A stretch of 64,000 nucleotides of DNA, from IMG/VR virus record IMGVR_UViG_3300042518_001688, positions 19,409 to 83,408 of that record. One strand, given 5' to 3'. The position numbers and the translations under genes are program-made. Positions 1 through 64,000 of the stretch are shown piece by piece; position 1 is the stretch's first letter, and every line of letters starts with the position of its first letter. The notes beneath the pieces are model-generated. The model did no database searches. It saw nothing but the letters and a program-made list of their open reading frames with translations, and was not told the origin of the DNA. This stretch comes from a virus.

Positions 1-2
1 GC

Positions 3-233
3 ATCACACTCTCCCTTTCACTGGAACACAAAGCCAAACTTGAACAAAAAGCCTTAGAGTTTGGCTGTTTATGGGGCGATCGCCCTAACATTTCATCGCT
101 ACTAAAAGCGATCGCAGATGGTGAACTACTGCTTTCAAAAGCAGACAAACCCGCAAAGCAAAAGCGGGCATTAATCAAGAATGCGATCGCCAGCATTCAA
201 GACGCACTCACAATTTTACTGGAGTTAATTTAA
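3..233 (+). CDS. Partial RHH-like DNA-binding protein resembling the N-terminus of cyanobacterial WYL regulators
   Basis: Manual translation: ITLSLSLEHKAKLEQKALEFGCLWGDRPNISSLLKAIADG...; start lies outside window. Confidence 0.6.
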   Translation: MTLSLSLEHKAKLEQKALEFGCLWGDRPNISSLLKAIADGELLLSKADKPAKQKRALIKNAIASIQDALTILLELI

Positions 234-234
234 A

Positions 235-501
235 ATGATTGAAAATTTAAGAACGCTTGATCATACATACAGCGAACCCAATGTATTGACAAATTTAAAC
301 CGGTCAATAGACCGCGATAATTTAACTTATCAATTCTTTGATAGTTACTCTGAAGATGTCAAGAGACTAATAAGTGACAGTCAAGGATATTACATAGATT
401 GTCCTTACTTCAATTCACAAGAAGAACAAGAGAAATTTGAAAATGACTGGATTATTATTTCTCGTTCAGAAGGACAGGTTAGATTAAGTAAAAAGAATTA
501 G
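235..501 (+). CDS. Hypothetical protein
   Basis: 88-aa ORF starting 1 nt after upstream stop, GGAG RBS. Confidence 0.55.
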   Translation: MIENLRTLDHTYSEPNVLTNLNRSIDRDNLTYQFFDSYSEDVKRLISDSQGYYIDCPYFNSQEEQEKFENDWIIISRSEGQVRLSKKN

Positions 502-590
502 CGATCGCCACAACCAGCCCTCGCTTTCCTTTCCCCTTCACCAAATACCAAGCGATCGCACTAGCAATAAATAGGCGATCGCTTAATTAT

Positions 591-995
591 TTATTTTTTC
601 TTCTGATAAGCTTGTCTCTCTGGCGCGTGATTTTTGTGGACTTCGCAATATGGATAAATTGCGTCGCTTCTTAAATTAGAATTGCACACAAGGCAGTTCA
701 TACTAGCTGCTATTTCACTAGCTATGGGCGTATCCGGATCAAATGATGTTGTGACAATAGCTATAGGTTTACCCGCTTCTTTAATGGCTTGCCATTTACA
801 TCTATTCCTGTAGTGGCTAACTATGGGTGCTGCTAACCAGTAGGGTATTCTCCCACAGGATATAATTAGTCCCTTTGTTCCATTAATTTCCGGGAATGTC
901 ATCTGTAGTAAGTCTAGTCTATCTGCTTTTCCCCTGACTTGAATAAATATCCAAGTCTCCAAGTCTTTTTCTACGGTGGTAATTTTTGTAGTCAT
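591..995 (-). CDS. Divergent Csx3/Crn3-like protein with C-terminal Cys/His (Zn-finger-like) tail
   Basis: KGLIISCGRIPYWLAAPIVSHY resembles the Csx3 GVVLSGRxPxWL motif; CLVC...C..H tail. Confidence 0.55.
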   Translation of the reverse strand: MTTKITTVEKDLETWIFIQVRGKADRLDLLQMTFPEINGTKGLIISCGRIPYWLAAPIVSHYRNRCKWQAIKEAGKPIAIVTTSFDPDTPIASEIAASMNCLVCNSNLRSDAIYPYCEVHKNHAPERQAYQKKK

Positions 996-1107
996 AATCA
1001 ACATTTTAGCTAATTTTAAAGTAATTATAGTAGGATGCTTGACAACTTACTATAATCTTTGCTATTGTAGTTTACATAAGAAAAAGCCAGCCAAGGAGCT
1101 ACTACGT

Positions 1108-1410
1108 ATGTCCACTTACAATATTGACTTAGTTGATGGCATTGTAAAAGTTGGCTTTGGTGAGCCAGCGCAAAATGACCAAATCGTTAAAGATGCAAAA
1201 GCCCTAGCTGATGCCTTAGTATCTTCCGGCGAATTAAATGGTCAATTGGTTAAGATTAGCGGACCCGCTTCTCTTCCTGTTGCTTTTGTTTTAGCTAAAT
1301 CTTTTTCTGCGGTTGCTGCGGCGATCGCTTGCTATGATCCCAAATTGCAAAAATATGTGGTTGCTATCAGCCACAATCCTAAATATCAAATTGGTGATTT
1401 AGTTGATTAA
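1108..1410 (+). CDS. csx3: CRISPR-associated ring nuclease Csx3/Crn3 family protein
   Basis: VGFGEPAQNDQIV...KISGPASLPVAFVLA...YDPKLQKYVVAISHNP typical of cyanobacterial Csx3; AAGGAG RBS before ATG 1108. Confidence 0.8.
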   Translation: MSTYNIDLVDGIVKVGFGEPAQNDQIVKDAKALADALVSSGELNGQLVKISGPASLPVAFVLAKSFSAVAAAIACYDPKLQKYVVAISHNPKYQIGDLVD

Positions 1411-1475
1411 TTAGTTAAAAGCGATTTGATTTGCTCGTTGCAAAATATCAAGTCGCTTTTTTTTATGAGGATTTT

Positions 1476-1922
1476 ATGCAACAAAAATGCTTAGAAAAAT
1501 GGAATAGCAATTTATTTTGGGAGTTAGTTGATCCTCCTAAAATAAATATCCCCAGCCATCTTGGTTGGGTTGAATATGAGGAATACATGAAAGCCATTCT
1601 GGTTAATTGTGTTCCTGGAGAACTCGGTAGATTATTGGTAGACTTCCCTGCTAACTCTACTGAAGATAATAAACTACACACGCATCCAGCAAGCGATCGC
1701 TGTGTAACAGTCATCAAAGGTAGTGGAGATTTTATCTGCTATCGTGACAAAAAAGTTCAAACTTTTCCTTTAGTTCCTGGCGTTCGTGTCTGGATGCCCA
1801 GGGGGATTTTACACACTTTTAAGAGTGGAAATGAAGGGTTGTTAGTTGAGAGCCTACACAATCCCTTTATTCCACTAGATCATCCCAAATGCTTGATTTA
1901 TCCAAAGTTAGCAATTGAGTAA
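1476..1922 (+). CDS. Cupin domain protein
   Basis: LHTHP...VIKGSG and PRGILHTF cupin motifs; GAGG RBS before ATG 1476. Confidence 0.75.
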   Translation: MQQKCLEKWNSNLFWELVDPPKINIPSHLGWVEYEEYMKAILVNCVPGELGRLLVDFPANSTEDNKLHTHPASDRCVTVIKGSGDFICYRDKKVQTFPLVPGVRVWMPRGILHTFKSGNEGLLVESLHNPFIPLDHPKCLIYPKLAIE

Positions 1923-2226
1923 TTTAATTATGCGTCAAGAGTGGCTAGGTTTGTTAAGAGATTTGCCAGTCTCTATAAATAATTTGGCTGATCCTAGTAT
2001 TCTGCGGCTTTCCACAGAGGCAAAGCTAAACCAGTTGGTGAGCGATCGCCATACTGGGCCAGTTGCCATCATCAAATCAGGCTTACTTCGTGCGCCCGTT
2101 ATCCCTCATAATTTTAATTTAAAATCTGTCAGTCTCCTACAAAGACGTACTAGATATTTGGGATGTTTAAAATCCTGGTTGAACTTGTTACATAACCAAG
2201 GAATTACAGGAAATTTCATGCTATGA
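1915..2226 (+). CDS. Hypothetical protein
   Basis: ORF overlapping cupin stop; no motif recognised. Confidence 0.35.
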   Translation: MSNLIMRQEWLGLLRDLPVSINNLADPSILRLSTEAKLNQLVSDRHTGPVAIIKSGLLRAPVIPHNFNLKSVSLLQRRTRYLGCLKSWLNLLHNQGITGNFML

Positions 2227-2243
2227 GAGATGGAATGTATTTT

Positions 2244-3029
2244 CTAATTAAATAGTTTTATTATGCCTCTAATCAATTGAAAATGCGGGATATTATCAAG
2301 TCTAAGTTGATTTTGCAAAACCTCCTTGCCAACAATACCACCACAAGTTAATAGGCATACTGCTGATGATTGAGCAAGGATTTTATCCGTTGATAGCAGA
2401 AATGAACCGATTGTTTCAAGTAAATGGTGGTTATTAATTTGAGTTTCTGTATCAGCTAAAACTGACACAATTTTATGTCTAGCTGGTGATGACATATTCT
2501 GAAGTTCAATAGCTAGGCTTGCTTGATATTCATCGGATTCGTCTGCTAACCAGTCAACTATTGTTTCTGCAATTTCATAAAGAGCATCTTCATCTTCTAG
2601 CCCTGCGCGTAACTGATTAAGAAATTCCTTAATGTGAATAGGAAAATCATTTAATCCTATGAGACTCAATTGAGGCGCTGTTACTGTAGAATTTAAAAAA
2701 ACTTCATTCCCAGGTCTTTGCAATGGTGTGTCAGGGCTTAATAGAATAGTAGCTTGCCCACTGAGTAACTTAAATAAAGTTTCTTGGTCAATTAAAAGTT
2801 TTTCACTATTATGTTTAATATAATCTCTCAATAGATCCAAATTTACAGATGATGATCGAGTATTTGTTGGTACGTCAGTATTAACATTGGTAAATACACT
2901 TCCTATGGTTTCATCTTGCCTAACCTTCAATTGGTTCTGGTTGTAAGCATTGATGTAATTCCTGGGTAATACACCACTGGAAAAAGTTTCTGGCTTCTTG
3001 ATTAAATTTGTTGAGGTTTCCATTAACAT
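2244..3029 (-). CDS. Hypothetical protein with C-terminal HEAT-like helical region (partner of TIGR04255 protein; true start probably downstream)
   Basis: Helical C-terminus, co-oriented and overlapping with upstream gene. Confidence 0.5.
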   Translation of the reverse strand: MLMETSTNLIKKPETFSSGVLPRNYINAYNQNQLKVRQDETIGSVFTNVNTDVPTNTRSSSVNLDLLRDYIKHNSEKLLIDQETLFKLLSGQATILLSPDTPLQRPGNEVFLNSTVTAPQLSLIGLNDFPIHIKEFLNQLRAGLEDEDALYEIAETIVDWLADESDEYQASLAIELQNMSSPARHKIVSVLADTETQINNHHLLETIGSFLLSTDKILAQSSAVCLLTCGGIVGKEVLQNQLRLDNIPHFQLIRGIIKLFN

Positions 3030-3705
3030 CTTTTATCTCCGTTATATTTTCAGTGTGAAAATCAGCATCTATAAAATAACCCAGTTCAGTAGATTCTTTT
3101 TTCCGTGCAAGTCCATACCGAACACTCATTATTGCATCTGCATAACCCAGACGGCACATGAAAAACGAGAATGCGTCAGGAAAATTATCTTCTGGCAAGT
3201 CCTCAGCCGCAAATATACCTAACATTGGTGGTTTAAGTAGGTCTCGCCAGTGCCTATTCTCTAAACCCAGTTCAGAGCGCATAATAAAGTCCTGGTATCG
3301 CAGTCCAATTCTGGTAAAGTATGACGGTTGATAGTGTTTGACCACTAATTCAATAGCAGTAGATAGTCGCTTACTGAAATCCTCCCAACTGGTATATTTC
3401 AAAGTAGAAAGGGCTATAAAGTCACTTGATAAAACAAGTTTCCATACTCCTTCTTTGTCAGCAAACTCGTAAGAAAAGCCTTGTCCTAACAGCAACGGAG
3501 GTGAATTAGGTTGTGGGTTGGACGATATAGACATTTCAATGGATTGAGGTTGACTGAATAGTGGATAATCAGACCTCACCGCTTCCTGAAAGTCTACAGG
3601 AGCTTCTTTCTCAATTTTTAATATTTTTGGAAACCTAAGTTGACAAATTACTTCCACAAGAGGATTGCGGGAATATCTAACGCGAGGAGATTCAGGAAAT
3701 TTCAT
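2920..3705 (-). CDS. TIGR04255 family protein
   Basis: YSRNPLVEVICQLRFP N-terminus, YTSWEDF and RIGLRY motifs. Confidence 0.8.
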   Translation of the reverse strand: MKFPESPRVRYSRNPLVEVICQLRFPKILKIEKEAPVDFQEAVRSDYPLFSQPQSIEMSISSNPQPNSPPLLLGQGFSYEFADKEGVWKLVLSSDFIALSTLKYTSWEDFSKRLSTAIELVVKHYQPSYFTRIGLRYQDFIMRSELGLENRHWRDLLKPPMLGIFAAEDLPEDNFPDAFSFFMCRLGYADAIMSVRYGLARKKESTELGYFIDADFHTENITEIKDVNGNLNKFNQEARNFFQWCITQELHQCLQPEPIEG

Positions 3706-4015
3706 AGACTTGTTTAACTTAGCTAATCGGCAACCAAATTAAGGTTCTGTTTAAGACATAGATAAAGGTATACCTAAAAAACTCAGGTTGAAGTAAATAA
3801 TAAAACTCTGTATAGAGATTTATAGAAATTTTGAGTTTGGTTAACCCAAAATTAACCTTCTCACTTTTATATGATTTTAATTCTAAAACACTATATATTT
3901 CCTGTCTTCCGCACTCCTAAATAGACATTTTACAATCTCTTTACACAAAAAATTGATAGTCAAGTTATGATTTCAGTATTATGACCATGAATCAGTAGTA
4001 TAGCTTATCACGAGC

Positions 4016-4225
4016 ATGAGTGCCGAATATTCCGAAGATATCCTAGTTCAACAAACCACAGCAGACTTCTTTGAACATACCCTGAAATGGCATTGCGTTT
4101 ACGCCTATAATCAGGAAACCTTCGGTATTGACGGTACACTGGGACGCAAAGACAAAAAAGAAATAGTCCTCAAACGCTATCTCCGGGAAGCACTAGCAAA
4201 AATAAACCCTGGTCATCCCCAGCAA
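4016..4225 (+). pseudogene. hsdR: Type I restriction enzyme R subunit N-terminal fragment
   Basis: YSEDILVQQTT...ETFGIDGTLGRKDKKEIVLKRYLREALAKINP is the HsdR N-terminus; similarity ends after ~69 aa. Confidence 0.75.
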
Positions 4226-5195
4226 GTATTACGACTACTAAGGCATCTTCAGCAGTCAAACTACGAATGCGGTCTTTCATTTGCCGTGCCGCAGCAATTG
4301 TTGGAACTCTTATATAAGTAGCGCACTCAGGAAGTCCCTTGGCTCGGTCTAGTTTCATCCGACCATGCGCCCACAAAATTGCTTTTTCAACCCAACCGCC
4401 TTGAACATCAATGGCTGTATTTAAAGAATCAGTTAACTGTTGTTCATTAGTTGCGTTAGTAAAAGTTTTACCGTTGTAGACAGCACGACCTCTACGATAG
4501 GAAAATTCCCCTTCCATTGTCACAAACGAAAAAGCAGGAATTATGCCATCACGCAAGGCATCTTCCAATCTATACTGGAAGTCAGGAACGCATTGGTAAG
4601 CATTCTCTTCCACAGGGGTATAAGTTAGCCAGTTACCCAAAATCCTCTTGTTATCGGAACGGAACGGTGTACCGGAAGTCATTAATCGGTGGGATACAAT
4701 CGCATCTGGAAACGCTTGTTCACAAGCTTGGCCAAAAGCTAAATCGGAACTAACATGATGAACTTCGTCCAGAATCACCAATAATTTGCGTGCTACAGTT
4801 CTGGATAAATGATCTAGAAGCGAGTCAGAGTTACCTGAATAACTGAGCCATTGATAACTGACAACCAAACCGTGATAAGATTGTGATAATAACTCTTCTG
4901 GTGTGGGCAACCTGCCTAAGCTTTTCACAGTCCCTGAGTAAAAAAGATTAAGGTTAAAAAGATTGAAAGCATCCTGGGCATATTGCCGTTTCAAGTGTTC
5001 TGCCGGAACAACAACAACCAGAAATTTCCAGTCAAAACCATTTTTGAGAGAATTGAAAGCGTGTAATGCTCCAGCCGTTTTTCCTGCTGATGTACAAGCT
5101 TCAACTAGGAAGTTCTTTTTGGGGTTGGTTTGATATGCTCTGACAAATCTTTCTTGCCTCCATCTTCTGACTTTGCCTTTGGACAGTAAATTCAT
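4170..5195 (-). pseudogene. SF2 (DEAH-type) helicase, C-terminally truncated
   Basis: ACTSAGKT Walker A, LDEVHH, SGTPFR motifs; second RecA domain cut where it runs into the hsdR fragment. Confidence 0.7.
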
Positions 5196-5207
5196 ATTTT
5201 ATTTCTC

Positions 5208-5885
5208 CTAGATCAAAAATGTTGTTGATGAGTTTTCTTTACCTAATCTAATGTCAAACACAGCGTCATAGCATTGCCTACCACTGTTTTTAATCGGCTT
5301 ACCATTTTTAAATTGTGGTATGCCATTAATAGTTTTTTGGCATTTACTCATGGGTTCACCGTCTTTCAAGTAATCAATTCGCTTGGGGATTAAGTGAGTG
5401 TGGTGAATATGTGCTTCTAAGTTTTTTAAGCTTTCACTTCTTGCCTGGCTTGAAAAGGTATCCAGTGGAATTAGGAACAATAATCTCGCAGTTGGATTAT
5501 CGGGATTTAATAGCTTAAGAGAATGGCTAATTGCCTCCATGCACAAACTAAATGGTGGATTGGTGATAATTAAGTCGTAGTAACCACCATGCTGAAATTC
5601 AAAAAAGCTACCATGATATGCAAAACAATGGTTTTTTAGTTGAATAAGTTGCAGGTAGCGAGAATACTTTATTTCTAGAACATCAATTATGCGATCGCTC
5701 GGTAAATACTTCACGATTTGACCACTTCCTGCGAAGGGTTCTAGTATTTTCATATCTGTTGGTAATACTAAGCTTGCGATCGCTTGTGCTTCTTTATCGG
5801 GAGTCTCATAGTCATCATTCGTAAACTCCTCAACCGATCTAATTGATAATAGCTGATTCATGTTATTTTGTTCAGTAGTTTTCAT
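5208..5885 (-). CDS. Amino (N6-adenine/N4-cytosine) DNA methyltransferase
   Basis: LEPFAGSG SAM-binding motif and ITNPPF catalytic motif. Confidence 0.8.
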   Translation of the reverse strand: MKTTEQNNMNQLLSIRSVEEFTNDDYETPDKEAQAIASLVLPTDMKILEPFAGSGQIVKYLPSDRIIDVLEIKYSRYLQLIQLKNHCFAYHGSFFEFQHGGYYDLIITNPPFSLCMEAISHSLKLLNPDNPTARLLFLIPLDTFSSQARSESLKNLEAHIHHTHLIPKRIDYLKDGEPMSKCQKTINGIPQFKNGKPIKNSGRQCYDAVFDIRLGKENSSTTFLI

Positions 5886-5916
5886 TGTTATTCTTCTAGT
5901 TTTGGGGAGAAATAGA

Positions 5917-6162
5917 TCATAAAGTTTTAAATCCATACAAATTCCAAATCCAAGTTTTACCGTTTCTGGTAATTTCCTGGGGTCTGTCAATTACCACGTC
6001 AAAATTTCTGCCGCGACAATTTTTATTACTTGACCAAGTTTGTAACATTCTTTGTTCTGAACACTCTCTATCGAGAGATTTCATCCGCATCCAACGACCA
6101 TCAGAATCCTTAAAGTAGTTACCGCAAATGCCTACTTTTTCTCCATTTTTTAATGTTATCAT
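5917..6162 (-). CDS. Hypothetical phage protein
   Basis: 81-aa ORF in leftward operon. Confidence 0.5.
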   Translation of the reverse strand: MITLKNGEKVGICGNYFKDSDGRWMRMKSLDRECSEQRMLQTWSSNKNCRGRNFDVVIDRPQEITRNGKTWIWNLYGFKTL

Positions 6163-6217
6163 TTTTCCCTACCATCAAAAGAAATTTTGTTAGCGATCTG
6201 CTTGATTATGTACCGCA

Positions 6218-7558
6218 TTAATAACCACCTGTGGCTAAATTTCTGAACTTGGTATATTGCGGATCAAACAGAAGTTTAACTGTTCCTGTTGGTCCATTCC
6301 GATGCTTGGCAATAATTATCTCGGCAATCCCTCTGTCTGGAGTATCGGGATTGTAGTATTCATCCCGATACAACATCATCACGATATCTGCATCCTGTTC
6401 TATAGATCCGCTTTGACGTAAATCAGACAACATAGGGCGTTTATTGGTTCTTGCCTCAACCCCACGATTTAACTGAGATAAGGCAATAATTGGTACATTC
6501 AATTCCCTGGCTAACTTCTTTAGTCCGCGAGTGATTCTGGATATTTCCTTAACATCATCATCACCAGAACCACCCATCAGTTGCAAATAATCAATCACCA
6601 CTAAGCCCAAATCACCCTTTGCTTTTTGGAGTCTCCGACATTGCGATCGCACATGATTGACTGTAATATCTGCGGTGTCGTCAATGTAAATTTCTGACTC
6701 GCTTAACGAGTTGATGGCGCGAAACAAAGAATCCCATTGAGTGCTAGAAACCTTACCAGTTCGCAAGGATGACGACTCAATTCCTGTCTCACTGGACAAT
6801 AGCCTTTGAACTAATTGATCCTTGCTCATTTCTAAGCTAAAGAATGCGATCGGCATCTTGGCTGCACCTATGTAATGCGCCATATTCAAAGCAAATGCTG
6901 TTTTGCCGAGCGATGGCCTAGCTGCCACGATAATTAAATCGGAGCGTTGAAAGCCACTGGTCATTGCATCTAAATCATAAAACCCGCAAGGTATTCCCGG
7001 TGACGCAGTGCCATTAGACCTGGTTTCAATATCTTGATAGGTAGTAATTAGCGTTTCTGATATATGAACTAATCCCGACTCTTTCTTCTCTTCGGCAATG
7101 GTACTGATTCGCTGGTCTATCCTGTCCCGAATCTCAGGTAGTTCAGTTTCGGTTTGGTATCCCAACTCAATTAGGTCATTACCTGCCTTGATGATGTTTC
7201 GGCGCTCATACAACTCCATCAGCCTTTTAGCTTGGAAATCAATATTTACGGCGGAAACAACACTATCGGCTAAACTAGCAATCTTATTTCTGCCACCTAC
7301 CGTTTTCAAGAATCCCTTGTCTGTCAACCAACCAGTAATCGGACCCAATGATACAAGAGGCAATCCCTTGGAGTGAAGATCCAAAAACCCCTTGTAGATG
7401 GTCACATGAGATGAATCAGAGAATGCTTCAAACTTGAGGATGTCAATAACTCTACCCATTGCTTCGGGGTCAAGCATTATCCCCCCTAGAATTGCCTCCT
7501 CGCATTCGATATCGGTAGGGGGCAATCCGTGATTACTACGGAAGTTTAAATCTGTCAT
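6218..7558 (-). CDS. dnaB: Replicative DNA helicase DnaB
   Basis: AARPSLGKT, FFSLEMS, IDYLQL, LSQLNR, DLRQSGSIEQDAD, KHRNGPTG. Confidence 0.97.
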   Translation of the reverse strand: MTDLNFRSNHGLPPTDIECEEAILGGIMLDPEAMGRVIDILKFEAFSDSSHVTIYKGFLDLHSKGLPLVSLGPITGWLTDKGFLKTVGGRNKIASLADSVVSAVNIDFQAKRLMELYERRNIIKAGNDLIELGYQTETELPEIRDRIDQRISTIAEEKKESGLVHISETLITTYQDIETRSNGTASPGIPCGFYDLDAMTSGFQRSDLIIVAARPSLGKTAFALNMAHYIGAAKMPIAFFSLEMSKDQLVQRLLSSETGIESSSLRTGKVSSTQWDSLFRAINSLSESEIYIDDTADITVNHVRSQCRRLQKAKGDLGLVVIDYLQLMGGSGDDDVKEISRITRGLKKLARELNVPIIALSQLNRGVEARTNKRPMLSDLRQSGSIEQDADIVMMLYRDEYYNPDTPDRGIAEIIIAKHRNGPTGTVKLLFDPQYTKFRNLATGGY

Positions 7559-8331
7559 GGTTTTATCGCCCCGATCGCTTTCAATTTCTCACTTAACTCA
7601 ATTCGCTGTTCTTCTGTAATGGGTACGCCTTCCTGCACGGGCTTCTTAGAAGAACCGGGGGTTTCGTTATACTTGGTCTTGAATGATTTCCACAGTTCAC
7701 CGGATATCAGAGAGGATATGGTTAATTCCATGCCAACTGACTCAAGGCACAACCGACCTTTTTCTGATAGTTGAGAGAGGTGGTATTCTTTCTCGCCTCG
7801 GCAAGCTCTCTCAACATGATCCCAATCGTAGGCGATATCTACAATTACTTCCTGGATTTCCAATACCGCAGCCTGGGGTAAGCACAAAACGGATTTATCA
7901 ATTGGTTGGGTGTGGACGGAAATAAACTGCTTTTCCAGTTTTGGTAATTCCTTGGGGTCAGCAAACTTAACCGAACCCAGACCACCGATCGCTTGCAATG
8001 CAGTCCTAGCTTGCGGATTGAGTTGCAATAGTTTCTCCCTAGCTTCTGGGATTGGCAGGGGAACTATCTGAGCGATCGCTCCCCAATCCTGAAGTGCTTG
8101 GGCTTCTTTATTGGGTTTGACAAACTCAATGATTTTCTCAACCGGTGGCATAAACTCACAACGGGCGATCGCTGTTTCGACAGCTTGAAGCCATTCTTGG
8201 TCGTTCAGGTGTTGGGATGCAGTATTTAACCAAACACCCTGAATTAATGGGTTGCTTAATTTACCAGCTTCTCTTGGCCATTGTGCAGCGATCGCCTCTA
8301 AGCCAATTTGAAAGGACTCAGGAGTTATCAT
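7555..8331 (-). CDS. Putative helicase loader/inhibitor-like protein (DUF6475-like)
   Basis: Between initiator and dnaB; W...AVETAIARCEFMPPVEKI and ALQAIGG motifs. Confidence 0.5.
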   Translation of the reverse strand: MITPESFQIGLEAIAAQWPREAGKLSNPLIQGVWLNTASQHLNDQEWLQAVETAIARCEFMPPVEKIIEFVKPNKEAQALQDWGAIAQIVPLPIPEAREKLLQLNPQARTALQAIGGLGSVKFADPKELPKLEKQFISVHTQPIDKSVLCLPQAAVLEIQEVIVDIAYDWDHVERACRGEKEYHLSQLSEKGRLCLESVGMELTISSLISGELWKSFKTKYNETPGSSKKPVQEGVPITEEQRIELSEKLKAIGAIKP

Positions 8332-9241
8332 TTTTGTTCTCCCATAGGTGTGCGTGGAATACTATTTTGGGTGCTGATTCTTGTTGCTTGGTGTAAGAAT
8401 TTAAAGCTTTTTGTCCTTGGGCGATTTGTGATTTATCTACTCCTGGTACAGCCCGTCCAATATCCTTTGAATTACCGCCTTCAACCCTTGCTTTATATTC
8501 TGGGTTATTTTCCATTGCTGTAGCGTGAGCGTCGGAATATTTAAAGAGTTTCTCGTTGGTGCAAAGGTTGTCTAAATCCCACTGTCCACTTCTGCACCAA
8601 TCAGTAGATTTATCCCCTTCCCTAGCCCAAGTCAAGGCATCAATAAACTTTTGAGGGGCATCATCAGGATACATCTCAATCAACCTTTTAATAGCCTTCA
8701 TTGAATTACTGGGAATCCATTGGTGCTTTGTCCAGGTTGTTAATTTATACTCCATGTAGATAGGCAGGAATATTCTATCTATCTCTAAATCCTGTGCTGA
8801 TCTTGGTTTGGTGGTTTTCTTTTTGGTTACTGTTTTTGGTTCTGCGACAACTATCTGACTAGATTCTTGTGGGATAGCTACAGGTAAAGGTAGTTGCTCT
8901 ACTACCTCTTCTTTCTTTTCTGGTTCTACTACCTCACCAATCCCCGCCAGCTTTGCATCAACAACTTTATGATTAACCCGAAATCTGATTATTTCTGGGT
9001 CATCTTCCTGTGTTTCCATTAGTCCCCGTTCTACAGCGATCGCTAATGCTGCATCAATCTCTTCCTTGGTCATCCCTGTGTCCTTTTGCCATTGGACATA
9101 GGTTCTGGGAACAAAACGCCCACCGGAATTTGCTACGAGTTCATAATTGACGGCTTGAGTCAGCAATAAACCGCCTAGTACACCCGCGATCGCGCAAAAA
9201 GGACGTTGCAAAATAATCGGTTTGAAAAAAGTAGACAACAT
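8318..9241 (-). CDS. Phage replication initiator-like protein (N-terminal winged helix)
   Basis: GGLLLTQ...QWQKDTGMTKEEIDAAL wHTH, low-complexity linker, position upstream of loader and dnaB. Confidence 0.6.
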   Translation of the reverse strand: MLSTFFKPIILQRPFCAIAGVLGGLLLTQAVNYELVANSGGRFVPRTYVQWQKDTGMTKEEIDAALAIAVERGLMETQEDDPEIIRFRVNHKVVDAKLAGIGEVVEPEKKEEVVEQLPLPVAIPQESSQIVVAEPKTVTKKKTTKPRSAQDLEIDRIFLPIYMEYKLTTWTKHQWIPSNSMKAIKRLIEMYPDDAPQKFIDALTWAREGDKSTDWCRSGQWDLDNLCTNEKLFKYSDAHATAMENNPEYKARVEGGNSKDIGRAVPGVDKSQIAQGQKALNSYTKQQESAPKIVFHAHLWENKNDNS

Positions 9242-9320
9242 AGGTTATAAAAGGGAGATACATTAAATCTATTTTTCCTTAGCACGACACTGGTTGGTAT
9301 CCAATATCGTGCTATTTTTC

Positions 9321-9515
9321 TTAGGATACAGTATTGGATTGCCTATTTAAAATGAAAATAGCAGAAGGGCATTCATTACCATTTATATCTTTACTGTCTG
9401 TGCGACACGCATATCCATCAGACATCCCATAGACTTTTCTCTCGATAGTCCATGCAATGCCATACGAATCAACAAACTTCATCCCTGGTTTAATTTCTGT
9501 ATTCGAGTCGAACAT
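9321..9515 (-). CDS. Hypothetical phage protein
   Basis: Small ORF in tightly packed operon. Confidence 0.5.
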   Translation of the reverse strand: MFDSNTEIKPGMKFVDSYGIAWTIERKVYGMSDGYACRTDSKDINGNECPSAIFILNRQSNTVS

Positions 9516-9519
9516 CGCG

Positions 9520-9723
9520 TTATTTTCCTTTTACTTCCTTAACTGTGATATCTTGTTCATCCTCTCTACCAGAGGACATTATTCTTTTTTTAGCGTTATT
9601 AGCGATCGCTTCTGACTTATACTTTTTAGCCTTTGATTCTAAGTCATCCCACTGTCTTTTTGTCGTCCAATACTGGGTTAGCGTAAGACCCATTAACCGA
9701 TATTTTCTTGCCAAAATGTACAT
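9520..9723 (-). CDS. Hypothetical phage protein
   Basis: AAGGAG RBS preceded by HIP1. Confidence 0.55.
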   Translation of the reverse strand: MYILARKYRLMGLTLTQYWTTKRQWDDLESKAKKYKSEAIANNAKKRIMSSGREDEQDITVKEVKGK

Positions 9724-9745
9724 TTATTCTCCTTGGGTGCGATCG

Positions 9746-9943
9746 CTAAACTATTTTGACGTGAGCCAAGACATCATTCATATCTTGTCCATAATATTGA
9801 ACCTCAGCCGTTCTCCGAGCAAACTTGATATCTTTGTCTCCGCCGAAGGTTCTGACTTTACCTGCTGACAACTTGACGTAAACCTCGCCGTCAAGAAAAA
9901 AATATCCGCAAACTGGCACATCTTTAAATTGTCTAGATTCCAT
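9746..9943 (-). CDS. Hypothetical phage protein (MESRQFKDVP...)
   Basis: AAGGAG RBS inside duplicated segment places start at 9943. Confidence 0.55.
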   Translation of the reverse strand: MESRQFKDVPVCGYFFLDGEVYVKLSAGKVRTFGGDKDIKFARRTAEVQYYGQDMNDVLAHVKIV

Positions 9944-9945
9944 TG

Positions 9946-10008
9946 TTATTCTCCTTGTTTCCTTGGTTTTTTCGAGGCTCTCTGTTCCCATACCAACCCC
10001 TTGCGATC
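9946..10008. repeat. 63-bp direct repeat copy 1 (pair 10457-10519)
   Basis: 2 mismatches between copies; runs from a HIP1-type site to an RBS. Confidence 0.9.
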
Positions 10009-10455
10009 TCACTCAACGTATTTTAGTTGTTTAATAGTGAAATCTTGTTCAGTCCCCCCGTGATGGTAAATTATGGAATTTATGGCTTGAGTAGCCCAAA
10101 ATTCAGAGGCATAGGTTTGCGCCTCACACGCGCCACTCCAGTTATCATTCTCTGACCAAAAATGTCCATTCTTGGCTAAGACATACAAAGTCTGCCTAGC
10201 TTGTTCTTGCATTTCATGGAAGACATCTAGTAACGCTGGATTGTGCATTATCCTAGAGGATTCAGGTTCGTCCCCGTATTCATGCCATGTTTGCACAAGA
10301 ATTGAATTATCAACAGGGTAAACAATTAAGTAATGATACATACCCTCCTGTGAATCCCATCTAGCATCCTCAATAGAATAACCAAATCCTCCGTTTTCGT
10401 GTAATCCCGATGGTTTACAGTATTCCAATAACATTCTTAATTCATTTTCAGTCAC
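10009..10455 (-). CDS. Hypothetical protein flanked by direct repeats
   Basis: GTG start after AAGGAG RBS. Confidence 0.55.
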   Translation of the reverse strand: MTENELRMLLEYCKPSGLHENGGFGYSIEDARWDSQEGMYHYLIVYPVDNSILVQTWHEYGDEPESSRIMHNPALLDVFHEMQEQARQTLYVLAKNGHFWSENDNWSGACEAQTYASEFWATQAINSIIYHHGGTEQDFTIKQLKYVE

Positions 10456-10456
10456 C

Positions 10457-10519
10457 TTACTCTCCTTGTTTCCTTGGTTTTTTCGAGGCTCTCTGTTCCC
10501 ATACCAACCCTTTGCGATC
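10457..10519. repeat. 63-bp direct repeat copy 2 (3' end of XRE gene)
   Basis: Matches 9946-10008. Confidence 0.9.
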
Positions 10520-10729
10520 GCCTTTCCCACTTTCTCTAATAGCCAAAGCTAAATCATCGAGAGAGCATTTGTAGAGGTTCGCTAACTGAATGAACTTGTC
10601 GAGGGACATTGTTGGAGTAGAACTACCTTTTTCCCAGTTAATAAGGGTTCGTTCTGTTACCCCAATCACCTCCTTTGCATCACTCAGTCTTATGTCGTGA
10701 GCTAACCTTAACGACCTTAAATCAATCAT
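10457..10729 (-). CDS. XRE/Cro-type HTH transcriptional regulator
   Basis: LRSLR...AKEVIGVTERTLINWEKGSSTP HTH. Confidence 0.85.
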   Translation of the reverse strand: MIDLRSLRLAHDIRLSDAKEVIGVTERTLINWEKGSSTPTMSLDKFIQLANLYKCSLDDLALAIRESGKGDRKGLVWEQRASKKPRKQGE

Positions 10730-10953
10730 ACACGAAATATAATTCAGGTGTCAACCAAATATAGCAACTATTTTTGGAAAGTGCAAGTTTTCCAATGTTC
10801 GACTCGATTATTTGATTTAATCGAAATTTTCCCAACAGGAAGCCCGACCCAAATCAAAACCTTGATTTAAGTGGATTCTTATTTTTGCTCTAGTTCTTCT
10901 GCTTTTATTGACTTCCTGAATCTTAAAAAAAGAAGAGAGAAATCAAGGGGAAA

Positions 10954-11949
10954 TCAAGGGGAAATCCCTATTTTGCCATTTTCGGCTCGTTTAAGCAGTG
11001 CCTTATACTTTGAGCGTGTGTACCGCATTGACTCCAGGTGGAAATCAATCTGATACAAGTTGCATCGTCTCAAAAATACCTGACCCGAATAATCCGTAAA
11101 GAACCTACCTTTCTCAATACGATGACCACCTGGCTTTGAAGCAGACGATCGCCCATTCTTCTCATATAAAGTTATGGTTTTGTCGTCAACCTCAAAATAG
11201 GTCACTTCACCGGATTCACAATAACTGGCATTGTGGTTTATGGCTGATAGGATGTGTTGGTATTCGGGTTTGGTTTGAACTATCTGAAGGCGAATAATAT
11301 CCTTCAGGTAAGAGCGTAGTGTAGTTGGATGACAACCTAGAATCGCGCTGATGCTGTCTTGACTAGCACCATACGGAACAAAAGTTTCATCCACTTTGAT
11401 TTGACCACCGCCGACACTTATAACTCCGGCTGCTGAAAAATCCCCTCTGGGCAGTTGTGGAGAGGCATCAGAAGACAAAGCTAAAATATCGTCAACAGTC
11501 GGAGGAGTAAAATGTTTCCGTTCCCTGGACTTCATACTGTTTTTAGCAGCATAGCGAGAACGGTTTTGTGCATCTAGGGTAGCGATCGCTGCTGCAATCT
11601 GTTTGTGACGTTCCAATATGTCGGTAATCTCAACAGTTGCAACAGCACCCCAACCATCTAGCTCATTGACTAGACAGGCATGGAGAAGACCACCTAAGCG
11701 GATGGTAAATACTCCATTTTCCGATCTATAACTCCTGAAGAATCCAAGTCTCACGCCCTCTTTAAGCCATCTATATATAGTTGACATTGATTCTTTGAGT
11801 GAGCTAAGTTCCGCATAACCAACTACCACCCTTCCGCTACCTGACTCGTCAAGGGATCTAAACAAGTACCAGGCTTTAACGCAAGGATGGAGTAATAGTA
11901 GGTTTTGATGGACGCGGACTTGGCTCATGGATTCTCTACAGGGTTGCAA
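10954..11949 (-). CDS. Putative Rep-like/winged-helix DNA-binding protein
   Basis: STIYRWLKEG and SQDSISAILGCHPTTLRSYL HTH-like segments. Confidence 0.45.
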   Translation of the reverse strand: MQPCRESMSQVRVHQNLLLLHPCVKAWYLFRSLDESGSGRVVVGYAELSSLKESMSTIYRWLKEGVRLGFFRSYRSENGVFTIRLGGLLHACLVNELDGWGAVATVEITDILERHKQIAAAIATLDAQNRSRYAAKNSMKSRERKHFTPPTVDDILALSSDASPQLPRGDFSAAGVISVGGGQIKVDETFVPYGASQDSISAILGCHPTTLRSYLKDIIRLQIVQTKPEYQHILSAINHNASYCESGEVTYFEVDDKTITLYEKNGRSSASKPGGHRIEKGRFFTDYSGQVFLRRCNLYQIDFHLESMRYTRSKYKALLKRAENGKIGISP

Positions 11950-12290
11950 TAGTTAGCTAACTCTGCAACATCAATGAAAGCAGGTGAAGCCCAGTATTCA
12001 ATATCGTTTTCCCAATGAATCTTTGTGAAATTACGTAAATAGACAACGAGTGTTTTAGTTTCGTCGTCTACTCTCCAATTGCGAAAGAAACCAAGGGACT
12101 GCCCGATAATGAGCCACTGAATAATATCCTCTGCTGATGCCTTGAGTAAACGAAGTTCATTGACACCAAGCCTTACTATCCCTTGACGTTTTTCGTCAAA
12201 GAACTGTGCCAAATACCAAAGTGCGCCGCACGGGTATTCTTTTAGTAATTTTCGGTCAACTCTGATCTCGCTGCTCATGCACATTACCAA
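11925..12290 (-). CDS. Short paralogue of the N-terminal domain of 10954-11949
   Basis: YPCGALWYLAQFFD...LGFFRNW vs HPCVKAWYLFRSLD...LGFFRSY. Confidence 0.6.
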   Translation of the reverse strand: MVMCMSSEIRVDRKLLKEYPCGALWYLAQFFDEKRQGIVRLGVNELRLLKASAEDIIQWLIIGQSLGFFRNWRVDDETKTLVVYLRNFTKIHWENDIEYWASPAFIDVAELANYCNPVENP

Positions 12291-12295
12291 AGATG

Positions 12296-12324
12296 TTGTC
12301 AGTTAACCGAAACCGTGATACAAT
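12296..12324 (+). promoter_or_regulatory. Sigma70-type promoter TTGTCA-17-TACAAT with extended -10 TG
   Basis: Direct reading; fires antisense to the leader of the 12290/11949 genes. Confidence 0.6.
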
Positions 12325-12330
12325 AGAATG

Positions 12331-12417
12331 AAACCAATATTTAAAAAGCGGTTGAATCACATTAGATGATTCGTTTTTTGTATCACGGAGAACTCCTTGC
12401 AGGGAGTTCTTTTTTTT
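12331..12417 (+). ncRNA. Candidate ~87-nt counter-transcribed small RNA
   Basis: Bounded by the promoter above and intrinsic terminator AGAACTCC-TTGCAG-GGAGTTCT followed by a T tract. Confidence 0.5.
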
Positions 12418-12516
12418 CGGTTATTCTCATTCTATACCAGATTTCGGCATTTGCGGTAACAATTTTGGAATACCCAAATGTTCGACTCGATTATTGCGAT
12501 CGCATACCACATTGCT

Positions 12517-13035
12517 TCATGCAACCTGATCCTGTTCTTCAGGGTGATGAATACAATATATTGCCAATGAGAATACAAATAACATAGTTTTTACATCCTT
12601 TTCTGAATTTACATTACATTCTTTGAAATTTATTACAGTGCATCTTTCTGCATTAAACATCTCAGCGATACAAGCAAGAGCAATAGATACTCGTTTCACT
12701 ATGTCACCTATTGAAATAAGTTCATCTTCTTTAAGCGATCGCTCGAAGTCTTCGCTATTGAATCTTTCCCACCATTTATCTATTTCTTTTAAGATAACTT
12801 CGACCTTCTTTTCTTTAACCGATATCTTGTTTAGCCCAGAAAGAAACCCGTGATTCCAGTTCTCTATGACAAACATCCATATAATTGGAGTCCATTGCCC
12901 ACATTGTGGATTTTTCATCATATCGCTAGTTAATTTATCTTTAGTAAATTTCTTGTATTTCTTGTTGCTATATTCTGGATCACCATATTTATCTCCTAGT
13001 AATCTCTTTCTTCTTTTTGCTTCTCCCATTGCCAT
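12517..13035 (-). CDS. Hypothetical protein (MGEAKRRK N-terminal motif)
   Basis: AAGGAG RBS; 172 aa. Confidence 0.6.
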   Translation of the reverse strand: MAMGEAKRRKRLLGDKYGDPEYSNKKYKKFTKDKLTSDMMKNPQCGQWTPIIWMFVIENWNHGFLSGLNKISVKEKKVEVILKEIDKWWERFNSEDFERSLKEDELISIGDIVKRVSIALACIAEMFNAERCTVINFKECNVNSEKDVKTMLFVFSLAIYCIHHPEEQDQVA

Positions 13036-13409
13036 GCTCCTTTGTATTCTTTTTGAGGAAATATAGTTAATATTTTACCATGTTTTGTAAGTTGTTAAGC
13101 CAATGCTTTTATAGTGTAAACTTGTTGTGATCGCACCACTAATAAAAACTGATGAAATAAGTAATCCATCCATATTATTTAGGTTAGCCAAAGAGAATGT
13201 TATTGTCGCCCATCATCTTAAACTGTGGGAAGCAGGGCTACGGTGCGCTCGGTCGGTACAAAACGACACTTAGTTGGTTCAACTCCATCCCTCGACTCTA
13301 AAATCAAATGTTCGACTCGATTATTCCGATCGCTCCCAAACCTGCTCAACAACCGCTACACAAGTGGCGGTTTTGTTGCTACAATGGCGATTTTATTTTG
13401 CGATCGCAC

Positions 13410-14036
13410 ATGACCTTTAGCATTGACATCCCCCACTTCAAATGCTTCATTAACAAATCCTTCCTTTTTGACTGGGATTTACAGCAGACAGGGTATGTAC
13501 CAGTACGAGTATTTGGCATGACCTCTATTCCTGGTCGGTCAGTTGGATTTAACTTGATGACCGACCAGGGAGCGCAATTTGCTAGAGTTCCGGTTCATGC
13601 TCTAGCTTGGAAGGAAGACTGTGAACAATTACCTTTAGATTGGTTGCAGTTGTGGGATTGCCTAAGTTATGAACCCTGCGCGATCGCCTATTCCTATCTT
13701 TCTGAATTACGCTGTAAGACTATTCTCAAAGACGGAAAATGGTACGGTGGCGAATATGTATTCACGATTGATTGGGCTGGTGGTGACTGGGCAGAAGACC
13801 CAAGTGAACACAAATGCGGTCATGTTTTAAAATTAGATAACGGTTGCTTTACCATACAACCAAATAACAGGATAATTTGGTTTGATCCTAGTTTCATTAC
13901 TGAACCACTAACAAAAAATCCTGGATATAAAATCCACACTCACAGATATAAAAGCGAATCTTCTGGTAAGTGGGTATCGGAAGATAGTGATAAGTTTTTC
14001 TATGATATTCATGAATCTACCTTACCAATCACATGA
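13410..14036 (+). CDS. Conserved hypothetical phage protein
   Basis: IPHFKCFI...SIPGR...LQLWDC...EHKCGH...QPNNRI motif pattern seen in aquatic phages. Confidence 0.65.
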   Translation: MTFSIDIPHFKCFINKSFLFDWDLQQTGYVPVRVFGMTSIPGRSVGFNLMTDQGAQFARVPVHALAWKEDCEQLPLDWLQLWDCLSYEPCAIAYSYLSELRCKTILKDGKWYGGEYVFTIDWAGGDWAEDPSEHKCGHVLKLDNGCFTIQPNNRIIWFDPSFITEPLTKNPGYKIHTHRYKSESSGKWVSEDSDKFFYDIHESTLPIT

Positions 14037-14257
14037 TATCCTCCGTCATTCCCAGCATTGTCTATTTCCTTTTTGAGTAATTCTCTTAATTTTACCAAGT
14101 CATCATAATATCCTTGGCAAATTAACCAAGCACTAAAAGCTAAGACTTCTGGCTGTGATTCATCTGCTGATTGTATCTGCTCTAAGATAGCCTCAATGTG
14201 TTCGGCATCTGTACAGTCTATCTTAACTGTAATTTCATCTGTGGATGGATTAAACAC
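14009..14257 (-). CDS. Hypothetical protein
   Basis: AAGGAGG RBS, GTG start. Confidence 0.55.
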   Translation of the reverse strand: MFNPSTDEITVKIDCTDAEHIEAILEQIQSADESQPEVLAFSAWLICQGYYDDLVKLRELLKKEIDNAGNDGGYHVIGKVDS

Positions 14258-14369
14258 AATTCCTCCTTAAATACATAGATAAACAGGCGCGATCGCATTT
14301 CCATCGTACATCGTTTTTAACTAATGTTATTATCTCTATTTAATTTGTAATATACAATAAAACAGGATT

Positions 14370-14702
14370 ATGCAACTAGAAAGAATGCCGCAGCTTGGTC
14401 AAGTCTGGCAAGATTTTAAGAATAATAAATACAAAATACTTTTTGTCACTGGTAGTCCAATTAAATTGCTGGAGGATTTATATAATGTTAATGAAGACAT
14501 TAAACATCATGAAACAGGATATAAATGTCTTCTAGCCTATAAGAACAATAAGACTGCTTTGATTTACGAACATGATGTGTGTACTGGCAATTGTTTAGAA
14601 GGTGATTATGTGATTTATCGGCGCATGAATCCTAAGTATCCACAAATATGGGCGTGTTCATTAGATGAGTTTTTAGAAATAATTAGTTCACCAGTAAGTT
14701 GA
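14370..14702 (+). CDS. DUF1653-like protein
   Basis: WQDFKNNKYKI...HHETG...VIYR...IWACSLDEFLE pattern. Confidence 0.55.
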   Translation: MQLERMPQLGQVWQDFKNNKYKILFVTGSPIKLLEDLYNVNEDIKHHETGYKCLLAYKNNKTALIYEHDVCTGNCLEGDYVIYRRMNPKYPQIWACSLDEFLEIISSPVS

Positions 14703-14733
14703 TAGCTTACTATTTTAGCGATGCGATCACAAA

Positions 14734-14997
14734 TCATTGACTACAAAGAATATCCCAAAACATTGAGTCATCTATCAGTGAACTTGGTCTAGGGTCTATA
14801 TGCAATCGCCACCATCTGAAGTTTTTCCAGATATATCTAAACCCTCTAAGAAATTTGTTGTCAGAATATTTATCCGTTTTAGAAACAACTAAGTATTCAA
14901 TGCTGCGATGATTTACGCTCTCTAATAAATTGATAATTTCATCTTCTGAGAGATCATCATCAGCTTCGATTTTGACTTCTATTCTCCAGATTTTCAT
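14734..14997 (-). CDS. Hypothetical protein
   Basis: HIP1 + AAGGA RBS upstream. Confidence 0.5.
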   Translation of the reverse strand: MKIWRIEVKIEADDDLSEDEIINLLESVNHRSIEYLVVSKTDKYSDNKFLRGFRYIWKNFRWWRLHIDPRPSSLIDDSMFWDILCSQ

Positions 14998-15021
14998 GAT
15001 TTTCCTTGGTTATGCGATCGC

Positions 15022-15436
15022 TTATTTATTTCCTCTCCAAATCATATCACTGAAAAATCCCCAACCGTCAATTCTAGAATCAACATTGCTGTAGGTAGAT
15101 AAACCATCTTTAGTCAATTCAAGAAAGCATTTACCATGCTTTTCTTCTGTGTAGTTTTCAATGAAAACACCATCCAATCCATCGGATGAAGGACAAAACC
15201 GAACATGAGGAGGAGATATGATGATTGCCAATTTAGTATTTTTTGGAGGATAAATACACTTGTAGGCGATCGCACCATACTCAGCTAATATAGCGATCGC
15301 TGCTTTTCCTTTGATTGGATTTCTGCTCTCGTCGCTGGCATACTTATCAAGATTTTCTACTGCTTTTAAAGCGTATTCCCAATCAATTATGACTGGTTTG
15401 TTGATTTCTTTGAATGGTTCTAATTGAATTTCCATG
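15022..15436 (-). CDS. Hypothetical protein (start approximate, MEIQLEPF)
   Basis: ORF track 15022-15537; internal Met with GGGG RBS more plausible. Confidence 0.45.
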
Positions 15437-15867
15437 TTACCCCCGGATACTAGCTGTATATTAAATTGTATAACATTACTCATTCCTTTGTATACATGAC
15501 TTCTAGAGGTCAAATGCAAGGTGCATCTAACCCCCAATTATTTAAAATCTATAATTATAATTGTTTATGCTGTATATACATTATTTGTATATCAAATTGT
15601 GTATCATTTTAGTTTTATTATTAATGTTTGTTTATGGCAATAGCGATCGCTGCACTATTTTTCTCTCACTTTTTTGTGAACAAGTGCAATAGTCCGTCAC
15701 GAAGTCAACGGCTTCCCACTTGCTATGTGTAGCATGAAGCTCTCCAAGCAATTTGATAGGGCGGAGTGTCGCCACTGGAGCGATCGCACTCTAACTTTAA
15801 CATATTTTTATAGCATTTGAAGTAATAATCAATTACAATTATTGCTTCGTTTCTATCTATTCAAGAT

Positions 15868-18204
15868 ATGTTTTCAGATAATGCTCCTTCTGCTAATCCG
15901 GTGTTTTTTAGAACCTACAGCAGACGCACGAAATTGGGCTATAGAGAAACATGGGGTCAGGTTTGCGATCGCACGGCAAAAGCAACTTCTGTAATTGGCA
16001 GATTCACAGAAGAAGAATGGGCGTTAATTGATAAATACCAACGTGAATTAAAAACCCTGTCTAGTGGTAGATGGTTGTGGGTTGGTGGTACAAAATGGAT
16101 TGGAGATCCACTTAATGTTTATGGTGGGTACAATTGCTCTGGTACTGCTGTTGTTGATTGGGCAGCATTTGGATTGATCATGAATCTTGCTATGACTGGC
16201 TGTGGAACAGGGGCAGGTTTAGAAGAGAAATTTATTAGTCAATTACCAGTTATTAGAAATAAATTAACTGTTGAGATTAAACAGGAGATTGGCGCGATTG
16301 AGCCGCGCTTCAGGGAAGAAGAAACAGAGATATTTTACTACGAGGGCGATCGCACTGTAGATATAAATGTTGGTGATAGTCGGAAGGGTTGGGTTGATGC
16401 TTATAGAGGATTTTTAGAATTATCCTCAGACGAAAGAATTGTTGATGATTTAAAAGTCAATATTTATTTAGGTCATGTCCGCAAATCTGGGGAAAAACTA
16501 AAATCTTTTGGTGGCACTGCTAACCCTGCAAAATTAACTGATTTGTGGGAGAAGTTAGCACGGGTTCTTAATGGGGCGATTGGTAGAAAACTTAATTATG
16601 AAGAATGCTGTTTGTTGATAGATGAAGCAGCTATTGTGATCGTTGCCGGAAATATTAGGAGGAGTGCTGGGATTCGTCAATTTGATGTATCGGCAAAGCT
16701 TTTAAAATCTGATTTATGGCAACAAGATGAACAAGGTAATTGGTTTATTGACCCTGCCAGGGATGCTTTAAGAATTGCTAATCATACCCGTGTTTACCAC
16801 CAAAAACCAACCAAGGAAGAATGTATTGATGCCGTGAGAAGTCAGTATTATTCTGGTGAGGGTGCTATCCAATGGGCAGGGGAGGCGATCGCACGAAGTA
16901 ATGCAGATTTGTTAAATAATCCTAATCTTAAAAAAGAGTTCTTGGCTTCATATCAGGAATGCCCTGATGATGCTAAATTCATTCTTGGTTATATTGCCTA
17001 CAAGAAAAATAATGGTGTTAGTTTAGGTGAAAAAGAATTAAATCACCGTATAAACCGTTGTCTGCTCAACCCATGCGGAGAAATAACGGGTTTTGACTTC
17101 ATGTGTGATTTATCAGAAGTGCATCTAAACAATGTTGATCCGCTTAACTTTGAGGAACAGAAAAGCGCGTTCGAGGCAGGTGCATTAAATGTTGTTGCTT
17201 TACTTCATCAAAAATTCCCAGATGAGAGATATCAATACAGTCGGGAAATAGATCCCATTGTTGCAGTATGCCCAACAGGAGTATTTGACTTCTTTGTTAA
17301 ATTATTCGGTGTTGATTGGCTGAAGTGGTGGGAAGCTGGTAGACCTGAAGAGTGGAAAGCTGAAGATAATATTAAATTGTGGTACGCGACTGGCTGCTTC
17401 CCGGAAGAGTCTGAAGGTAATATTTATAAGCGAATTGAGAAAAAGATTCTTTCTTGGTGGTCTGATATTGTTCATAAAAAAGCATGGGAATATTGCGATC
17501 GCCACAACCTCCGTCGCCCCAATAGATGTACCGCCGTGCAACCTAGCGGTTCAAAAAGTTTGTTAACGGGCGCAAGTTCTGGTTGGCATCCTCCAAAGGC
17601 GCAAAGATTTATCCGTCGTATCACCTTTCGTAAAAATGATCCAGTGGCATTAGCTTGTATTGACTATGGCTACAACGTCATCCCCTCCCAGTCTGACAAG
17701 GATGAGAATGGTAATTTACTCAATGATCCACATAGCCCTTTTTGTACAGAATGGTTGGTAGAAATTCCTACAGAAGTACCTTGGGCTAATCTGCCCGGTG
17801 CTGACCAAATTGATATATCCAAGTTTTCAGCATTAGCCCAGTTTGATTTTTGGATGCAAGTTCAGAAGCACTATGTAACTCATAACGCAAGTTCAACTAT
17901 TGAATTGAGAGAAGGGGAAATAGAAGAATTAGGCGATCGCATTTACCGAGCAATTCAAAATGATGAGGGATATATCTCAACAGCATTATTAGCTCGGTTT
18001 GACGACCTGCAATCATTCCCCCGGCTGCCATTTGAACCAATAGACAAAGAAACCTACGATCGCTTATCCCAAGAAGTAAAAGCCCGACGCAAAACCGATG
18101 ATTTTTGCGAGGCATTAGCCCATTATGACTTGGGAGAAATAGACCAAGCTGGTCCGGCTGGATGTGACTCTGATAAATGTATGTTTCCAATGGAGAAACC
18201 ATGA
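15868..18204 (+). CDS. nrdJ: Class II adenosylcobalamin-dependent ribonucleotide reductase
   Basis: PVFFRTYSR, SGRWLWVGG, NPCGEI, TAVQPSGSKSLL, C-terminal GCDSDKC. Confidence 0.95.
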   Translation: MFSDNAPSANPVFFRTYSRRTKLGYRETWGQVCDRTAKATSVIGRFTEEEWALIDKYQRELKTLSSGRWLWVGGTKWIGDPLNVYGGYNCSGTAVVDWAAFGLIMNLAMTGCGTGAGLEEKFISQLPVIRNKLTVEIKQEIGAIEPRFREEETEIFYYEGDRTVDINVGDSRKGWVDAYRGFLELSSDERIVDDLKVNIYLGHVRKSGEKLKSFGGTANPAKLTDLWEKLARVLNGAIGRKLNYEECCLLIDEAAIVIVAGNIRRSAGIRQFDVSAKLLKSDLWQQDEQGNWFIDPARDALRIANHTRVYHQKPTKEECIDAVRSQYYSGEGAIQWAGEAIARSNADLLNNPNLKKEFLASYQECPDDAKFILGYIAYKKNNGVSLGEKELNHRINRCLLNPCGEITGFDFMCDLSEVHLNNVDPLNFEEQKSAFEAGALNVVALLHQKFPDERYQYSREIDPIVAVCPTGVFDFFVKLFGVDWLKWWEAGRPEEWKAEDNIKLWYATGCFPEESEGNIYKRIEKKILSWWSDIVHKKAWEYCDRHNLRRPNRCTAVQPSGSKSLLTGASSGWHPPKAQRFIRRITFRKNDPVALACIDYGYNVIPSQSDKDENGNLLNDPHSPFCTEWLVEIPTEVPWANLPGADQIDISKFSALAQFDFWMQVQKHYVTHNASSTIELREGEIEELGDRIYRAIQNDEGYISTALLARFDDLQSFPRLPFEPIDKETYDRLSQEVKARRKTDDFCEALAHYDLGEIDQAGPAGCDSDKCMFPMEKP

Positions 18205-18389
18205 CTCAATTGACAACAGAACAACAATTCTCTATTCACTCATTTGCTCATCAGGTAAAACAAATGAGTGAGGCACAAGCGAAAGAGCTTTTGATAAAGC
18301 TGCATGAGCAAATGATTGTCCGTGAAGCGACTTATCAGGAATTACTCAAACATCAATGGGGTATTAGTAGCGTAGAGGAATTAGGATGA
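18201..18389 (+). CDS. nblA: Phycobilisome degradation protein NblA
   Basis: LTTEQQFSIHSFAHQVKQMSEAQAKELLIKLHEQMIVREATYQELLKHQWG. Confidence 0.92.
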   Translation: MTQLTTEQQFSIHSFAHQVKQMSEAQAKELLIKLHEQMIVREATYQELLKHQWGISSVEELG

Positions 18390-18994
18390 TATTAAACGAT
18401 AAGCAGATAACAGAATTAGCTCAAAAAGGGATGATTCAACCATTTGAATCTTCACTGGTTCGGGAAGTTGAGATATCTGGATATCCTGGTATGACCCAAC
18501 GGATTCCGGTTGTTAGTTATGGTTTAGGCTCTTTTGGTTATGATATTCGTCTTAGTTCCAAGGAATTTAGGATTTTTAAGCATATTCCAGGCACGGTTAT
18601 AGATCCTAAAAACTTTAATCCCGACAACCTTGAATCTGTCCAACTGCATCACGATCCTAATGGTAGTTTCTTTATTCTTCCAGGTCATTCCTATGGACTT
18701 GGTGTAGCGGTTGAAAAGATAGAAATGCCAGCAGACTTAACCGCAATCTGTTTAACCAAGAGTACGTATGCTAGGGTTGCGATCATTGCAAACCTTACGC
18801 CAATAGAAAGTCAGTGGCGAGGACATTTAACTATCGAGATATCTAATAATTGTAGTGCTGATTGCAGAGTTTATGCCAACGAAGGAATAGCGCAATTGTT
18901 GTTTTTAAAAGGTGAACCTTGCTCTGTTTCCTACCAAGACAGAAAAGGTAAATACCAAGACCAGCCAGAACAGATTGTATTCGCAAAGGTTTAA
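18386..18994 (+). CDS. dcd: dCTP deaminase
   Basis: SYGLGSFGYDIRL, KSTYAR, YANEGIAQLLF, YQDRKGKYQDQ. Confidence 0.93.
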   Translation: MILNDKQITELAQKGMIQPFESSLVREVEISGYPGMTQRIPVVSYGLGSFGYDIRLSSKEFRIFKHIPGTVIDPKNFNPDNLESVQLHHDPNGSFFILPGHSYGLGVAVEKIEMPADLTAICLTKSTYARVAIIANLTPIESQWRGHLTIEISNNCSADCRVYANEGIAQLLFLKGEPCSVSYQDRKGKYQDQPEQIVFAKV

Positions 18995-18995
18995 T

Positions 18996-19730
18996 ATGCA
19001 GTTAATTAAAGATTCCCGTTTTTTGGTTGCAATTGATAAAGATGCTAGTTCACCTAATCCACAGGTTGCTATCTGGAAGGGACAGCATCGTTGTGTTGCT
19101 GAAAAGTTTTTACCTGATGATCCAACGCCTTCCCCGGAAAAGTGTGCAGAAACAATTATTAAACATCAGTTAGCCGGAGATAGAGGTCATTACTCTGTTC
19201 TTAGAAACGCATTTGTTAAGTTTCATTGCTTGGGTTTTCCCCATAGTGCCGTTTCTCAAATCACAAGGCATCAGGATTCGGCTTTTCTGGTTCAATCAAT
19301 GCGATATACAGGGAGACGGATTGTTGATTGTGCAGAATATGAATTACCTTTTGAAGATGTTTTTTATTTCCGACCAGTCGGCAGTTATTGCGATCGCCAG
19401 GGTAATAAGTACGATTACACTGCTGCTGATTTACTGGATGATAGAGCAGCTTCTTATAGATCAGCAGTTTTGTATAGTGAAAAGATTAGGGATGGACACT
19501 CTGAAGAACACGCTAGGGATTTTTTAACATATAACTTCCGTCAAGACTTCGATTTGAGTGGAGACTTACAAGCTATCTGGCATTTATTGGATCAGCGAAC
19601 CAAAGCTGATTCTCAAGCGGAGGTCAGGACACTAGCTTGGATGATGCTGGATTGCCTCAAAGAGTTTACCCCTGAACTCACCCAGTGGTATTTAGAGAAT
19701 AGAGCAGGGAAAGCTAGGTTAGCTCCATGA
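18996..19730 (+). CDS. thyX: FAD-dependent thymidylate synthase
   Basis: GHYSVL, QITRHQ...VQSMRYTG, EEHARD. Confidence 0.9.
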   Translation: MQLIKDSRFLVAIDKDASSPNPQVAIWKGQHRCVAEKFLPDDPTPSPEKCAETIIKHQLAGDRGHYSVLRNAFVKFHCLGFPHSAVSQITRHQDSAFLVQSMRYTGRRIVDCAEYELPFEDVFYFRPVGSYCDRQGNKYDYTAADLLDDRAASYRSAVLYSEKIRDGHSEEHARDFLTYNFRQDFDLSGDLQAIWHLLDQRTKADSQAEVRTLAWMMLDCLKEFTPELTQWYLENRAGKARLAP

Positions 19731-19739
19731 TATTGGGAT

Positions 19740-20135
19740 ATGCCAAGACAGAAAGGTAATAAGGATTGGAGTGAAAAAGAGCAGGAAATATTAGATGAAA
19801 ACCTTGGTTTTGTACCTCCGAGTCAAATAGTTGAAATCTTGGCTAGGCATGGTTTTAACCGCACAGAACAGGCTATTAAAAACCGATGCACTTTCTCTAA
19901 TATTTCCTTTGCTTGCCATTATGATAATTTCTCCTTACGGAAGATTGCCGAATTGTTAAAAGTAAGTGCCTCTACCACAGGAAATTGGTACAGGTCTGGT
20001 CAACTTCCAGGTGAGAAGAATAATAAATATCAAGTGATGGTGCGATACGATGATATTAGGAAATTCCTGAAGAGTCGTAAGTTTAAAACTAAATTCGACC
20101 CTGACGGATTGAACTTTTTTTTGGGAGACAAATAA
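19740..20135 (+). CDS. HTH DNA-binding protein
   Basis: WSEKEQEIL Myb-like start plus SLRKIAELLKVSASTTGNW HTH. Confidence 0.65.
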   Translation: MPRQKGNKDWSEKEQEILDENLGFVPPSQIVEILARHGFNRTEQAIKNRCTFSNISFACHYDNFSLRKIAELLKVSASTTGNWYRSGQLPGEKNNKYQVMVRYDDIRKFLKSRKFKTKFDPDGLNFFLGDK

Positions 20136-20734
20136 TGGATATTGCTGTCAAGAAGATGCCCAGGGTGGCATTGTCTAAAAGGGATGAATTGCCTGAATCA
20201 TCAGGGCTTTATTTTTTGGTTGATAATGCTGGTCGAGTTTATTATCTCGCTGCTTGCGATCGCATTAAATCAGATGTATTAGACAATCCGTTGCTAAAAG
20301 ATTTTCTAGCGAGTAAAGCAGAATTTATTCATTACTTTCTGTGGCAAGACATAGAAGATTTATCTGACTGGGAAAATGAGTATTTGGTGAAATTAGATCC
20401 ACCTCTAAACAGGGGTAGTGATGAATTACCTGTAACTAATCTCGGCTATTCAGAATCCCAGTTTATTGAACGGTATAAAGAAATTAATTTAACGATCGCT
20501 GAATTAGAAAAAGAGCGAGATGAACTTAGACCCAATATTGTCTCCTTAATAGAAAATAACGGTGACACCATCAAGTCCAATGGCATCACCGCATATCTAA
20601 ATAGACGCACTACTTTTGAGTATTCTACAAGGGTGTCAATTCTCAACCAACAGATCAAAGAACTGAAAAAGGAAGAGGAGAAAACAGGTGTGGCCATTCC
20701 TAAGTCGGTCGTTGTTTTCCCTGTAGTTCGATGA
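20135..20734 (+). CDS. Hypothetical protein, degenerate GIY-YIG-like N-terminus and coiled coil
   Basis: LPESSGLYFLVD..VYY..E..L..LDPPLN. Confidence 0.5.
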   Translation: MDIAVKKMPRVALSKRDELPESSGLYFLVDNAGRVYYLAACDRIKSDVLDNPLLKDFLASKAEFIHYFLWQDIEDLSDWENEYLVKLDPPLNRGSDELPVTNLGYSESQFIERYKEINLTIAELEKERDELRPNIVSLIENNGDTIKSNGITAYLNRRTTFEYSTRVSILNQQIKELKKEEEKTGVAIPKSVVVFPVVR

Positions 20735-21005
20735 TTTTTCTTCCAGAGGAACAGCTACGACATATTTCGAGACTTCCCGGCGAAGGACACAAGCAACTTA
20801 GTTTGTAGAGGTTCCGAGGTTTAGTTGTTGCGTCCTCTTCTTGATTAACTGATACTATGCCTAGTTGATTGAGTTCTCTTAGATAGCATTGCAGGGTTTT
20901 TCTTTCGATATTGACTTCTTCTGCGATGTCTTGAGATACAGACACCCCTCTTGTAAACAAAACATCTATTACTATCAATAGATTGGTATATTTACATCTT
21001 GGCAT
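20700..21005 (-). CDS. Winged-helix DNA-binding protein
   Basis: SQDIAEEVNIERKTLQCYLRELNQLGIV. Confidence 0.6.
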   Translation of the reverse strand: MPRCKYTNLLIVIDVLFTRGVSVSQDIAEEVNIERKTLQCYLRELNQLGIVSVNQEEDATTKPRNLYKLSCLCPSPGSLEICRSCSSGRKIIELQGKQRPT

Positions 21006-21009
21006 GGGA

Positions 21010-22161
21010 TTAACTTCTTAATTGTACGGGCATGGCTAAATAAGTCATTTTCAATCCACCCACAGGTGTAAAAATAACTGGGGTTAAACTCTGATTTAAG
21101 TGCATTTGAATTTCTGAAGATGGTAATTCTTTTAACCCTTCCATGAGATATTTGACATTTAAAGCAATGTCTATATTTCCTCCAGATATTTGGGCTGGCA
21201 TTGATTCTGTGCCACTACCAACATCTTGAGCTTCACAAGATAGGGTTATTTCTTGATTTCCGTTATCAATGCTGAGTTTGACAATATTATTTTTCTGGTC
21301 TGCTAACACTGCAATTCGTTCTAAGGTGCTGATAAATCGCTTTTTTTCTAATGTAACTTGGCGTTCAAATTGGCGAGGAATTAATTGCCGATAGGCGGGA
21401 TATTGTTCTTCTAAGGTGCGGCTGGTTAACCGTTGATTTTGCCAAGCAAATGCTACTTGTCCTTGATCTAAATATACGGCTACCGTTTCTTCTGAATTGG
21501 CGTGTTGGACTAACATCCGTTGTAGTTCTCGTAATGCTTTGGCTGGTACTGTGACTTCTAACTGTTCGCTACCCTTTACAGGACGTTCATTTGTGGTTTC
21601 TAACACTGCTAAACGGTGTCCGTCGGTGGCCGCAAATTCTAAGGTGTCTTGTTTGAGGGTTAAATGTACACCGGTGAGGACTTGCTTGGTTTCATCGGAA
21701 CTGGTGGCAAATAAAGAACCTTTTAAACCCTCAATTAGTGCCGCAGTTGTGAGGTGAATTGCTTCGGCATTTTCCATAATTGGTAATTCGGGAAATTCTT
21801 CTGCACCCATAGCCCGAACTTGATACTTGCCGCTTCTAGGTTTGAGGGTAACAATTATACCTTCTCCTCCTGCATCGCCAGAGGCATCATCAAGGGTAAT
21901 TTCCCCTTCTGGTAAGCGTGAGGTGATGTCTACCAGGAGTTTGGCAGGGAGGGCAATTTCTCCACCTTCTAATACTTCGGCTGTAAAACTGGTACAGATA
22001 CCTAAACTGAGGTCAAAGGCGGACAAACTAACTTGGCTAGTATTAGCGTCTGCCTTTAATAAGATGTTAGCCAGGACTGGGTGAGTTGGTCTAGATGGGA
22101 CTGCACGACTGACTAGGGAAAGGTTACTGCTGAGATCCGATTGAGAACAGGTTATTTTCAT
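21010..22161 (-). CDS. dnaN: DNA polymerase III beta sliding clamp
   Basis: SRAVPSRPTHPVLAN, ATDGHRLA, YPAYRQLIP, YLAMPVQ; full-length cyanobacterial type. Confidence 0.96.
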   Translation of the reverse strand: MKITCSQSDLSSNLSLVSRAVPSRPTHPVLANILLKADANTSQVSLSAFDLSLGICTSFTAEVLEGGEIALPAKLLVDITSRLPEGEITLDDASGDAGGEGIIVTLKPRSGKYQVRAMGAEEFPELPIMENAEAIHLTTAALIEGLKGSLFATSSDETKQVLTGVHLTLKQDTLEFAATDGHRLAVLETTNERPVKGSEQLEVTVPAKALRELQRMLVQHANSEETVAVYLDQGQVAFAWQNQRLTSRTLEEQYPAYRQLIPRQFERQVTLEKKRFISTLERIAVLADQKNNIVKLSIDNGNQEITLSCEAQDVGSGTESMPAQISGGNIDIALNVKYLMEGLKELPSSEIQMHLNQSLTPVIFTPVGGLKMTYLAMPVQLRS

Positions 22162-22203
22162 GGTTGTTTTTGGATAGAGTAGTTGATGTTCGAGTCGAAT
22201 ATT

Positions 22204-22587
22204 TTAGAATGGGATGTCGTCTGGTTCTGATGTATCTTGATTAGTTGGATTAGTTGGATTTACTGGTGCAGGTGCAGCCATTGGGCTTGATGCTCCACTA
22301 TTAACCTTTTCAAATTTCTGAACCACTAATTCCACTCTTTTTTCTTTGAATCCTTCTGGGCGGTCAACTGTATTAATTTGAAGACTTCCTTCAAATATAA
22401 CTACATCACCCTGCCGTAATTCCTGATGAAAAGAGGTTGCTGTTTTCCCCCAGGCGATCGCTCTCAGGGTATAAGTAGTTTCTTTCCCTTCAAATGAAAC
22501 TACTGTTTCTGAGACTTCTTTGCTGTCAATTGTGTGTCTAAGCTCTGGGGAATATTCGAGTGTTGCTAATAGGACTGTGTTATTCAT
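22204..22587 (-). CDS. ssb: Single-stranded DNA-binding protein
   Basis: OB fold (AWGKTA...EGSLQ) and acidic DDIPF tail. Confidence 0.9.
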   Translation of the reverse strand: MNNTVLLATLEYSPELRHTIDSKEVSETVVSFEGKETTYTLRAIAWGKTATSFHQELRQGDVVIFEGSLQINTVDRPEGFKEKRVELVVQKFEKVNSGASSPMAAPAPVNPTNPTNQDTSEPDDIPF

Positions 22588-22834
22588 GGGTTAATTCTTT
22601 GATGAGGTTAAGTCTATCTTCTGCTGGAAGTTCTTCAAGCTTTTTTAGTGTTCCAACTAATTCACCCGTGCGAACAGCCCCTTTAGCTTCTTGGCAGAGT
22701 TGGTATCCCAATCTTTTGATTAGGAAGCGTTTTTCTCTGGTATTTAGATTTTCAAAATAAACACCATATTCTTGCTTGAACTTTTCAATGCTATAAGCTT
22801 TCTCTGTTGTGTCGGGGTAATCTAGTTGAGCCAT
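22580..22834 (-). CDS. Hypothetical protein
   Basis: Overlapping operon ORF, GAGGAG RBS. Confidence 0.55.
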   Translation of the reverse strand: MAQLDYPDTTEKAYSIEKFKQEYGVYFENLNTREKRFLIKRLGYQLCQEAKGAVRTGELVGTLKKLEELPAEDRLNLIKELTHE

Positions 22835-23102
22835 ATTGCTCCTCGGTGTTTTTTAGAAGTAACCATTCTAATTTCCATATTCTAACTCTTTTTATGACCT
22901 GAATTTTATGGAAAATAGAAAGTCTTTTGTTGAAATGTTCATCTGATTTTCTCCATTCTCCTCTTTGGTGAAAATCATTCGCCATGTCACCTTCTAAGTT
23001 GTAAAAAACCTTTTCTGTTTCCAGTTCTTGCCCCAACACAGAAATTGGCATTAGGAGATATTTGCAGAGGAACTTTACCTCTTCTATCCAATAGTTAATC
23101 AT
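22791..23102 (-). CDS. Hypothetical protein
   Basis: Overlapping operon ORF. Confidence 0.5.
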   Translation of the reverse strand: MINYWIEEVKFLCKYLLMPISVLGQELETEKVFYNLEGDMANDFHQRGEWRKSDEHFNKRLSIFHKIQVIKRVRIWKLEWLLLKNTEEQYGSTRLPRHNRESL

Positions 23103-23754
23103 TATCTTCGCTGGATAAAATAAGGGGTTTTACTTCTGTTTCTGCTAAACGTAATCTATTGCTTGGTTTACTGGCGTTTGGTAGAACTCTGGTAATGTAG
23201 TCTGAACGCAAGAAGTCCTGTAAACTTTCTACTGAAACCATGTGGTTCTTTGCTTGCAACCCTCTCTCGCTTACCCACTTTAAAACAGTGCTGTGGTGTA
23301 CACCCAATAGTGATGCGGTGTAGTCGTAGTTGAATGATTTGAGGACTAGATCCTCTCCAATTAACTTTTTAATTTCCTTGGGATCTGCCTTCACGATCGC
23401 GTTGAAAACCGTGTTAGGGGGATTTTCCAGGAATGCCCTTAAATCCTCTTTATTTATTATGTAAGTCCAACTCTCTTGATAAGCAGGTAACAACCCCTTC
23501 CGCACCCAGTTGCTTACCGTTAGGTAGTTTATTTTCAGAACTTCAGCTATCTGTCTGATAGCAATACCCACTTCTTTTTTCTCTTTAGGTACTCTAATCT
23601 TTTTCCGCCTAGTGGGTTTAGGTAGTCTTACCTCTTGTTGGGTAGTTTTGGGTGTTTCTACCCTGGGTAAGGGTGTGTGAATGTCAATCCCTGCCAACTT
23701 TGCTAGTCGCAATTCTTTCTTTAGCTCAATATCATCTCTTGTAGCCATAGTCAT
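23095..23754 (-). CDS. Tandem excisionase/MerR-like HTH protein
   Basis: IRQIAEVLKINYLTVSNWVRKGLLPA and TASLLGVHHSTVLKWV. Confidence 0.7.
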   Translation of the reverse strand: MTMATRDDIELKKELRLAKLAGIDIHTPLPRVETPKTTQQEVRLPKPTRRKKIRVPKEKKEVGIAIRQIAEVLKINYLTVSNWVRKGLLPAYQESWTYIINKEDLRAFLENPPNTVFNAIVKADPKEIKKLIGEDLVLKSFNYDYTASLLGVHHSTVLKWVSERGLQAKNHMVSVESLQDFLRSDYITRVLPNASKPSNRLRLAETEVKPLILSSEDND

Positions 23755-23777
23755 AGCCTGCCAGCCCTTTTATTTGA

Positions 23778-23924
23778 TTAAGCGGTCTTGAGTGACCGGA
23801 TTAGCGATCGCACAACCTCACTGGTAGTAAGGTCTTTCTGTCTGCAATAATTTTCCAGAATTTCCTTGTCTTCTGGTTTAACGAGTGCGTTCACGCGCTC
23901 CGTCAATCCCCTCGATTTACTCAT
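23778..23924 (-). CDS. CopG-like ribbon-helix-helix protein (not in ORF track)
   Basis: MSKSRGLTERVNALVKPEDKEILENYCRQKDLTTSEVVRSLIRSLKTA; AAGGA RBS. Confidence 0.7.
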   Translation of the reverse strand: MSKSRGLTERVNALVKPEDKEILENYCRQKDLTTSEVVRSLIRSLKTA

Positions 23925-23935
23925 ATCTGATTTCC

Positions 23936-23992
23936 TTTTTCTTGCTAAAGAACATAATATAATATATTATATTATTAATTTAGCAAGAAAAA
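23936..23992. repeat. 57-bp AT-rich near-perfect palindrome
   Basis: TTTTTCTTGCTAAA-GAAC-ATAATATAATATATTATATTAT-TAA-TTTAGCAAGAAAAA. Confidence 0.85.
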
Positions 23993-24252
23993 CAATACCA
24001 AAAAGTAATACTTTTGGGGGATGACATGAAATACCGAATATCTATGTATGCCGTCTGTAAAAAATACCAATGCAGAGCTGACACAAAATTGTATCCCGTG
24101 TATAATAGTAAAAGTGCAATAGAGAATAACCCTACGACAATCGGGTTGGCAGGCTTTTGTGTCGCAGGGTTATCCAGAGAATGTTAGGGCGGTAAACCAA
24201 AAAGGTTTCCCGTCCCATTTTCGTTTCTATTTAATTCTCCAAGGTCATTATA

Positions 24253-25629
24253 ATGCAAATAATCACTACAAGCAATACCCTAGAGATAGGTGTCAAAGCA
24301 TCTGAATTTAAGTTAGAATCTCAGATCGTAAGTTCCAGCAACACGGAAATCGGTAATTTCTCAACTGCACCAACCCAAGAACTGCATCAAAAAGATAAAG
24401 AACCTGCATCAACTAGGGAGGAGGATGCTATGAAGCTCCTGTCCCGGTTAGTATCAGGTCAAGAAATCTGGGTCAAGAATCGCAAGGGTGAGTTTTTGGC
24501 ATTTGATGGTGCGATCGCGGATGTCGAGTTTTGTGATACTGGCAAAATGGAGCAAGTGTGTGGACTTGATATTTCCTTAGTCCCAGAAAGACCAATTAAC
24601 CCCACAGAGTCCGATATCCTGGAATTTATTCAATCTTTTGCAACCTCTGTTTGCGATTCTCAAATAGCTGAAGCATTGGATTTGGTTGAGATTCAGGTGA
24701 GGGGATTCGCTAGAAATCTGATTGGATTTGGTTTAATCTCATCTTTTGTAGATCAAGAAGGTGATACTTGGTATTCTGCTAAGTCTGCTGCGGCTGAAGT
24801 CTGCAAGGATATGGAGGAGATTGCTAAAGTTCGAGTCGAACTTAATGGAAATCCAGTCGTTGATGACGTATTTTTGTCAGCAGGTGATTTGGATATTGAG
24901 ATTGAACTCCAGTCAGTTGACCTACCGTTTACCGATTATGACGATAGCGAAGTACCTTTAACTAAAGACCAAGCAAGATCAATAGTTGATGAAATAAACC
25001 ACGATATTGTCGAGCTAAAAGGAATTGTTGGGCGCACAAGAGATGGAGTTAGAATCAATATTCAAACCCTAGATAGTGGGAAGGGCTATTTAGCTCTGGG
25101 CTTTGAGAATATGTCAGCCTTGTTTGAATCTGATTTATTCGCCGAGTCCCGTTCTACCTGCCAAAAAGAATGGCAGGTAGGTAGGGTAGAGAAAGCTTTA
25201 GGAAAGGATACAGGTACTTTGGTTCTGGAGCATGGCTTAAAACTATTTCCTGTTTTTAAGAAAAAACCTGAGAAACTGGAAGAAGTTTATCAAGCAGCCG
25301 TTGAGGAGGCAGGTACGGAATCTGATTTAAACGCTCGGTGTATTCGGGATGCGATCGCCCAAGTTGCCCCAGAACTTAAGCCTAAATCCAAGGCTAAGAG
25401 TAAAGTTGTTCAAGATGGTGGTTCGCGTCGCTTTGATGTGGTTCTACCTGGGATGAAGATCCAGATACAGAACGACGATACTATTCATGATTTACTGGAA
25501 TTAGACCGACCAGTGGAAGAAGTTATTTGTCAGGGAGCGATTGAGTTGATTATGGAAATGATGGGCTTTACGCTTCGTGAGGATGCGATCGCTCACCTTG
25601 TTGAGAGAGAGAAAAATAAAAACTGCTAA
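24253..25629 (+). CDS. Hypothetical acidic phage protein
   Basis: 458-aa ORF followed by terminator. Confidence 0.7.
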   Translation: MQIITTSNTLEIGVKASEFKLESQIVSSSNTEIGNFSTAPTQELHQKDKEPASTREEDAMKLLSRLVSGQEIWVKNRKGEFLAFDGAIADVEFCDTGKMEQVCGLDISLVPERPINPTESDILEFIQSFATSVCDSQIAEALDLVEIQVRGFARNLIGFGLISSFVDQEGDTWYSAKSAAAEVCKDMEEIAKVRVELNGNPVVDDVFLSAGDLDIEIELQSVDLPFTDYDDSEVPLTKDQARSIVDEINHDIVELKGIVGRTRDGVRINIQTLDSGKGYLALGFENMSALFESDLFAESRSTCQKEWQVGRVEKALGKDTGTLVLEHGLKLFPVFKKKPEKLEEVYQAAVEEAGTESDLNARCIRDAIAQVAPELKPKSKAKSKVVQDGGSRRFDVVLPGMKIQIQNDDTIHDLLELDRPVEEVICQGAIELIMEMMGFTLREDAIAHLVEREKNKNC

Positions 25630-25634
25630 TGAGA

Positions 25635-25662
25635 AAGCCCCGACCGTTCGGGGCTTATTTTT
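25635..25662. terminator. Intrinsic terminator between convergent genes
   Basis: AAGCCCCGA-CCGT-TCGGGGCTT hairpin with T tract. Confidence 0.7.
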
Positions 25663-25678
25663 GTAAACAATCTGTTAA

Positions 25679-26044
25679 CTACTGTCTTGCTATTAAATAG
25701 CTTTCAAAAAAGCGATGAAGTTGCTCTGTCGTATTTATTTCTGTTTCCCACAAGTAAGGGAATAGTTTGCTCTGATCTCCTGGGTCGAAATCAATACTAA
25801 ATTCTGGATTGTGGCAGACAATTAATTTGTTCTGACGTGGCATCAAAACAATTTCATATCTTTTCCCTTTTTTGTAGCCAACATATTGATCTCTCTGAAT
25901 GAAAACTAACTCTGTGAAATCATCTAAATAGTCTCTTGCGAGAGAATATAGATCGGAAGAATCGCCTATTACCTTGATATCAGTTGACAAGATATTAGGA
26001 ATCCCATCAATAACTTCTACTATTTGATTTATACAGAATTTCAT
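25679..26044 (-). CDS. Hypothetical protein
   Basis: ATG overlapping upstream stop. Confidence 0.55.
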   Translation of the reverse strand: MKFCINQIVEVIDGIPNILSTDIKVIGDSSDLYSLARDYLDDFTELVFIQRDQYVGYKKGKRYEIVLMPRQNKLIVCHNPEFSIDFDPGDQSKLFPYLWETEINTTEQLHRFFESYLIARQ

Positions 26045-26355
26045 ACTTTCCTCTTTTTCTTTTCTTGGTATCGTTTGCACCTGATTGATTCTACACTTCG
26101 TCCCGTTTCCTGTGCTGCGAAAAATGCCTCTCCTTTTTTGCCAATTCCAGCGATCGCTAACTCCACTTCCTTTTGTGAGTAATGGTTAAATGTTTTCTTG
26201 GGTTTCAACCCCAACTTCCCCATCAACCATTTCATCTGTTGATACCTGCACCCTACTTTGCGACTTAATTCCGCTATTGGGATTATTTGATGATGTGCCT
26301 TGATGTAGGTTATTTCATCTTCAGTCCAGCGACGTACATTTTCCCTGGTTCTCAT
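26041..26355 (-). CDS. HTH/Myb-like DNA-binding protein
   Basis: RRWTEDEITYI...IAELSRKVG. Confidence 0.6.
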   Translation of the reverse strand: MRTRENVRRWTEDEITYIKAHHQIIPIAELSRKVGCRYQQMKWLMGKLGLKPKKTFNHYSQKEVELAIAGIGKKGEAFFAAQETGRSVESIRCKRYQEKKKRKV

Positions 26356-26744
26356 GTCGCCACCTGGATTTTTAGTTGTATGTAATTTACCTCATATCCA
26401 TGCTCTCTTTCTAGCACTTTGAGAGCATCTTTGATGTGGTAGGACATCTGCCCAAACCATTTAGGACAAGGCGATTCTCCCATTAAGTCACAATATGAGT
26501 CATGAGCTTCCATCGCATCCAAAATACTGGTCTTAATATCAAACGCCAATCGGTTCAGTTTCTCCTTGACTCGATTTTTTGTAGTTGTACTAGAATCGTT
26601 CCACCAGATACTATTCTCAATTTCTATGTATGATTTCGATAGCGCGATCGCAGCAGTCAGATGTAATTTGATATCTGCCAATAATTCGTGTTCCACTTTG
26701 AGGTGATTATTGGCAACAACTAAAGCGGCATTTGTTATTACCAT
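26352..26744 (-). CDS. Hypothetical protein
   Basis: Coupled operon ORF. Confidence 0.55.
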   Translation of the reverse strand: MVITNAALVVANNHLKVEHELLADIKLHLTAAIALSKSYIEIENSIWWNDSSTTTKNRVKEKLNRLAFDIKTSILDAMEAHDSYCDLMGESPCPKWFGQMSYHIKDALKVLEREHGYEVNYIQLKIQVAT

Positions 26745-27016
26745 TACGCCACCTTTTCCCTGATGCTTGTTAATATCAAATCTTTAACGAACTTTTGGTG
26801 AGCGCACATTCTATATTTGTCCCCCCAATGTGACCACTCGCATTCGCATCTTTCTCTGGGATCTGGAGCGTAAGGTCTTACCGTGTATCGGTTCTCTCTA
26901 GTAACCTTTTCCTCTCCTTGGAAATGTTGACTGAGGACTACAAACTCAGGGTATCCTTGCTCATTTGTGAGCCACCCATCTAACTGTATTTTTCTTTCTT
27001 TTTTCATATTAAGCAC
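26744..27016 (-). CDS. SWIM-type zinc finger protein
   Basis: CECEWSH...MCAH (CxC-xn-CxH). Confidence 0.6.
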   Translation of the reverse strand: MLNMKKERKIQLDGWLTNEQGYPEFVVLSQHFQGEEKVTRENRYTVRPYAPDPRERCECEWSHWGDKYRMCAHQKFVKDLILTSIREKVA

Positions 27017-27104
27017 CTGCCAGCACTGAGAACAGTATATATTAATTTACGATAAAATGTAAATACTTTTTTGCAATTAACGGTAAAAGTGGTATTCTGG
27101 AAGC

Positions 27105-27761
27105 ATGAAAATATCACTACTCTCCCAAAAAGGGGGTGTCGGTAAAACCACGCTGTCAATCCACCTGTGTCACGCTCTGTCGCTCAAAGGGTTTAACCCA
27201 ATTTTGATAGACAGCGATCCTCAAGGATCTTCCTTGGACTGGTCATTAAGGAGGCAAGGGGAAAGATTGTTTCCAGTGGTTGCACTTGACCGCCCCATTA
27301 TCCATAAAGAGTTACCCAGTTTAATGAGGAGTTACAATTTTGCCGTAATTGATGGTGCGCCCAGGTTATCTAGCTTGACTCGCTCGGCAATCATGGCATC
27401 TGACCTGATTGTTATTCCTGTACAGCCCAGTCCCTTGGACGTTTGGGCGATACATGAAGTTATTGAGCTTATCAAGGAAATACCAGAGGATATCCTGAAT
27501 GAAAACCTAAAAACTGTGTTTTTGGTTTCTCGGAAAATCGTGAATACTGCGATCGCTAGAGATTTCCTGGAGGTGTTAGCTACCTACGATATTCCTATCC
27601 TCAACTCACAAATTGCTCAACGGGTTGTGTTTGCCGAAAGCCTTGCTTCAGGTAGCACGGTTTTAGAAGTAGCACCATTCACTCAAGCAGCTAATGAAAT
27701 TAGACAACTTTGTAAGGAGATATTGACGTATGGCGACGAAGAAAGTGCCAATCACGATTAG
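27105..27761 (+). CDS. parA: ParA-family partition ATPase (short, type Ib-like)
   Basis: QKGGVGKTT deviant Walker A, DSDPQGS, IDGAP, PVQPSPLD. Confidence 0.93.
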   Translation: MKISLLSQKGGVGKTTLSIHLCHALSLKGFNPILIDSDPQGSSLDWSLRRQGERLFPVVALDRPIIHKELPSLMRSYNFAVIDGAPRLSSLTRSAIMASDLIVIPVQPSPLDVWAIHEVIELIKEIPEDILNENLKTVFLVSRKIVNTAIARDFLEVLATYDIPILNSQIAQRVVFAESLASGSTVLEVAPFTQAANEIRQLCKEILTYGDEESANHD

Positions 27762-28116
27762 TCCATCGGTGGCGATGAGAAGTCAACTTAGTCAAGCTGA
27801 TGAATGGGTTAACGAAAAAGATAGTGGGATGAAGAATTTTACTTTCTTTATCCCTGCTGCAATGAAAAAGAGGTTAGATATCTTGGCGGTCAATAAAGAA
27901 GTGCCTATGAAATCGTTGATAGTTGATGCGGTGGCAGGTGATTTATCTTTGTTGGGTGAAATTTCCTCTTATCCACTACCACCAAAAACCAAGAAGATAT
28001 CTATTAACAATATTCCTGCTGATCTTCACTCTAAGCTCAAAACCTTTGCCATTGAAAGGGGTGTGAGTATGCAGGATATTCTTATTCATTTGATTCAGGA
28101 TATTTTGAAAAAATAG
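27730..28116 (+). CDS. Tandem RHH partition/centromere-binding protein
   Basis: Overlaps parA end; two RHH-like units (FTFFIPAAMKKRL..., ISINNIPADLHSKLK...SMQDIL). Confidence 0.7.
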   Translation: MATKKVPITISPSVAMRSQLSQADEWVNEKDSGMKNFTFFIPAAMKKRLDILAVNKEVPMKSLIVDAVAGDLSLLGEISSYPLPPKTKKISINNIPADLHSKLKTFAIERGVSMQDILIHLIQDILKK

Positions 28117-28145
28117 TTGCAGGTTGCGGTATTTACCGCTATACT
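28117..28145 (+). promoter_or_regulatory. Sigma70-type promoter TTGCAG-17-TATACT with palindromic operator GCGGTA-TT-TACCGC in spacer
   Basis: Direct reading. Confidence 0.65.
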
Positions 28146-28175
28146 GTAAATAGTAAACAAAAGGGCTGGCAGGTC

Positions 28176-28229
28176 ATGAATCAAGATTATATTCCGCATC
28201 GTGGTAGTGGCAGAAAGGGGGCTGAATAA
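28176..28229 (+). CDS. 17-aa PatS/PatX-like RGSGR peptide (MNQDYIPHRGSGRKGAE)
   Basis: First ORF after promoter; stop overlaps next start (TAATG); contains PHRGSGR. Confidence 0.7.
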   Translation: MNQDYIPHRGSGRKGAE

Positions 28230-28777
28230 TGAAGGGAAAGCCAATTTCATTTAGTCCTGCGATGGTGCAAGCTATCCAAGAAAATAGAAAAACACAGACC
28301 AGAAGGATAGCTAACAATCTCGGAAAACCACCTTACGAGAAAAGCGATCGCTTGTGGGTTCAGGAGAACTACCGTCTATCAAAAGACGGAGATAAATACT
28401 GGTGTGAGTATGACGACGGCGCGAAAAAGTTAGTTAATTTAAGCACGGCTGAATTAACTAAATTGAGGAAACGGAAAACGCCACACTTCAAAAAGCAACC
28501 AGGAAGATTCATGTATCGCTCTTGTAGTCGCATCTTATTGGAAGTGACAGACGTTTATAGTGAGCAATTGCAGAATATTTCTGATGAAGATGCGATCGCA
28601 GAGGGGATTGAGAAAATCAGCGAAACACAATACAGGAATTATGTAGAAACGACATATCCTTTAGTGTATCCTTTTGCTTCATTTCATAGTCTATGGCAGT
28701 CAATTTATGGTGCTAAATCTTGGCTAGATAATCCTTTTGTTTGGGTGATTAAGTTTAAGCAGTTGGAGGCGAACTAA
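28229..28777 (+). CDS. ASCH/PUA-like phage protein
   Basis: PISFSPAMVQAI..RKTQTRR, DRLWVQE, AIAEG, WLDNPFVWVIKF. Confidence 0.75.
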   Translation: MKGKPISFSPAMVQAIQENRKTQTRRIANNLGKPPYEKSDRLWVQENYRLSKDGDKYWCEYDDGAKKLVNLSTAELTKLRKRKTPHFKKQPGRFMYRSCSRILLEVTDVYSEQLQNISDEDAIAEGIEKISETQYRNYVETTYPLVYPFASFHSLWQSIYGAKSWLDNPFVWVIKFKQLEAN

Positions 28778-29037
28778 TGGAAGATATCGCTTACAAAATC
28801 GCAATGCTTGAAACTGAGGTTTTGTTTTACAAGATGATGACCGGATGCTTGGCTAAAACTTTGGCCACAGATGAAAATGATGTAGTTGACAAAGAGTTGT
28901 ACAGGCAAATTCAAGTTAATGCGTCCAATCATGTGGTTGTCTTGATAAATCAAGATTCTGGTAAGGCTCAAGATTGGGTTAACAGAAATGTTTTTGACTT
29001 TCGGACAAAGATTGATATGGAGATGAAAAATGATTGA
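28777..29037 (+). CDS. Hypothetical protein
   Basis: Translationally coupled, GGAGG RBS. Confidence 0.55.
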   Translation: MEDIAYKIAMLETEVLFYKMMTGCLAKTLATDENDVVDKELYRQIQVNASNHVVVLINQDSGKAQDWVNRNVFDFRTKIDMEMKND

Positions 29038-29341
29038 CAATCAATTAATATCTGACAACTTCCTTTTATCCCCAATGGGTAAACCAGAGACATCTGGATA
29101 TAAAGAATTTGATGACGAGTACAGAGGATGGAGGATTTGGCTTGATTGTCCCAATGGCGGAATATTGGCGGTTGATATTCTTCATTATGAACGGGGTCTG
29201 TGGTTAGGTTGCTCTACTTGTGAAAAGTTTGATTATGATGACGATGAAGGTATTGTTAATTATGCAAAAGAAATAATTGACAAAATAGAATCTTTTCTGG
29301 ATGGACTGTCTGGTCAATTATCGTTGCTTGAGGTGGTGTAA
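29030..29341 (+). CDS. Hypothetical protein
   Basis: Coupled ORF. Confidence 0.55.
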   Translation: MIDNQLISDNFLLSPMGKPETSGYKEFDDEYRGWRIWLDCPNGGILAVDILHYERGLWLGCSTCEKFDYDDDEGIVNYAKEIIDKIESFLDGLSGQLSLLEVV

Positions 29342-29544
29342 TGAAGATTGAAGTTAACGCAAATGGATGGCTAATGATTGATTTTGGTTTCCTAGAAATC
29401 AATTCCAGTGGAAGACAAGAAGGTGAGTACCCATTTGGCTGGTTTGATGTTAATTTCTATTATTTTCATCCCACAACCAAAATAGTAAAAAGGTTGATTT
29501 TTACAAAGCCTGTGTTAAGTGACAACAGTAATCCGCCGTTTTGA
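29341..29544 (+). CDS. Hypothetical protein
   Basis: TAATG coupling. Confidence 0.5.
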   Translation: MKIEVNANGWLMIDFGFLEINSSGRQEGEYPFGWFDVNFYYFHPTTKIVKRLIFTKPVLSDNSNPPF

Positions 29545-29613
29545 TTTTTGGAAAATATGCGATCGCCTTTATTCAGTTAGAGCGATGCAGTTAAAAAGCA
29601 ACGTAATTTAGGA

Positions 29614-29829
29614 GTGGTTAAAATGCGCGATGAATTGAAAGAAACTGTTGAAACTTTGGTAAATGAAATTCTTGACTACGAAAGTGATACTTTTTCTAGT
29701 GGAGCTAACGTAGTCACCAGAAAAGAAGCTGAACACATGGCGGCACAAGTGATCAGTAATTGCTTTGATAAATACGATGGATATTGTGTACAGGATTTAC
29801 TGGACAATATTAGGGGAGAAGAAGATTAA
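29614..29829 (+). CDS. Hypothetical protein
   Basis: AGGAG RBS. Confidence 0.5.
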   Translation: MVKMRDELKETVETLVNEILDYESDTFSSGANVVTRKEAEHMAAQVISNCFDKYDGYCVQDLLDNIRGEED

Positions 29830-29854
29830 TCTTGTAGGTTTATCGAAATGAAAT

Positions 29855-29916
29855 AAATATGCGATCGCAATTATTAAAGCGATCGCACATAAGGAGAATT
29901 ATGAAGAAACCAATAG
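29855..29916. repeat. 62-bp perfect direct repeat copy 1 (two HIP1 + RBS + first codons)
   Basis: Identical to 30167-30228. Confidence 0.92.
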
Positions 29917-30137
29917 CAATGAGACAGTATAGGTTAACTATCGTACCTTACGACAATAACGCTAGAAAAATCTGTGAGAGATTAAATGATATTTGGGGTC
30001 ATGGCGTTTTCCGTGAGTGCCGTAATGATAATGAGATATCACACCTTGGGTATCTTAAATGGGATGATTGGGAAAGTGATATCGCTAAGATTCAAAAAGA
30101 TTTTCCCGATATCAAAATCCAAGTAGAAATTGATTAG
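29901..30137 (+). CDS. Hypothetical protein
   Basis: TAAGGAG RBS. Confidence 0.55.
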   Translation: MKKPIAMRQYRLTIVPYDNNARKICERLNDIWGHGVFRECRNDNEISHLGYLKWDDWESDIAKIQKDFPDIKIQVEID

Positions 30138-30166
30138 TTTGGCAACAAGATAGTTTCCCATCTAGA

Positions 30167-30228
30167 AAATATGCGATCGCAATTATTAAAGCGATCGCAC
30201 ATAAGGAGAATTATGAAGAAACCAATAG
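30167..30228. repeat. 62-bp perfect direct repeat copy 2
   Basis: Identical to 29855-29916. Confidence 0.92.
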
Positions 30229-30356
30229 TCATCGTTTGTGAAGTGCCTGGTGAAGACCCAAGGGTAGTTATAAAGTTCGATGATTACCAAGAAGCCGTTA
30301 ATCATCTAGCAATGCTGAATCAAGAAACAAACACCAATCCTTATAGAATTTTCTGA
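30213..30356 (+). CDS. Hypothetical protein
   Basis: TAAGGAG RBS. Confidence 0.5.
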   Translation: MKKPIVIVCEVPGEDPRVVIKFDDYQEAVNHLAMLNQETNTNPYRIF

Positions 30357-30445
30357 TTGATGTTGATATGCGATCGCGCAAATACGATCAAACACAGGAA
30401 TAAGGAGAACAATAAAATGCAATCAGTAACTTGATAAGTATAATT

Positions 30446-30473
30446 AAAGGAGTAATTGATTACTCCTTTTTTT
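30446..30473 (+). terminator. Intrinsic terminator ending early operon
   Basis: AAAGGAGTAAT-TG-ATTACTCCTTT + T tract. Confidence 0.7.
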
Positions 30474-30576
30474 ATTAATTAACCTTGTAGATCCAATAAT
30501 GGGAAATATTGAAATATGGGATCAGATAAGAAATGACTCGAACTTGGGGAATCACAAGAGAAATTAATTAATATTT

Positions 30577-33279
30577 ATGTGGTTATTGGGAAATGACGAT
30601 CTTCCCCATGTGGCAGTAGAGTCAATTAGCGGACTACCCTTGGCTACATTGGGCGGAGCAAAGAGAGATAATATCGGATTATGCCTTATTGATATACCTG
30701 ATTTAATAACCGGGGGTTTGTCGGCTATCACGATAAATACTGCGGTAGTAACGGTAAGTGACACCCTTGCCGTATTTGAAGTTACCTATGGCAACAATGT
30801 TTTTACTCTCGCCGACACCGACACACCCCAACCCGGACAATTCACTTTTGATCACAGTACCCAACAAATAACCCTGCACACCAGCACGGCGTTACCGATA
30901 GGAATGAATGCAGTAGTTAGAGGTGGGAAGAACCTTACACCAGCGATCGCACATGGTTCTGGCTTACCTCCTGCGGTAAATACTGCTTTACCTTTAGAAA
31001 CAAATTATGTTAGCCCTGGATTGTTTTGGTTGTTTTGGGGATTACCCATAATTGGTACTATCAATTGGGGTTGTTCCTTTGAGCAGCAGCCATCAGGAAG
31101 CATCAATTTATTTGTCCCAAGGTCAAGTATTGGTACGGTGCGATCGCGCTTCGCTAGAGGAGAGGAACTGCAATTTGCTGGTATAGGTTTTAGTGTCAAC
31201 GCCTATAGTGAAAAATTATTGAATACAGAGGAATATCCTGGTGGGTTCTACGAGGTAGGAGTTAGTCTAACTGGTTGGTCTAACCAATATAAATATTTAA
31301 AGCCAGTATTATTGAAAGACCAATTTGATGCGGATTGCTCATTAATTGCTAATGGTGATTCAATTACTTTCGGTTCTGGCACGGCAACCAAAACAAGCGT
31401 TAGCTCTCTATCAAAAAAGAATGGTGTCAGTGTTAACCTTGTTGGGGAGAAGTGGGATGTGAGTATTCCTGCTGGTGCTGCGGCTGACGCTACAACCAGT
31501 TGGCAAGGGGAAATGCAATCTCGACTGAGAGTGAATGGAGCATTTATCAGCTATTGCTCTCCGGGTGTGGTTAAAGCCAAAGGTATTAATTCCGTTTCCC
31601 GGTGGAGTTTTCACGTACCTGAGTTTGAAATCGCCTACCAAGGGGAGATTAAACCTGTTCACTGGAAAGTAGACGGGCAGTTCTCTAAAGAAGCAAACAA
31701 TGAAGACACAGAAGATACTCAAAGCAAGAATGTAGTAACTAGCGCCGAACCCAAGTGGCAGAAGAAAGAACCATTTACTGAGATAGTAACCAATGGTGAT
31801 GAAAATGCAGCTACTTGTCCTGATGTGGGGGGAGAATTAAAAGATCCTAGTTCCAATTTCGATACATCTGGACCAACTAAGAGTTTAGAAATATCTGTGA
31901 TGATAGACGGTTCACCTTTGTCTCGCAGGAATGTAACCTTTGGTTATGCTTACACCGCGTATGACATTTACGAAGGTGAAGACTCCGATACTGAAACGCC
32001 TGTTTTCTCTGGCGCACCTGAGAACTATTGGCAGATTATTAAAGACCAGACAGAAAACTTCTACTATGACGATAAAACTGGGTATTTAACTGGTAGTCAG
32101 ATACATGGTTGGCAGTTGGTAAGGTTTAAAACAGAGTCTTTCAAAGTTGGTGAAGTTGCCAATCCCCCAACCGTAGTAGGTAATGCGGAAGATGCGGATG
32201 TAGAGGATGTCCTGTCACTGGAATATTACAAGTTCCGACAAGCACCTATAAACGGGTTTAGCGAATATTATTTATTGCAACACTCCGATTACTACAAAGA
32301 TGTTGAGCCACCACCAAAAGTACAGTATCCGGTGTGTACTAAAGCGGGAATTAATCAATGGGTGAAAGAGTACAAGGAAGTTGTAGACCCTAACTGGATT
32401 CCTTCAATGTTTGTTAAAAAGGAACAGAGGTTTGTTAATACTTTTTTCTCTATCAAAGATCCATTAAATCGGCTTAAAGAAGAGGATGAGCCAAGAAACC
32501 CAGATTTAACCACAGGGGAAGAATCCTACCAATCCAGACAAATTTATATTTTGGCATCGGCAAATACTACGATGCCGAGATTGGTTTTTGATTTATTCGA
32601 CAAAAGTGATACTGCACCAGATAGATATTTAGAATACAACAAACAATATAGTGCCAGTGGTCCACAATTTAATAGTGTGGCTGAAGAGGTAAAGGCATCC
32701 CAACAGTCGGGTAGACCCGGAATAGCTACAAAACGAAATATTACTTATGACAGGGTTAAACCTGAAGGTGTTGATTTCAGGGTTAGTTCCGGCGGAGGTA
32801 ATAACTCTGGGACAAAATACGAGTTTCATCTATTGTCGGGAAAGGATATTAATGACGTAGTTGACGGGTCTGTGTCTTACCCTTATGCAGAAACAAAAGC
32901 GGATGCTATTAGAAATGCTGAAACTGAATTAACTATTCAACGTATTCAAGAAGTTGGTTCTGCTTCGGCAGTTATACCGTTTAATCCAGATATTCGTGAA
33001 TTTGATAAAGTGACTATTTCCACTGGTTATGACAGTTATAGGTTAAGAGTTTTATCATTTTCCAATAGTGTGGAAATACATGGTCAATTAGATGGATTAC
33101 CGTTTGTTACTTCTGATGGCACTAAATTGTCATTGGGGTTAGATCAGTCCGCTAGTTTTACTATGCAAGAAAAAGCTATTCCTCAGCCAAAAATAACCCC
33201 AGCCGGTGATCCCAGTAAAAAGGGATTAACACTAGGCTGGGTGAGTAATATTGTTCTTAAAAACAGGAGAAGACCATGA
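30577..33279 (+). CDS. Putative tail tip/hub structural protein
   Basis: 900 aa, beta-rich, start of late cluster, upstream of tail fibre. Confidence 0.55.
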   Translation: MWLLGNDDLPHVAVESISGLPLATLGGAKRDNIGLCLIDIPDLITGGLSAITINTAVVTVSDTLAVFEVTYGNNVFTLADTDTPQPGQFTFDHSTQQITLHTSTALPIGMNAVVRGGKNLTPAIAHGSGLPPAVNTALPLETNYVSPGLFWLFWGLPIIGTINWGCSFEQQPSGSINLFVPRSSIGTVRSRFARGEELQFAGIGFSVNAYSEKLLNTEEYPGGFYEVGVSLTGWSNQYKYLKPVLLKDQFDADCSLIANGDSITFGSGTATKTSVSSLSKKNGVSVNLVGEKWDVSIPAGAAADATTSWQGEMQSRLRVNGAFISYCSPGVVKAKGINSVSRWSFHVPEFEIAYQGEIKPVHWKVDGQFSKEANNEDTEDTQSKNVVTSAEPKWQKKEPFTEIVTNGDENAATCPDVGGELKDPSSNFDTSGPTKSLEISVMIDGSPLSRRNVTFGYAYTAYDIYEGEDSDTETPVFSGAPENYWQIIKDQTENFYYDDKTGYLTGSQIHGWQLVRFKTESFKVGEVANPPTVVGNAEDADVEDVLSLEYYKFRQAPINGFSEYYLLQHSDYYKDVEPPPKVQYPVCTKAGINQWVKEYKEVVDPNWIPSMFVKKEQRFVNTFFSIKDPLNRLKEEDEPRNPDLTTGEESYQSRQIYILASANTTMPRLVFDLFDKSDTAPDRYLEYNKQYSASGPQFNSVAEEVKASQQSGRPGIATKRNITYDRVKPEGVDFRVSSGGGNNSGTKYEFHLLSGKDINDVVDGSVSYPYAETKADAIRNAETELTIQRIQEVGSASAVIPFNPDIREFDKVTISTGYDSYRLRVLSFSNSVEIHGQLDGLPFVTSDGTKLSLGLDQSASFTMQEKAIPQPKITPAGDPSKKGLTLGWVSNIVLKNRRRP

Positions 33280-33443
33280 TAACTAAAATTCAATTAGAAG
33301 ATGCGATCGCTCAAATGTTAAAGTCCAGTCGCCCCACGATTACTTTTTCAGATAATTCAATAACTATTAGTCAAGATGGAAATTCCCAGGTTCTCCGGGG
33401 GATTCAACGGAATAACTCTGGGAATGTAATTAGGTTGAAGTAG
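33276..33443 (+). CDS. Small hypothetical protein (55 aa, not in ORF track)
   Basis: ATGA overlap with upstream stop, AGGAG RBS. Confidence 0.5.
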   Translation: MITKIQLEDAIAQMLKSSRPTITFSDNSITISQDGNSQVLRGIQRNNSGNVIRLK

Positions 33444-33445
33444 TA

Positions 33446-33889
33446 TCAATCCTGCCAATATCTACTAATTTTCTTTGTTAGCTTCCGGGGAGAACTGCTA
33501 AACTGCTTGCCTTCCCGAAATGCTTTTTGCTTGCTACGGTTTAAGGATTTCACTTCACTCTTGGATAAATCCTCCCACGCTGCTGAAGGTAAATATTTTT
33601 TAACTACTGTTCGCCCGCTCTTGGTTTTCCGATAGCTCTTACCTCCATCGGCGGTTCTCCATTTTTGTTTAGTCCACTTAACCATACTGTTGCTGCGGGT
33701 TTTCTTGCCCTTATAACCACCACCTTTATCTTTGTATATCTTGGTGGCTAATTGCATGGCTCTAGCACTATGTTTTCCACCCATTCGAGCAACGGCTGTA
33801 CGCTTGGCTTGTTCCCATAATCCGGGCTTGGTTTTGGTGGCAGTATTGAATTTGGCTGTTTGAATGTATGACTCCAGCAGTCCAGGCAT
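33446..33889 (-). CDS. Basic DUF5872-like protein
   Basis: TKPGLWE...SARAMQL...YKDKGGGYKG...KWTKQKWRT...YLPSAAW. Confidence 0.65.
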   Translation of the reverse strand: MPGLLESYIQTAKFNTATKTKPGLWEQAKRTAVARMGGKHSARAMQLATKIYKDKGGGYKGKKTRSNSMVKWTKQKWRTADGGKSYRKTKSGRTVVKKYLPSAAWEDLSKSEVKSLNRSKQKAFREGKQFSSSPRKLTKKISRYWQD

Positions 33890-34004
33890 AGGCTTATTGG
33901 TAATTAATGTATTAATTCCCTAAGATGCACTGGAATAGAGTGGCGCGATCGCACTCTTGTTAGTGAGTGCGATCGCCTATCAAAAGTGCGATCGCTGTTA
34001 TTTA

Positions 34005-34850
34005 CTAAATTGCTTCAATTACAGATGGATACCACTTTAACGATGTCACAGATTTATTGTGTCCTTTGGCTGTATCCATGACAGTTTGAGAATATCCTTT
34101 ACCTTCCTCTGTTGGCTTCCAAGCGGGTTCACTTCCATTCGGGTTTTTAAATTGTAAACCTTTATCTACTAGGAGTTTGTTCATCTTTTGCGCTGACAAT
34201 TTAATGCCAGTTTTAGCTTCGTATAGTTCTGCTAGTTTTCCATGTCTAACTAACTCGTCTTCGATGGGGATACTTAACAACTTCTTGGCTTCTTCCATTG
34301 CAGGTGCAAGCTCCGGGTAAATCTTGGAGAAATAATTAGCCTTAACACCAGCAATTAATCTGGAGTCTGTTCCTGTAGGTATCAAAACCAAGTCAATAGC
34401 AGTAGCACTTGCTTGTAAGTAAAGAGGGTTGCTTAGTTCTTGGTTTATTTGCTCCACTTGCTTGGGTTCTTGTCTTTTCCATCCTGTCTGTTGTTGTATC
34501 CAAGACCGGACACCAATACCAGTAAAAGCAGTGTCAACCATTTCCGCTTGTTTCTTGCATCTTTGTCCAGCTTTATAAGCGTAGTATTTGGCTATGATCG
34601 CGATCGCTAAATCAGGAATACCATTTTCAGTCCAAAACAAAATCCCACCAGCATCAAAGCCTTGCTCTGTAAGCAGTGCAACCAATTTACTAGGAGAAAT
34701 CCCACCAGCAGTTTTAAGCGATTCCAGTAAACTTGTATGATCAACATCCATCAACCTAGCAACTGCACGAATTGACGCTTTACCTTTTCCGGTTGCATCA
34801 ACAGAGATTTCATTTTTGATCTGATCAACGATTAATGCTAAATTAGTCAT
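34005..34850 (-). CDS. Phage antirepressor-like protein, paralogue A
   Basis: N-terminal ASIRAVARL helix; C-terminal LSAQKMNKLLVDKGLQ...WKPTEEGK KilA-C/ANT-like domain. Confidence 0.7.
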   Translation of the reverse strand: MTNLALIVDQIKNEISVDATGKGKASIRAVARLMDVDHTSLLESLKTAGGISPSKLVALLTEQGFDAGGILFWTENGIPDLAIAIIAKYYAYKAGQRCKKQAEMVDTAFTGIGVRSWIQQQTGWKRQEPKQVEQINQELSNPLYLQASATAIDLVLIPTGTDSRLIAGVKANYFSKIYPELAPAMEEAKKLLSIPIEDELVRHGKLAELYEAKTGIKLSAQKMNKLLVDKGLQFKNPNGSEPAWKPTEEGKGYSQTVMDTAKGHNKSVTSLKWYPSVIEAI

Positions 34851-34945
34851 AACAGATTAACCCAGCCCTTTTGGGTGAAATGTTTGCCAGCGATATAACC
34901 TCTTTGGTGGTCTTAACCCACCTCTGCGGTGCTGGTATTTTAATA
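34851..34945 (-). ncRNA. Structured 5' leader (candidate cis-regulatory RNA), copy A
   Basis: Stems covary with 47321-47413. Confidence 0.55.
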
Positions 34946-35057
34946 TTATACAACAGCTTTGGTATAAATCAAGTAAAACATAGACCAATAAATAATTCTG
35001 TTGACAAAATGTAAAATATCTCCATAATGATATTTATAGGAGTTAAGTAATTGTGTT

Positions 35058-35417
35058 ATGAAGAATAAAGTTAAGTCTGTTGCAATGCACGAAGTTAGGA
35101 ACACATTGCCAAAAATCAGAAGACAAGTCCAAATTGGTGGTGCGACAATTCTCCCCACTTATCACAACGGTGTCGTTGGTGTGTTTATTAGCGTCCCTAC
35201 TTCAAAATCATTATTTATCCAAGCGTCAGAAGAAGTGCCAATAACTAAATTCAGGCAATCCGCTACTGAATACTGGGAAAGACTGCAAACTGAAGTTGAG
35301 TGCATCTATCTAACAAACCACTCAAGAAAGGTTGTAGCCTTTGTTTCAACCAAGTTTATTCCTGACTTAAAGATAGAACTGCCCACTATCAAAATACTGG
35401 ATTGCGGACTTTCGTAA
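35058..35417 (+). CDS. Tandem Phd/YefM-like antitoxin-domain protein
   Basis: VAMHEVRNTL...PTYHNGVVGVFIS and VPITKFRQSA...LTNHSRKVVAFVS; TTGACA promoter at 35001. Confidence 0.6.
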   Translation: MKNKVKSVAMHEVRNTLPKIRRQVQIGGATILPTYHNGVVGVFISVPTSKSLFIQASEEVPITKFRQSATEYWERLQTEVECIYLTNHSRKVVAFVSTKFIPDLKIELPTIKILDCGLS

Positions 35418-35466
35418 TTTATCACCAAGGGAACTACAGCCATGTTCCCTCAAGTTCGACTCGAAC

Positions 35467-38400
35467 ATGGCAAAAGTCACTTACGCTAACGGCAGGCAAC
35501 AACTACCATTCAATAACTCAAAAGTAGTAGTTTCCACCGGAGGCACAAGCACCCAGGCGCGATCGCTCTACTTTGCAATTCAAGGACAAAACCCCGCAGG
35601 TAAAAACCTGTTGTCCTCGGTTGTCGGTCCAATAGCGATCGCATCAGGTCAACAAGTCACAATCACGATTGACACCAACTGCCGATTAGCAGGTGAGTGG
35701 TGGACTGATTTTGTGATATCTGCAAACACCACTAACGATGTCACCACCTTTGTACAAGTGGCCAAGATTCCTGGGAATTTGACACTACCGCAAACAGTGG
35801 TATTGAACAGCGATGAAGATTTTAAATTAAGCAATATAGTAGCCACCCCAAGTAATTTACCAGCAGCAGCCGATGTCCTTCATGGTGCATTACGTGGTAT
35901 CACTTCATTGGATGCAGTTTATGAATATGATGCTTTCTCGACTAAAACAGCAAATGGTATTAATGTACTTACGGCTACTACAGGTAGATGGCTTCTCAAA
36001 GGTGTTAGTTTTTCTTCTTACGTGGCTTCAGTAACGGGTATTGGTGGTTGCGCTCAAGATGTTAATGATTTAGCACCAGATGAGGTAATTCTGCCTACCT
36101 ACGCAGTAGATGGAACTGTCGGAACAACTCAGAAGTTTTGGCTTGTAAATGACAGTACCGCAAATGAACCCGCAGGACGTAGGGTAGGCGTTACTGTCTT
36201 GGTAAACGATGAACCTAAAACTACATTATTCAATAATCTAATTAAAGTTATATTTCGTGGATATGCCGATACCGAATTAGGAACACTCCGCACTACAGAT
36301 ACATTAAGCAACCCACTTTATTTGCTAGATCAGGAAGTAGGGGTTAAAGCCAGAAAATCTAACTTAATTCTGTCAGATCCTCTTGCCCCTGATGAGGCGA
36401 TGGTGTTGGAGTTTTACCCTAAATTCTCGGCATCTGACCTGAATAAATTAATCCCTAGAGGTAGCGTTATTGCTCTGTTCCCATTCTTCTATGACCAAGC
36501 AGGAGAATATACAGAAGCAGGTGCGCCTCTAGGGAATTTGATTTACAACAGGGGCGATTATCGTTTACTTGTTCCTGGAGTTGGGTTACTGGCTAAAGCC
36601 CTACCCGGTGGTGGGATGGTAGAGTTTATCAGTTTCCTTGATACTCCTGAATCAGTAGTTGCTGGTTTTGCTAATAATAAAAATAATCAAATTGTTGCTG
36701 TCAATGGTAATGGTGTCGTCCTTCAATTAACTGTTCCTTCACCTAATCAAGCTGCGGTTGATGCTGCTATTGGTATGGGATTGGCTTCAACCTTGCGATC
36801 GCTCGGCATTATGGACGAAACAGAGGATGTTAGAGCGATAATAGGGACGGCAAACGGTGAAGGATTTGCAACTGCATGGAGTGGAAATTTTGCTAATACA
36901 GGTAATCAGGTATTCACTATTTCCTCTGCATATCCTTGTAATGCAGATGGTAATGGTACAATTCGGAGTGATTACCCTGATACCAGATTAAGGGGTAGAA
37001 CTGGTTATTTTAATCCAGGTGAAGTTGTAATTTACGTCAAGAGGGTCAGTAATGGTGAAATTCGTAAGTTTACTGGTTCTGTCGTCACCATAGGTACAAG
37101 TCAATCATTCTCTATCCCCAACTGGAGTACAGGGACAGTTACCACTGTTGCCGTCCCCAGCGATGATTCTTTTGGGCTGTATGCCCCTGGTACACCAACT
37201 GCCACTATTACCACAGGAACAAGTGATTACGCTGCTGGTAATTACCAATTTGCGATCGCCTTCAAATACACTAATGTTATTACCAGCATCTCCCATAGTG
37301 AATACGATGGTTGTTTGTTGACGTTAGATGATATTGACATGGCTAAATTGGTACTGCGATCGCGTGACAGTACCCGAATTTTAGCGGGAGAAGGTGTACC
37401 ATCTCCGTCTTTGGATATAGACGGTAGTTTCTATCTTGATAAATTAAATAATGATTTTTATGGACCTAAAACGAGTGGGGTATGGGGAACTCCTGTTTCA
37501 TTGGTTGGGACTCCTGGATATAACGCCTATACAGCCACTACCGCAAGCTTTTCAATTCCCAATATCGGCAACACTGTAACTATTTCAGTTGCTAGGTCTG
37601 ATTGGATGGTTGTAGGTCAATTAATTTATATTGAAACTGCGGGTAGTTTTACTATTACTGCAAAACCTAGCTCCACGTCGGCAACTATTCAAAATAATGG
37701 TTATCAAGGTAATGCGGCTGCAACTACTACAATTACCACAGCTAAAGGTGTGTCTCCTAGTGGTGCAGTAGGCTTGACTGGCGCACCTGGAGGATACACA
37801 ACTACTACCTCAAGTTTTGTGCAACCGTCGGCAAATAGTAATGTCACAGTCGCGGTAGTTGATAGTACCTGGATGTCGTCTGGGTTGACTATCTACATAG
37901 AAAATGGTGGTTATTATTCAGTGATATCTAAACCTAATGCAACTTCTGTGATTGTTGCCAACTTAGGGTATTCAGAAAATGCTAGTCCTGGTACAACGAT
38001 AGCTACAACTAAAACGGTTTCTAGCAGTGGTGTGAGGGGAGCAACAGGACAAACGGGAGCTACAGGTGCTACAGGAGCGACAGGAGCTACAGGTGCAAAT
38101 GGGACTAATGGTGTATCTAGCTACACTTATATAGCTTATGCTGAAGATACTAATGGTACAGGATTTACCAATACTTTTAGTAGCACTAAGGATTTTATAG
38201 CAGTAAAAACTACAACATCACCAATTGCTTCTCCTATTGCAAGTGACTTTACTGGTTTATGGAAAAATTATAAAGGTGCTACAGGTGCGCCGGGTAGCAT
38301 TACAGCCGCTTCTGAGGTAACACTAACAGAGGTAAATGTTGATGCTACAACAGCAATAGATCAAATAAAAATTTTCAATAAATTAGGGGAACTATTAGCA

Positions 38401-38925
38401 AGAAATGAAAGTGATGGCACGATAATCAAATTAGGTAATTATCAAAATACATTATTTTTACTACCAACCACAGCACCTACAACGCCAGCTACAGCTAGAG
38501 GCTTATTTACGGATACGGCGGATGGATTATTAAAAGTTAGAGATGCAAGTAACGGAACAATTAGGACTTTAGCATCCCTGGAAAGAACACAAGCATTTAC
38601 TCAAGCACAATATGTTACACCCGTTATTAATAATACTGCCACTGGATCATTAATATTAGATGGGAGTGCCAGCAATGTCTTCATACTAACCCTAACTGGA
38701 AATCTTACTTTGAGCATGAATAATATACAAGTTGGTGCGAGCTATGTTATTTACCTAATCGAAGATGCAACAGGTGGTAGAACTGTAACTTTAAATTCGA
38801 TTTTCAAAAGAATAACTGGAGATACAACTACTATTAATACAGCAGCAAACAAAGTTAATATGTTGACTGGGATAGCAAGATCATCTAGTGCGATTACGTT
38901 AGCTCCTATAGCAGTTGAGGTTTAA
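35467..38925 (+). CDS. Tail fibre protein with collagen-like repeats
   Basis: GATGQTGATGATGATGATGANG, duplicated Thr-rich modules, C-terminal fibre domain. Confidence 0.8.
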   Translation: MAKVTYANGRQQLPFNNSKVVVSTGGTSTQARSLYFAIQGQNPAGKNLLSSVVGPIAIASGQQVTITIDTNCRLAGEWWTDFVISANTTNDVTTFVQVAKIPGNLTLPQTVVLNSDEDFKLSNIVATPSNLPAAADVLHGALRGITSLDAVYEYDAFSTKTANGINVLTATTGRWLLKGVSFSSYVASVTGIGGCAQDVNDLAPDEVILPTYAVDGTVGTTQKFWLVNDSTANEPAGRRVGVTVLVNDEPKTTLFNNLIKVIFRGYADTELGTLRTTDTLSNPLYLLDQEVGVKARKSNLILSDPLAPDEAMVLEFYPKFSASDLNKLIPRGSVIALFPFFYDQAGEYTEAGAPLGNLIYNRGDYRLLVPGVGLLAKALPGGGMVEFISFLDTPESVVAGFANNKNNQIVAVNGNGVVLQLTVPSPNQAAVDAAIGMGLASTLRSLGIMDETEDVRAIIGTANGEGFATAWSGNFANTGNQVFTISSAYPCNADGNGTIRSDYPDTRLRGRTGYFNPGEVVIYVKRVSNGEIRKFTGSVVTIGTSQSFSIPNWSTGTVTTVAVPSDDSFGLYAPGTPTATITTGTSDYAAGNYQFAIAFKYTNVITSISHSEYDGCLLTLDDIDMAKLVLRSRDSTRILAGEGVPSPSLDIDGSFYLDKLNNDFYGPKTSGVWGTPVSLVGTPGYNAYTATTASFSIPNIGNTVTISVARSDWMVVGQLIYIETAGSFTITAKPSSTSATIQNNGYQGNAAATTTITTAKGVSPSGAVGLTGAPGGYTTTTSSFVQPSANSNVTVAVVDSTWMSSGLTIYIENGGYYSVISKPNATSVIVANLGYSENASPGTTIATTKTVSSSGVRGATGQTGATGATGATGATGANGTNGVSSYTYIAYAEDTNGTGFTNTFSSTKDFIAVKTTTSPIASPIASDFTGLWKNYKGATGAPGSITAASEVTLTEVNVDATTAIDQIKIFNKLGELLARNESDGTIIKLGNYQNTLFLLPTTAPTTPATARGLFTDTADGLLKVRDASNGTIRTLASLERTQAFTQAQYVTPVINNTATGSLILDGSASNVFILTLTGNLTLSMNNIQVGASYVIYLIEDATGGRTVTLNSIFKRITGDTTTINTAANKVNMLTGIARSSSAITLAPIAVEV

Positions 38926-38927
38926 TT

Positions 38928-40199
38928 ATGTTTACATTCCCGGTTGGTTTCTTTAATTTCGTAGCATCAGGTGGTGGTGCTACAGATCCTTTTGCAGCTA
39001 ATGTAGTTTTATTCTTGAAAGGTGATGGAACTAATGGCAGTACAAATATTGTTGATAGTTCGCCAAGTCCAAAAACTATTTCGGTTTTTGGTAATGCTCA
39101 AATATCTACAGCGCAAAGTAAATATGGTGGGAGTAGTATTTATCTTAACGGTTCTAGTTGGCTAGAAATAGCGCATGATAGTAGTTTGAATTTCTTCGCG
39201 TCTGATTTCACAATAGAGCTTTGGGTGAGGGTTGCAAATAATAATCAATCTGTAATTATAGAGAAAAGAAGCACTGGTTTTACCACAGGTGATTGGATTT
39301 TTTGGCAAAGAGATGTAGCTTCTTATGATATTGATAATGTTGGCAACGGTATACTAACTGCAACGCCACCAACTATTGACTTATGGGTACATTTTGTATT
39401 GCAACGTAGAGATAATCTGTATTCAAAATACATAGATGGAACTTTAGTAGTATCAGGTAATTTCACTCAAACAATACAGAACAGCACACAACCCATTACT
39501 ATAGGTAGAGATAGAGTAGGTGGAGGTAGATTTTACTTAACTGGGTATATAGATTCGTTAAGAATAACATCTGCGGCTAGATACACGACTAATTTTAATC
39601 CTGAAACAGATACTTATTTAGATATCCAAGATCCGATTAGCAATCTCCAGCTTTTATTAGATGGAGAGCAAGCTAGTATTGTTGATAGTAGTGGCAAAAA
39701 TCGAACCGTAAATAACTTGGGTTCTGGTGTCACATTAGATAGTTCTATAAAATATGCCGGGAATAAGTCTTTAAGATTTAATGGATCTAGCTTTTTGGAT
39801 TGCACAGGATCTTATCTTGATTTTGGATTGTCTGATTATGAGATAGATTTTCAGCTTTATCTTGATAATGGTGCAGCGACTTATCAGATATTAGATATGC
39901 GCCCGCCTTCAACGACGGGTATGTACATGGATTTGTACTGTCAAAATAGAACTTTAGTTTTTGATGAAAATGGTGTAGGAGTAATTACTTCCGGTTCGAT
40001 TTTGTTAGATGCAACTTGGACAAACATCAATATAAAAAGAGTTTCCTCTGTAGTTACCTTAAAAGTGAATAATATAACTATAGGTAGTGTTAACAGTATT
40101 ACTTACGCAAATTCGGCCAGATTGCTAATAGGTGGTAATGCTTTTGTATCTACAGTAAGTCCGGTAGGAAATATTGACGACTTCTCTATTAAATTTTAA
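38928..40199 (+). CDS. Double LamG/ConA-like domain tail-associated protein
   Basis: DFTIELWV, WVHFVLQR, GYIDSLRIT; second repeat GNIDDFSI. Confidence 0.85.
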   Translation: MFTFPVGFFNFVASGGGATDPFAANVVLFLKGDGTNGSTNIVDSSPSPKTISVFGNAQISTAQSKYGGSSIYLNGSSWLEIAHDSSLNFFASDFTIELWVRVANNNQSVIIEKRSTGFTTGDWIFWQRDVASYDIDNVGNGILTATPPTIDLWVHFVLQRRDNLYSKYIDGTLVVSGNFTQTIQNSTQPITIGRDRVGGGRFYLTGYIDSLRITSAARYTTNFNPETDTYLDIQDPISNLQLLLDGEQASIVDSSGKNRTVNNLGSGVTLDSSIKYAGNKSLRFNGSSFLDCTGSYLDFGLSDYEIDFQLYLDNGAATYQILDMRPPSTTGMYMDLYCQNRTLVFDENGVGVITSGSILLDATWTNINIKRVSSVVTLKVNNITIGSVNSITYANSARLLIGGNAFVSTVSPVGNIDDFSIKF

Positions 40200-40244
40200 T
40201 TATGCGATCGCATAATTCACATTGCAGGAGCTACAGCTTGACAC

Positions 40245-42329
40245 ATGAACGAATACAACCAAGAACAAATAGCAACCGAAATAGCTGAATTGTTGAACAG
40301 CGATCGCTTCCTAGATGCACTAATAGGTAAAACAGGTGGCGCACAATCCGGCGGTTCACTTGTTGTTAAAAGTAATGGGAGACAAATTAGTGCGATCGCT
40401 GTGGGTGAAGTTCCTCCAGGTGATTGTGTTGCCTTGAAGGACACAAAAACTGGTCAATGGTATGCGGTTTCTAGTTACGGTGAAGGGAAAAGTGATGAGT
40501 ATTTGATTAGGTATAGGAGATGGAGACAACCAGAAGATGACCTCTATCCGGTAATTGTCTCTTATTTAATGACTGAGACAGTAGAGGGAAATAAAGATAA
40601 TTTTGATTGGGTAGGCGGCAACAAACCAAGTAGAAAAGTATTAAACATAAGAGTACCAGATCAAATACCTGAAAATGAGTTATTCCCAATTAGGTATGTA
40701 GTCAATCTAGGAAGAAAATATACTTTGTATGGCACAAACAGAAGAGATGATAATTACTCAAGATTTGATTGGGATAGCGAAGACAAGCCTTATACTCAAG
40801 TTATTTTTGTTGAAAATAATGAAAAAATAGAACTAATTTTTAACGAGTGGGATAATCATTTTACGGGCGATATGTATTTAGGACATGGTGTAGCTGCTAC
40901 ATCTTTGTTACGTAATCCCGTAGAAGAAACTTCTGAGATATTTATTGATTCAGATATTACTTATAATTTTGCAAATATAGATCCAATTGTTAGTTTTGAA
41001 TTTGAAAGAAAAACTTTTACATTTCAATCTATTATTTTAAATAAGGGTGTGCCGGAAACTTACAATATAATTTTTAAGATTGTTGGTAAAAATAGTTCTC
41101 AACAATCAGAAGGAAAAGGGTATTATTTTATTTCAGAAGATTATAATTTTAGGCTACAACAATTTACTATAAATGGTGGAATGGGAGAAGTTGAGTTTAC
41201 TAATAGTTTAGGTAGTTATAAATATACAAAAAAAATAACAGGCATAGATCAAGATTTAACTCCCAACCCAAGTTATCCACTCTTACAAGGTTATTATCTT
41301 TATCCAAGTAACAATTTAATGACTATAGAGGAGTTGATCGATTCCAATTTAAAAATATATATCAATAAAGATGGTTATTTTAAGCAGATACAAAAATATA
41401 AAATAACACAACAAATTGTAGCTCCTGCTGGTGGCATTTTTTCTCCCCCAGAAGAACAAGTAAAAGTACCTTTTAGGTTTAATGCTGATATAACAGAGGA
41501 TAGAATAATTTTTGTTAAAAAGGATGATACTATTATTGATTTTGATTCTTCAGATTTTTTCTGCTATAAAAGTGCTAATTCATTTCAAGGTAAGGGTTTA
41601 GGCACTCATACATTAATCATTAACCCTTGTTATGTTATAGGCGTAAGAAATACTTTAAACATGGCTTACCTGATTGGTAAAAAAGTTTTAATAGGTAAGA
41701 CAGAAACAGTAGATAATAAAGCAAAATATTACAGAATGAGGGGAGTAATAAATGCTGTTGATGTCATCAAGATTCTGTCTGATGAGCATAACGATGTTAC
41801 ACACTTTGAATTAAGAATTAATTACACAATTACAGAAGTCAAAAAAGTTTTAAATGATTATTTTTATAATTTTATGACAGAGGGATCAATTTATAGCTTT
41901 ATTTGTGGTGCAGGAGGGTTGGGATACTCTTATGGCTTTACTCCTCAAACAGCTTTTAATTTATATTATGTTCCTAACGGATTTCCTGTACAATATTCTG
42001 TTTTATTCAAGCAAAACCTTGGAGTTTATAATTTTAGTTACTTGAATCCTGCAAATCAACCTTGGAAAGGTACTTCATATTTGTATAACGGGAAAAGGAT
42101 ATACTCAGCATTTCCCTATACTTTTCATAATTATAACTATGCAAACGGTAAGTTTTATGGAGTTCTTGGTTTTAACCAACAGAAGGGAGAAGCATACATT
42201 GATACATGGAAAAGGAAAAATAATGGTGAAGTTGTTTGGGATAAAATAATAGAAGTTCCCTTTTATAAACTTAAACTCAATAAAGATGAGGTGGTTAGGC
42301 TGCAATCCTATAGTTACTACCCTATTTAA
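40245..42329 (+). CDS. Putative tail-associated/receptor-binding protein
   Basis: 694 aa, aromatic-rich, AT-rich C-terminal region, in tail cluster. Confidence 0.45.
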   Translation: MNEYNQEQIATEIAELLNSDRFLDALIGKTGGAQSGGSLVVKSNGRQISAIAVGEVPPGDCVALKDTKTGQWYAVSSYGEGKSDEYLIRYRRWRQPEDDLYPVIVSYLMTETVEGNKDNFDWVGGNKPSRKVLNIRVPDQIPENELFPIRYVVNLGRKYTLYGTNRRDDNYSRFDWDSEDKPYTQVIFVENNEKIELIFNEWDNHFTGDMYLGHGVAATSLLRNPVEETSEIFIDSDITYNFANIDPIVSFEFERKTFTFQSIILNKGVPETYNIIFKIVGKNSSQQSEGKGYYFISEDYNFRLQQFTINGGMGEVEFTNSLGSYKYTKKITGIDQDLTPNPSYPLLQGYYLYPSNNLMTIEELIDSNLKIYINKDGYFKQIQKYKITQQIVAPAGGIFSPPEEQVKVPFRFNADITEDRIIFVKKDDTIIDFDSSDFFCYKSANSFQGKGLGTHTLIINPCYVIGVRNTLNMAYLIGKKVLIGKTETVDNKAKYYRMRGVINAVDVIKILSDEHNDVTHFELRINYTITEVKKVLNDYFYNFMTEGSIYSFICGAGGLGYSYGFTPQTAFNLYYVPNGFPVQYSVLFKQNLGVYNFSYLNPANQPWKGTSYLYNGKRIYSAFPYTFHNYNYANGKFYGVLGFNQQKGEAYIDTWKRKNNGEVVWDKIIEVPFYKLKLNKDEVVRLQSYSYYPI

Positions 42330-42364
42330 TAATTGTTTAAAAGCGATCGCCCAACCATAAAAAT

Positions 42365-45300
42365 ATGAAATCCTCTACTCCACTTTTATCCAAATTTGAT
42401 TCCGTCTTTTCTCAATTTGCAAAAGATGATAATTCTCCATTGGATAAATTAGAAAATGAATTTGTCCAACGCATGATTACCCTTGTTCAAGCGGAAAGTA
42501 ATTCATTAATCAAATCTTTAAGGGGGGCAACATCAGAGGAAGATATAGATAAAGCCAAGTGGAATTTAATCCCCAGGATGCAACAATTATTGTGGTATCT
42601 ATGGCGCGATGGTTGGGCATTGGGTAAGGATACTGCTGTTAGAGAATTAGCCCTTGCCAAATTCACCACAAACAATGAACTAGCCGAGTTTGCTTCTGAT
42701 TCAGATAGTACGGGAAGCAGGCGATCGCTCCGCAATAAAACCCGAATCTCTAGCATAAAAACACCATTGGAGGATTCACGGGTTAAGAAAGCGATTGAAG
42801 ATAGAACTTTGGAATTATCTAACGATTACAGCGAAAGCACCAACAAGGAAATTAAAGATGCTTTTCGGGAGTTTAATAATAGCAAGGATAAGAAGGATGC
42901 AAGGGCTAAATTAGAGGAACGGATTGCAAGGGCGATCGGTGCTAATAATGAACAGAGCAACAAGCGAGTTCGAGATACTGCGGCTAGGGCAAAGGTTATT
43001 GCTAGGACTGAATTAACCGGTGCATACAACACAGCTAGGGTAGATTCATTTGCTGCTGCTGGTGTGAAAAGATTCCTATGGGTTGCCAACATAGTTCCAG
43101 GAAGAACTTGTAACCCCTGCTTGGAACGAAATGGGGTAATTTACACACTGGAAGAAATAAGGACTAATTTTCCTCCTTTACACCCCCACTGTAGGTGTAC
43201 CCTTAAACCCTTGCAAGAGGATGACGACAGGGTTAAAAACCAGAAGAAAGGTATTAAGGATGCGATCGCTCCTATAGCTGCTGGGTGGTTATTTGGTAAA
43301 GCCGCAGAGAAAGTTAGTGCAGCAGCGATGGCGGAAATAGATAAAATCCCTGACAAAGAGGAAAAGAAAAATGATATTGGCACTAAGTTGTTTATCGGCA
43401 TTAGTGCTGCATTAGGATTGGCTGGTATTTACTATTTAGTTACCAGAAACCCAACTGTTAAACAAGCCACACAAAGAGCAACCAAGGAAACTGTAGAAGA
43501 GCTTGGCGATCAGGTAGAAGCTTATCGTCAGAGGAAACAAGCCCAAGAGGGATTAACAGAAGATAAACAACCATCGGCATTAGGACAAGGGGCTGTTACA
43601 GCCGCATCTTTACCTCCATCGGTTCAGCAAAATTTACCTTCAGAGTTGGTTAATTCTAATGCCGACATTCGGAATATATCACCCCAGGAAATTAGTCGGT
43701 TAACTGGAATGTCGATCAGAGATGCAACTAGATTGAGATTGCAACTTGATGAGGAGTTAGCTAAAAATCCTGTCAAGCCTGAAAAGACTGTTGACAAGAT
43801 GAACAATAAGCAATTGAAAGCACTGGGTTTAACAAATAAACAAATTAATCAATTAAGGAGAATGAAGCGACAAGGACAATCTTTTGCTACCATTGATGAC
43901 TTGAAGAAAATCAAGGGGGTGAGCGATCGCAAGATTCAAGAGATAAAACGCAGGGTAGAAGAAGAAAGAGATCCTTCTTTAGTCTTGGGTGGCAAAAAGA
44001 TTGAGGAATTATCAACCAAAGAATTAAAAGAGTATTTGCGATTAAGCCAAAATCAAGCTGTAGCTGTTAGGGAATATTTGAGGAAAAACCGAATTACTAA
44101 AATTGAGGATTTAAGAAATGTCCCAGGTATAGGTAAAGAGACTGTGGCTAGGGCTGCTTATGGGGTGATGAGAACTACCCCCCGTGCTAATATCAATAAC
44201 TTTGGAAACGAGGGTGGAGTAAGTAACGTAAACCTACTTTCGGAACGGACTGGAATAAGTAGAAACCTTGCTCAGATAATTGCGGATGAAAGACAACAAA
44301 ATGGAAACTTTGCTGATATGGATGATTTTAGAAAACGAGTGAACAAGCGACTAAAAGATAGTGGTAGCAAGGTAAGGCTGGGTAAGTCAGTGATTAAAAA
44401 GATTAATGATAATGTGACGTTCCTGCCTAGTGGTGAGGAGGAAAAACCACTTATCATCCCTCCTAAAATAAACCCATCAAAACCACTACCCCAAAAACAG
44501 ACACGAATGGGTGATCCGAGAACACCGCAGGTAGAACCAGAGAGAATGGTAGCACCATCACCTCAGAAAAAAGTATTACCAGGATCTACAAGAATCAAAG
44601 GAAGACGGGTATCTCCAGAGGAACGAGTAAATGCAGCCAAACTGGAAGACGAAAGACAGTACAGGGAATTAGCCAAAGAAGTAGAGGCGTATCACCTCAT
44701 CCCTGGTACGAAAGGGAAAATCAGAGGACAAGTTAAACGACGGATTAGTGAGAATACAGCGATCGCTAGACAACAAGAAAATGCCTATGTAGCTGCGAAC
44801 AGTAGCGCGAATAGAGCTACTAGAGTTATAGATAGCCTTGAGGAAGATGTTAAGGCTCTAGAGGATGCTTACAGATCGGGTAACACTGAAAAAATAGGAG
44901 ATGCTAAAGAAGCGTATTTGAATCAAATAAAAAGGGTCGAAAGCCGATTAGATGAAATTACAGTACCATCATCTGATGATATAGATGCGGCTATTGAACA
45001 AACCAAAGTGGCGCGGAGTGCTGCTGAAAGATCAATCGCTAGTAACGCTCAACGCAATACCAGAAGAAAAGCTATTGAGGCTAGAATGAAAGCATCAAGG
45101 GCTGATACTTCTGAGTTAGAAAATGAGTTGCAACGTAATTACACATTAGAAAGGATAGATGACCAGATTGATAGTCTCGATAGGTTGTCAGCGAGTCTAC
45201 AGAATGATCCAAATAACGTCCGTGCAACTATTCAAAGAAATAAAGCAAGGTTGCAAGAATTAAAGGAGAGAGTAGCTAATGCTTCTGCTTTAGAAACTCC

Positions 45301-45694
45301 AACGGTAAAACCACAACCACAGCCCAGTAGATTTACATTGTTGCAACAAGAAATTAATGATATCGAGAGGCAGATACCCTTTGCTGAGTCCAAGCTAAAC
45401 GTTACTAACAGGGAGAAGGAAAAAAATGTAAATAGATTAGCTGGTATTGAAATAAGAATCAGGTCTAATGATGCTGGTCCTAATGCAGAAGTATTGAAAA
45501 AAGAAAAGGCAAAACTAGAGCGCGAGATTAGTAGATTAACAGCACAAGCGCGATCGCTATCTAGTGAATTAAGAGGATTGAAGTCTCAGTTATCTACTCT
45601 CAAGAAGCGAAGGAAAAGCAATAAGGATAACAGAGGATTTTCAAGAGGTGGAAAATTAGCAATGTTCGTATCGAACTTGAGAAATGGAATATGA
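42365..45694 (+). CDS. Minor head (Mu gpF / SPP1 gp7-like) protein fused to helix-hairpin-helix repeats and coiled coil
   Basis: VIARTELTGAYN, RTCNPC, PPLHPHCRC; DDLKKIKGVS, EDLRNVPGIG, GISRNLAQII..RQQNGNF. Confidence 0.85.
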   Translation: MKSSTPLLSKFDSVFSQFAKDDNSPLDKLENEFVQRMITLVQAESNSLIKSLRGATSEEDIDKAKWNLIPRMQQLLWYLWRDGWALGKDTAVRELALAKFTTNNELAEFASDSDSTGSRRSLRNKTRISSIKTPLEDSRVKKAIEDRTLELSNDYSESTNKEIKDAFREFNNSKDKKDARAKLEERIARAIGANNEQSNKRVRDTAARAKVIARTELTGAYNTARVDSFAAAGVKRFLWVANIVPGRTCNPCLERNGVIYTLEEIRTNFPPLHPHCRCTLKPLQEDDDRVKNQKKGIKDAIAPIAAGWLFGKAAEKVSAAAMAEIDKIPDKEEKKNDIGTKLFIGISAALGLAGIYYLVTRNPTVKQATQRATKETVEELGDQVEAYRQRKQAQEGLTEDKQPSALGQGAVTAASLPPSVQQNLPSELVNSNADIRNISPQEISRLTGMSIRDATRLRLQLDEELAKNPVKPEKTVDKMNNKQLKALGLTNKQINQLRRMKRQGQSFATIDDLKKIKGVSDRKIQEIKRRVEEERDPSLVLGGKKIEELSTKELKEYLRLSQNQAVAVREYLRKNRITKIEDLRNVPGIGKETVARAAYGVMRTTPRANINNFGNEGGVSNVNLLSERTGISRNLAQIIADERQQNGNFADMDDFRKRVNKRLKDSGSKVRLGKSVIKKINDNVTFLPSGEEEKPLIIPPKINPSKPLPQKQTRMGDPRTPQVEPERMVAPSPQKKVLPGSTRIKGRRVSPEERVNAAKLEDERQYRELAKEVEAYHLIPGTKGKIRGQVKRRISENTAIARQQENAYVAANSSANRATRVIDSLEEDVKALEDAYRSGNTEKIGDAKEAYLNQIKRVESRLDEITVPSSDDIDAAIEQTKVARSAAERSIASNAQRNTRRKAIEARMKASRADTSELENELQRNYTLERIDDQIDSLDRLSASLQNDPNNVRATIQRNKARLQELKERVANASALETPTVKPQPQPSRFTLLQQEINDIERQIPFAESKLNVTNREKEKNVNRLAGIEIRIRSNDAGPNAEVLKKEKAKLEREISRLTAQARSLSSELRGLKSQLSTLKKRRKSNKDNRGFSRGGKLAMFVSNLRNGI

Positions 45695-45963
45695 TTATTG
45701 AAAAGTTTGGACAAAAAATAGAGGTTGATCTTGGCTCAACTACTGGGTGTCCAGGAGCAGAACCAAACCCACCGGATATCAAAACTTGGATTCGTATAGG
45801 GGAGGGGAAATGGATAAAAGTAGACTCTGAAGAATATCCCACCTCTTTTAAATTAGAATTATTCATCAAGTCAATGGTTCAACCTGCGGAACTAAAGATG
45901 CTGATGGACAAAATGCAGGAGTGGGATAAAACCGATAATGGAGGATGGGACGATGATTATTAG
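45691..45963 (+). CDS. Hypothetical protein
   Basis: ATGA overlap. Confidence 0.5.
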   Translation: MIIEKFGQKIEVDLGSTTGCPGAEPNPPDIKTWIRIGEGKWIKVDSEEYPTSFKLELFIKSMVQPAELKMLMDKMQEWDKTDNGGWDDDY

Positions 45964-46035
45964 CTTGATTTTGTGATTTGGTTGTTAGTGCCAATTACTC
46001 CAAAGACTACGACATAAACCCACGCACCTTTGGTA

Positions 46036-46072
46036 GTGCGATCGCTTTTCTTAATGATAGGCGATCGCTGTT
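46036..46072. repeat. 37-bp direct repeat with two HIP1, copy 1 (pair 46439-46475)
   Basis: GTGCGATCGCTTTTCTTAATGATAGGCGATCGCTGTT. Confidence 0.9.
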
Positions 46073-46091
46073 GGTGGGCGATCGCATTTAA

Positions 46092-46430
46092 TTAAGCGGT
46101 TATCCAGTTATCATCATTGGTGACAATTACTTCGTTGTAATAACCCCGCACAAGGCAATCTCTTATTTCTATCTTGAATTGAGTATTAACTGGCAACCAT
46201 TTAACTAACAACCCTTCTGTGTCACCACTGAAGTCATAAATCCCCATCCCAGTTAGCAGATTGTGAACTGCCTCGTATTTTGTATATTCATTGCTTTCTA
46301 CTAAGTTAACTAATTCAGGGAGAAAAAGTAATTGCAAGTTTTTGTGTGCGGTATACCAACCTTCTATATCAAAACTCTTGGCTAAGACAACGCCAACTTT
46401 ACCATCTTTTATTAGTTTTCTGATTTCCAT
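46092..46430 (-). CDS. Hypothetical protein flanked by HIP1 repeats
   Basis: MEIRKLIKDGKVGV...WLPVNTQFKI pattern. Confidence 0.6.
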   Translation of the reverse strand: MEIRKLIKDGKVGVVLAKSFDIEGWYTAHKNLQLLFLPELVNLVESNEYTKYEAVHNLLTGMGIYDFSGDTEGLLVKWLPVNTQFKIEIRDCLVRGYYNEVIVTNDDNWITA

Positions 46431-46438
46431 TTGTTTTT

Positions 46439-46475
46439 GTGCGATCGCTTTTCTTAATGATAGGCGATCGCTGTT
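46439..46475. repeat. 37-bp direct repeat copy 2
   Basis: Identical to 46036-46072. Confidence 0.9.
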
Positions 46476-46477
46476 AT

Positions 46478-47320
46478 TTACCAAATTACATCAATCACAG
46501 ATGGATGCCACTGCAAAGATTGAACGGTTTTATTGTGTCCTTTAGCAGTATCTAAGACAAGTTCGGAGTATTGCTTACCTTCCTCTGTTGGCAACCACGA
46601 AGGATTACCAGTAGCGTTTTTGATCTGCAATCCCTTGTCTGCTAATAATTTATTCACTTTCTGAGCAGATAGCTTGATGCCAGCTTTAGCTTCGTATAGT
46701 TCCGCTAATTTCCCAGGTCTTACAAGATTCTCCTCAACGGGAATACTTAACAGCTTTTTAGCTTCTTCCATCGCGGGTGCAAGTTCAGGACGAATCTTAG
46801 AAAAATGATTAGCTTTAACACCAGCAATTAATCTGCTGTCTATTCCCGTAGGTGCTAAAACTAAATCAATAGCAATAGCATCTGCTTGTAGATCAAAGGA
46901 GTTATTTTGTCCTTGGCTTGTTTGCTCTGTTGGTTTGGTTTCTTGCCTTTTCCATCCCAATTGTTGCTGCAACCAAGACCGGACACCAATACCAGTAAAA
47001 GCAGTGTCAACGAGTTCAGCTTGCTTCTTGCAGTATCTACCAGCTTTGTATGCGTAATATTTGGCTATGACTGCGATCGCTAAATCAGGTATTCCTGTCT
47101 GTGACCACAAGATTTGTTCCGCATACTGAAACCCATTCTCCATAAGGAACTCAGCTAGTTTAGAGGGATTTTGTTCCGCACCCTCAAAAGTTACTCTTAA
47201 TGCCTTTTCGTCAACATCTATTAATCTGGCGGTAGCGCGAACCGACGCTCTACCTTTTCCTGTTGCATCAACAGAAATTTCATTTTTGATCTGGTTAACG
47301 ATTAATGCTAAATTAGTCAT
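46478..47320 (-). CDS. Phage antirepressor-like protein, paralogue B
   Basis: Collinear and highly similar to 34005-34850. Confidence 0.7.
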   Translation of the reverse strand: MTNLALIVNQIKNEISVDATGKGRASVRATARLIDVDEKALRVTFEGAEQNPSKLAEFLMENGFQYAEQILWSQTGIPDLAIAVIAKYYAYKAGRYCKKQAELVDTAFTGIGVRSWLQQQLGWKRQETKPTEQTSQGQNNSFDLQADAIAIDLVLAPTGIDSRLIAGVKANHFSKIRPELAPAMEEAKKLLSIPVEENLVRPGKLAELYEAKAGIKLSAQKVNKLLADKGLQIKNATGNPSWLPTEEGKQYSELVLDTAKGHNKTVQSLQWHPSVIDVIW

Positions 47321-47413
47321 AACAAAGTAACCCGCTCCTACGGGTGAAATGCCGCCAGCGATAAAACCGTTCTGAGTGTTGATACCACTCTTTGCGGTGC
47401 TGGTTTTAAATAT
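47321..47413 (-). ncRNA. Structured 5' leader (candidate cis-regulatory RNA), copy B
   Basis: Stems covary with copy A; TGGTATAAT -10 just upstream. Confidence 0.55.
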
Positions 47414-47488
47414 TATACCACACCAAATATCAAATATTCGATCCGAACAGGGAAAAACAGGAGTTGAGAATCACTATTTGAAACCCCT

Positions 47489-48871
47489 ATGCCTAAACGT
47501 CGCTCTTATAAAGAGCAGGTTGAACATTTTAGCTCACCCTATTTTGGACTCTGCACATTTGCTGACGGCGATGAACAGGTGTCCGATGACAAGATAGTAA
47601 AATCTGCACTGGTTATGGTTGAGGGTCATCACCGTGACTCTAATAATCGAGATCATGTATTCAGTGCAGCCCGTGTTAAGCGGATTGCCGATAGAACAAA
47701 CGAATGGTTAATGAATGGTGGTCGTGTTCCTTGGCAACGTGACCACAAAAAAGATCAGTTAAATAACATCGGTGATTTGGAAGGAACTTTAGAAGTTCGC
47801 CGAATCACCGAAGCTGATTTACCTAATCCCAGGCTGACAGGTTTGGTAGGTAAAATTGGTGCATTCACAACTTCATTAGTGGCCAAGGGTAAAGATGTTG
47901 TTGCTGAAGTATTAGCTGGCAGAATCAAAACCCTTAGTCCTGGTATTGATATTGAGAACGACGTTATCAAAGAAATATCAGCTACTCCTACTCCTGCCAT
48001 AGTTGGATTGTCTACCTTCAAAAAAGCAGAAGCTAAGTTTGCATTAACTTTAGCTGATGCCAAGGCAGAAGAGGAGCAGGAAGGGCAACTTGAGGAAACA
48101 CTGAAAGAATTAGCGGAAATGATTGCTGAAACCGCTAGTTCAATCATGTCTGCTACAGAGGAAGATTTGCAAGGTGCGTCACCTGAAGATTTGCTTTATC
48201 AGTTGGTTCAAGATGCTGCTAACGAAATAGCTATCACACTGGGATTAGGTGATGCTAACTCACCACCTTACGCAGATCCTAGTCAACAATACAACCCATA
48301 CCAACCACCAGGAATGATGGGGCAAACTGGTATGCCTCCTGCTGCACCTGTGCCTGGATATTTACAAAAACAACAAGGTTTTAGTCGTGGTGATAAATAC
48401 GCCAGCTTTACCCTTGCAGGTATAGAACGGGCTGAATTTTTCAGTAATCCATTTAACCGTCGTCGTCAACCTACTCTTGGCGAAAGAATAGGTGGTGCTG
48501 TTGGTACTGCTGTTAAAGGTGCTGCTTTGATTGGTGGTGGTGCGGCTGCTATTAGGTATGGTGGTGCTGGATTAAAAGGTGCAATGAGAGGCGGACGCAC
48601 TGCACTTAAAATGGTTAACAAATCCGGTGCTACTGGCGTTCAAAAAGGCATGGCAGGAGCAACTGGAGCAGGTAAAGGCTTTCTTAGCAATGCCAGAGGG
48701 CAACTATCTTCTGACTTAAAACGAGTTGGAAGTGCGATCGCTGGTACTGGTTCACAGGGAGGAATAAAACAGAGGATTGGACAAGCTGTTTCTAGGGCTG
48801 GTAAGACTGTTGGTGGCTCAACTCAAAATCGCGTCAAGAAGCGGAGAAGTGGAATAATTGACATTGAATAG
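47489..48871 (+). CDS. Putative prohead protease/scaffold with basic Gly/Ala-rich C-terminal extension
   Basis: VPWQRDH...IG, KTLSPGI, EISATPTPAIVGL resemble Mu gpI-type protease motifs; first gene of head module. Confidence 0.65.
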   Translation: MPKRRSYKEQVEHFSSPYFGLCTFADGDEQVSDDKIVKSALVMVEGHHRDSNNRDHVFSAARVKRIADRTNEWLMNGGRVPWQRDHKKDQLNNIGDLEGTLEVRRITEADLPNPRLTGLVGKIGAFTTSLVAKGKDVVAEVLAGRIKTLSPGIDIENDVIKEISATPTPAIVGLSTFKKAEAKFALTLADAKAEEEQEGQLEETLKELAEMIAETASSIMSATEEDLQGASPEDLLYQLVQDAANEIAITLGLGDANSPPYADPSQQYNPYQPPGMMGQTGMPPAAPVPGYLQKQQGFSRGDKYASFTLAGIERAEFFSNPFNRRRQPTLGERIGGAVGTAVKGAALIGGGAAAIRYGGAGLKGAMRGGRTALKMVNKSGATGVQKGMAGATGAGKGFLSNARGQLSSDLKRVGSAIAGTGSQGGIKQRIGQAVSRAGKTVGGSTQNRVKKRRSGIIDIE

Positions 48872-49037
48872 GAAAAGGAGTTGTAGGTAAAACTACAATG
48901 ACTGCCGCTTCTGGTGCTAGGTCTGGAGCAAAAGGAGTTAGTCGCGCCTTCTAGTTCAATTAGAAAAAATATTGGTACTAGACTGGGTAATCGAATGATG
49001 TAAGGGAAAAACTGAGATAGTTTTAAGGTTAAAAAAA

Positions 49038-49481
49038 ATGGGCAAATTAAGCAATTACACATTAGCCGGAATTGAGGCGCAACTTTACCCAACTCGTGCT
49101 GCTGAATTTCGCCGGGGCAAGGACAAGAAAAAGAGAAAAACCAGATCACTTAGAGACAACATCATGGGTACGACCACTGCTGGCAGAATTGCTAGAGGTA
49201 TTGGTGCTGCTGGTGCATTGGCTTTAGCTGGTGGTGCAGCTAGATATGGCCGTGTAGCTATGCGGGGTATAAATAGGGGTGCTGGTGCATCTGGAGTAAA
49301 CAAAGGTTTCCGTGATTCTGCAATGGGTGGAGCTAAAGAGGTTCGCGATGCTGTTGCTCGTGACGTTCAAGCTATACGAAGTCGTGCCGGAAACGCTGCT
49401 CAAACTGTCCGCGATCGCGCCGGAAGTGCTGCAACAGGATTTAGAGATCGGATGAGCAATAGATTCAAGAAACAAAAATAA
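49038..49481 (+). CDS. AxF-KDKKKRK family basic Gly/Ala-rich protein
   Basis: AAEF-RRGKDKKKRK...GIGAAGALALAGGAA. Confidence 0.75.
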   Translation: MGKLSNYTLAGIEAQLYPTRAAEFRRGKDKKKRKTRSLRDNIMGTTTAGRIARGIGAAGALALAGGAARYGRVAMRGINRGAGASGVNKGFRDSAMGGAKEVRDAVARDVQAIRSRAGNAAQTVRDRAGSAATGFRDRMSNRFKKQK

Positions 49482-49486
49482 AACTT

Positions 49487-49882
49487 ATGCAATTATACCC
49501 CTCTCGATCCGGTATCCTAGCTGAGTTTGCCCGCAAGAAAGGCAGTAAAGACAAGAAAAAAAGGAAGCGATCGCTCACAGACAATCTTTTCGGTACGACC
49601 ACTGCCGGCAAATTAGTTAGAGGTGGGTTGCTGACGGGAGGGGCGTTAGTTGCGGGCAAGTTCCGCCCTAAAAAAGTACCTGTCGCTAAACCCCGAATGA
49701 TTGCTGGACGTGGAGAAACAAGCGCACCTTTACAGGTAAACGACTACATAGGAGTTAAGCCTAGAACCTATAAGGACGGTATTGTGGATGGACTGAGAGA
49801 TATGAAACCAAGCGTAACTCCTGCTTTGCCTCCAGGTAAAAAAAGAGGCAGAGGCAGACCCAAAAAGAATTTTAATGTTTAG
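49487..49882 (+). CDS. AxF-KDKKKRK family protein
   Basis: LAEF-ARKKGSKDKKKRK. Confidence 0.75.
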   Translation: MQLYPSRSGILAEFARKKGSKDKKKRKRSLTDNLFGTTTAGKLVRGGLLTGGALVAGKFRPKKVPVAKPRMIAGRGETSAPLQVNDYIGVKPRTYKDGIVDGLRDMKPSVTPALPPGKKRGRGRPKKNFNV

Positions 49883-50852
49883 TCGAGAGGAGAAAATAAT
49901 GCGACTAATTTCTTCTCGCAATAGAGATTTAGCTACATTTGCCCGTAAAAAAGGCAGCAGGGATAGAAAAAAACGTAAGAAGCGATCGCTCCGAGACAAC
50001 TTATTTGGTACAACCACCACTGGCAGAGTCGCTAGGGGTGCGGGTGCTTTATTGGCAACTGGAGCAACATTGAAGTATGGCAAGCCTAAAGTTTTGGCTA
50101 AAGCCGCATCTGTTAAGCGACAAGCCGAGAAAGTTGTTAACTCAACTCAACAGATAGGCAATGCTGCCCAAGATATAGGACAGGCTGCTCAAAAGATTGG
50201 CAATGTCGTCGAGAAAGTCGGAAACGTGGTTGACGACATTAGAAATATTCCAGTCAATGTTAAACAAAAATTCCAGTCAATGTTAGCACCAACTCGTAAA
50301 GCTATAAAACAACTTAGTCCATCTCCTGTTGTTCCAGATCCTCCCAATTCATCACCCGTATATAACGGATACGACAGCCTAGAAGATTATGTGAAAAACA
50401 GAAAACGCAGACGTTTTAATAACGGAAATCCTATTGCTAAGTTTGCTCGTAAAAAAGGTAGCAAAGATAAAAAGAAAAGAAAGCGATCGCTCACTGACAA
50501 CTTATTTGGTACGACAGCTACGGGTCGAGTAGTGCGTGTGGCTGGATTGGCTGCTGGATTAGGTGGACTTCGTTATGGAGGTGCTGCATTAGGAGAAATT
50601 GGAAAAGCCAGAGAGATGTTGAAAAAAGCTGGTAAATCTGCGCCTTTGGTTAAGGATGGGCAAAGAGCATATATGAAAGATGCCTTAAAATTAGACGCTC
50701 CTGCTGCTGCTAGAGAAAGATTTGCTATGGATGTGGCTAAATTAACCAGAAATAGAGGTAAATACGCTGTCGCTAAAATATCCAGGGATATACGTAGACT
50801 CGGTATGGATCTTAGAGCAAGAGATATTTCTATGAAGACAAGGAGAGAATGA
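49875..50852 (+). CDS. AxF-KDKKKRK family protein, two modules
   Basis: LATF-ARKKGSRDRKKRK and internal IAKF-ARKKGSKDKKKRK. Confidence 0.75.
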   Translation: MFSREEKIMRLISSRNRDLATFARKKGSRDRKKRKKRSLRDNLFGTTTTGRVARGAGALLATGATLKYGKPKVLAKAASVKRQAEKVVNSTQQIGNAAQDIGQAAQKIGNVVEKVGNVVDDIRNIPVNVKQKFQSMLAPTRKAIKQLSPSPVVPDPPNSSPVYNGYDSLEDYVKNRKRRRFNNGNPIAKFARKKGSKDKKKRKRSLTDNLFGTTATGRVVRVAGLAAGLGGLRYGGAALGEIGKAREMLKKAGKSAPLVKDGQRAYMKDALKLDAPAAARERFAMDVAKLTRNRGKYAVAKISRDIRRLGMDLRARDISMKTRRE

Positions 50853-51282
50853 TGAAATCACTAAATAGAATGATGGCTAAATTTGGCAGGGGTAAGGACA
50901 AGAAACCCCGTAAAAAAAAAGAAACCTAGCTGATGTGGTTGGTTGGGATACATACAACAAGAACCCCAGTAAGTTCACGCCGTTAGATTTGGGATTAAGT
51001 GTAGTCCCTATAGCTGCTCTTGGAGCAAGTGTTGGAACAGATAGAGCGCAAGCAAAACTGATTAAAATTCGCAAAGATTTAGATGCTACAGACATACCAG
51101 CTATTCGAGAGGCAATTAAGTCAGATCCAGATAGGGCTGTTAAAGTTGCAAGAAAAATTGCCGCACCAGGGAAGACCATTGGTAAGTACGCATTAGGTGG
51201 TGCAGCCATAGGGGCTGGTATATATGGGGGTGAATTATTGGCTAGACGTGCATGGAAGAGATTTAAAAACAGGAATAAGTGA
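50849..51282 (+). pseudogene. AxF-KDKKKRK family member split by frameshift at A9 run (50912-50920)
   Basis: MMKSLNRMMAKF-GRGKDKKPRKKK then continues in the -1 frame into ORF 50935-51282. Confidence 0.7.
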
Positions 51283-52598
51283 TGAAACTAGGTGGTCGTG
51301 GTCGAGACAAGAAACCAAGAAAACGCAAGCTGCTGGCAAACGCTGGCAGTGTTGCGCTTAACGCTGGTAACACTGGATTAGCTACTGCTGGGACATTAGG
51401 TGTAGCCGGATTAATAGCCAGTCCTCAAAATGCAGCACTCCAAGGTCGCCTAGCTAGAGCCGGATTATTAGCAGGTGCGGGGTATGGAGTTTATCAGGGA
51501 ATAAAGAAATTGAAGTCTAAGAAAAATATCAATTATTCTCAATCAATAAATAAAATGGGAAACATTGCCAAATTTAGAAATACAGAAGTCAATACTGTTG
51601 AACCTGCTGAATACCACAAACATTTATTTGACGCAGCTAGAGCGCAAATTGAAGAAGCGTTTAATGCAGGTGAATTAACTGAACAAGAAGCGATCGCATT
51701 AGAAATTAATGCCATTGGAGAACTGAGAGATCGGCTATCCGATGAAAACATTGATTACCTCTGTGAAGAATTGGGTTATAACCCCGAAGAAGTCGCTAAT
51801 TACTTGGATGCCCAAGAATACGAAGACGACGAAGAAGACGATGAAGAAGACGAAGAGGCTAATTACTCCAGAGGGACTAAATTAGCCGAGTTCCAATCTG
51901 GGAATGCCTTTGGGTACAATCTCCAAACTCTACTTTTAGAAGATGGATACGAGGATGTTACATCTGGTGCTGCTGCTTTAAGTAATGCGCTAGGTGTAAC
52001 AGGTGAAGAAGCTGCTGGTTTGTTGACTGGCGATTATGTTCCCACAAAAGAAACGATCGCACTCTTGGAAGAAATCTTTGAGTTAGATGAAGACCAAGCT
52101 GAAGCTTTAGCTAGTTCTGCTTACGAAGCATGGGAAGAGTCAGGACTCCTTGAGGAAGACGAAGAAGATGGTGATGAGGATAACGAAGCTAATTATCGCT
52201 TACACCAAGCAGAATCACAAATAGCTAAGTTTGAAACTCGTGAACTATTGCGTGATTCCTTAGCTGAATTGGAAATAGTTGCCCAACAAGGTTTACAAGA
52301 GTGGTGGCTACCTCCTGCTGCTTATCGGGCAATTATGGGCAATGATTCCACTGAACAACAACGAATTGCATCCTTTTCTGCTGCTTGTAAAGAAGACGGT
52401 GTGGAATTAGGCGATCGCCTTTATGCCATGCAGTTTGCGATCGCTTGTTTCAAAGAAGCTGGTCCATTATACGGCAACCAGATTATTGAAGAACAGCTAT
52501 CTAAGACCCCTGATGAAGCAAAGTTTGAGGCTTCTGTGGAAACTCAAGCACAACGTAATCACCGTCGTCGGATGCAAAACAATCCTTTACCCCAGTAG
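51279..52598 (+). CDS. Putative acidic capsid scaffold fused to N-terminal basic RGRDKKPRK module
   Basis: Glu/Asp-rich helical body, upstream of decoration and capsid genes; multiple A-x-F sites. Confidence 0.6.
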   Translation: MMKLGGRGRDKKPRKRKLLANAGSVALNAGNTGLATAGTLGVAGLIASPQNAALQGRLARAGLLAGAGYGVYQGIKKLKSKKNINYSQSINKMGNIAKFRNTEVNTVEPAEYHKHLFDAARAQIEEAFNAGELTEQEAIALEINAIGELRDRLSDENIDYLCEELGYNPEEVANYLDAQEYEDDEEDDEEDEEANYSRGTKLAEFQSGNAFGYNLQTLLLEDGYEDVTSGAAALSNALGVTGEEAAGLLTGDYVPTKETIALLEEIFELDEDQAEALASSAYEAWEESGLLEEDEEDGDEDNEANYRLHQAESQIAKFETRELLRDSLAELEIVAQQGLQEWWLPPAAYRAIMGNDSTEQQRIASFSAACKEDGVELGDRLYAMQFAIACFKEAGPLYGNQIIEEQLSKTPDEAKFEASVETQAQRNHRRRMQNNPLPQ

Positions 52599-52604
52599 GA
52601 ACTC

Positions 52605-53465
52605 ATGACTTGGAATAGACGTTCAAATATTGAATTAGGGAAGGCGGTTGTCGCTGCTGTAGAAGGCATTGAGACAATCAGTGTCCTTCTTGTCAGAGAC
52701 AGATTAGGTTCTGACGACGATAACAAAAAATCCTTCCCCGCAGGTGCGGTTATCTGCCGAATTGGTACTGCTTATCACATCCACCCTGGCAGTAAAGTAA
52801 CTGCTGCTTTCTCCACTGGTGCTGCAACTGGAACTGTAGAATTACCCCGTGTGTTTAAAGCAGGTGACGTTCTAACCGTTCCTGATGGACACCACGTTAT
52901 TACTATCACTGGTACTTGGACTACAGGTGGTGATGTTCGTGTTACCCTTCCCAATGGATTCGTTAAGGTGATCGCAACTGGTGCGGGTGGTTCTACCTCC
53001 ATGACTACCACTCAGGTTGCAGCTAAGGTTGCGCTTGAATTAAATAATGACCCCGTTGCCTCTGATTTGTTGTTTGCCACCAACATAGCGAACGTGGTTT
53101 ATGCGTTCAATAAGCGGGAAATGAACTCAGCTTCATTTGCTGTTGCGTCCACATCCAACGCATCTGATTTAGCACTTGTTACCAGACCTCCGGGTACTGT
53201 TGTTGGCACTATCCTGTCCTACACCAACGCTGGGGTAATTACTTTAACTGGTAACGCCGCGATCGCTGTTCCTATTGGTGCAAATGTCGCTGTAGCTGTT
53301 AATGAAATTGTGGGCATTTATCCTCAACCTATTGATTTAACATACCAACCCAATCAAGCGATCGCTCCTATTATCACTGGTCGAATTTACGAAAACGCAT
53401 TACCTTATTTTGATGATGCGGTGCGTCGGGCATTACCAAAAATCAAGTTTACTGAAAAGTTCTAA
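52605..53465 (+). CDS. Putative head decoration protein
   Basis: FPAGAVI N-terminus, GRIYENALP C-terminus, between scaffold and major capsid. Confidence 0.6.
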   Translation: MTWNRRSNIELGKAVVAAVEGIETISVLLVRDRLGSDDDNKKSFPAGAVICRIGTAYHIHPGSKVTAAFSTGAATGTVELPRVFKAGDVLTVPDGHHVITITGTWTTGGDVRVTLPNGFVKVIATGAGGSTSMTTTQVAAKVALELNNDPVASDLLFATNIANVVYAFNKREMNSASFAVASTSNASDLALVTRPPGTVVGTILSYTNAGVITLTGNAAIAVPIGANVAVAVNEIVGIYPQPIDLTYQPNQAIAPIITGRIYENALPYFDDAVRRALPKIKFTEKF

Positions 53466-53486
53466 TTGTTGTTTTTGGTATTTGTG

Positions 53487-53526
53487 GCCATGTTCGATTC
53501 GATTTTCGAGCATGGCTATTTTTTTA
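53487..53526 (+). terminator. Intrinsic terminator
   Basis: GCCATGTTCGA...TCGAGCATGGC hairpin + T tract. Confidence 0.6.
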
Positions 53527-53542
53527 GGAATGGTGAATTATT

Positions 53543-54094
53543 ATGTCAAAACTAGCCAGATTCGCAAGACCTAAAGGTGCGAAGGATAAGAAAAAACGTA
53601 AGTCTAATCTATTACGTAATATTGCTATTGGTGCAGGTGGCACTGCGTTGCTTAGCAGTGCGGCTTATCTCGGTAGAGGTAAAATTGCTGGATTGATGAG
53701 CAAAGGGAAACCGAAGCCAGGTGTAACTAAAGTTCCTTACTCGCAGTTATCGAAAGAAGAATTGTTGTCAATGGGTGGCAAAGGTCGCATAAACGCAAGA
53801 AAAGCTGTTGTGTCAAGAACGAGTCAGAAGGACGATTTAAAGTATGGAGTGACACCAAATAGTGTTGATGATTTTGAAAACATTAATGCTATTAATAACG
53901 CTATCAATACCAATCGCCCTGGTTTTACTAAAGAGATGCTGAGGAAAATGAAAAAAGAAAAAGCGGTAAGAATAAAGGCTTACGCTGATCGGCTTAGAAA
54001 AGAAGGTGCTTATTATTCTTCATCTTCGCAGACTACCAATTTCCATGAATCAACAATGATGTCTCTAGCTAGTTTTAACCGCAAATGGAAATAA
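53543..54094 (+). CDS. AxF-KDKKKRK family protein
   Basis: LARF-ARPKGAKDKKKRK. Confidence 0.75.
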   Translation: MSKLARFARPKGAKDKKKRKSNLLRNIAIGAGGTALLSSAAYLGRGKIAGLMSKGKPKPGVTKVPYSQLSKEELLSMGGKGRINARKAVVSRTSQKDDLKYGVTPNSVDDFENINAINNAINTNRPGFTKEMLRKMKKEKAVRIKAYADRLRKEGAYYSSSSQTTNFHESTMMSLASFNRKWK

Positions 54095-54114
54095 TTATTT
54101 AAAAGGTAAATTTT

Positions 54115-54564
54115 ATGCTAACTTTGGCTTCTTTCCGTAGAGGAAAAGACAGGAAGAAAAGAAAATCTCGTAAACGTAAATATTTAGAATCTGCTGCTCA
54201 AGGTGCAGGTATTGGTGTTGTCGCAGTACCTACCGCAGTTGGCATCAGGGAAACGTTTAGGGCTGAAAATGTAGGTAAACCACTAGGTCAAAGCGTCGCA
54301 CGAAACGTATATGCTGGTGTGGCTCGTGGTGCTGCGCGGGGTACAGTTCGCGGTATTTATAGAGGTGCTTTAGCTGGGATGATTGGTGACAGCCTAGAAA
54401 AAGGAGTATCAACACTTTCATCTAAAGGTATTCTGGGTAAGGTACTATTAGGTAGTGCTGCTGCTGGTGCTGCTGGTGGCGTAATAGCCAGAAGGATGAG
54501 AGAAAAAGACCGCGAACGTAAATCTATCCCCGGTAAACTTAAAAGATTCCTGGGAGGTAGGTAA
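54115..54564 (+). CDS. AxF-KDKKKRK family protein
   Basis: LASF-RRGKDRKKRK. Confidence 0.75.
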   Translation: MLTLASFRRGKDRKKRKSRKRKYLESAAQGAGIGVVAVPTAVGIRETFRAENVGKPLGQSVARNVYAGVARGAARGTVRGIYRGALAGMIGDSLEKGVSTLSSKGILGKVLLGSAAAGAAGGVIARRMREKDRERKSIPGKLKRFLGGR

Positions 54565-55304
54565 TGCTTGACAATATTAATCCTTTCTACCGCAAGAGAA
54601 AAGGCAAGTTGCAACTCGTTAGAGGTTTTCTCCGCAAGAAGAGAAAGTCTTTGTCAGCGATTAAAAAGAGAGTAATTCAATCTATCCCTGATAAAAAAGA
54701 TTTATCTAATATTAAGAAAAAAGTAATTAAAGTTCTCCCCAAGAAAAAGAAGAAAGATCCTAACTTATTGGGAGAAGGTAAAAACGGTAGAGTTATTGCC
54801 AAGGGTCCATTTACAATCCGCAAGGAATATAAAAAACGTCGGTTCTTAGATCCTGCAAGGAAATTGTTGGATGGACAAACTGCATGGGATAGGGAATACG
54901 GCATACAAAAAGTATTAGCCGATAGGGGTCTAGCTCCCAAAGTGAAACGTAAAGGTGAAAGATTTATTGAAATGGAACGAGTTTATGGTGAAACCATTGA
55001 CTCGAAAATGAAAAACGGTGAAGCGAGCGATCGCACTCAAAGAAAGTACGGCAAGAAATTAGCTAGGGAAGTGAAGCGGATGCACGATGCTGGTGTTTCC
55101 CATAATGATTTACATGGCGAGAATGTTATGGTTGGTCCATTCGGTGGCATGAAAGTAATTGATTATGGCTGGGCAAATGATAAAGGCAGACCCCTGAAGA
55201 TGAGGGAACGCAGGAAAGACTATGATAAGGTTCTCTCTAGGCATAAGGGTAAAAAGTACAAGGCGTTTAGGGATAGCTTTGAAAAGTCTTATTATGATTA
55301 TTAA
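54564..55304 (+). CDS. Protein kinase-like (RIO/Bud32/Kdo type) with very basic N-terminus
   Basis: LGEGKNGRV P-loop, HNDLHGENV catalytic loop, IDYG. Confidence 0.85.
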   Translation: MLDNINPFYRKRKGKLQLVRGFLRKKRKSLSAIKKRVIQSIPDKKDLSNIKKKVIKVLPKKKKKDPNLLGEGKNGRVIAKGPFTIRKEYKKRRFLDPARKLLDGQTAWDREYGIQKVLADRGLAPKVKRKGERFIEMERVYGETIDSKMKNGEASDRTQRKYGKKLAREVKRMHDAGVSHNDLHGENVMVGPFGGMKVIDYGWANDKGRPLKMRERRKDYDKVLSRHKGKKYKAFRDSFEKSYYDY

Positions 55305-55492
55305 GACAACAGTCATGCTCGATTTGAACATGACTGATATTTTTAAACTTGTGGGTGAGAAACTTGCCAACGAAACCACCTGGAATATTGCAAGTGTTCC
55401 TGCGTGGGTTGGCAATACAAATATTATCCATAGCCATAATCGAATCGAACACAGGGAATAACAGCAACGAACATTAACTGTGTATAGAAAAA

Positions 55493-56638
55493 ATGGCTTA
55501 TATTGCATCCTGGCTGAATGAACATCAGCAAACAAAGGAAGCTGATTTAGTTATAGATGAAACTCTAACTTGGCTTAAACAACGGTCTGGTTTGTTGGAT
55601 AAGTATGTCCCGTTAAAGACATATTCAAGCCGCAATTTCTTGATGTATGTTGTCAACAAAATCCGTACCGTTGCTTCTATTATTTCTTATGGAGCAGAGC
55701 CTCCGGTAGTTCGTTTGGGCAACTTCAACACCATTGACGCAAAAATGTTCAAGGTGGGTTTAAGTGTCTATTACGATGAAGATCAACAGTGGCAAATGAA
55801 GGAAGCAATGGAATTAGCGAGACTAAAAAATGTCTCTGTTCAAGACCAGGTTCTTCCTGATGGTTCAATTTTAAAAGGGTCAAACGAAGACCTTGCTAAT
55901 TTAATTCTTGGCAGCAATGGGACAATCGCAGACATTACTAGGTCTATTGGTGAATTATTAAATTATTTAACTTGGCAAGCACTTCAGAACGGTTCTGTGA
56001 ACTATACAGATCCTCGTACTAATGCCACTCCATTGGTACTGGATTACAAAAATCCTTCTGGCGGTTATAACCATTTCCCTGCGGCTTTAACTGGTAATGA
56101 TAGCTGGGATCGTCCCAACACAGCGAATGCTCTGGCTGTGCTTGAGGAAGATGTTGAAACTTTCACTACCACCAATGGTTTCAAGCCTGATTTAATTGTC
56201 ATGCCGTTAAAAGTGCGTCGGGCGATGCTGAACCAGGAATCTACTCGTCAAGCGGTTGCCAGCATGAGCAACAACTCTGCGATGTTGGTCGCCAATGCTG
56301 TTGGTTCTGTTGGTCCAGAAATGTTAATGGGTGTACTGGAACGCCGGGAACTTCCCCCAATCATCACATTTGATGAACAGTTTGAAATGGAAGACTCTAA
56401 CAAGAACCAGAACAAAATGCGGTTCTTAAACAACAACCGTTATGTATTCTTGACCAAGAATATGGGCGAACGGGCAATGGGTCCCACTTTGGAAGGTGAT
56501 GGAAGAGAAGGTGCTTATGTTGTTACCCGTGAAGTTCAGAAATTCCCCCCTGTAGATGCTACCCAAGGTGTGGCCACTGCGTTACCTGCCTTTGGTAATC
56601 CCAAATTGTTCTTCTCCCGTCAAGTAATCACTGAATAG
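55493..56638 (+). CDS. Major capsid protein (lambda gpE-like family)
   Basis: 381 aa; WQALQNGSVNY, LDY, G.KPDLIVM pattern; position after scaffold/decoration. Confidence 0.8.
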   Translation: MAYIASWLNEHQQTKEADLVIDETLTWLKQRSGLLDKYVPLKTYSSRNFLMYVVNKIRTVASIISYGAEPPVVRLGNFNTIDAKMFKVGLSVYYDEDQQWQMKEAMELARLKNVSVQDQVLPDGSILKGSNEDLANLILGSNGTIADITRSIGELLNYLTWQALQNGSVNYTDPRTNATPLVLDYKNPSGGYNHFPAALTGNDSWDRPNTANALAVLEEDVETFTTTNGFKPDLIVMPLKVRRAMLNQESTRQAVASMSNNSAMLVANAVGSVGPEMLMGVLERRELPPIITFDEQFEMEDSNKNQNKMRFLNNNRYVFLTKNMGERAMGPTLEGDGREGAYVVTREVQKFPPVDATQGVATALPAFGNPKLFFSRQVITE

Positions 56639-56640
56639 CC

Positions 56641-56955
56641 ATGATTGATCCAACAAAGCCTGTCCACTTAAAAACTATGATTCGGGATATCAAAACAGGA
56701 AATGTTTATATTCCCTTGAACCGTGCCTATCAACCTGGCGAAATTCCTTTTCGGTTGTTGACTGATGCTAACGCATACCAAGATGAAAGCACCGCAGAAG
56801 TTGTTGTGCCTACTCAGTCCACTGTCACCCAGATAGCACCCCCGCTAGAACTATCTTCTAGTCAAATCCCAAGCACCAAACTAGAACCTGCACAACCTAG
56901 AACAACCAGAATAGCCAAGGTACAGCCTGAAGCAAGTGAACTTAAAACGGAGTAA
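56641..56955 (+). CDS. Small head-associated hypothetical protein
   Basis: Directly after capsid gene. Confidence 0.55.
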   Translation: MIDPTKPVHLKTMIRDIKTGNVYIPLNRAYQPGEIPFRLLTDANAYQDESTAEVVVPTQSTVTQIAPPLELSSSQIPSTKLEPAQPRTTRIAKVQPEASELKTE

Positions 56956-56958
56956 TCT

Positions 56959-57624
56959 ATGCCCCGCTATTCAAAGCTGGCTAATTTTGCCAGAACTAGA
57001 GGGGCGAAAGACAAACGCCCCCGTAAAAAACGTAGTGATTTATTGGATAGAGAGTACAAGGGTGCGCGGACTATAGAGATGCGTACCCGTTCTATAGCTA
57101 ATTTAGGCAGAACATTAAACTCTATAGGTAGTTCAGTCAGAGAAGCTCGATTAACTGCTAAATGGCTGGGTATCAACCCATCTAGAAAACGCAGTGATCC
57201 GATGTCAATTATTAGAAATGCCCGTTCTGTGTCAGATACGGGGAATAGTATACTTCGATTAGGTAGAGGGTTGTTTGGTATGCGATCGCTCAGTTCAATG
57301 ATGGCTGAGTTCCGCAGGGGTAAGGATAAGAAAAAGAGGAAAATTAGGAAATCCACAATTTTACAAAATGCACTTTATGGTGCAGCTTTAACAGGTGCGC
57401 CTGGTGCGATTAGTGGAGCAACAGAAGAAATGCTTTCAACTAGAGTCCCTATTGGCAAGCTTCGCAATGGACAAACCATTGATGTCTTTAGCACCAAACC
57501 ATCTGTGATCCTGAAGGGTGCGCTAAAAGGTGCTATTAGAACCGCACCAATAGGAGCAGCACTAGGGGCTGGCAGTTTAATTGCGGCTCGTGGATTACGG
57601 AAATTAATGGAAAGGGAGATATAA
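56959..57624 (+). CDS. AxF-KDKKKRK family protein, two modules
   Basis: LANF-ARTRGAKDKRPRKK and internal MRSLSSMMAEF-RRGKDKKKRK. Confidence 0.75.
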   Translation: MPRYSKLANFARTRGAKDKRPRKKRSDLLDREYKGARTIEMRTRSIANLGRTLNSIGSSVREARLTAKWLGINPSRKRSDPMSIIRNARSVSDTGNSILRLGRGLFGMRSLSSMMAEFRRGKDKKKRKIRKSTILQNALYGAALTGAPGAISGATEEMLSTRVPIGKLRNGQTIDVFSTKPSVILKGALKGAIRTAPIGAALGAGSLIAARGLRKLMEREI

Positions 57625-57626
57625 TT

Positions 57627-58007
57627 ATGCGATCGCTCAATTCAATGATGGCTGAATTTGCTAGAGGCAAAGACAAGAAAAAGAGAAGAAAGCGAACCTT
57701 AGCGGGTTCTGCTGGTAAAGGTGCTGCTATTGGCATGGGAGTACCTTTAGCTCTTGGCACTTTAGCTGGTGCTACTGGTGCTGGTATATATGCAGCAAAA
57801 GCAGGAATGAAACCAGGAATGGTTGGGCTTTCTATACCTGCTGGTGGACTTGGTGGACTAGCGGCTACCGCAAATAAAGCCCCTGGTAAAGTATTAGCTG
57901 CTGGTGCTTTAGGTGGTGGAATCGGTGCTGGCTTGTATGGTGCAGATAGATTAAAAGAGCGTAACGGTAATCGCTCACCTTTAAATAGAATCGCAGGGAA
58001 AAGGTAG
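57627..58007 (+). CDS. AxF-KDKKKRK family glycine-zipper protein
   Basis: MRSLNSMMAEF-ARGKDKKKRRKR + GxxxG repeats. Confidence 0.75.
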   Translation: MRSLNSMMAEFARGKDKKKRRKRTLAGSAGKGAAIGMGVPLALGTLAGATGAGIYAAKAGMKPGMVGLSIPAGGLGGLAATANKAPGKVLAAGALGGGIGAGLYGADRLKERNGNRSPLNRIAGKR

Positions 58008-58009
58008 TT

Positions 58010-58384
58010 ATGAAATTAATATCTTCTCGATATGATTTAGCTGAGTTTCGCAGGGGTAAAGACAAGAGGCAGAGGAAGAAAAAGTCTTTACTAGGTGCTA
58101 TTGGTAAAGGTGCTTTAATTGGTGCTGTTATCCCAGTAGGTGTAGGCGCATTGGGAATGGCAGGACTTGGGGCATCATCAACAGCTAAATCTATACCCCA
58201 AAGGATTTTTAATACTGGCGTAAGCTCATCTATAGGAGGTGCGATGGGAGGCGCACTTGCTCCTGCTACTGCTTTAGCTGGTGGTGCTACTGCTGCTACT
58301 GCTTACGGTATTAACAAGCTGAGAAATAAAGACAAAAAGCCAACAGTGCGATCGCGGTTAAACAACTTAATTCCTGGTAGGTAA
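58010..58384 (+). CDS. AxF-KDKKKRK family glycine-zipper protein
   Basis: LAEF-RRGKDKRQRKKK. Confidence 0.75.
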   Translation: MKLISSRYDLAEFRRGKDKRQRKKKSLLGAIGKGALIGAVIPVGVGALGMAGLGASSTAKSIPQRIFNTGVSSSIGGAMGGALAPATALAGGATAATAYGINKLRNKDKKPTVRSRLNNLIPGR

Positions 58385-58386
58385 CT

Positions 58387-58992
58387 ATGTCAACTTACAC
58401 CACAGTAGAAGCGATCGCGCGGAGACTACAGGGTAGATTAAAGGTAATTTCTACCCTGTCCCCTACCACTACCCCCAACTACAATACTCAGCAAGTAGTT
58501 GACCCGTTATTAATACAAGATGTTTTGGAGCAAGTCGAGAACGATCTTGATTTGACTTTGGCTCAGATATATGAAATGCCGTTACAAAATAAACATCCTT
58601 TACTGGCAGGGATTGTAGAGAAATTAGTAACAGTAGAAATATTGCAGACATATTATCAAAGTACCCAATCTCCTGAAATGGGGGGAGATCCGGGTTATGG
58701 TAGATTGCTTTATCAACAGGCACAACAGGCGATCGCTAAATTAACTGCGGGTCATAACATCATGGTGTTTGGGGTTCAACCCCCTGCACAAATGCCAGGA
58801 GTAGTTACACCACAACCAATAGTTTTACCTGGAGAAAGATTAGCGTTAAAGCCACCCGATACCCTATCAACTAACGTTACTGTTGTCACCTCTACCAAGT
58901 GGAGAAAGTTGTCAGATGGCGATCGCAAGGATTGGGGGATTAATTGGGATAACCAAGATAGAGCTAGAGGTGCTGATGAATTATGGAATTAA
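58387..58992 (+). CDS. Head-tail adaptor (Mu gp36/DUF1320-like)
   Basis: YTTVEAI...DLDLTLAQIYEMPL pattern, position. Confidence 0.6.
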   Translation: MSTYTTVEAIARRLQGRLKVISTLSPTTTPNYNTQQVVDPLLIQDVLEQVENDLDLTLAQIYEMPLQNKHPLLAGIVEKLVTVEILQTYYQSTQSPEMGGDPGYGRLLYQQAQQAIAKLTAGHNIMVFGVQPPAQMPGVVTPQPIVLPGERLALKPPDTLSTNVTVVTSTKWRKLSDGDRKDWGINWDNQDRARGADELWN

Positions 58993-59066
58993 TTTACTCC
59001 CGACATAGTTTAGCTACATTTGCCAAACCCCGCACCCCACAAAATACAGAACCAGTAGGCGTGTAA
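58983..59066 (+). CDS. 27-aa truncated AxF-family remnant (MELIYSRHSLATFAKPR...)
   Basis: Leader matches MKLISSRYDLAEF / MRLISSRNRDLATF. Confidence 0.45.
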   Translation: MELIYSRHSLATFAKPRTPQNTEPVGV

Positions 59067-59108
59067 AAAGTCCAAAATAAAATTTACAACAATATCCATT
59101 GTTTTATC

Positions 59109-59831
59109 ATGAAATCACTAAATACTATGGTAGCTGAATTTGGCAGAGGTAAGGATAAAGCCCCAAGAAAGAAAAGGGCTAACCTCAGAAATCATGTTCT
59201 CGGTGGGACGATAGTTGGCGGTATTGCTGGCAATGCACTCACAAAACCTATTACTGTTCCCATTGAGTTAGTTGGTGGTTTAGCTGGTAGTGCGATCGGC
59301 GCGGGTGCAGGTGCAGCTACTTATGGAGCAAGAAGGGCATGGCGTGGAGGAAAAGCATTAGTAGCGAAACTTAGAGGAAAAGAACCGGAGAAGTACGATT
59401 ATATGAAAAGTTTAAGTAGAATGACGGCTGAATTTGCTCGTACTAGAGGCGCAACAGATAAAAAACCCAGGAAGAGAGGAACATTAGCAGGATACATAGG
59501 CAAAGGTGCTGCGATTGGTGCGCTAGGCATGGTGGGAGGAAGTGCTTTGTTGGGCGGAGTTCATGGTGCGGCTGTAGCCAAACAGGCAGCCAAAGGTTTA
59601 GGCATTCCTTTTAAACCAATACGCACTCGACTTCAAGTAGGTGCTGGAGGTGCAATGCTTGAAGGTATGAAAGGTGCTATGGTAGCCCCTGGTGCTGCGA
59701 TCGCGGGCGGAGGAATTGGTGCTGGTGCTTATGGGATCAATAAACTTCGTAATCGGAACAAAGAGGAAAAACCCACATCACGACTACAATCAGCAAGAAA
59801 GAAACTCGGTGGCATGATTGGCGGAAACTAA
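59109..59831 (+). CDS. AxF-KDKKKRK family protein, two modules
   Basis: MKSLNTMVAEF-GRGKDKAPRKK and internal MKSLSRMTAEF-ARTRGATDKKPRK. Confidence 0.75.
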   Translation: MKSLNTMVAEFGRGKDKAPRKKRANLRNHVLGGTIVGGIAGNALTKPITVPIELVGGLAGSAIGAGAGAATYGARRAWRGGKALVAKLRGKEPEKYDYMKSLSRMTAEFARTRGATDKKPRKRGTLAGYIGKGAAIGALGMVGGSALLGGVHGAAVAKQAAKGLGIPFKPIRTRLQVGAGGAMLEGMKGAMVAPGAAIAGGGIGAGAYGINKLRNRNKEEKPTSRLQSARKKLGGMIGGN

Positions 59832-60274
59832 TGGAACTAAGAATCACTGGACTCCAACAAGTTAACAGCCTATTAGCGGAAGCCCAGAAAAAATCCAAGG
59901 ACTTCTCTCCACTAGAAGCAACCCTGAGAGATATATTCTATGCAGATGCTTCTAAAAGGTTTGAATCATCTCCTTCCGTAGATACAGGTGGTATGGTCTA
60001 TGGGGATGAATATTGGCGAAAACTTAAAAAAGTACCACCTCATCGTCGGGGAGGTCAGGTATTAATTGACAGTGAGACAATGATGCAATCTGTAACCGTT
60101 GAGGGAGATGGTAACGGCATCTTTGAAATCAACGGCACAGAAGTCATCTTCGGTTCAAGAGTTCCCTATGCCAATAAGCAGAATGTAGACCGTCCTTTTC
60201 TGTTTTGGCATCCATTGTTATTGGAGCAGGTGACAAAGGCGATATCTGAATGGTTGGCAGATATTACTCCTTAA
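59831..60274 (+). CDS. Virion morphogenesis/neck protein (Mu gpG-like)
   Basis: KRFE...W..L...VLIDSETMMQS...FGSRVPYA...RPFL. Confidence 0.7.
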   Translation: MELRITGLQQVNSLLAEAQKKSKDFSPLEATLRDIFYADASKRFESSPSVDTGGMVYGDEYWRKLKKVPPHRRGGQVLIDSETMMQSVTVEGDGNGIFEINGTEVIFGSRVPYANKQNVDRPFLFWHPLLLEQVTKAISEWLADITP

Positions 60275-60428
60275 CATCGTTCTGGATATCTTTTAAAAGA
60301 GTATCAATATTTTGAATCTGCTTCTTTGCATTCTTCAAATGTGCTTCCGCGATCGCCACTTGTTCCTTGTAGAACTCTCTCAATTCAAGCAGTCCTTCAA
60401 GTGCGCTTTTTGGTGGCTGTGGAAGCAT
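60264..60428 (-). CDS. Small coiled-coil hypothetical protein
   Basis: [20 protein letters not shown]...; overlaps Zn-finger gene. Confidence 0.45.
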
Positions 60429-60606
60429 TTTTCTTGGTTCTATTAAAAGGTGGATGGCAAAATTCGCAGTAGGTTGGACGTGGACCAAATGTTTCTCTTT
60501 GGGTTGGCTGACTACACTTTTTACAAATGAAATTGAATATCCGAGATTGGATAGTACGGTAATGCTCTCGGACGGTATAAGCCCGGACTCTAACTAGCTT
60601 TTCCAT
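60397..60606 (-). CDS. Small CxxC-CxxC zinc-finger protein
   Basis: [11 protein letters not shown]...CKKC...CEFC. Confidence 0.6.
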
Positions 60607-60677
60607 GATTATTTTGACTGGCAGGTCGATCCTAATTATCGGATATGGGAACTAAAAAAGCAAAGAGGGTAATTAAC

Positions 60678-61091
60678 ATGAAGTCACTTAATAGGATGAT
60701 GGCTGAGTTTGGCAGGGGTAAGGATAAAAAGAAGAGGAAGAAGAAGTTTCTGGGAACTGTAGGAAGTAATGCCGTTCTTGGTGCAATTGGAGGAGCATTA
60801 TATCCTACAGCATCCATGCTTGCAATATCTCGTATGATGCCAAAAGGCATGACACCACCATTGAATTACCGAAATATACCTATAATGATGGCTCGAAATG
60901 CGGTTATCGGAGCTACACTTGGTGGCGTTGGTAGCGGTATTAATTACGGAGCAGGGAAGATCGTAGAGTCGAGTGGCAACTTAATTGAAAAAAAATTCGG
61001 TAAACCACCTACTCCTCGGCAAAAAGTGGGAAGAGGTGTAAAACGGACAGGAGAAAGGTTGGGTAACTATATTTCTGGTGACAAAAAATGA
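60678..61091 (+). CDS. AxF-KDKKKRK family protein
   Basis: MKSLNRMMAEF-GRGKDKKKRKKK. Confidence 0.75.
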   Translation: MKSLNRMMAEFGRGKDKKKRKKKFLGTVGSNAVLGAIGGALYPTASMLAISRMMPKGMTPPLNYRNIPIMMARNAVIGATLGGVGSGINYGAGKIVESSGNLIEKKFGKPPTPRQKVGRGVKRTGERLGNYISGDKK

Positions 61092-61672
61092 TACCTAATA
61101 TTCCCCACCCTGTAGAAACTGACCCAGCACCAGATATTGACTGGACTTGTCAGGCGATCGCAGAATATCTAAGAGATGGATTAAATGCAGCTTACGTACC
61201 AGCTAAAATCAAATCTCTCCAGAGGCAGAAAGAACGGCATTTAGAGTATATCCAACAGGGATTGGCAGAACCTACAACTATTTTTGATAACCAGATATAT
61301 GAATTAACTCATACACAAACACCACCAAAAGTAGTTAATGGTATTCGTGCCTATGATGCTTTTAACCTGCCATTACATGAATTTCCTTACCTCAAGGTTT
61401 ACCGTTCTCAAGATATTTATAGTGCAGGCAAAACTGTCTCTCAGTCTTCATTAATGTCCACATATTGCCTAAGTCTACCCAACCAAGAGGAATTACAAGG
61501 GAGCATGAGATGGGTGTCCTGGACAATTAACAATTTGCTACTCAATCCCCAAGTCAACTTGTGTCTAAAAATTCAAGATGGTAGTGTCCGGGCTGAATAC
61601 CGTACTATGTTGAATGAGATGGTTATACCTGTTTACGCTTTTCTAAGAATGTACTTCACTATCAAGTCGTAG
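61088..61672 (+). CDS. Putative tail terminator/completion protein
   Basis: Position between neck and tail tube; FPYLKVYR. Confidence 0.5.
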   Translation: MIPNIPHPVETDPAPDIDWTCQAIAEYLRDGLNAAYVPAKIKSLQRQKERHLEYIQQGLAEPTTIFDNQIYELTHTQTPPKVVNGIRAYDAFNLPLHEFPYLKVYRSQDIYSAGKTVSQSSLMSTYCLSLPNQEELQGSMRWVSWTINNLLLNPQVNLCLKIQDGSVRAEYRTMLNEMVIPVYAFLRMYFTIKS

Positions 61673-61707
61673 GGAATAACACAGCCACAGAGTATTATTT
61701 AGAAAAT

Positions 61708-62496
61708 ATGACCGTCGCTATATTTAACGAAACTTTTGTTGGTATCAGTGAGCTAAAGCTCCAACGAATCTCCGACGGGTTTGTTTATAACCTCCCCATC
61801 CCTGCTACTTTTGCTGTTCAAGATAATAAACAGCAGATTATTCAGCGTACCAAGAGTTCACAGGGTCGTACAGTAAGATCCGGTGCATTCATTAAAGGTG
61901 AAGAACCCATCTTAACCGTTGACTACAACTATATGCAGCCTGAACTCATCGCTATGAGAGCAGGTAATACCTTTGAAGAAGCTACCTACAACATCCAAAT
62001 CGCTCGAACCGTCAATGTAACTCAGTTAACCTACGCTGGTGCTGCTAATGGTTATCTAGGGTACGGGATGCCAGCAGATCAAGCTAATTCTCGCGGTGCT
62101 ATCAGAGAAGCTGGTGGCTTGTCTATTCAGTTAACCCAAGCTGATTATGCTGACGATCTTTCAGCATTGACTAATACCTTTGCTCAGGGTCAGCATGGAG
62201 CGTTGAAGTTCTCACCTGATTTGATGGGTGAAGTTGTTTCCCTGATTATGCCCCATTCTGTAACAGGATTGGGTTTAGGTGATGGATTGATTGGTGAACA
62301 TAAATTAGTTGCTCATCTCTCTGATACTCAAAACATGGTGTGGGTATTTGTGGCCAGCAACATTACTATTAGTTCCGATGGTTCTGGTTTTACCCCTGAT
62401 GCTGAAACTTTACAGTTACCATTCTTTTTGAATATTCTTCCTGGTGGTTGCCGTACCTGGAATTTGTATTCAACCAACCAAAAGGTTAAATGCTAA
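61708..62496 (+). CDS. Putative major tail tube protein
   Basis: 262 aa beta-rich, followed by frameshifted chaperone pair. Confidence 0.65.
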   Translation: MTVAIFNETFVGISELKLQRISDGFVYNLPIPATFAVQDNKQQIIQRTKSSQGRTVRSGAFIKGEEPILTVDYNYMQPELIAMRAGNTFEEATYNIQIARTVNVTQLTYAGAANGYLGYGMPADQANSRGAIREAGGLSIQLTQADYADDLSALTNTFAQGQHGALKFSPDLMGEVVSLIMPHSVTGLGLGDGLIGEHKLVAHLSDTQNMVWVFVASNITISSDGSGFTPDAETLQLPFFLNILPGGCRTWNLYSTNQKVKC

Positions 62497-63005
62497 TGCC
62501 TAAAACTGAAAAACCCACAACTAAAAGCTTTGTTGTTACTTATCCAGATGGTACTGAGGTTGTGGTATTGCGACTACCACCTACTCAACTTGAAGAGGCG
62601 ACGGCGATCGCTGAAAAAATCTTCGAGCGTTTTTTTACCTACTGGGAATACTCCCGTGATTGCTTGGGTGATGTGATGATTGACCCAGCCGCACGGGGAT
62701 ACATCAAGCAATTGGCTAGTATGTTCCGAGTTGCGGGTCAAAAAGAGTTAGGTATTAATGTTACTCCGCTAGAGGATGAATGTGACTATGAACAGATTGG
62801 GCAAATATTTATTACCCAGTCTGTTGATATGGAAACTGGCACAATTAACACCGTTCCAGGTGAGGGTATCAAACCTTCTAAATTTGCGGAGTTGCACAAG
62901 CTAAATTTTTTCAAAGTCCGGGCAGTGGAGAAGATCAAGCAACAGGAGAAACCAGAAGCGACGACACCATCCCCAGTAGTGGAGACGGAATCGCCGATAT
63001 CTTAG
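62490..63005 (+). CDS. Tail assembly chaperone (lambda G-like)
   Basis: After tail tube; T-TTT-TTC slippery site 62906-62912. Confidence 0.65.
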   Translation: MLMPKTEKPTTKSFVVTYPDGTEVVVLRLPPTQLEEATAIAEKIFERFFTYWEYSRDCLGDVMIDPAARGYIKQLASMFRVAGQKELGINVTPLEDECDYEQIGQIFITQSVDMETGTINTVPGEGIKPSKFAELHKLNFFKVRAVEKIKQQEKPEATTPSPVVETESPIS

Positions 63006-63274
63006 CCCTGTTGATTGAATATTATGGGGGTGACACAGCTTTAACCTTGTTAAATACTTTTGATATTGACAGGTTAAATAAACTCCTTGCTCAGACCAGG
63101 GAAATGAGAAGAACATCCCAAGACCGTAAAGAGGAACGACGAGCTAAAGCCAGCAAGGAATTGTCTGATTACCTCAAACAGACTGATTTATCTACTGTTC
63201 AGGTAGATCATGTTGATGCCGATGGTAAACACCAATCTCTGACCTTGGAGCAGATCAACAATTTTGAATTTTGA
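62909..63274 (+). CDS. Tail assembly chaperone -1 frameshift extension (lambda T-like)
   Basis: -1 frame is open from 62909 into ORF 63011-63274. Confidence 0.65.
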   Translation, partial: FQSPGSGEDQATGETRSDDTIPSSGDGIADILALLIEYYGGDTALTLLNTFDIDRLNKLLAQTREMRRTSQDRKEERRAKASKELSDYLKQTDLSTVQVDHVDADGKHQSLTLEQINNFEF

Positions 63275-63738
63275 TGTTCGATTCGATTATGGAAATTAAC
63301 CAGATAAGTCATAAATTCTATAGACCCATCAGCAGGGTCAAGATAGGTGAGGCTGAAGTTGACTACCTAGAAATGGGCGCGTGTCAAACAGGATTACTCC
63401 TACAAGCATTTATTGAGGCACAGCGATCGCTCACAAGAGAAAATCAATCTGACAGCGAAGTATTTGAAACGGTAATTAATATCCTCTCTGGTATTGATGG
63501 TACTCAACAAACAAGACGTGATGCTTTGGTTGGGCAATTGTTCATCAAACCCCAGGCTTACGCATTTATTCAACAAGTTCTTGAAGAATCGTTCCCTAAA
63601 ATACCAAATATCAGTGATTTAAGGGATGAGTTCAAAGGTGAATTGGTTGTGTATTTACTGGATATTTTTGCGAAAAGGATGATTGAACAATCAGCGCAAT
63701 TAATGAAGGTTAGGACTTACGCACAAGTCACGGAATAA
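63271..63738 (+). CDS. Hypothetical tail-region protein, C-terminus supplied by MITE-like repeat
   Basis: Last codons (RTYAQVTE) derive from the repeat. Confidence 0.55.
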   Translation: MMFDSIMEINQISHKFYRPISRVKIGEAEVDYLEMGACQTGLLLQAFIEAQRSLTRENQSDSEVFETVINILSGIDGTQQTRRDALVGQLFIKPQAYAFIQQVLEESFPKIPNISDLRDEFKGELVVYLLDIFAKRMIEQSAQLMKVRTYAQVTE

Positions 63739-63824
63739 TGAACCACGTTCGCGAAGCGTGCCGAAGGCATAGGAACGAAGAGAACGAAGAAAAGAGGGTT
63801 TGAGAGATATTTTGCGTAAGTCCT
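63712..63824. mobile_element. MITE-like Nostocales repeat with AGGACTTACGCA terminal inverted repeats
   Basis: AGGACTTACGCA (63712-63723) / TGCGTAAGTCCT (63813-63824); extra TIR copy 63847-63857; internal GCGAAGCGTGCCGAAGGCATA short repeat. Confidence 0.65.
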
Positions 63825-63926
63825 GGACAGTATTTGAAGTAGGTTTTGCGTAAGTCCAGATAGATATGGAAGTTAATACATTACATAATGATAAAACTTT
63901 TCTCCATGACTATATTCAACCCTTGA

Positions 63927-64000
63927 TCATTCCACTAAATTATGCTTAATTGCAAATCTAACTAATTCAGCGCGGTTGCTGGTTTCAGTCTTTCTCAATA
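63927..64000 (-). CDS. 3' end of host-type NarL/LuxR response regulator
   Basis: LRKTETSNRAELVRFAIKHNLVE*. Confidence 0.75.
   Translation of the reverse strand, partial: LRKTETSNRAELVRFAIKHNLVE

Follow-up and report, generated by a model that had tools for sequence, protein, structure and literature searches.

The region under study lies within a 64,000-nt stretch of DNA (the window) from an 83-kb viral record, whose completeness is estimated at 71%. Here two Csx3-type genes are arranged head to head. P0001 (1108..1410, plus strand) is a stand-alone Csx3-family gene of 100 codons plus a stop, whose product lacks both metal-binding histidines. P0002 (594..995, minus strand, with its stop codon at 591-593) encodes a divergent Csx3-fold protein of 134 residues with a C-terminal Cys/His tail. 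The initial annotation had described just such a pair, one clear and one divergent Csx3-like gene transcribed away from each other around a TTGACA at 1039, and our analysis bears this out. The genes share an intergenic control region (996..1107). Sequence inspection and a promoter scan place promoter-like elements on its plus strand (TTGACA at 1039-1044, TATAAT at 1051-1056 and TG-n-TATTGT at 1060-1068); another TATAAT lies on the minus strand (1024-1029), and a Shine-Dalgarno AAGGAG (1093-1098, plus strand) stands ahead of the P0001 ATG. As a bare consensus match the promoter is at chance level (4 found versus 4.6 expected in the scan); its core is kept letter for letter in two related phage contigs, L092 and L094, despite diverged coding DNA. 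Directly 3′ of P0001, on the same strand, is an intrinsic terminator (hairpin 1417-1460, U-run 1457-1464), which was missed by a simple terminator scan and seen by RNA folding (−20.1 kcal/mol, z −4.88, with none of 200 shuffled sequences as good). The P0001 cassette is precisely missing from three related contigs (L091-L093), in which the promoter and P0002 are still there. Short contigs from RNA libraries cover P0001 at a depth of 3-5, a weak hint that may include DNA; the stretches without such cover (400-620, 928-1103 and 1412-1700) are uninformative either way.

The window encodes RNR, DnaB, head morphogenesis and virion genes, and the 19.4 kb to its left contain portal and HU-like genes. 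The large structural protein shares 42% of its residues with that of Aphanizomenon phage CL131 and 35% with those of Nodularia phages. The best explanation is that the virus is a siphovirus of heterocyst-forming cyanobacteria, distantly related to CL131 and the Nodularia phages. Crn3 is normally encoded at or next to a type III CRISPR-Cas locus, and no such locus was found in the 83-kb record. Searches for Cas10, RAMP, Cas_APE2256 and CARF genes returned no match anywhere in this 71% complete sequence, and no CRISPR or tandem array is present in the window or the 19.4 kb to its left. This agrees with the initial annotation, which had seen no CRISPR locus in view and had named a type III cas operon just left of the window as the finding that would overturn its reading; the 19.4 kb upstream are free of one. 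Since the record is 71% complete, its missing part could still hold cas genes, and the absence of any tRNA or integrase/resolvase gene from our searches has the same scope. A host locus or host contamination was considered and rejected, given phage genes on both sides and the empty cas searches.

Both proteins belong to the same family as Crn3/Csx3 from A. fulgidus (AF1864; PDB 3WZI, 6VJG and 6YUD) by Pfam, PADLOC and profile comparisons. The translated part of P0001 (1108-1407) matches Pfam Cas_csx3 (PF09620) with 29.1 bits (E 8.9e-7) and P0002 (594-995, minus strand) with 24.1 bits (E 3.2e-5), the gathering cut-off being 21 bits. In a Pfam scan of the two proteins at E up to 1, Cas_csx3 alone was returned and DUF1874 (AcrIII-1/Crn2) was absent. 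Against the Crn3 equivalog TIGR02579 of NCBIfam, they score 21.6 and 18.1 bits, respectively, far below the cut-off of 55.4. PADLOC models span the whole of P0001 (Csx3-AAA N-domain, 6.7e-24; Csx3, 9.4e-15). In HHalign profile-profile comparison with 17 canonical Csx3 sequences, the P0001 family reached 97.6% probability over 54 columns, canonical Csx3 being alignable only to its C-terminal half, and the P0002 family 99.3% over 91 columns. Searches of PDB chains with P0001 as a single sequence gave chance matches only (E 0.49 and above), and a profile of its family alone matched no chain at E 0.01. With P0002 as a single sequence, A. fulgidus Csx3 came up no better than E 1.2-1.4, and the profile of the P0002 family matched these chains at 1.1e-13. 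Two other alignments, A5 and A4, gave strong PDB matches, partly by construction because both include canonical Csx3, and were used for residue mapping only. In the ESM Atlas, P0001 retrieved Csx3 clusters only and P0002 nothing. Two of the P0001 clusters are mostly Uroviricota, judging by the few members that have a record, which is a lead rather than evidence. PHROGs hold no family for either protein. P0001 shares 55-62% identity with named Nostocales stand-alone Csx3 and is closer to these (~60%) than to the Csx3 domain of Csx3-AAA (~44%).

What P0001 may do depends on which parts of the Csx3 active site it has kept. According to the available text of PMC7371418, H57, H60 and H80 are absolutely conserved in Csx3, the H60A and D69A mutants of the A. 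fulgidus protein are each inactive, and mixing the two restores activity; the catalytic roles assigned to H60 and D69 in the initial annotation are those stated there. The same source describes Csx3 dimers that form head-to-tail stacks around cA4 with the active site shared between dimers, most cA4 contacts coming from the D69 face, and a crystal of H60A with cA4 sandwiched between dimers. When P0001 is mapped onto A. fulgidus Csx3 via a HMMER alignment, its key residues are K64, A68, D77, K79 and H89. K64 and A68 occupy the positions of H57 and H60, so that the conserved histidines of Crn3 are lacking. The D69 face is retained (D69 as D77 and R71 as K79, a lysine at the latter position being the rule across the P0001 subfamily), as are H80, which fastens cA4 to the H60 face (H89, present in six of seven clade members), and the SG loop. 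Two ligand contacts differ from A. fulgidus Csx3 throughout the subfamily, host copies included: R46 is replaced by P and R71 by K. Alignment with relatives also confirms the earlier observation that their LAHKxAH segment reads LAKSFSA in P0001, with YDPK and ISH kept. The change extends beyond single side chains: a remodelled helix, KSFSAVAA (codons 64-71; 1297..1320, plus strand), replaces the HKxAHxYG segment with the H57/H60 equivalents in alignments A1, A5 and A7. A compensated frameshift as its source was rejected by eye, the other two frames of 1297-1320 giving a stop or no histidine.

The loss of the histidines is confined to a single phage clade. Of 136 aligned proteins, 129 have both; the other seven, which lack them, coincide with the clade sharing at least 82% identity with P0001, the only one with K64/A68; on the tree, one change suffices (SH-aLRT 93). 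Both histidines are kept in all 80 host copies and in 79 of 80 metagenome copies, the exception being a phage contig 96% identical to P0001. The alignment proposed in the initial annotation as a check thus came out with both histidines lost, the loss restricted to phages and the Asp face kept. Among the best 80 of 180 matches in 185,579 species genomes, none is more than 62% identical to P0001. No Crn3 came up among 50,697 phage records when the two proteins were used as tblastn queries. P0001 is under purifying selection (dN/dS 0.11; 12 synonymous versus 5 non-synonymous changes), and 68 of its 100 positions are invariant across seven cluster representatives, down to 82% identity. Six of the eight remodelled-helix positions, both histidine replacements among them, are invariant in all seven clade members: K64, F66 and A68-A72 do not change, and S65 and S67 are variable or missing. 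A Csx3 with both histidines intact is also encoded on other large viral contigs (L006-L009), and a working nuclease is therefore evidently also viable for phages.

P0002 should not be lumped with P0001. It has its own family, has all five catalytic positions replaced and also occurs on related contigs without P0001; for these reasons we treat the genes separately and regard P0002, from its sequence relationships, as a distinct phage-restricted family. Its occurrence without P0001 also means that the two need not work jointly. At H57, H60, D69, R71 and H80, P0002 has S60, N64, E73, G75 and F85, and it lacks every active-site feature of Crn3 considered here. Of the roughly 19 proteins in the wider family, 8 keep an Asp at the D69 position, and a conserved His/Arg/Asn patch, SHYRNR, is found where the catalytic histidines would be. 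The family is rare, the members seen are in phage-like contexts only, and P0002 has a dN/dS of 0.03-0.08. Its tail (residues 94-134; 594..716, minus strand) carries a zinc-ribbon-like CxxC...CxxH motif plus a basic end, with C101, C104, C117 and H120 invariant in six of six close relatives. The tail occurs a second time, at the end of a different small gene lying 1.2 kb to the left of the window; the tail DNA of P0002 is 93% identical to L003 18470-18620. Single queries with P0130 or P0125 found no further P0002-type loci.

The host relatives of P0001 point to type III CRISPR. A Cas10-cluster gene lies within 10 kb in 61 of 80 host loci, and the flanks of these loci contain a WYL regulator in 58 and Csx3-AAA in 57. 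Both histidines are kept in just 3 of 49 N-domains of host Csx3-AAA and the Asp in all 49. As judged from its sequence, this domain offers a host precedent for a His-less Csx3 that could act as a ligand module; the available text of Shah et al. (PMC6546367) gives the Csx3-AAA ATPase as predicted to be cOA-regulated. Two spacers that match the phage come from arrays lying immediately upstream of type III loci that carry Csx3. One, from Trichormus sp. NMC-1, matches in 30 of 32 letters (E 2e-8, compared with a best E of 3e-4 in five shuffled controls); the other, from Anabaena lutea FACHB-196, matches contig L094 in 33 of 37 letters and the record in 29 of 33. Both are antisense to the target ORF, and five of the six mismatches fall at third codon positions. 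Read runs with small word shares (X15-X20) were given no weight as evidence of habitat. P0001 thus combines the operational marks of an anti-defence gene, namely homology to a host component, insertion or deletion as a cassette, its own signals and host spacers against its carrier, and may have the corresponding activity.

We propose that P0001 and P0002 bind cA4 without cleaving it and dampen type III signalling, a reading to which we give an even chance of being correct. The initial annotation had suggested a sponge that binds rather than cleaves cyclic oligoadenylate, and the analysis supports it in each element covered here, with binding in place of cleavage as a prediction. A cyanophage would have captured a stand-alone Csx3/Crn3 from the type III CRISPR loci of its hosts, and the captured gene would then have lost the catalytic H60 face and retained the D69 face. 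Made from its own promoter-gene-terminator cassette, P0001 would bind cA4 and leave it intact, so that host CARF and Csx3-type effectors are deprived of the signal; it might also cap the stacks built head to tail by Csx3 domains on cA4. For P0001 we infer binding from residue conservation, and the lack of cleavage and the anti-CRISPR effect are likewise predicted. P0002 could be a second non-catalytic Csx3-fold protein in the same counter-defence, alone or as a partner. A more specific version, which we regard as a long shot, is a closed, non-hydrolysing cA4 trap built from complementary halves as a heterotetramer rather than an open filament. P0001 dimers, their own His face rewritten, would give the intact D69 face, P0002 dimers, which lack that face, would use the SHYRNR patch as a lid clamping cA4 from the opposite side, and the shared zinc-ribbon tail might tether the assembly to a further partner. 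A split active site, with P0002 supplying the missing His face, was rejected on the ground that the P0002 residues there are S, N and F.

Part of the evidence could be read differently. An unlikely alternative is that P0001 acts as a dominant-negative cap, stacking on host Csx3-domain proteins, chiefly Csx3-AAA, and ending cA4-induced assembly, so that the effector would be blocked by halted head-to-tail growth and not by depletion of free cA4. The stacking of Csx3 dimers on cA4 with shared active sites (PMC7371418) would permit this, and the target is at hand: Csx3-AAA follows the host Csx3 in 57 of 80 loci, its Csx3 domain lacks at least one histidine in 46 of 49 cases, and regulation of its ATPase by cOA has been predicted (PMC6546367). 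The dead face of P0001, rewritten over eight residues and then conserved, also looks like a surface in use; however, P0001 is nearer to stand-alone Csx3 than to the Csx3-AAA domain. A role outside CRISPR signalling is somewhat less probable still: the pair might bind another nucleotide or short RNA, or serve as nucleic-acid-binding or virion-associated Zn-tail factors. The earliest account of Csx3, cited in PMC7371418, is of an RNA-binding deadenylase. Most ligand-face residues are absent from P0002, and its tail, which also occurs on an unrelated small protein of this phage, suggests a role specific to the tail. Yet the affinity of A. fulgidus Csx3 is about 100-fold higher for cA4 than for RNA, the nearest relatives of P0001 reside in type III loci, as the Cas10 counts indicate, and gain and loss of a cassette is typical of counter-defence genes.

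We find it very doubtful that P0001 takes part in a working ring nuclease, whether by joining its D69 face to the His face of a host Csx3 in trans or through an altered P0002 site. The complementation of H60A by D69A (PMC7371418) does imply that catalysis can include a dimer whose H face is dead, and the likely hosts carry Csx3 with both histidines (80 of 80). However, P0002, with S, N and F at H57, H60 and H80, cannot give the missing face, and reliance on a host enzyme would gain the phage little over an intact captured gene, such as those on other viral contigs. It is highly improbable that P0001 has lost all function and is the decaying remnant of a captured host gene. Its catalytic residues are gone and it is deleted in some relatives, but the frame is intact with a Shine-Dalgarno site, promoter and terminator, the low dN/dS (0.11) and the 68 invariant positions argue for constraint, and the RNA-library contigs add their weak hint.

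Compared with known systems, the proposed cA4 binders have partial counterparts. Unlike A. fulgidus Csx3, P0001 lacks both Mn-binding histidines and P0002 all five key residues, and both are phage-borne with no cas locus found. P0001 resembles a natural double version of the laboratory H60A mutant (H57K and H60A equivalents), but it has a whole eight-residue helix rewritten instead of one side chain. The cyanobacterial Csx3-AAA (Csx3′, cluster 35 of Shah et al.), which adjoins the host homologue of P0001, is likewise a natural His-less domain with the Asp face kept; it is a host-encoded ATPase fusion, whereas P0001 stands alone and is nearer to His-bearing stand-alone Csx3. AcrIII-1 (DUF1874) and AcrIII-2 (viral SAVED) presumably follow the same strategy, viral interception of cA4 against type III CRISPR, but have other folds and are both catalytic. 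Csx15, Tad1, Tad2 and Acb2 sequester a cyclic nucleotide without degrading it, as proposed for P0001. Csx15, which also builds head-to-tail filaments on cA4 according to the available text of PMC13148439, is cellular and not seen in phage genomes, in contrast to P0001; the Tad and Acb proteins, which are unrelated in sequence, target the signals of Thoeris and CBASS.

We found no published report of a phage Csx3, including in the available text of PMC12409355, PMC13148439, PMC12751052 and PMC6293099, although supplementary tables of the first could list weak Crn3 matches. Its survey of 28,114 phage genomes gives AcrIII-1 in 36, Csx20 in 4 and Csx16 in 2, and the text available names no Crn3. 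The viral counters to type III signalling named in the literature examined, as far as the available texts go, are enzymes (AcrIII-1 and AcrIII-2). If our proposal is true, Crn3 joins the families used by viruses; were the cA4-trap reading true, it would provide the first anti-CRISPR derived from Csx3 and also the first sponge dedicated to cA4 that counters type III CRISPR. PMC13148439, in its available text, doubts this strategy: sponging "could be fruitless" given the abundant type III messenger, and viruses use nucleases instead. The P0001 clade can be seen as a natural experiment on that doubt, with its metal site abolished, its surface rebuilt and the gene under selection. The uncharacterised host Csx3/Csx3-AAA pair emerges as a signalling module worth study, and as the hosts are bloom-forming Nostocales, the system is of relevance to phage control of cyanobacterial blooms.

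Both ORFs belong to the Csx3 family, as the initial annotation had claimed: P0001 (window 1108-1410, + strand, 100 aa) and P0002 (window 591-995, − strand, 134 aa, with a Csx3 fold) score 29.1 and 24.1 bits, respectively, against Pfam Cas_csx3, whose gathering score is 21 bits. Against NCBIfam Crn3 they reach 21.6 and 18.1 bits, both far below the equivalog cut-off of 55.4 bits. Profile-profile comparison with an alignment of 17 canonical Csx3 proteins gave a probability of 97.6% for the P0001 family over its C-terminal 54 columns and of 99.3% for the close P0002 family over 91 columns. PADLOC models matched P0001 end to end, both for the N-domain of Csx3-AAA, a host Csx3 domain fused to an ATPase (6.7e-24), and for Csx3 itself (9.4e-15). 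The P0002-family profile retrieved A. fulgidus Csx3 chains (1.1e-13); a profile built from the P0001 family only retrieved none at E 0.01.

As described in excerpts of Athukoralage et al. (PMC7371418), two dimers of A. fulgidus Csx3 sandwich cyclic tetra-adenylate (cA4) and share one active site. Most cA4 contacts come from the 'D69 face' (S44, G45, R46, I49, R71 and D69), and the 'H60 face' bears the absolutely conserved H57, H60 and H80. The H60A and D69A variants are each dead, in agreement with the catalytic roles assigned to these residues at the outset; activity returns when the two are mixed, and the cA4-bound crystal was obtained with H60A. Mapped through HMMER alignments, the equivalents of H57, H60, D69, R71 and H80 are K64, A68, D77, K79 and H89 in P0001, and S60, N64, E73, G75 and F85 in P0002, which retains the S-(C)-G-R loop and the Trp. 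The loss of catalytic histidines noticed earlier in P0001 is real, and it is confined to P0001's own clade: both histidines are present in 129 of 136 aligned proteins, the remaining seven being P0001 and P0003-P0008 (82-98% identity). The pattern H, H, D, K, H occurs in all 80 host stand-alone Csx3 proteins (best 80 of 180) and in 79 of 80 metagenome loci, the sole exception, L094, being a phage contig at 96% identity. Rooted on canonical Csx3, a maximum-likelihood tree places the sequences without the His pair in one group, explained by a single change (SH-aLRT 93) and nested among His-bearing sequences. A point mutation is ruled out as the cause, because eight consecutive residues differ (HKxAHxYG to KSFSAVAA); six of these remodelled positions, including K64 and A68, are invariant in all seven clade members. 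There is a natural precedent for such a protein. Like P0001, the Csx3-AAA N-domains of hosts keep the Asp (49 of 49) and mostly lack the His pair (both present in only 3 of 49), a residue pattern that fits a sensor rather than an enzyme.

Among 5.8 billion proteins, 190 are related to P0001 at E 0.001 or better, most of them Nostocales proteins of about 101 aa annotated as Csx3 (55-62% identity). We analyzed the best 80 of 180 genome loci, clustering the neighbours and naming cluster representatives by Pfam and PADLOC. Within the fetched flanks of these 80 loci we found Cas10 (61), RAMP/Csm proteins (62), a WYL regulator (58), a Cas_APE2256 CARF protein (32), an HD_4 protein (30) and Cas6 (26); in 57 of these Nostocales loci (L011-L088, around 10001-10700 of each), Csx3-AAA lies immediately downstream of Csx3 at a spacing of 50-220 bases. 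The surrounding Cas10, RAMP/Csm, WYL and Csx3-AAA genes thus mark the host homologue of P0001 as a genuine accessory gene of type III loci, consistent with the accounts in PMC6546367 (Shah et al.) and PMC7371418 (Athukoralage et al.). The pairing of a fully histidine-bearing host Csx3 with Csx3-AAA suggests that enzyme and sensor form a pair, and stacked dimers of the two could share cA4. Six contigs labelled as Patescibacteria-type MAGs (L013, L017, L053, L057, L083 and L086; one of 150 kb) also encode a cyanobacterial-type Csx3, about 60% identical to P0001; its flanks contain no Cas10 or RAMP cluster, the neighbours are otherwise unique, and these contigs may be mis-binned mobile elements or phages.

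The setting of P0001 itself is that of a phage. PHROGs names in the window include ribonucleotide reductase, DnaB helicase, head-morphogenesis proteins and virion proteins, and genes for a portal and an HU-like protein lie in the 19.4 kb to its left. A structural protein of 1,152 aa shares 42% identity with its counterpart in Aphanizomenon phage vB_AphaS-CL131 and about 35% with those of Nodularia siphoviruses, and 125 bases at the window start match CL131 gp009 at 97% identity. The window covers positions 19409-83408 of the 83,408-base IMG/VR record, whose completeness is put at 71% by CheckV. A search of this record for Cas10 palm2, RAMPs and Cas_APE2256 at E 0.1 gave no match and no CRISPR-like tandem array was found; therefore, within the sequenced record, roughly 29% of the phage genome lying outside it, there is no sign of the type III operon directly to the left that the initial annotation had named as evidence against its reading. 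Half or nearly half of the words of the P0001/P0002 stretch occur in each of at least 14 DNA runs of lake or freshwater origin, from about 12 studies; three are possibly its source.

Phages with the His-less Csx3 are targeted by arrays of type III loci that bear Csx3. We compared 676 spacers from 44 repeat arrays of the fetched loci with the phage record and its relatives. A spacer of Trichormus sp. NMC-1 (L088), from a 52-repeat array directly upstream of a WYL-Csx3-Csx3-AAA-Cas10/Csm locus, matches record positions 10530-10561, left of the window, in 30 of 32 letters (E 2e-8). The corresponding array of Anabaena lutea FACHB-196 (L074) contains a spacer that agrees with L094 at 33 of 37 letters and with record positions 34507-34539 (window 15099-15131) at 29 of 33. 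When the spacers were shuffled (five sets), the best E-values were 3e-4 to 2e-3; a third match (26/29, E 3e-4) falls inside this range and was left out. If the ...GGAAAC end is the 3′ end of the repeat, as we assume, each of the two crRNAs would base-pair with the transcript of the ORF at its target. Five of the six spacer-protospacer mismatches are on third codon positions.

What this phage clade carries is a host-derived Csx3 whose metal-binding face has been destroyed and rebuilt and whose ligand face is conserved, under purifying selection: the P0001 genes of the window and L094 differ by 12 synonymous and 5 non-synonymous changes (dN/dS 0.11). Three comparisons for P0002 put dN/dS at 0.03-0.08, dS reaching 1.3. 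We infer that P0001, like the H60A variant, binds cA4 and is unable to cleave it; cA4 bound and left uncut would then be withheld from CARF effectors, such as the Cas_APE2256 proteins of 32 of the 80 host loci (best 80 of 180), and from Csx3-AAA. The main arguments against pure sequestration are the view, expressed in excerpts of PMC13148439, that the messenger output of type III systems is too large, and the presence of His-intact Csx3 on other viral contigs (L006-L009). Alternatively, P0001 may cap the cA4-induced stacks of host Csx3 domains. Viral interception of cA4 and nucleotide sponges are both already-known ideas, but we found no description of a viral Csx3 in full-text literature searches. 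Excerpts of a survey of 28,114 phage genomes (PMC12409355) report AcrIII-1, Csx20 and Csx16 and no Crn3, the text of the CL131 paper contains neither Csx3 nor anti-CRISPR, and tblastn of P0001 and P0002 against 50,697 GenBank phage records gave no match at E 1.

P0001 behaves as a dispensable cassette. AAGGAG lies nine bases upstream of its ATG, a promoter-like TTGACA / TG-n-TATTGT precedes it (as a consensus match, at chance level; the core is identical in L092 and L094), and a terminator made of a strong hairpin and U8 directly follows its stop (-20.1 kcal/mol, z -4.9). Three RNA libraries yielded short contigs (depth 3-5) over parts of both genes, and a DNA run covers all, at most a weak hint of transcription. 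In a three-way DNA alignment of the window, L092 and L094, the related contig L092 retains P0002, the promoter between the genes and the cupin gene further downstream, but the P0001 cassette is missing, from precisely after TATTGTA. L094 carries P0001 and, before the cupin gene, an extra small Cys/Arg-rich ORF (10300-10560) with a clean hairpin terminator behind it. This ORF is absent from the window; L092 keeps just its last codons and is therefore a deletion derivative. After the cupin gene, a 98-aa ORF (window 1930-2226) shares its first ~47 residues with a 402-aa Cys-rich ORF (L092 8209-9417), then diverges, and looks like a truncated remnant.

P0002 is of a different kind, with only 15 relatives at E 0.001 among 1.84 billion representatives; when the 5.8-billion set was searched with its family profile, 31 proteins were found, those at greater distance being ordinary Csx3. 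The family consensus is SHYRNR..W.A.YDP..KGAIV..S, then CLxC...PYCxxH and a basic end, with KEA or KES replacing YDP in P0002's own subclade. Judging by the residues, P0002 is probably non-catalytic too, a conserved His/Arg/Asn patch occupying the would-be catalytic histidine site. In the loci examined, the surroundings of P0002-type genes are always phage-like. The gene faces P0001 head to head in the window, IMG/VR contig L005 (the contig of L090) and L094, a metagenome contig of 74 kb, while L091-L093 have it but no P0001. In the viral record of L006 (154 kb, 98% complete), a member at 30-38% identity is paired head to head with a Csx3 fusion that bears the His. None was found in the 80 host loci (best 80 of 180) or the other 79 metagenome loci. 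Among 401 sampled cyanobacterial genomes, one has a full-length tailed member, whose neighbours match PHROG tail families; the other 40 matches are partial Csx3-domain matches or tail-less forms, mostly in proteins of ~320 aa.

The 41-residue Cys/His tail of P0002 recurs at the end of P0129, an otherwise unrelated 91-aa ORF about 1.2 kb upstream (L003:18482-18754, − strand, 654-926 bases before the window), whose N-terminal 50 residues match phrog_23655 (E 1.5e-17). The tail DNA is 93% identical through the stop and a few bases beyond. The tail thus looks like a module shared between unrelated small phage proteins, and this recurrence suggests that it has a role of its own. In L006 (9467-12085), the Csx3 partner of the P0002-like gene has a C-terminal extension of ~130 aa, and an HD_4 protein (E 3.1e-21), of the family that also neighbours host Csx3 in 30 of 80 loci (best 80 of 180), lies ~700 bases further along. 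In P0133, a metagenome protein of 231 aa, a P0002-type Csx3 domain is joined to a GIY-YIG nuclease domain (PF01541).

Follow-up and report, generated by a model that had tools for sequence, protein, structure and literature searches.

A 17-codon open reading frame in a cyanophage resembles the C-terminal tail of the heterocyst inhibitor PatX

Introduction

Could a virus control whether the cells of its host become nitrogen-fixing heterocysts? The question is raised by a 17-codon open reading frame (mini-ORF) in a phage genome, the predicted product of which carries the hexapeptide HRGSGR. HetR, the master regulator of cell differentiation in these hosts, and the RGSGR peptides that switch it off are the standard bacterial illustration of Turing-type activator-inhibitor patterning, and the new nitrogen entering a bloom is set by heterocyst frequency. 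From the sequence alone, an original prediction held that the phage uses this patterning signal of its host for its own ends. The analysis presented here supports that interpretation in part. The mini-ORF may be a means for the virus to control this cell fate, and its best explanation is that of a genuine phage mini-gene for a signal-less, PatX-type, HetR-inhibitory pre-peptide, a reading to which a probability of about 0.5 is assigned.

HetR is bound by the hexapeptides PatS6 (ERGSGR) and PatX6 (HRGTGR), which free it from DNA (PMC12756182). HRGTGR binds HetR with a KD of 88 nM and abolishes its binding to DNA (PMC12756182). According to a structural study (PMC4649674), the bound hexapeptide is extended as a beta strand along the HetR hood domain, with its free N-terminal amine held by Glu254 and Asp256 and its C-terminal carboxylate facing Arg223. 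The same study describes the first side chain of the hexapeptide as immaterial, a lower HetR affinity for peptides of at least seven residues, and XRGSGR, where X may be any residue, as the likely mature form. Unprocessed PatS-17 inhibits differentiation in vivo (PMC4133259). For PatX, a Sec-type signal peptide is required for activity, and the signal-less protein shows no HetR binding in a two-hybrid assay and does not prevent differentiation in Nostoc (PMC12756182). Both HetR and PatX are older than heterocysts and are found too in non-heterocystous filaments (PMC12756182; PMC7761841). The promoters of patS and patX carry the DIF1 element (TCCGGA) and are induced in prospective heterocysts (PMC7761841). 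In the literature covered, which leaves out most subscription journals and supplements, no description of an RGSGR peptide encoded by a phage was found. Neither patS nor hetR appears in the Cr-LKS3 paper or in the CL131 nitrogen-flow paper.

A coupled mini-ORF in the genome of a tailed cyanophage

The window, meaning the whole stretch of DNA that was analysed, comprises 64,000 nucleotides and corresponds to bases 19409-83408 of an 83,408-bp IMG/VR record with a CheckV completeness of 71%. Encoded in this record are a ribonucleotide reductase, DnaB helicase, sliding clamp, dCTP deaminase and ThyX together with a head protease, a major head protein and a baseplate protein. This gene set marks the record as a tailed phage, and the viral origin assumed in the original prediction is borne out by the reductase, helicase, clamp and structural genes. 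Its assumption of a cyanobacterial host holds as well. The host is a HIP1-rich cyanobacterium, as the record contains 139 copies of the HIP1 octamer GCGATCGC where 0.38 are expected, and it is probably Dolichospermum: the closest relatives of the 182-aa protein encoded immediately downstream of the mini-ORF are 69-79% identical to it and include two NCBI proteins from Dolichospermum metagenome-assembled genomes (MAGs). The stretch is present in 20 runs from 12 studies, and all of the runs listed are lake, lagoon or freshwater DNA; there is no RNA run among those listed as carrying it.

Upstream of the mini-ORF are two genes on the plus strand that appear to act in partition. The first (27105-27761) encodes a ParA-type partition ATPase (Pfam AAA_31, E 2.4e-23; CbiA, E 8e-16; phrog_164, ParA-like, E 1.1e-45). 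The second (27730-28116) encodes a ribbon-helix-helix protein of the Arc/CopG-like kind (phrog_582, Arc-like repressor, E 1.1e-08, with weak Pfam RHH matches below cut-off) that is a probable partner of ParA; the gene ends one base before the putative promoter described below. Downstream, also on the plus strand, the 182-aa gene (28229-28777) encodes a protein resembling Upf86.8 of phage P7 and ASCH-like proteins (phrog_874, E 1.2e-46). In a tblastn comparison, the protein is 35.7% identical to P7 upf86.8 over 100% of the query, and one of its relatives has been named an ASCH domain-containing protein by NCBI.

The mini-ORF is intergenic, runs in the same direction as both neighbours and occupies positions 28176-28229 of the plus strand. 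It consists of an ATG at 28176-28178, from which 17 codons are read as MNQDYIPHRGSGRKGAE, and a TAA at 28227-28229. With start, 17 codons and stop all read directly, the predicted 17-aa RGSGR frame is real as sequence. The TAATG coupling to the next gene that had been claimed for it is equally real, because the final A of the TAA is the first base of the ATG that opens the 182-aa ORF at 28229. A -1 frameshift from the mini-ORF into the frame of the downstream gene was considered and is ruled out by a TGA at 28223-28225 in that frame. The product begins MNQDYIP and has no hydrophobic segment in its 17 residues. Within it, HRGSGR (codons at 28197-28214, plus strand) is flanked by a proline upstream and by the tail KGAE downstream.

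Chance expectation of the motif

HRGSGR is a hexapeptide of the PatX6 type and supplies the sole RG[ST]GR in all six frames of the 83-kb record. As a control for chance, the full 83,408-bp record was shuffled 400 times under a Markov model. In six frames, RG[ST]GR was found on average 0.2475 times per shuffled record versus the one occurrence observed, with means of 0.1375 for RGSGR and 0.0125 for [HE]RG[ST]GR. When the search was confined to ATG ORFs of at most 40 codons, the mean for RG[ST]GR was 0.0425. A second, local control shuffled only the 35 nt between the ATG of the mini-ORF and the ribosome site of the next gene, and returned an in-frame RG[ST]GR in 3 of 200,000 shuffles (1.5e-5). 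For a genome of this kind, the motif lies far outside chance expectation, and the small per-genome probability is to be weighed against the very many windows that were scanned for the original prediction.

Small coupled ORFs are ordinary in this phage. Among 113 crude genes, 11 have an ATG ORF of 8-40 codons that ends no more than 10 nt from their start, and 6 of these 11 ORFs are wholly intergenic. Therefore, the motif and not the ORF is the signal to be explained. The same count lends support to an alternative in which the mini-ORF is a translated upstream ORF with a mechanical role only: ribosomes would restart at the TAATG or be tuned by it, the peptide would be discarded, and RGSGR would be a coincidence. 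Such a role would suit a stop codon that overlaps the next start and a set of last four codons that form the strong ribosome site of the next gene. What it leaves to coincidence is a motif that arises in 3 of 200,000 local shuffles and, in its [HE]RG[ST]GR form, 0.0125 times per shuffled record. With this and the further evidence given below, a purely mechanical role is judged unlikely.

Comparison with PatX, PatS and HetN

The PatX equivalog NF047413 is the sole NCBIfam match of the mini-ORF, at 18.6 bits and an E of 0.0024, under the 30-bit cut-off. The aligned segment, NQDYIPHRGSGRK, covers 13 of the 17 residues and falls on positions 55-67 of the 69 in the PatX profile, leaving positions 1-54 unmatched. 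Three PatX scores obtained for the mini-ORF (18.2, 18.6 and 16.9 bits) all lie below the curated cut-off of 30 bits. The PatS model NF047415 gave no match to the mini-ORF at E<=10, and the 17 codons are within the length of 13-17 residues that is a criterion for PatS. By those families' own criteria, the mini-ORF is not a member of PatS or of PatX.

Over the whole record, the mini-ORF is the single match to the PatX model. In five other phage records the model found nothing at E<=1, though four of the five contain RG[ST]GR. Since the model is silent on records that bear the pentapeptide, it is the flanks of the mini-ORF that are PatX-like and not the pentapeptide alone, an outcome that counts against a coupling device in which the peptide sequence is a coincidence. 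The short tail after the motif is itself normal for PatX, as the model has two to three positions there. A 57-aa stop-to-stop query of the region found no protein of 31-100 aa sharing three 5-residue words with it among 5.8 billion. With no known PatX having the exact flanks, there is no sign of a recent capture from a host gene. Judged by its residues, the mini-ORF has the appearance of a PatX reduced to its final 17 residues, with the signal peptide and body missing and with no identifiable donor.

Compared with PatX of Nostoc/Anabaena PCC 7120 (Asl2332), the mini-ORF has the same H-R-G-[S/T]-G-R near the C-terminus, preceded by a proline and followed by a short tail. While PatX extends over about 69 profile positions and has a Sec signal peptide and a proline-rich body, the mini-ORF has 17 residues and neither of these parts. 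Since its product has no Sec signal, export and cleavage by PatP cannot apply. Unlike PatX, the mini-ORF is phage-borne, is not linked to hetR and has no DIF1 nearby, the window's only TCCGGA being at 733-738. No match to HetR_C was found in the record.

PatS of PCC 7120 is the closer parallel in size. Like the mini-ORF, it is a tiny cytoplasmic primary product (17 aa) with RGSGR, presumably trimmed in the cytoplasm. In PatS, however, RGSGR is the C-terminus and follows Asp-Glu, whereas in the mini-ORF a histidine precedes it and four residues follow, and the N-terminal half of the mini-ORF is unrelated to PatS. A third comparison is with HetN, a short-chain dehydrogenase-like protein with an internal ERGSGR. 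HetN is full-size and enzyme-like, and the mini-ORF has no such domain; but RGSGR is internal in both, and therefore two cuts, one on each side, are required to free the active peptide. As the motifs of HetN and PatX are internal, host cells can evidently free a peptide in this way. The description of the mini-ORF as a PatS/PatX mimic is supported by its only family match, which is PatX; it is not supported by the position of the motif, which is not C-terminal as in PatS, or by a Sec signal, which is absent.

Expression signals and the leader

Ahead of the mini-ORF, the original prediction had placed a promoter containing a palindromic operator. The elements are present on the plus strand at 28117-28145: a TTGCAG at 28117-28122, a spacer of 17 nt and a TATACT at 28140-28145, with the perfect palindrome GCGGTA-TT-TACCGC (GCGGTATTTACCGC) in the spacer at 28126-28139 as a possible operator. 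As a promoter, the site is weak. Its -10 hexamer has 5 of 6 matches, its -35 hexamer TTGCAG agrees with TTGACA at 3 of 6 positions, and a consensus scan did not return it. The palindrome has no other exact copy in the window; with up to two mismatches allowed, there are 3 matches in the window versus 0.74 expected. Because the scan showed no terminator-like site between the upstream gene and the mini-ORF, read-through from the par genes is an equally possible source of transcripts. DIF1 is absent from the vicinity of the mini-ORF, and no NtcA-like or HetR-like sites were seen next to it by eye.

A Shine-Dalgarno-like AAAGGG (28160-28165, plus strand) lies 10 nt ahead of the ATG of the mini-ORF. 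Scored as the energy of a duplex with a 16S tail motif, it reaches -5.5 kcal/mol, a value equalled or bettered by 31% of 104 crude genes and by 14% of 400 random sites; the score of the mini-ORF exceeds that of 69% of the phage's crude genes (n=104). The downstream gene has a strong Shine-Dalgarno sequence, AAAGGGGG (28214-28221, plus strand), at -11.5 kcal/mol, a level found for 3% of crude genes and for none of the 400 random sites. Since AAAGGGGG encodes the K-G of the tail, the KGAE tail is constrained by the ribosome site of the downstream gene. The leader RNA shows no fold beyond that of shuffles (z -0.22), and there is accordingly no structure for a translating ribosome to open, a further point against a mechanical role.

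Alternatively, the region may be an untranslated 5' leader, promoter or partition site behind the ParA and ribbon-helix-helix genes, in which case the ATG would be unused and the motif would be a chance reading of G-rich DNA. The weak -35 hexamer and its absence from the scan are in keeping with this view, and so are the TGGCAGGT-like repeated words that, along with the palindrome, flank the par genes. In other phages, too, RG[ST]GR is met off-frame, HRGSGR included (see below). Yet the ATG has a ribosome site that outscores most genes of the phage, the control for local composition still leaves the motif at 1.5e-5, and the palindrome is not an iterated centromere because it has a single exact copy in the window. 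An untranslated region is therefore considered improbable. In its two forms together, a chance motif in either a coupling ORF or a leader constitutes the main, if less likely, rival to the mini-gene reading.

Relatives of the locus

Contigs from other sequencing runs give a view of variation at the locus. A contig of run X17 has 64 differences from the window over 26057-28515 and a contig of run X18 has 92 over 26854-28779; each runs through the mini-ORF without a reported joint, and among the differences listed for them, none lies between 28024 and 28379. One X17 contig diverges from the window upstream of 28255. Close relatives of the 182-aa gene number five, and in two of them (P0004 and P0006) the upstream sequence reads in-frame as MNDLLSHFDISVVPIKPIS... 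and is without RGSGR. By codon logic, the upstream codons of these two could not encode RGSGR in any forward frame. Taken with the diverging X17 contig, they indicate that the junction of mini-ORF and gene is not universal, and the existence of two relatives without this upstream sequence is one of the points in favour of a mechanical role.

The relatives are encoded on contigs of up to 129,682 bp. In the public collections scanned, no relative was confirmed by searches with the 182-aa protein, with an alignment of six relatives run on viral, genome and metagenome contigs, or with ParA. A blastn of the region gave no match against phages and parA fragments only against plasmids. Three pattern searches produced candidates that were set aside. 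A degenerate pattern for the invariant QPGRFMYxSC had 0, 0 and 1 matches, the one being an unrelated Bacillus contig. In IMG/VR, the pattern IPHRGSGRK had two matches, both due to chance, one (L003) reading IPHRGRGRK and the other (L004) lying out of frame in a GC-rich gene. The single match to an ERGSGR-TAA-ATG pattern reads ERGSGS off-frame.

RGSGR in other cyanophages

Two Cylindrospermopsis phages, CrV-01T (MH636380.1) and Cr-LKS4 (OQ625504.1), have an unannotated 18-codon ORF that reads MIKISQYQ(S/N)QEIERGSGR. Its TAA directly abuts the next ATG, which is that of gp070 in CrV-01T and g73 in Cr-LKS4, and CrV-01T has the ORF in both copies of its long repeat. In shuffles of the CrV genome, an RG[ST]GR that runs directly into a stop has an expectation of 0.025 per genome. 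These two phages also have the nearest relatives of the ribonucleotide reductase and of the dCTP deaminase (60% identity) encoded in the record analysed here, and at E<=1e-5 those two proteins are all that they have in common with it. Their ORF resembles the mini-ORF in being intergenic and co-directional, in its X-RGSGR and in a stop that touches the next ATG. It differs in ending ERGSGR-stop, as PatS does, where the mini-ORF has a four-residue tail, and in preceding a gene of another family (gp070).

Aphanizomenon phage CL131 has three RG[ST]GR. The annotated gp091 starts MRTKSHRGSGRRKM, with HRGSGR, and the annotated gp103 ends CDERGSGRDKIPQFVAV, in which CDERGSGR is followed by 10 residues and which scores 16.3 bits with the PatS model. 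The third, antisense to gp132, is attributed to chance. At their C-termini, CL131 gp091 and CrV gp070 are alike (12 of 31 residues identical; pair E 6e-08), and therefore two divergent phages place an RGSGR leader before related genes. No relative of gp091 or gp070 was found in the phage studied here. That three further phages with heterocystous hosts have the motif in a small ORF or at the end of a gene counts against a mechanical role for the mini-ORF in which RGSGR is accidental.

The distribution of the motif among other phages is uneven. Phages Dfl-JY23, A-1(L), N1 and CHP58, which have heterocystous hosts, contain no RG[ST]GR. Microcoleus phage My-WqHQDG has one antisense RG[ST]GR and one intergenic ORF that ends ERGSGR-stop just past the reductase gene; the latter was set aside as firm support since its start is doubtful, the only ATG being upstream of a GC-rich hairpin. 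Among cyanophages of unicellular hosts, the four records S-EIVl, PSS2, S-CBS4 and S-CBS2 have four RG[ST]GR between them, all four off-frame or antisense in annotated genes. All of these matches are in the GC-richer S-CBS4 and S-CBS2, and two of the four read HRG[ST]GR. In GC-rich S-CBS2, both HRGTGR and HRGSGR are seen off-frame. The contrast with the phages of unicellular hosts is suggestive, on a small sample of 9 versus 4 records.

A broader proposal may be drawn from these comparisons: viruses of the bloom-forming heterocystous genera Dolichospermum, Aphanizomenon and Cylindrospermopsis would have repeatedly acquired tiny genes or leaders for (H/E)RGSGR in unrelated lineages, the mini-ORF being the signal-less form that corresponds to a PatX tail. 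The chances of this being correct are put slightly short of even. If true, it would represent viral control of a bacterial developmental morphogen, with the phage deciding cell fate in a multicellular host. Such a virus, one that makes the inhibitor itself, would be the first phage found to direct differentiation in a bacterium with a multicellular body, and the proposal would have implications for nitrogen fixation and for the bloom dynamics of toxic lake cyanobacteria. One genome study (PMC3542288) describes the planktonic relative Anabaena sp. 90 as having no patS, no hetN and one ORF ending RGSGR, and reports the same for C. raciborskii CS-505. If the proposal is true, the viral peptides would act in host lineages that are so described.

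A possible route to HetR inhibition

In the mechanism proposed for the mini-ORF, which we infer from its transcription to its benefit for the phage, the mini-ORF would owe its transcripts to its own weak promoter or to read-through that starts at the par genes, and its moderate ribosome site would serve for translation just before, and in coupling with, the next gene. Peptidases of the host might then strip the first seven residues and the last four to leave HRGSGR or a slightly longer form. Once freed, the peptide could dock on the hood domain of HetR and stop HetR from binding DNA. As a consequence, commitment to the non-dividing heterocyst state would be closed to a cell that is infected or lysogenic and perhaps, by way of septal junctions, to neighbouring cells.

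Since HetR holds the free N-terminal amine of the hexapeptide and has Arg223 facing its carboxylate, and since signal-less PatX is inactive in Nostoc, a cytoplasmic 17-mer with a four-residue tail would depend on a predicted cytoplasmic trimming. Counting against the HetR-inhibitor reading are this need for trimming at both ends and the inactivity of signal-less PatX in Nostoc. Also counting against it are the commonness of coupled small ORFs in this phage, the origin of the KGAE tail in the ribosome site of the next gene, the non-universal junction with that gene, the lack of any known PatX with these exact flanks, the absence of DIF1 nearby, the chance RG[ST]GR in S-CBS2 and the four phages of heterocystous hosts that are without the motif.

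Another view is that the peptide is real and serves some other purpose, such as a diffusible signal between the phage-carrying cells of a filament, a decoy for the host machinery that handles PatX or PatS or for HetL, or the control of HetR-dependent processes other than heterocyst formation, for instance akinetes or filament fragmentation. The partition genes give this view some appeal: on account of them, the phage may be maintained as a plasmid prophage, and a lysogen would suffer from a continuous block on nitrogen fixation. The greater age of HetR and PatX relative to heterocysts, noted above from PMC12756182 and PMC7761841, points in the same direction. On the other hand, searching the record revealed no gene for a receptor or an exporter and none for a HetL-like pentapeptide-repeat protein, and the features of the sequence do not separate these roles from one another. 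A purpose of this kind is regarded as quite improbable, and inhibition of HetR is retained as the preferred function of the mini-ORF.

For HetR, the assays in existence include isothermal titration calorimetry (ITC), electrophoretic mobility shift (EMSA), the hetR R223W mutant and hetL suppression. Possible trimmed forms of the 17-mer are MNQDYIPHRGSGR, HRGSGRKGAE and HRGSGR. Cultured phage-host pairs with related motifs number three, namely CrV-01T and Cr-LKS4 on Cylindrospermopsis and CL131 on Aphanizomenon.

RGSGR motifs in other cyanophages

An unannotated ORF of 18 codons, MIKISQYQ(S/N)QEIERGSGR, is found in two Cylindrospermopsis phages, CrV-01T (MH636380.1; 24741-24797 (-) of stretch L006 and 1470-1484 (+) of stretch L007, in local coordinates) and Cr-LKS4 (OQ625504.1; L009:21785-21841 (-)). 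In both phages, the ATG of the next gene directly follows the stop codon of this ORF. The encoded peptide resembles PatS; for the host species, C. raciborskii (strain CS-505), PMC3542288 reports that patS is absent. The gene behind the mini-ORF in CrV, gp070, is similar to gp091 of Aphanizomenon phage CL131 (MG209611.1; L024:517-915 (-)) at the C-terminus of gp091 (E 6e-08); the N-terminus of gp091 reads MRTKSHRGSGRRKM. A second CL131 protein, gp103 (L025:557-994 (-)), has a C-terminus consisting of CDERGSGR and 10 further residues. In Microcoleus phage My-WqHQDG (OR578706.1), an intergenic ORF directly after the ribonucleotide reductase gene ends in HKGVVPERGSGR and a stop codon (L054:352-504 (-)). 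Its sole ATG lies upstream of a GC-rich hairpin and is a doubtful start codon.

Host signature

Counted over the whole record (window 1-64000 plus the preceding 19.4 kb), copies of the HIP1 octamer GCGATCGC number 139 vs 0.38 expected, and none of the three control palindromes is present (0 copies). For a phage genome, this abundance of HIP1 is a strong signature of host type.

Surroundings of the small ORF

Nine-mers resembling TGGCAGGT are present in both orientations at window 27015-27023, 27931-27939, 28116-28124 and 28166-28174, flanking the par genes and inside them. One overlaps the putative -35 element and another lies just upstream of the ATG of the small ORF; these repeats may be protein-binding sites or may have arisen by chance. 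Behind the 182-aa gene, the module around window 28779-29303 is mosaic among relatives, because a high-depth contig from sequencing run X18 joins 28779 to 29303, omitting the 86-aa ORF, and in P0004, a close relative of the 182-aa product, the 182-aa gene is correspondingly fused to a homologue of the 103-aa ORF (window 29030-29341). Further along, adjacent ORFs at window 29859-30137 and 30171-30356 share their first 19 residues (MRSQLLKRSHIRRIMKKPI) and diverge beyond, in what looks like a duplicated gene head. Elsewhere in the window, a coupled ORF of 26 codons, MMKSLNRMMAKFGRGKDKKPRKKKET, occupies 50849-50929, just upstream of the gene at 50935.
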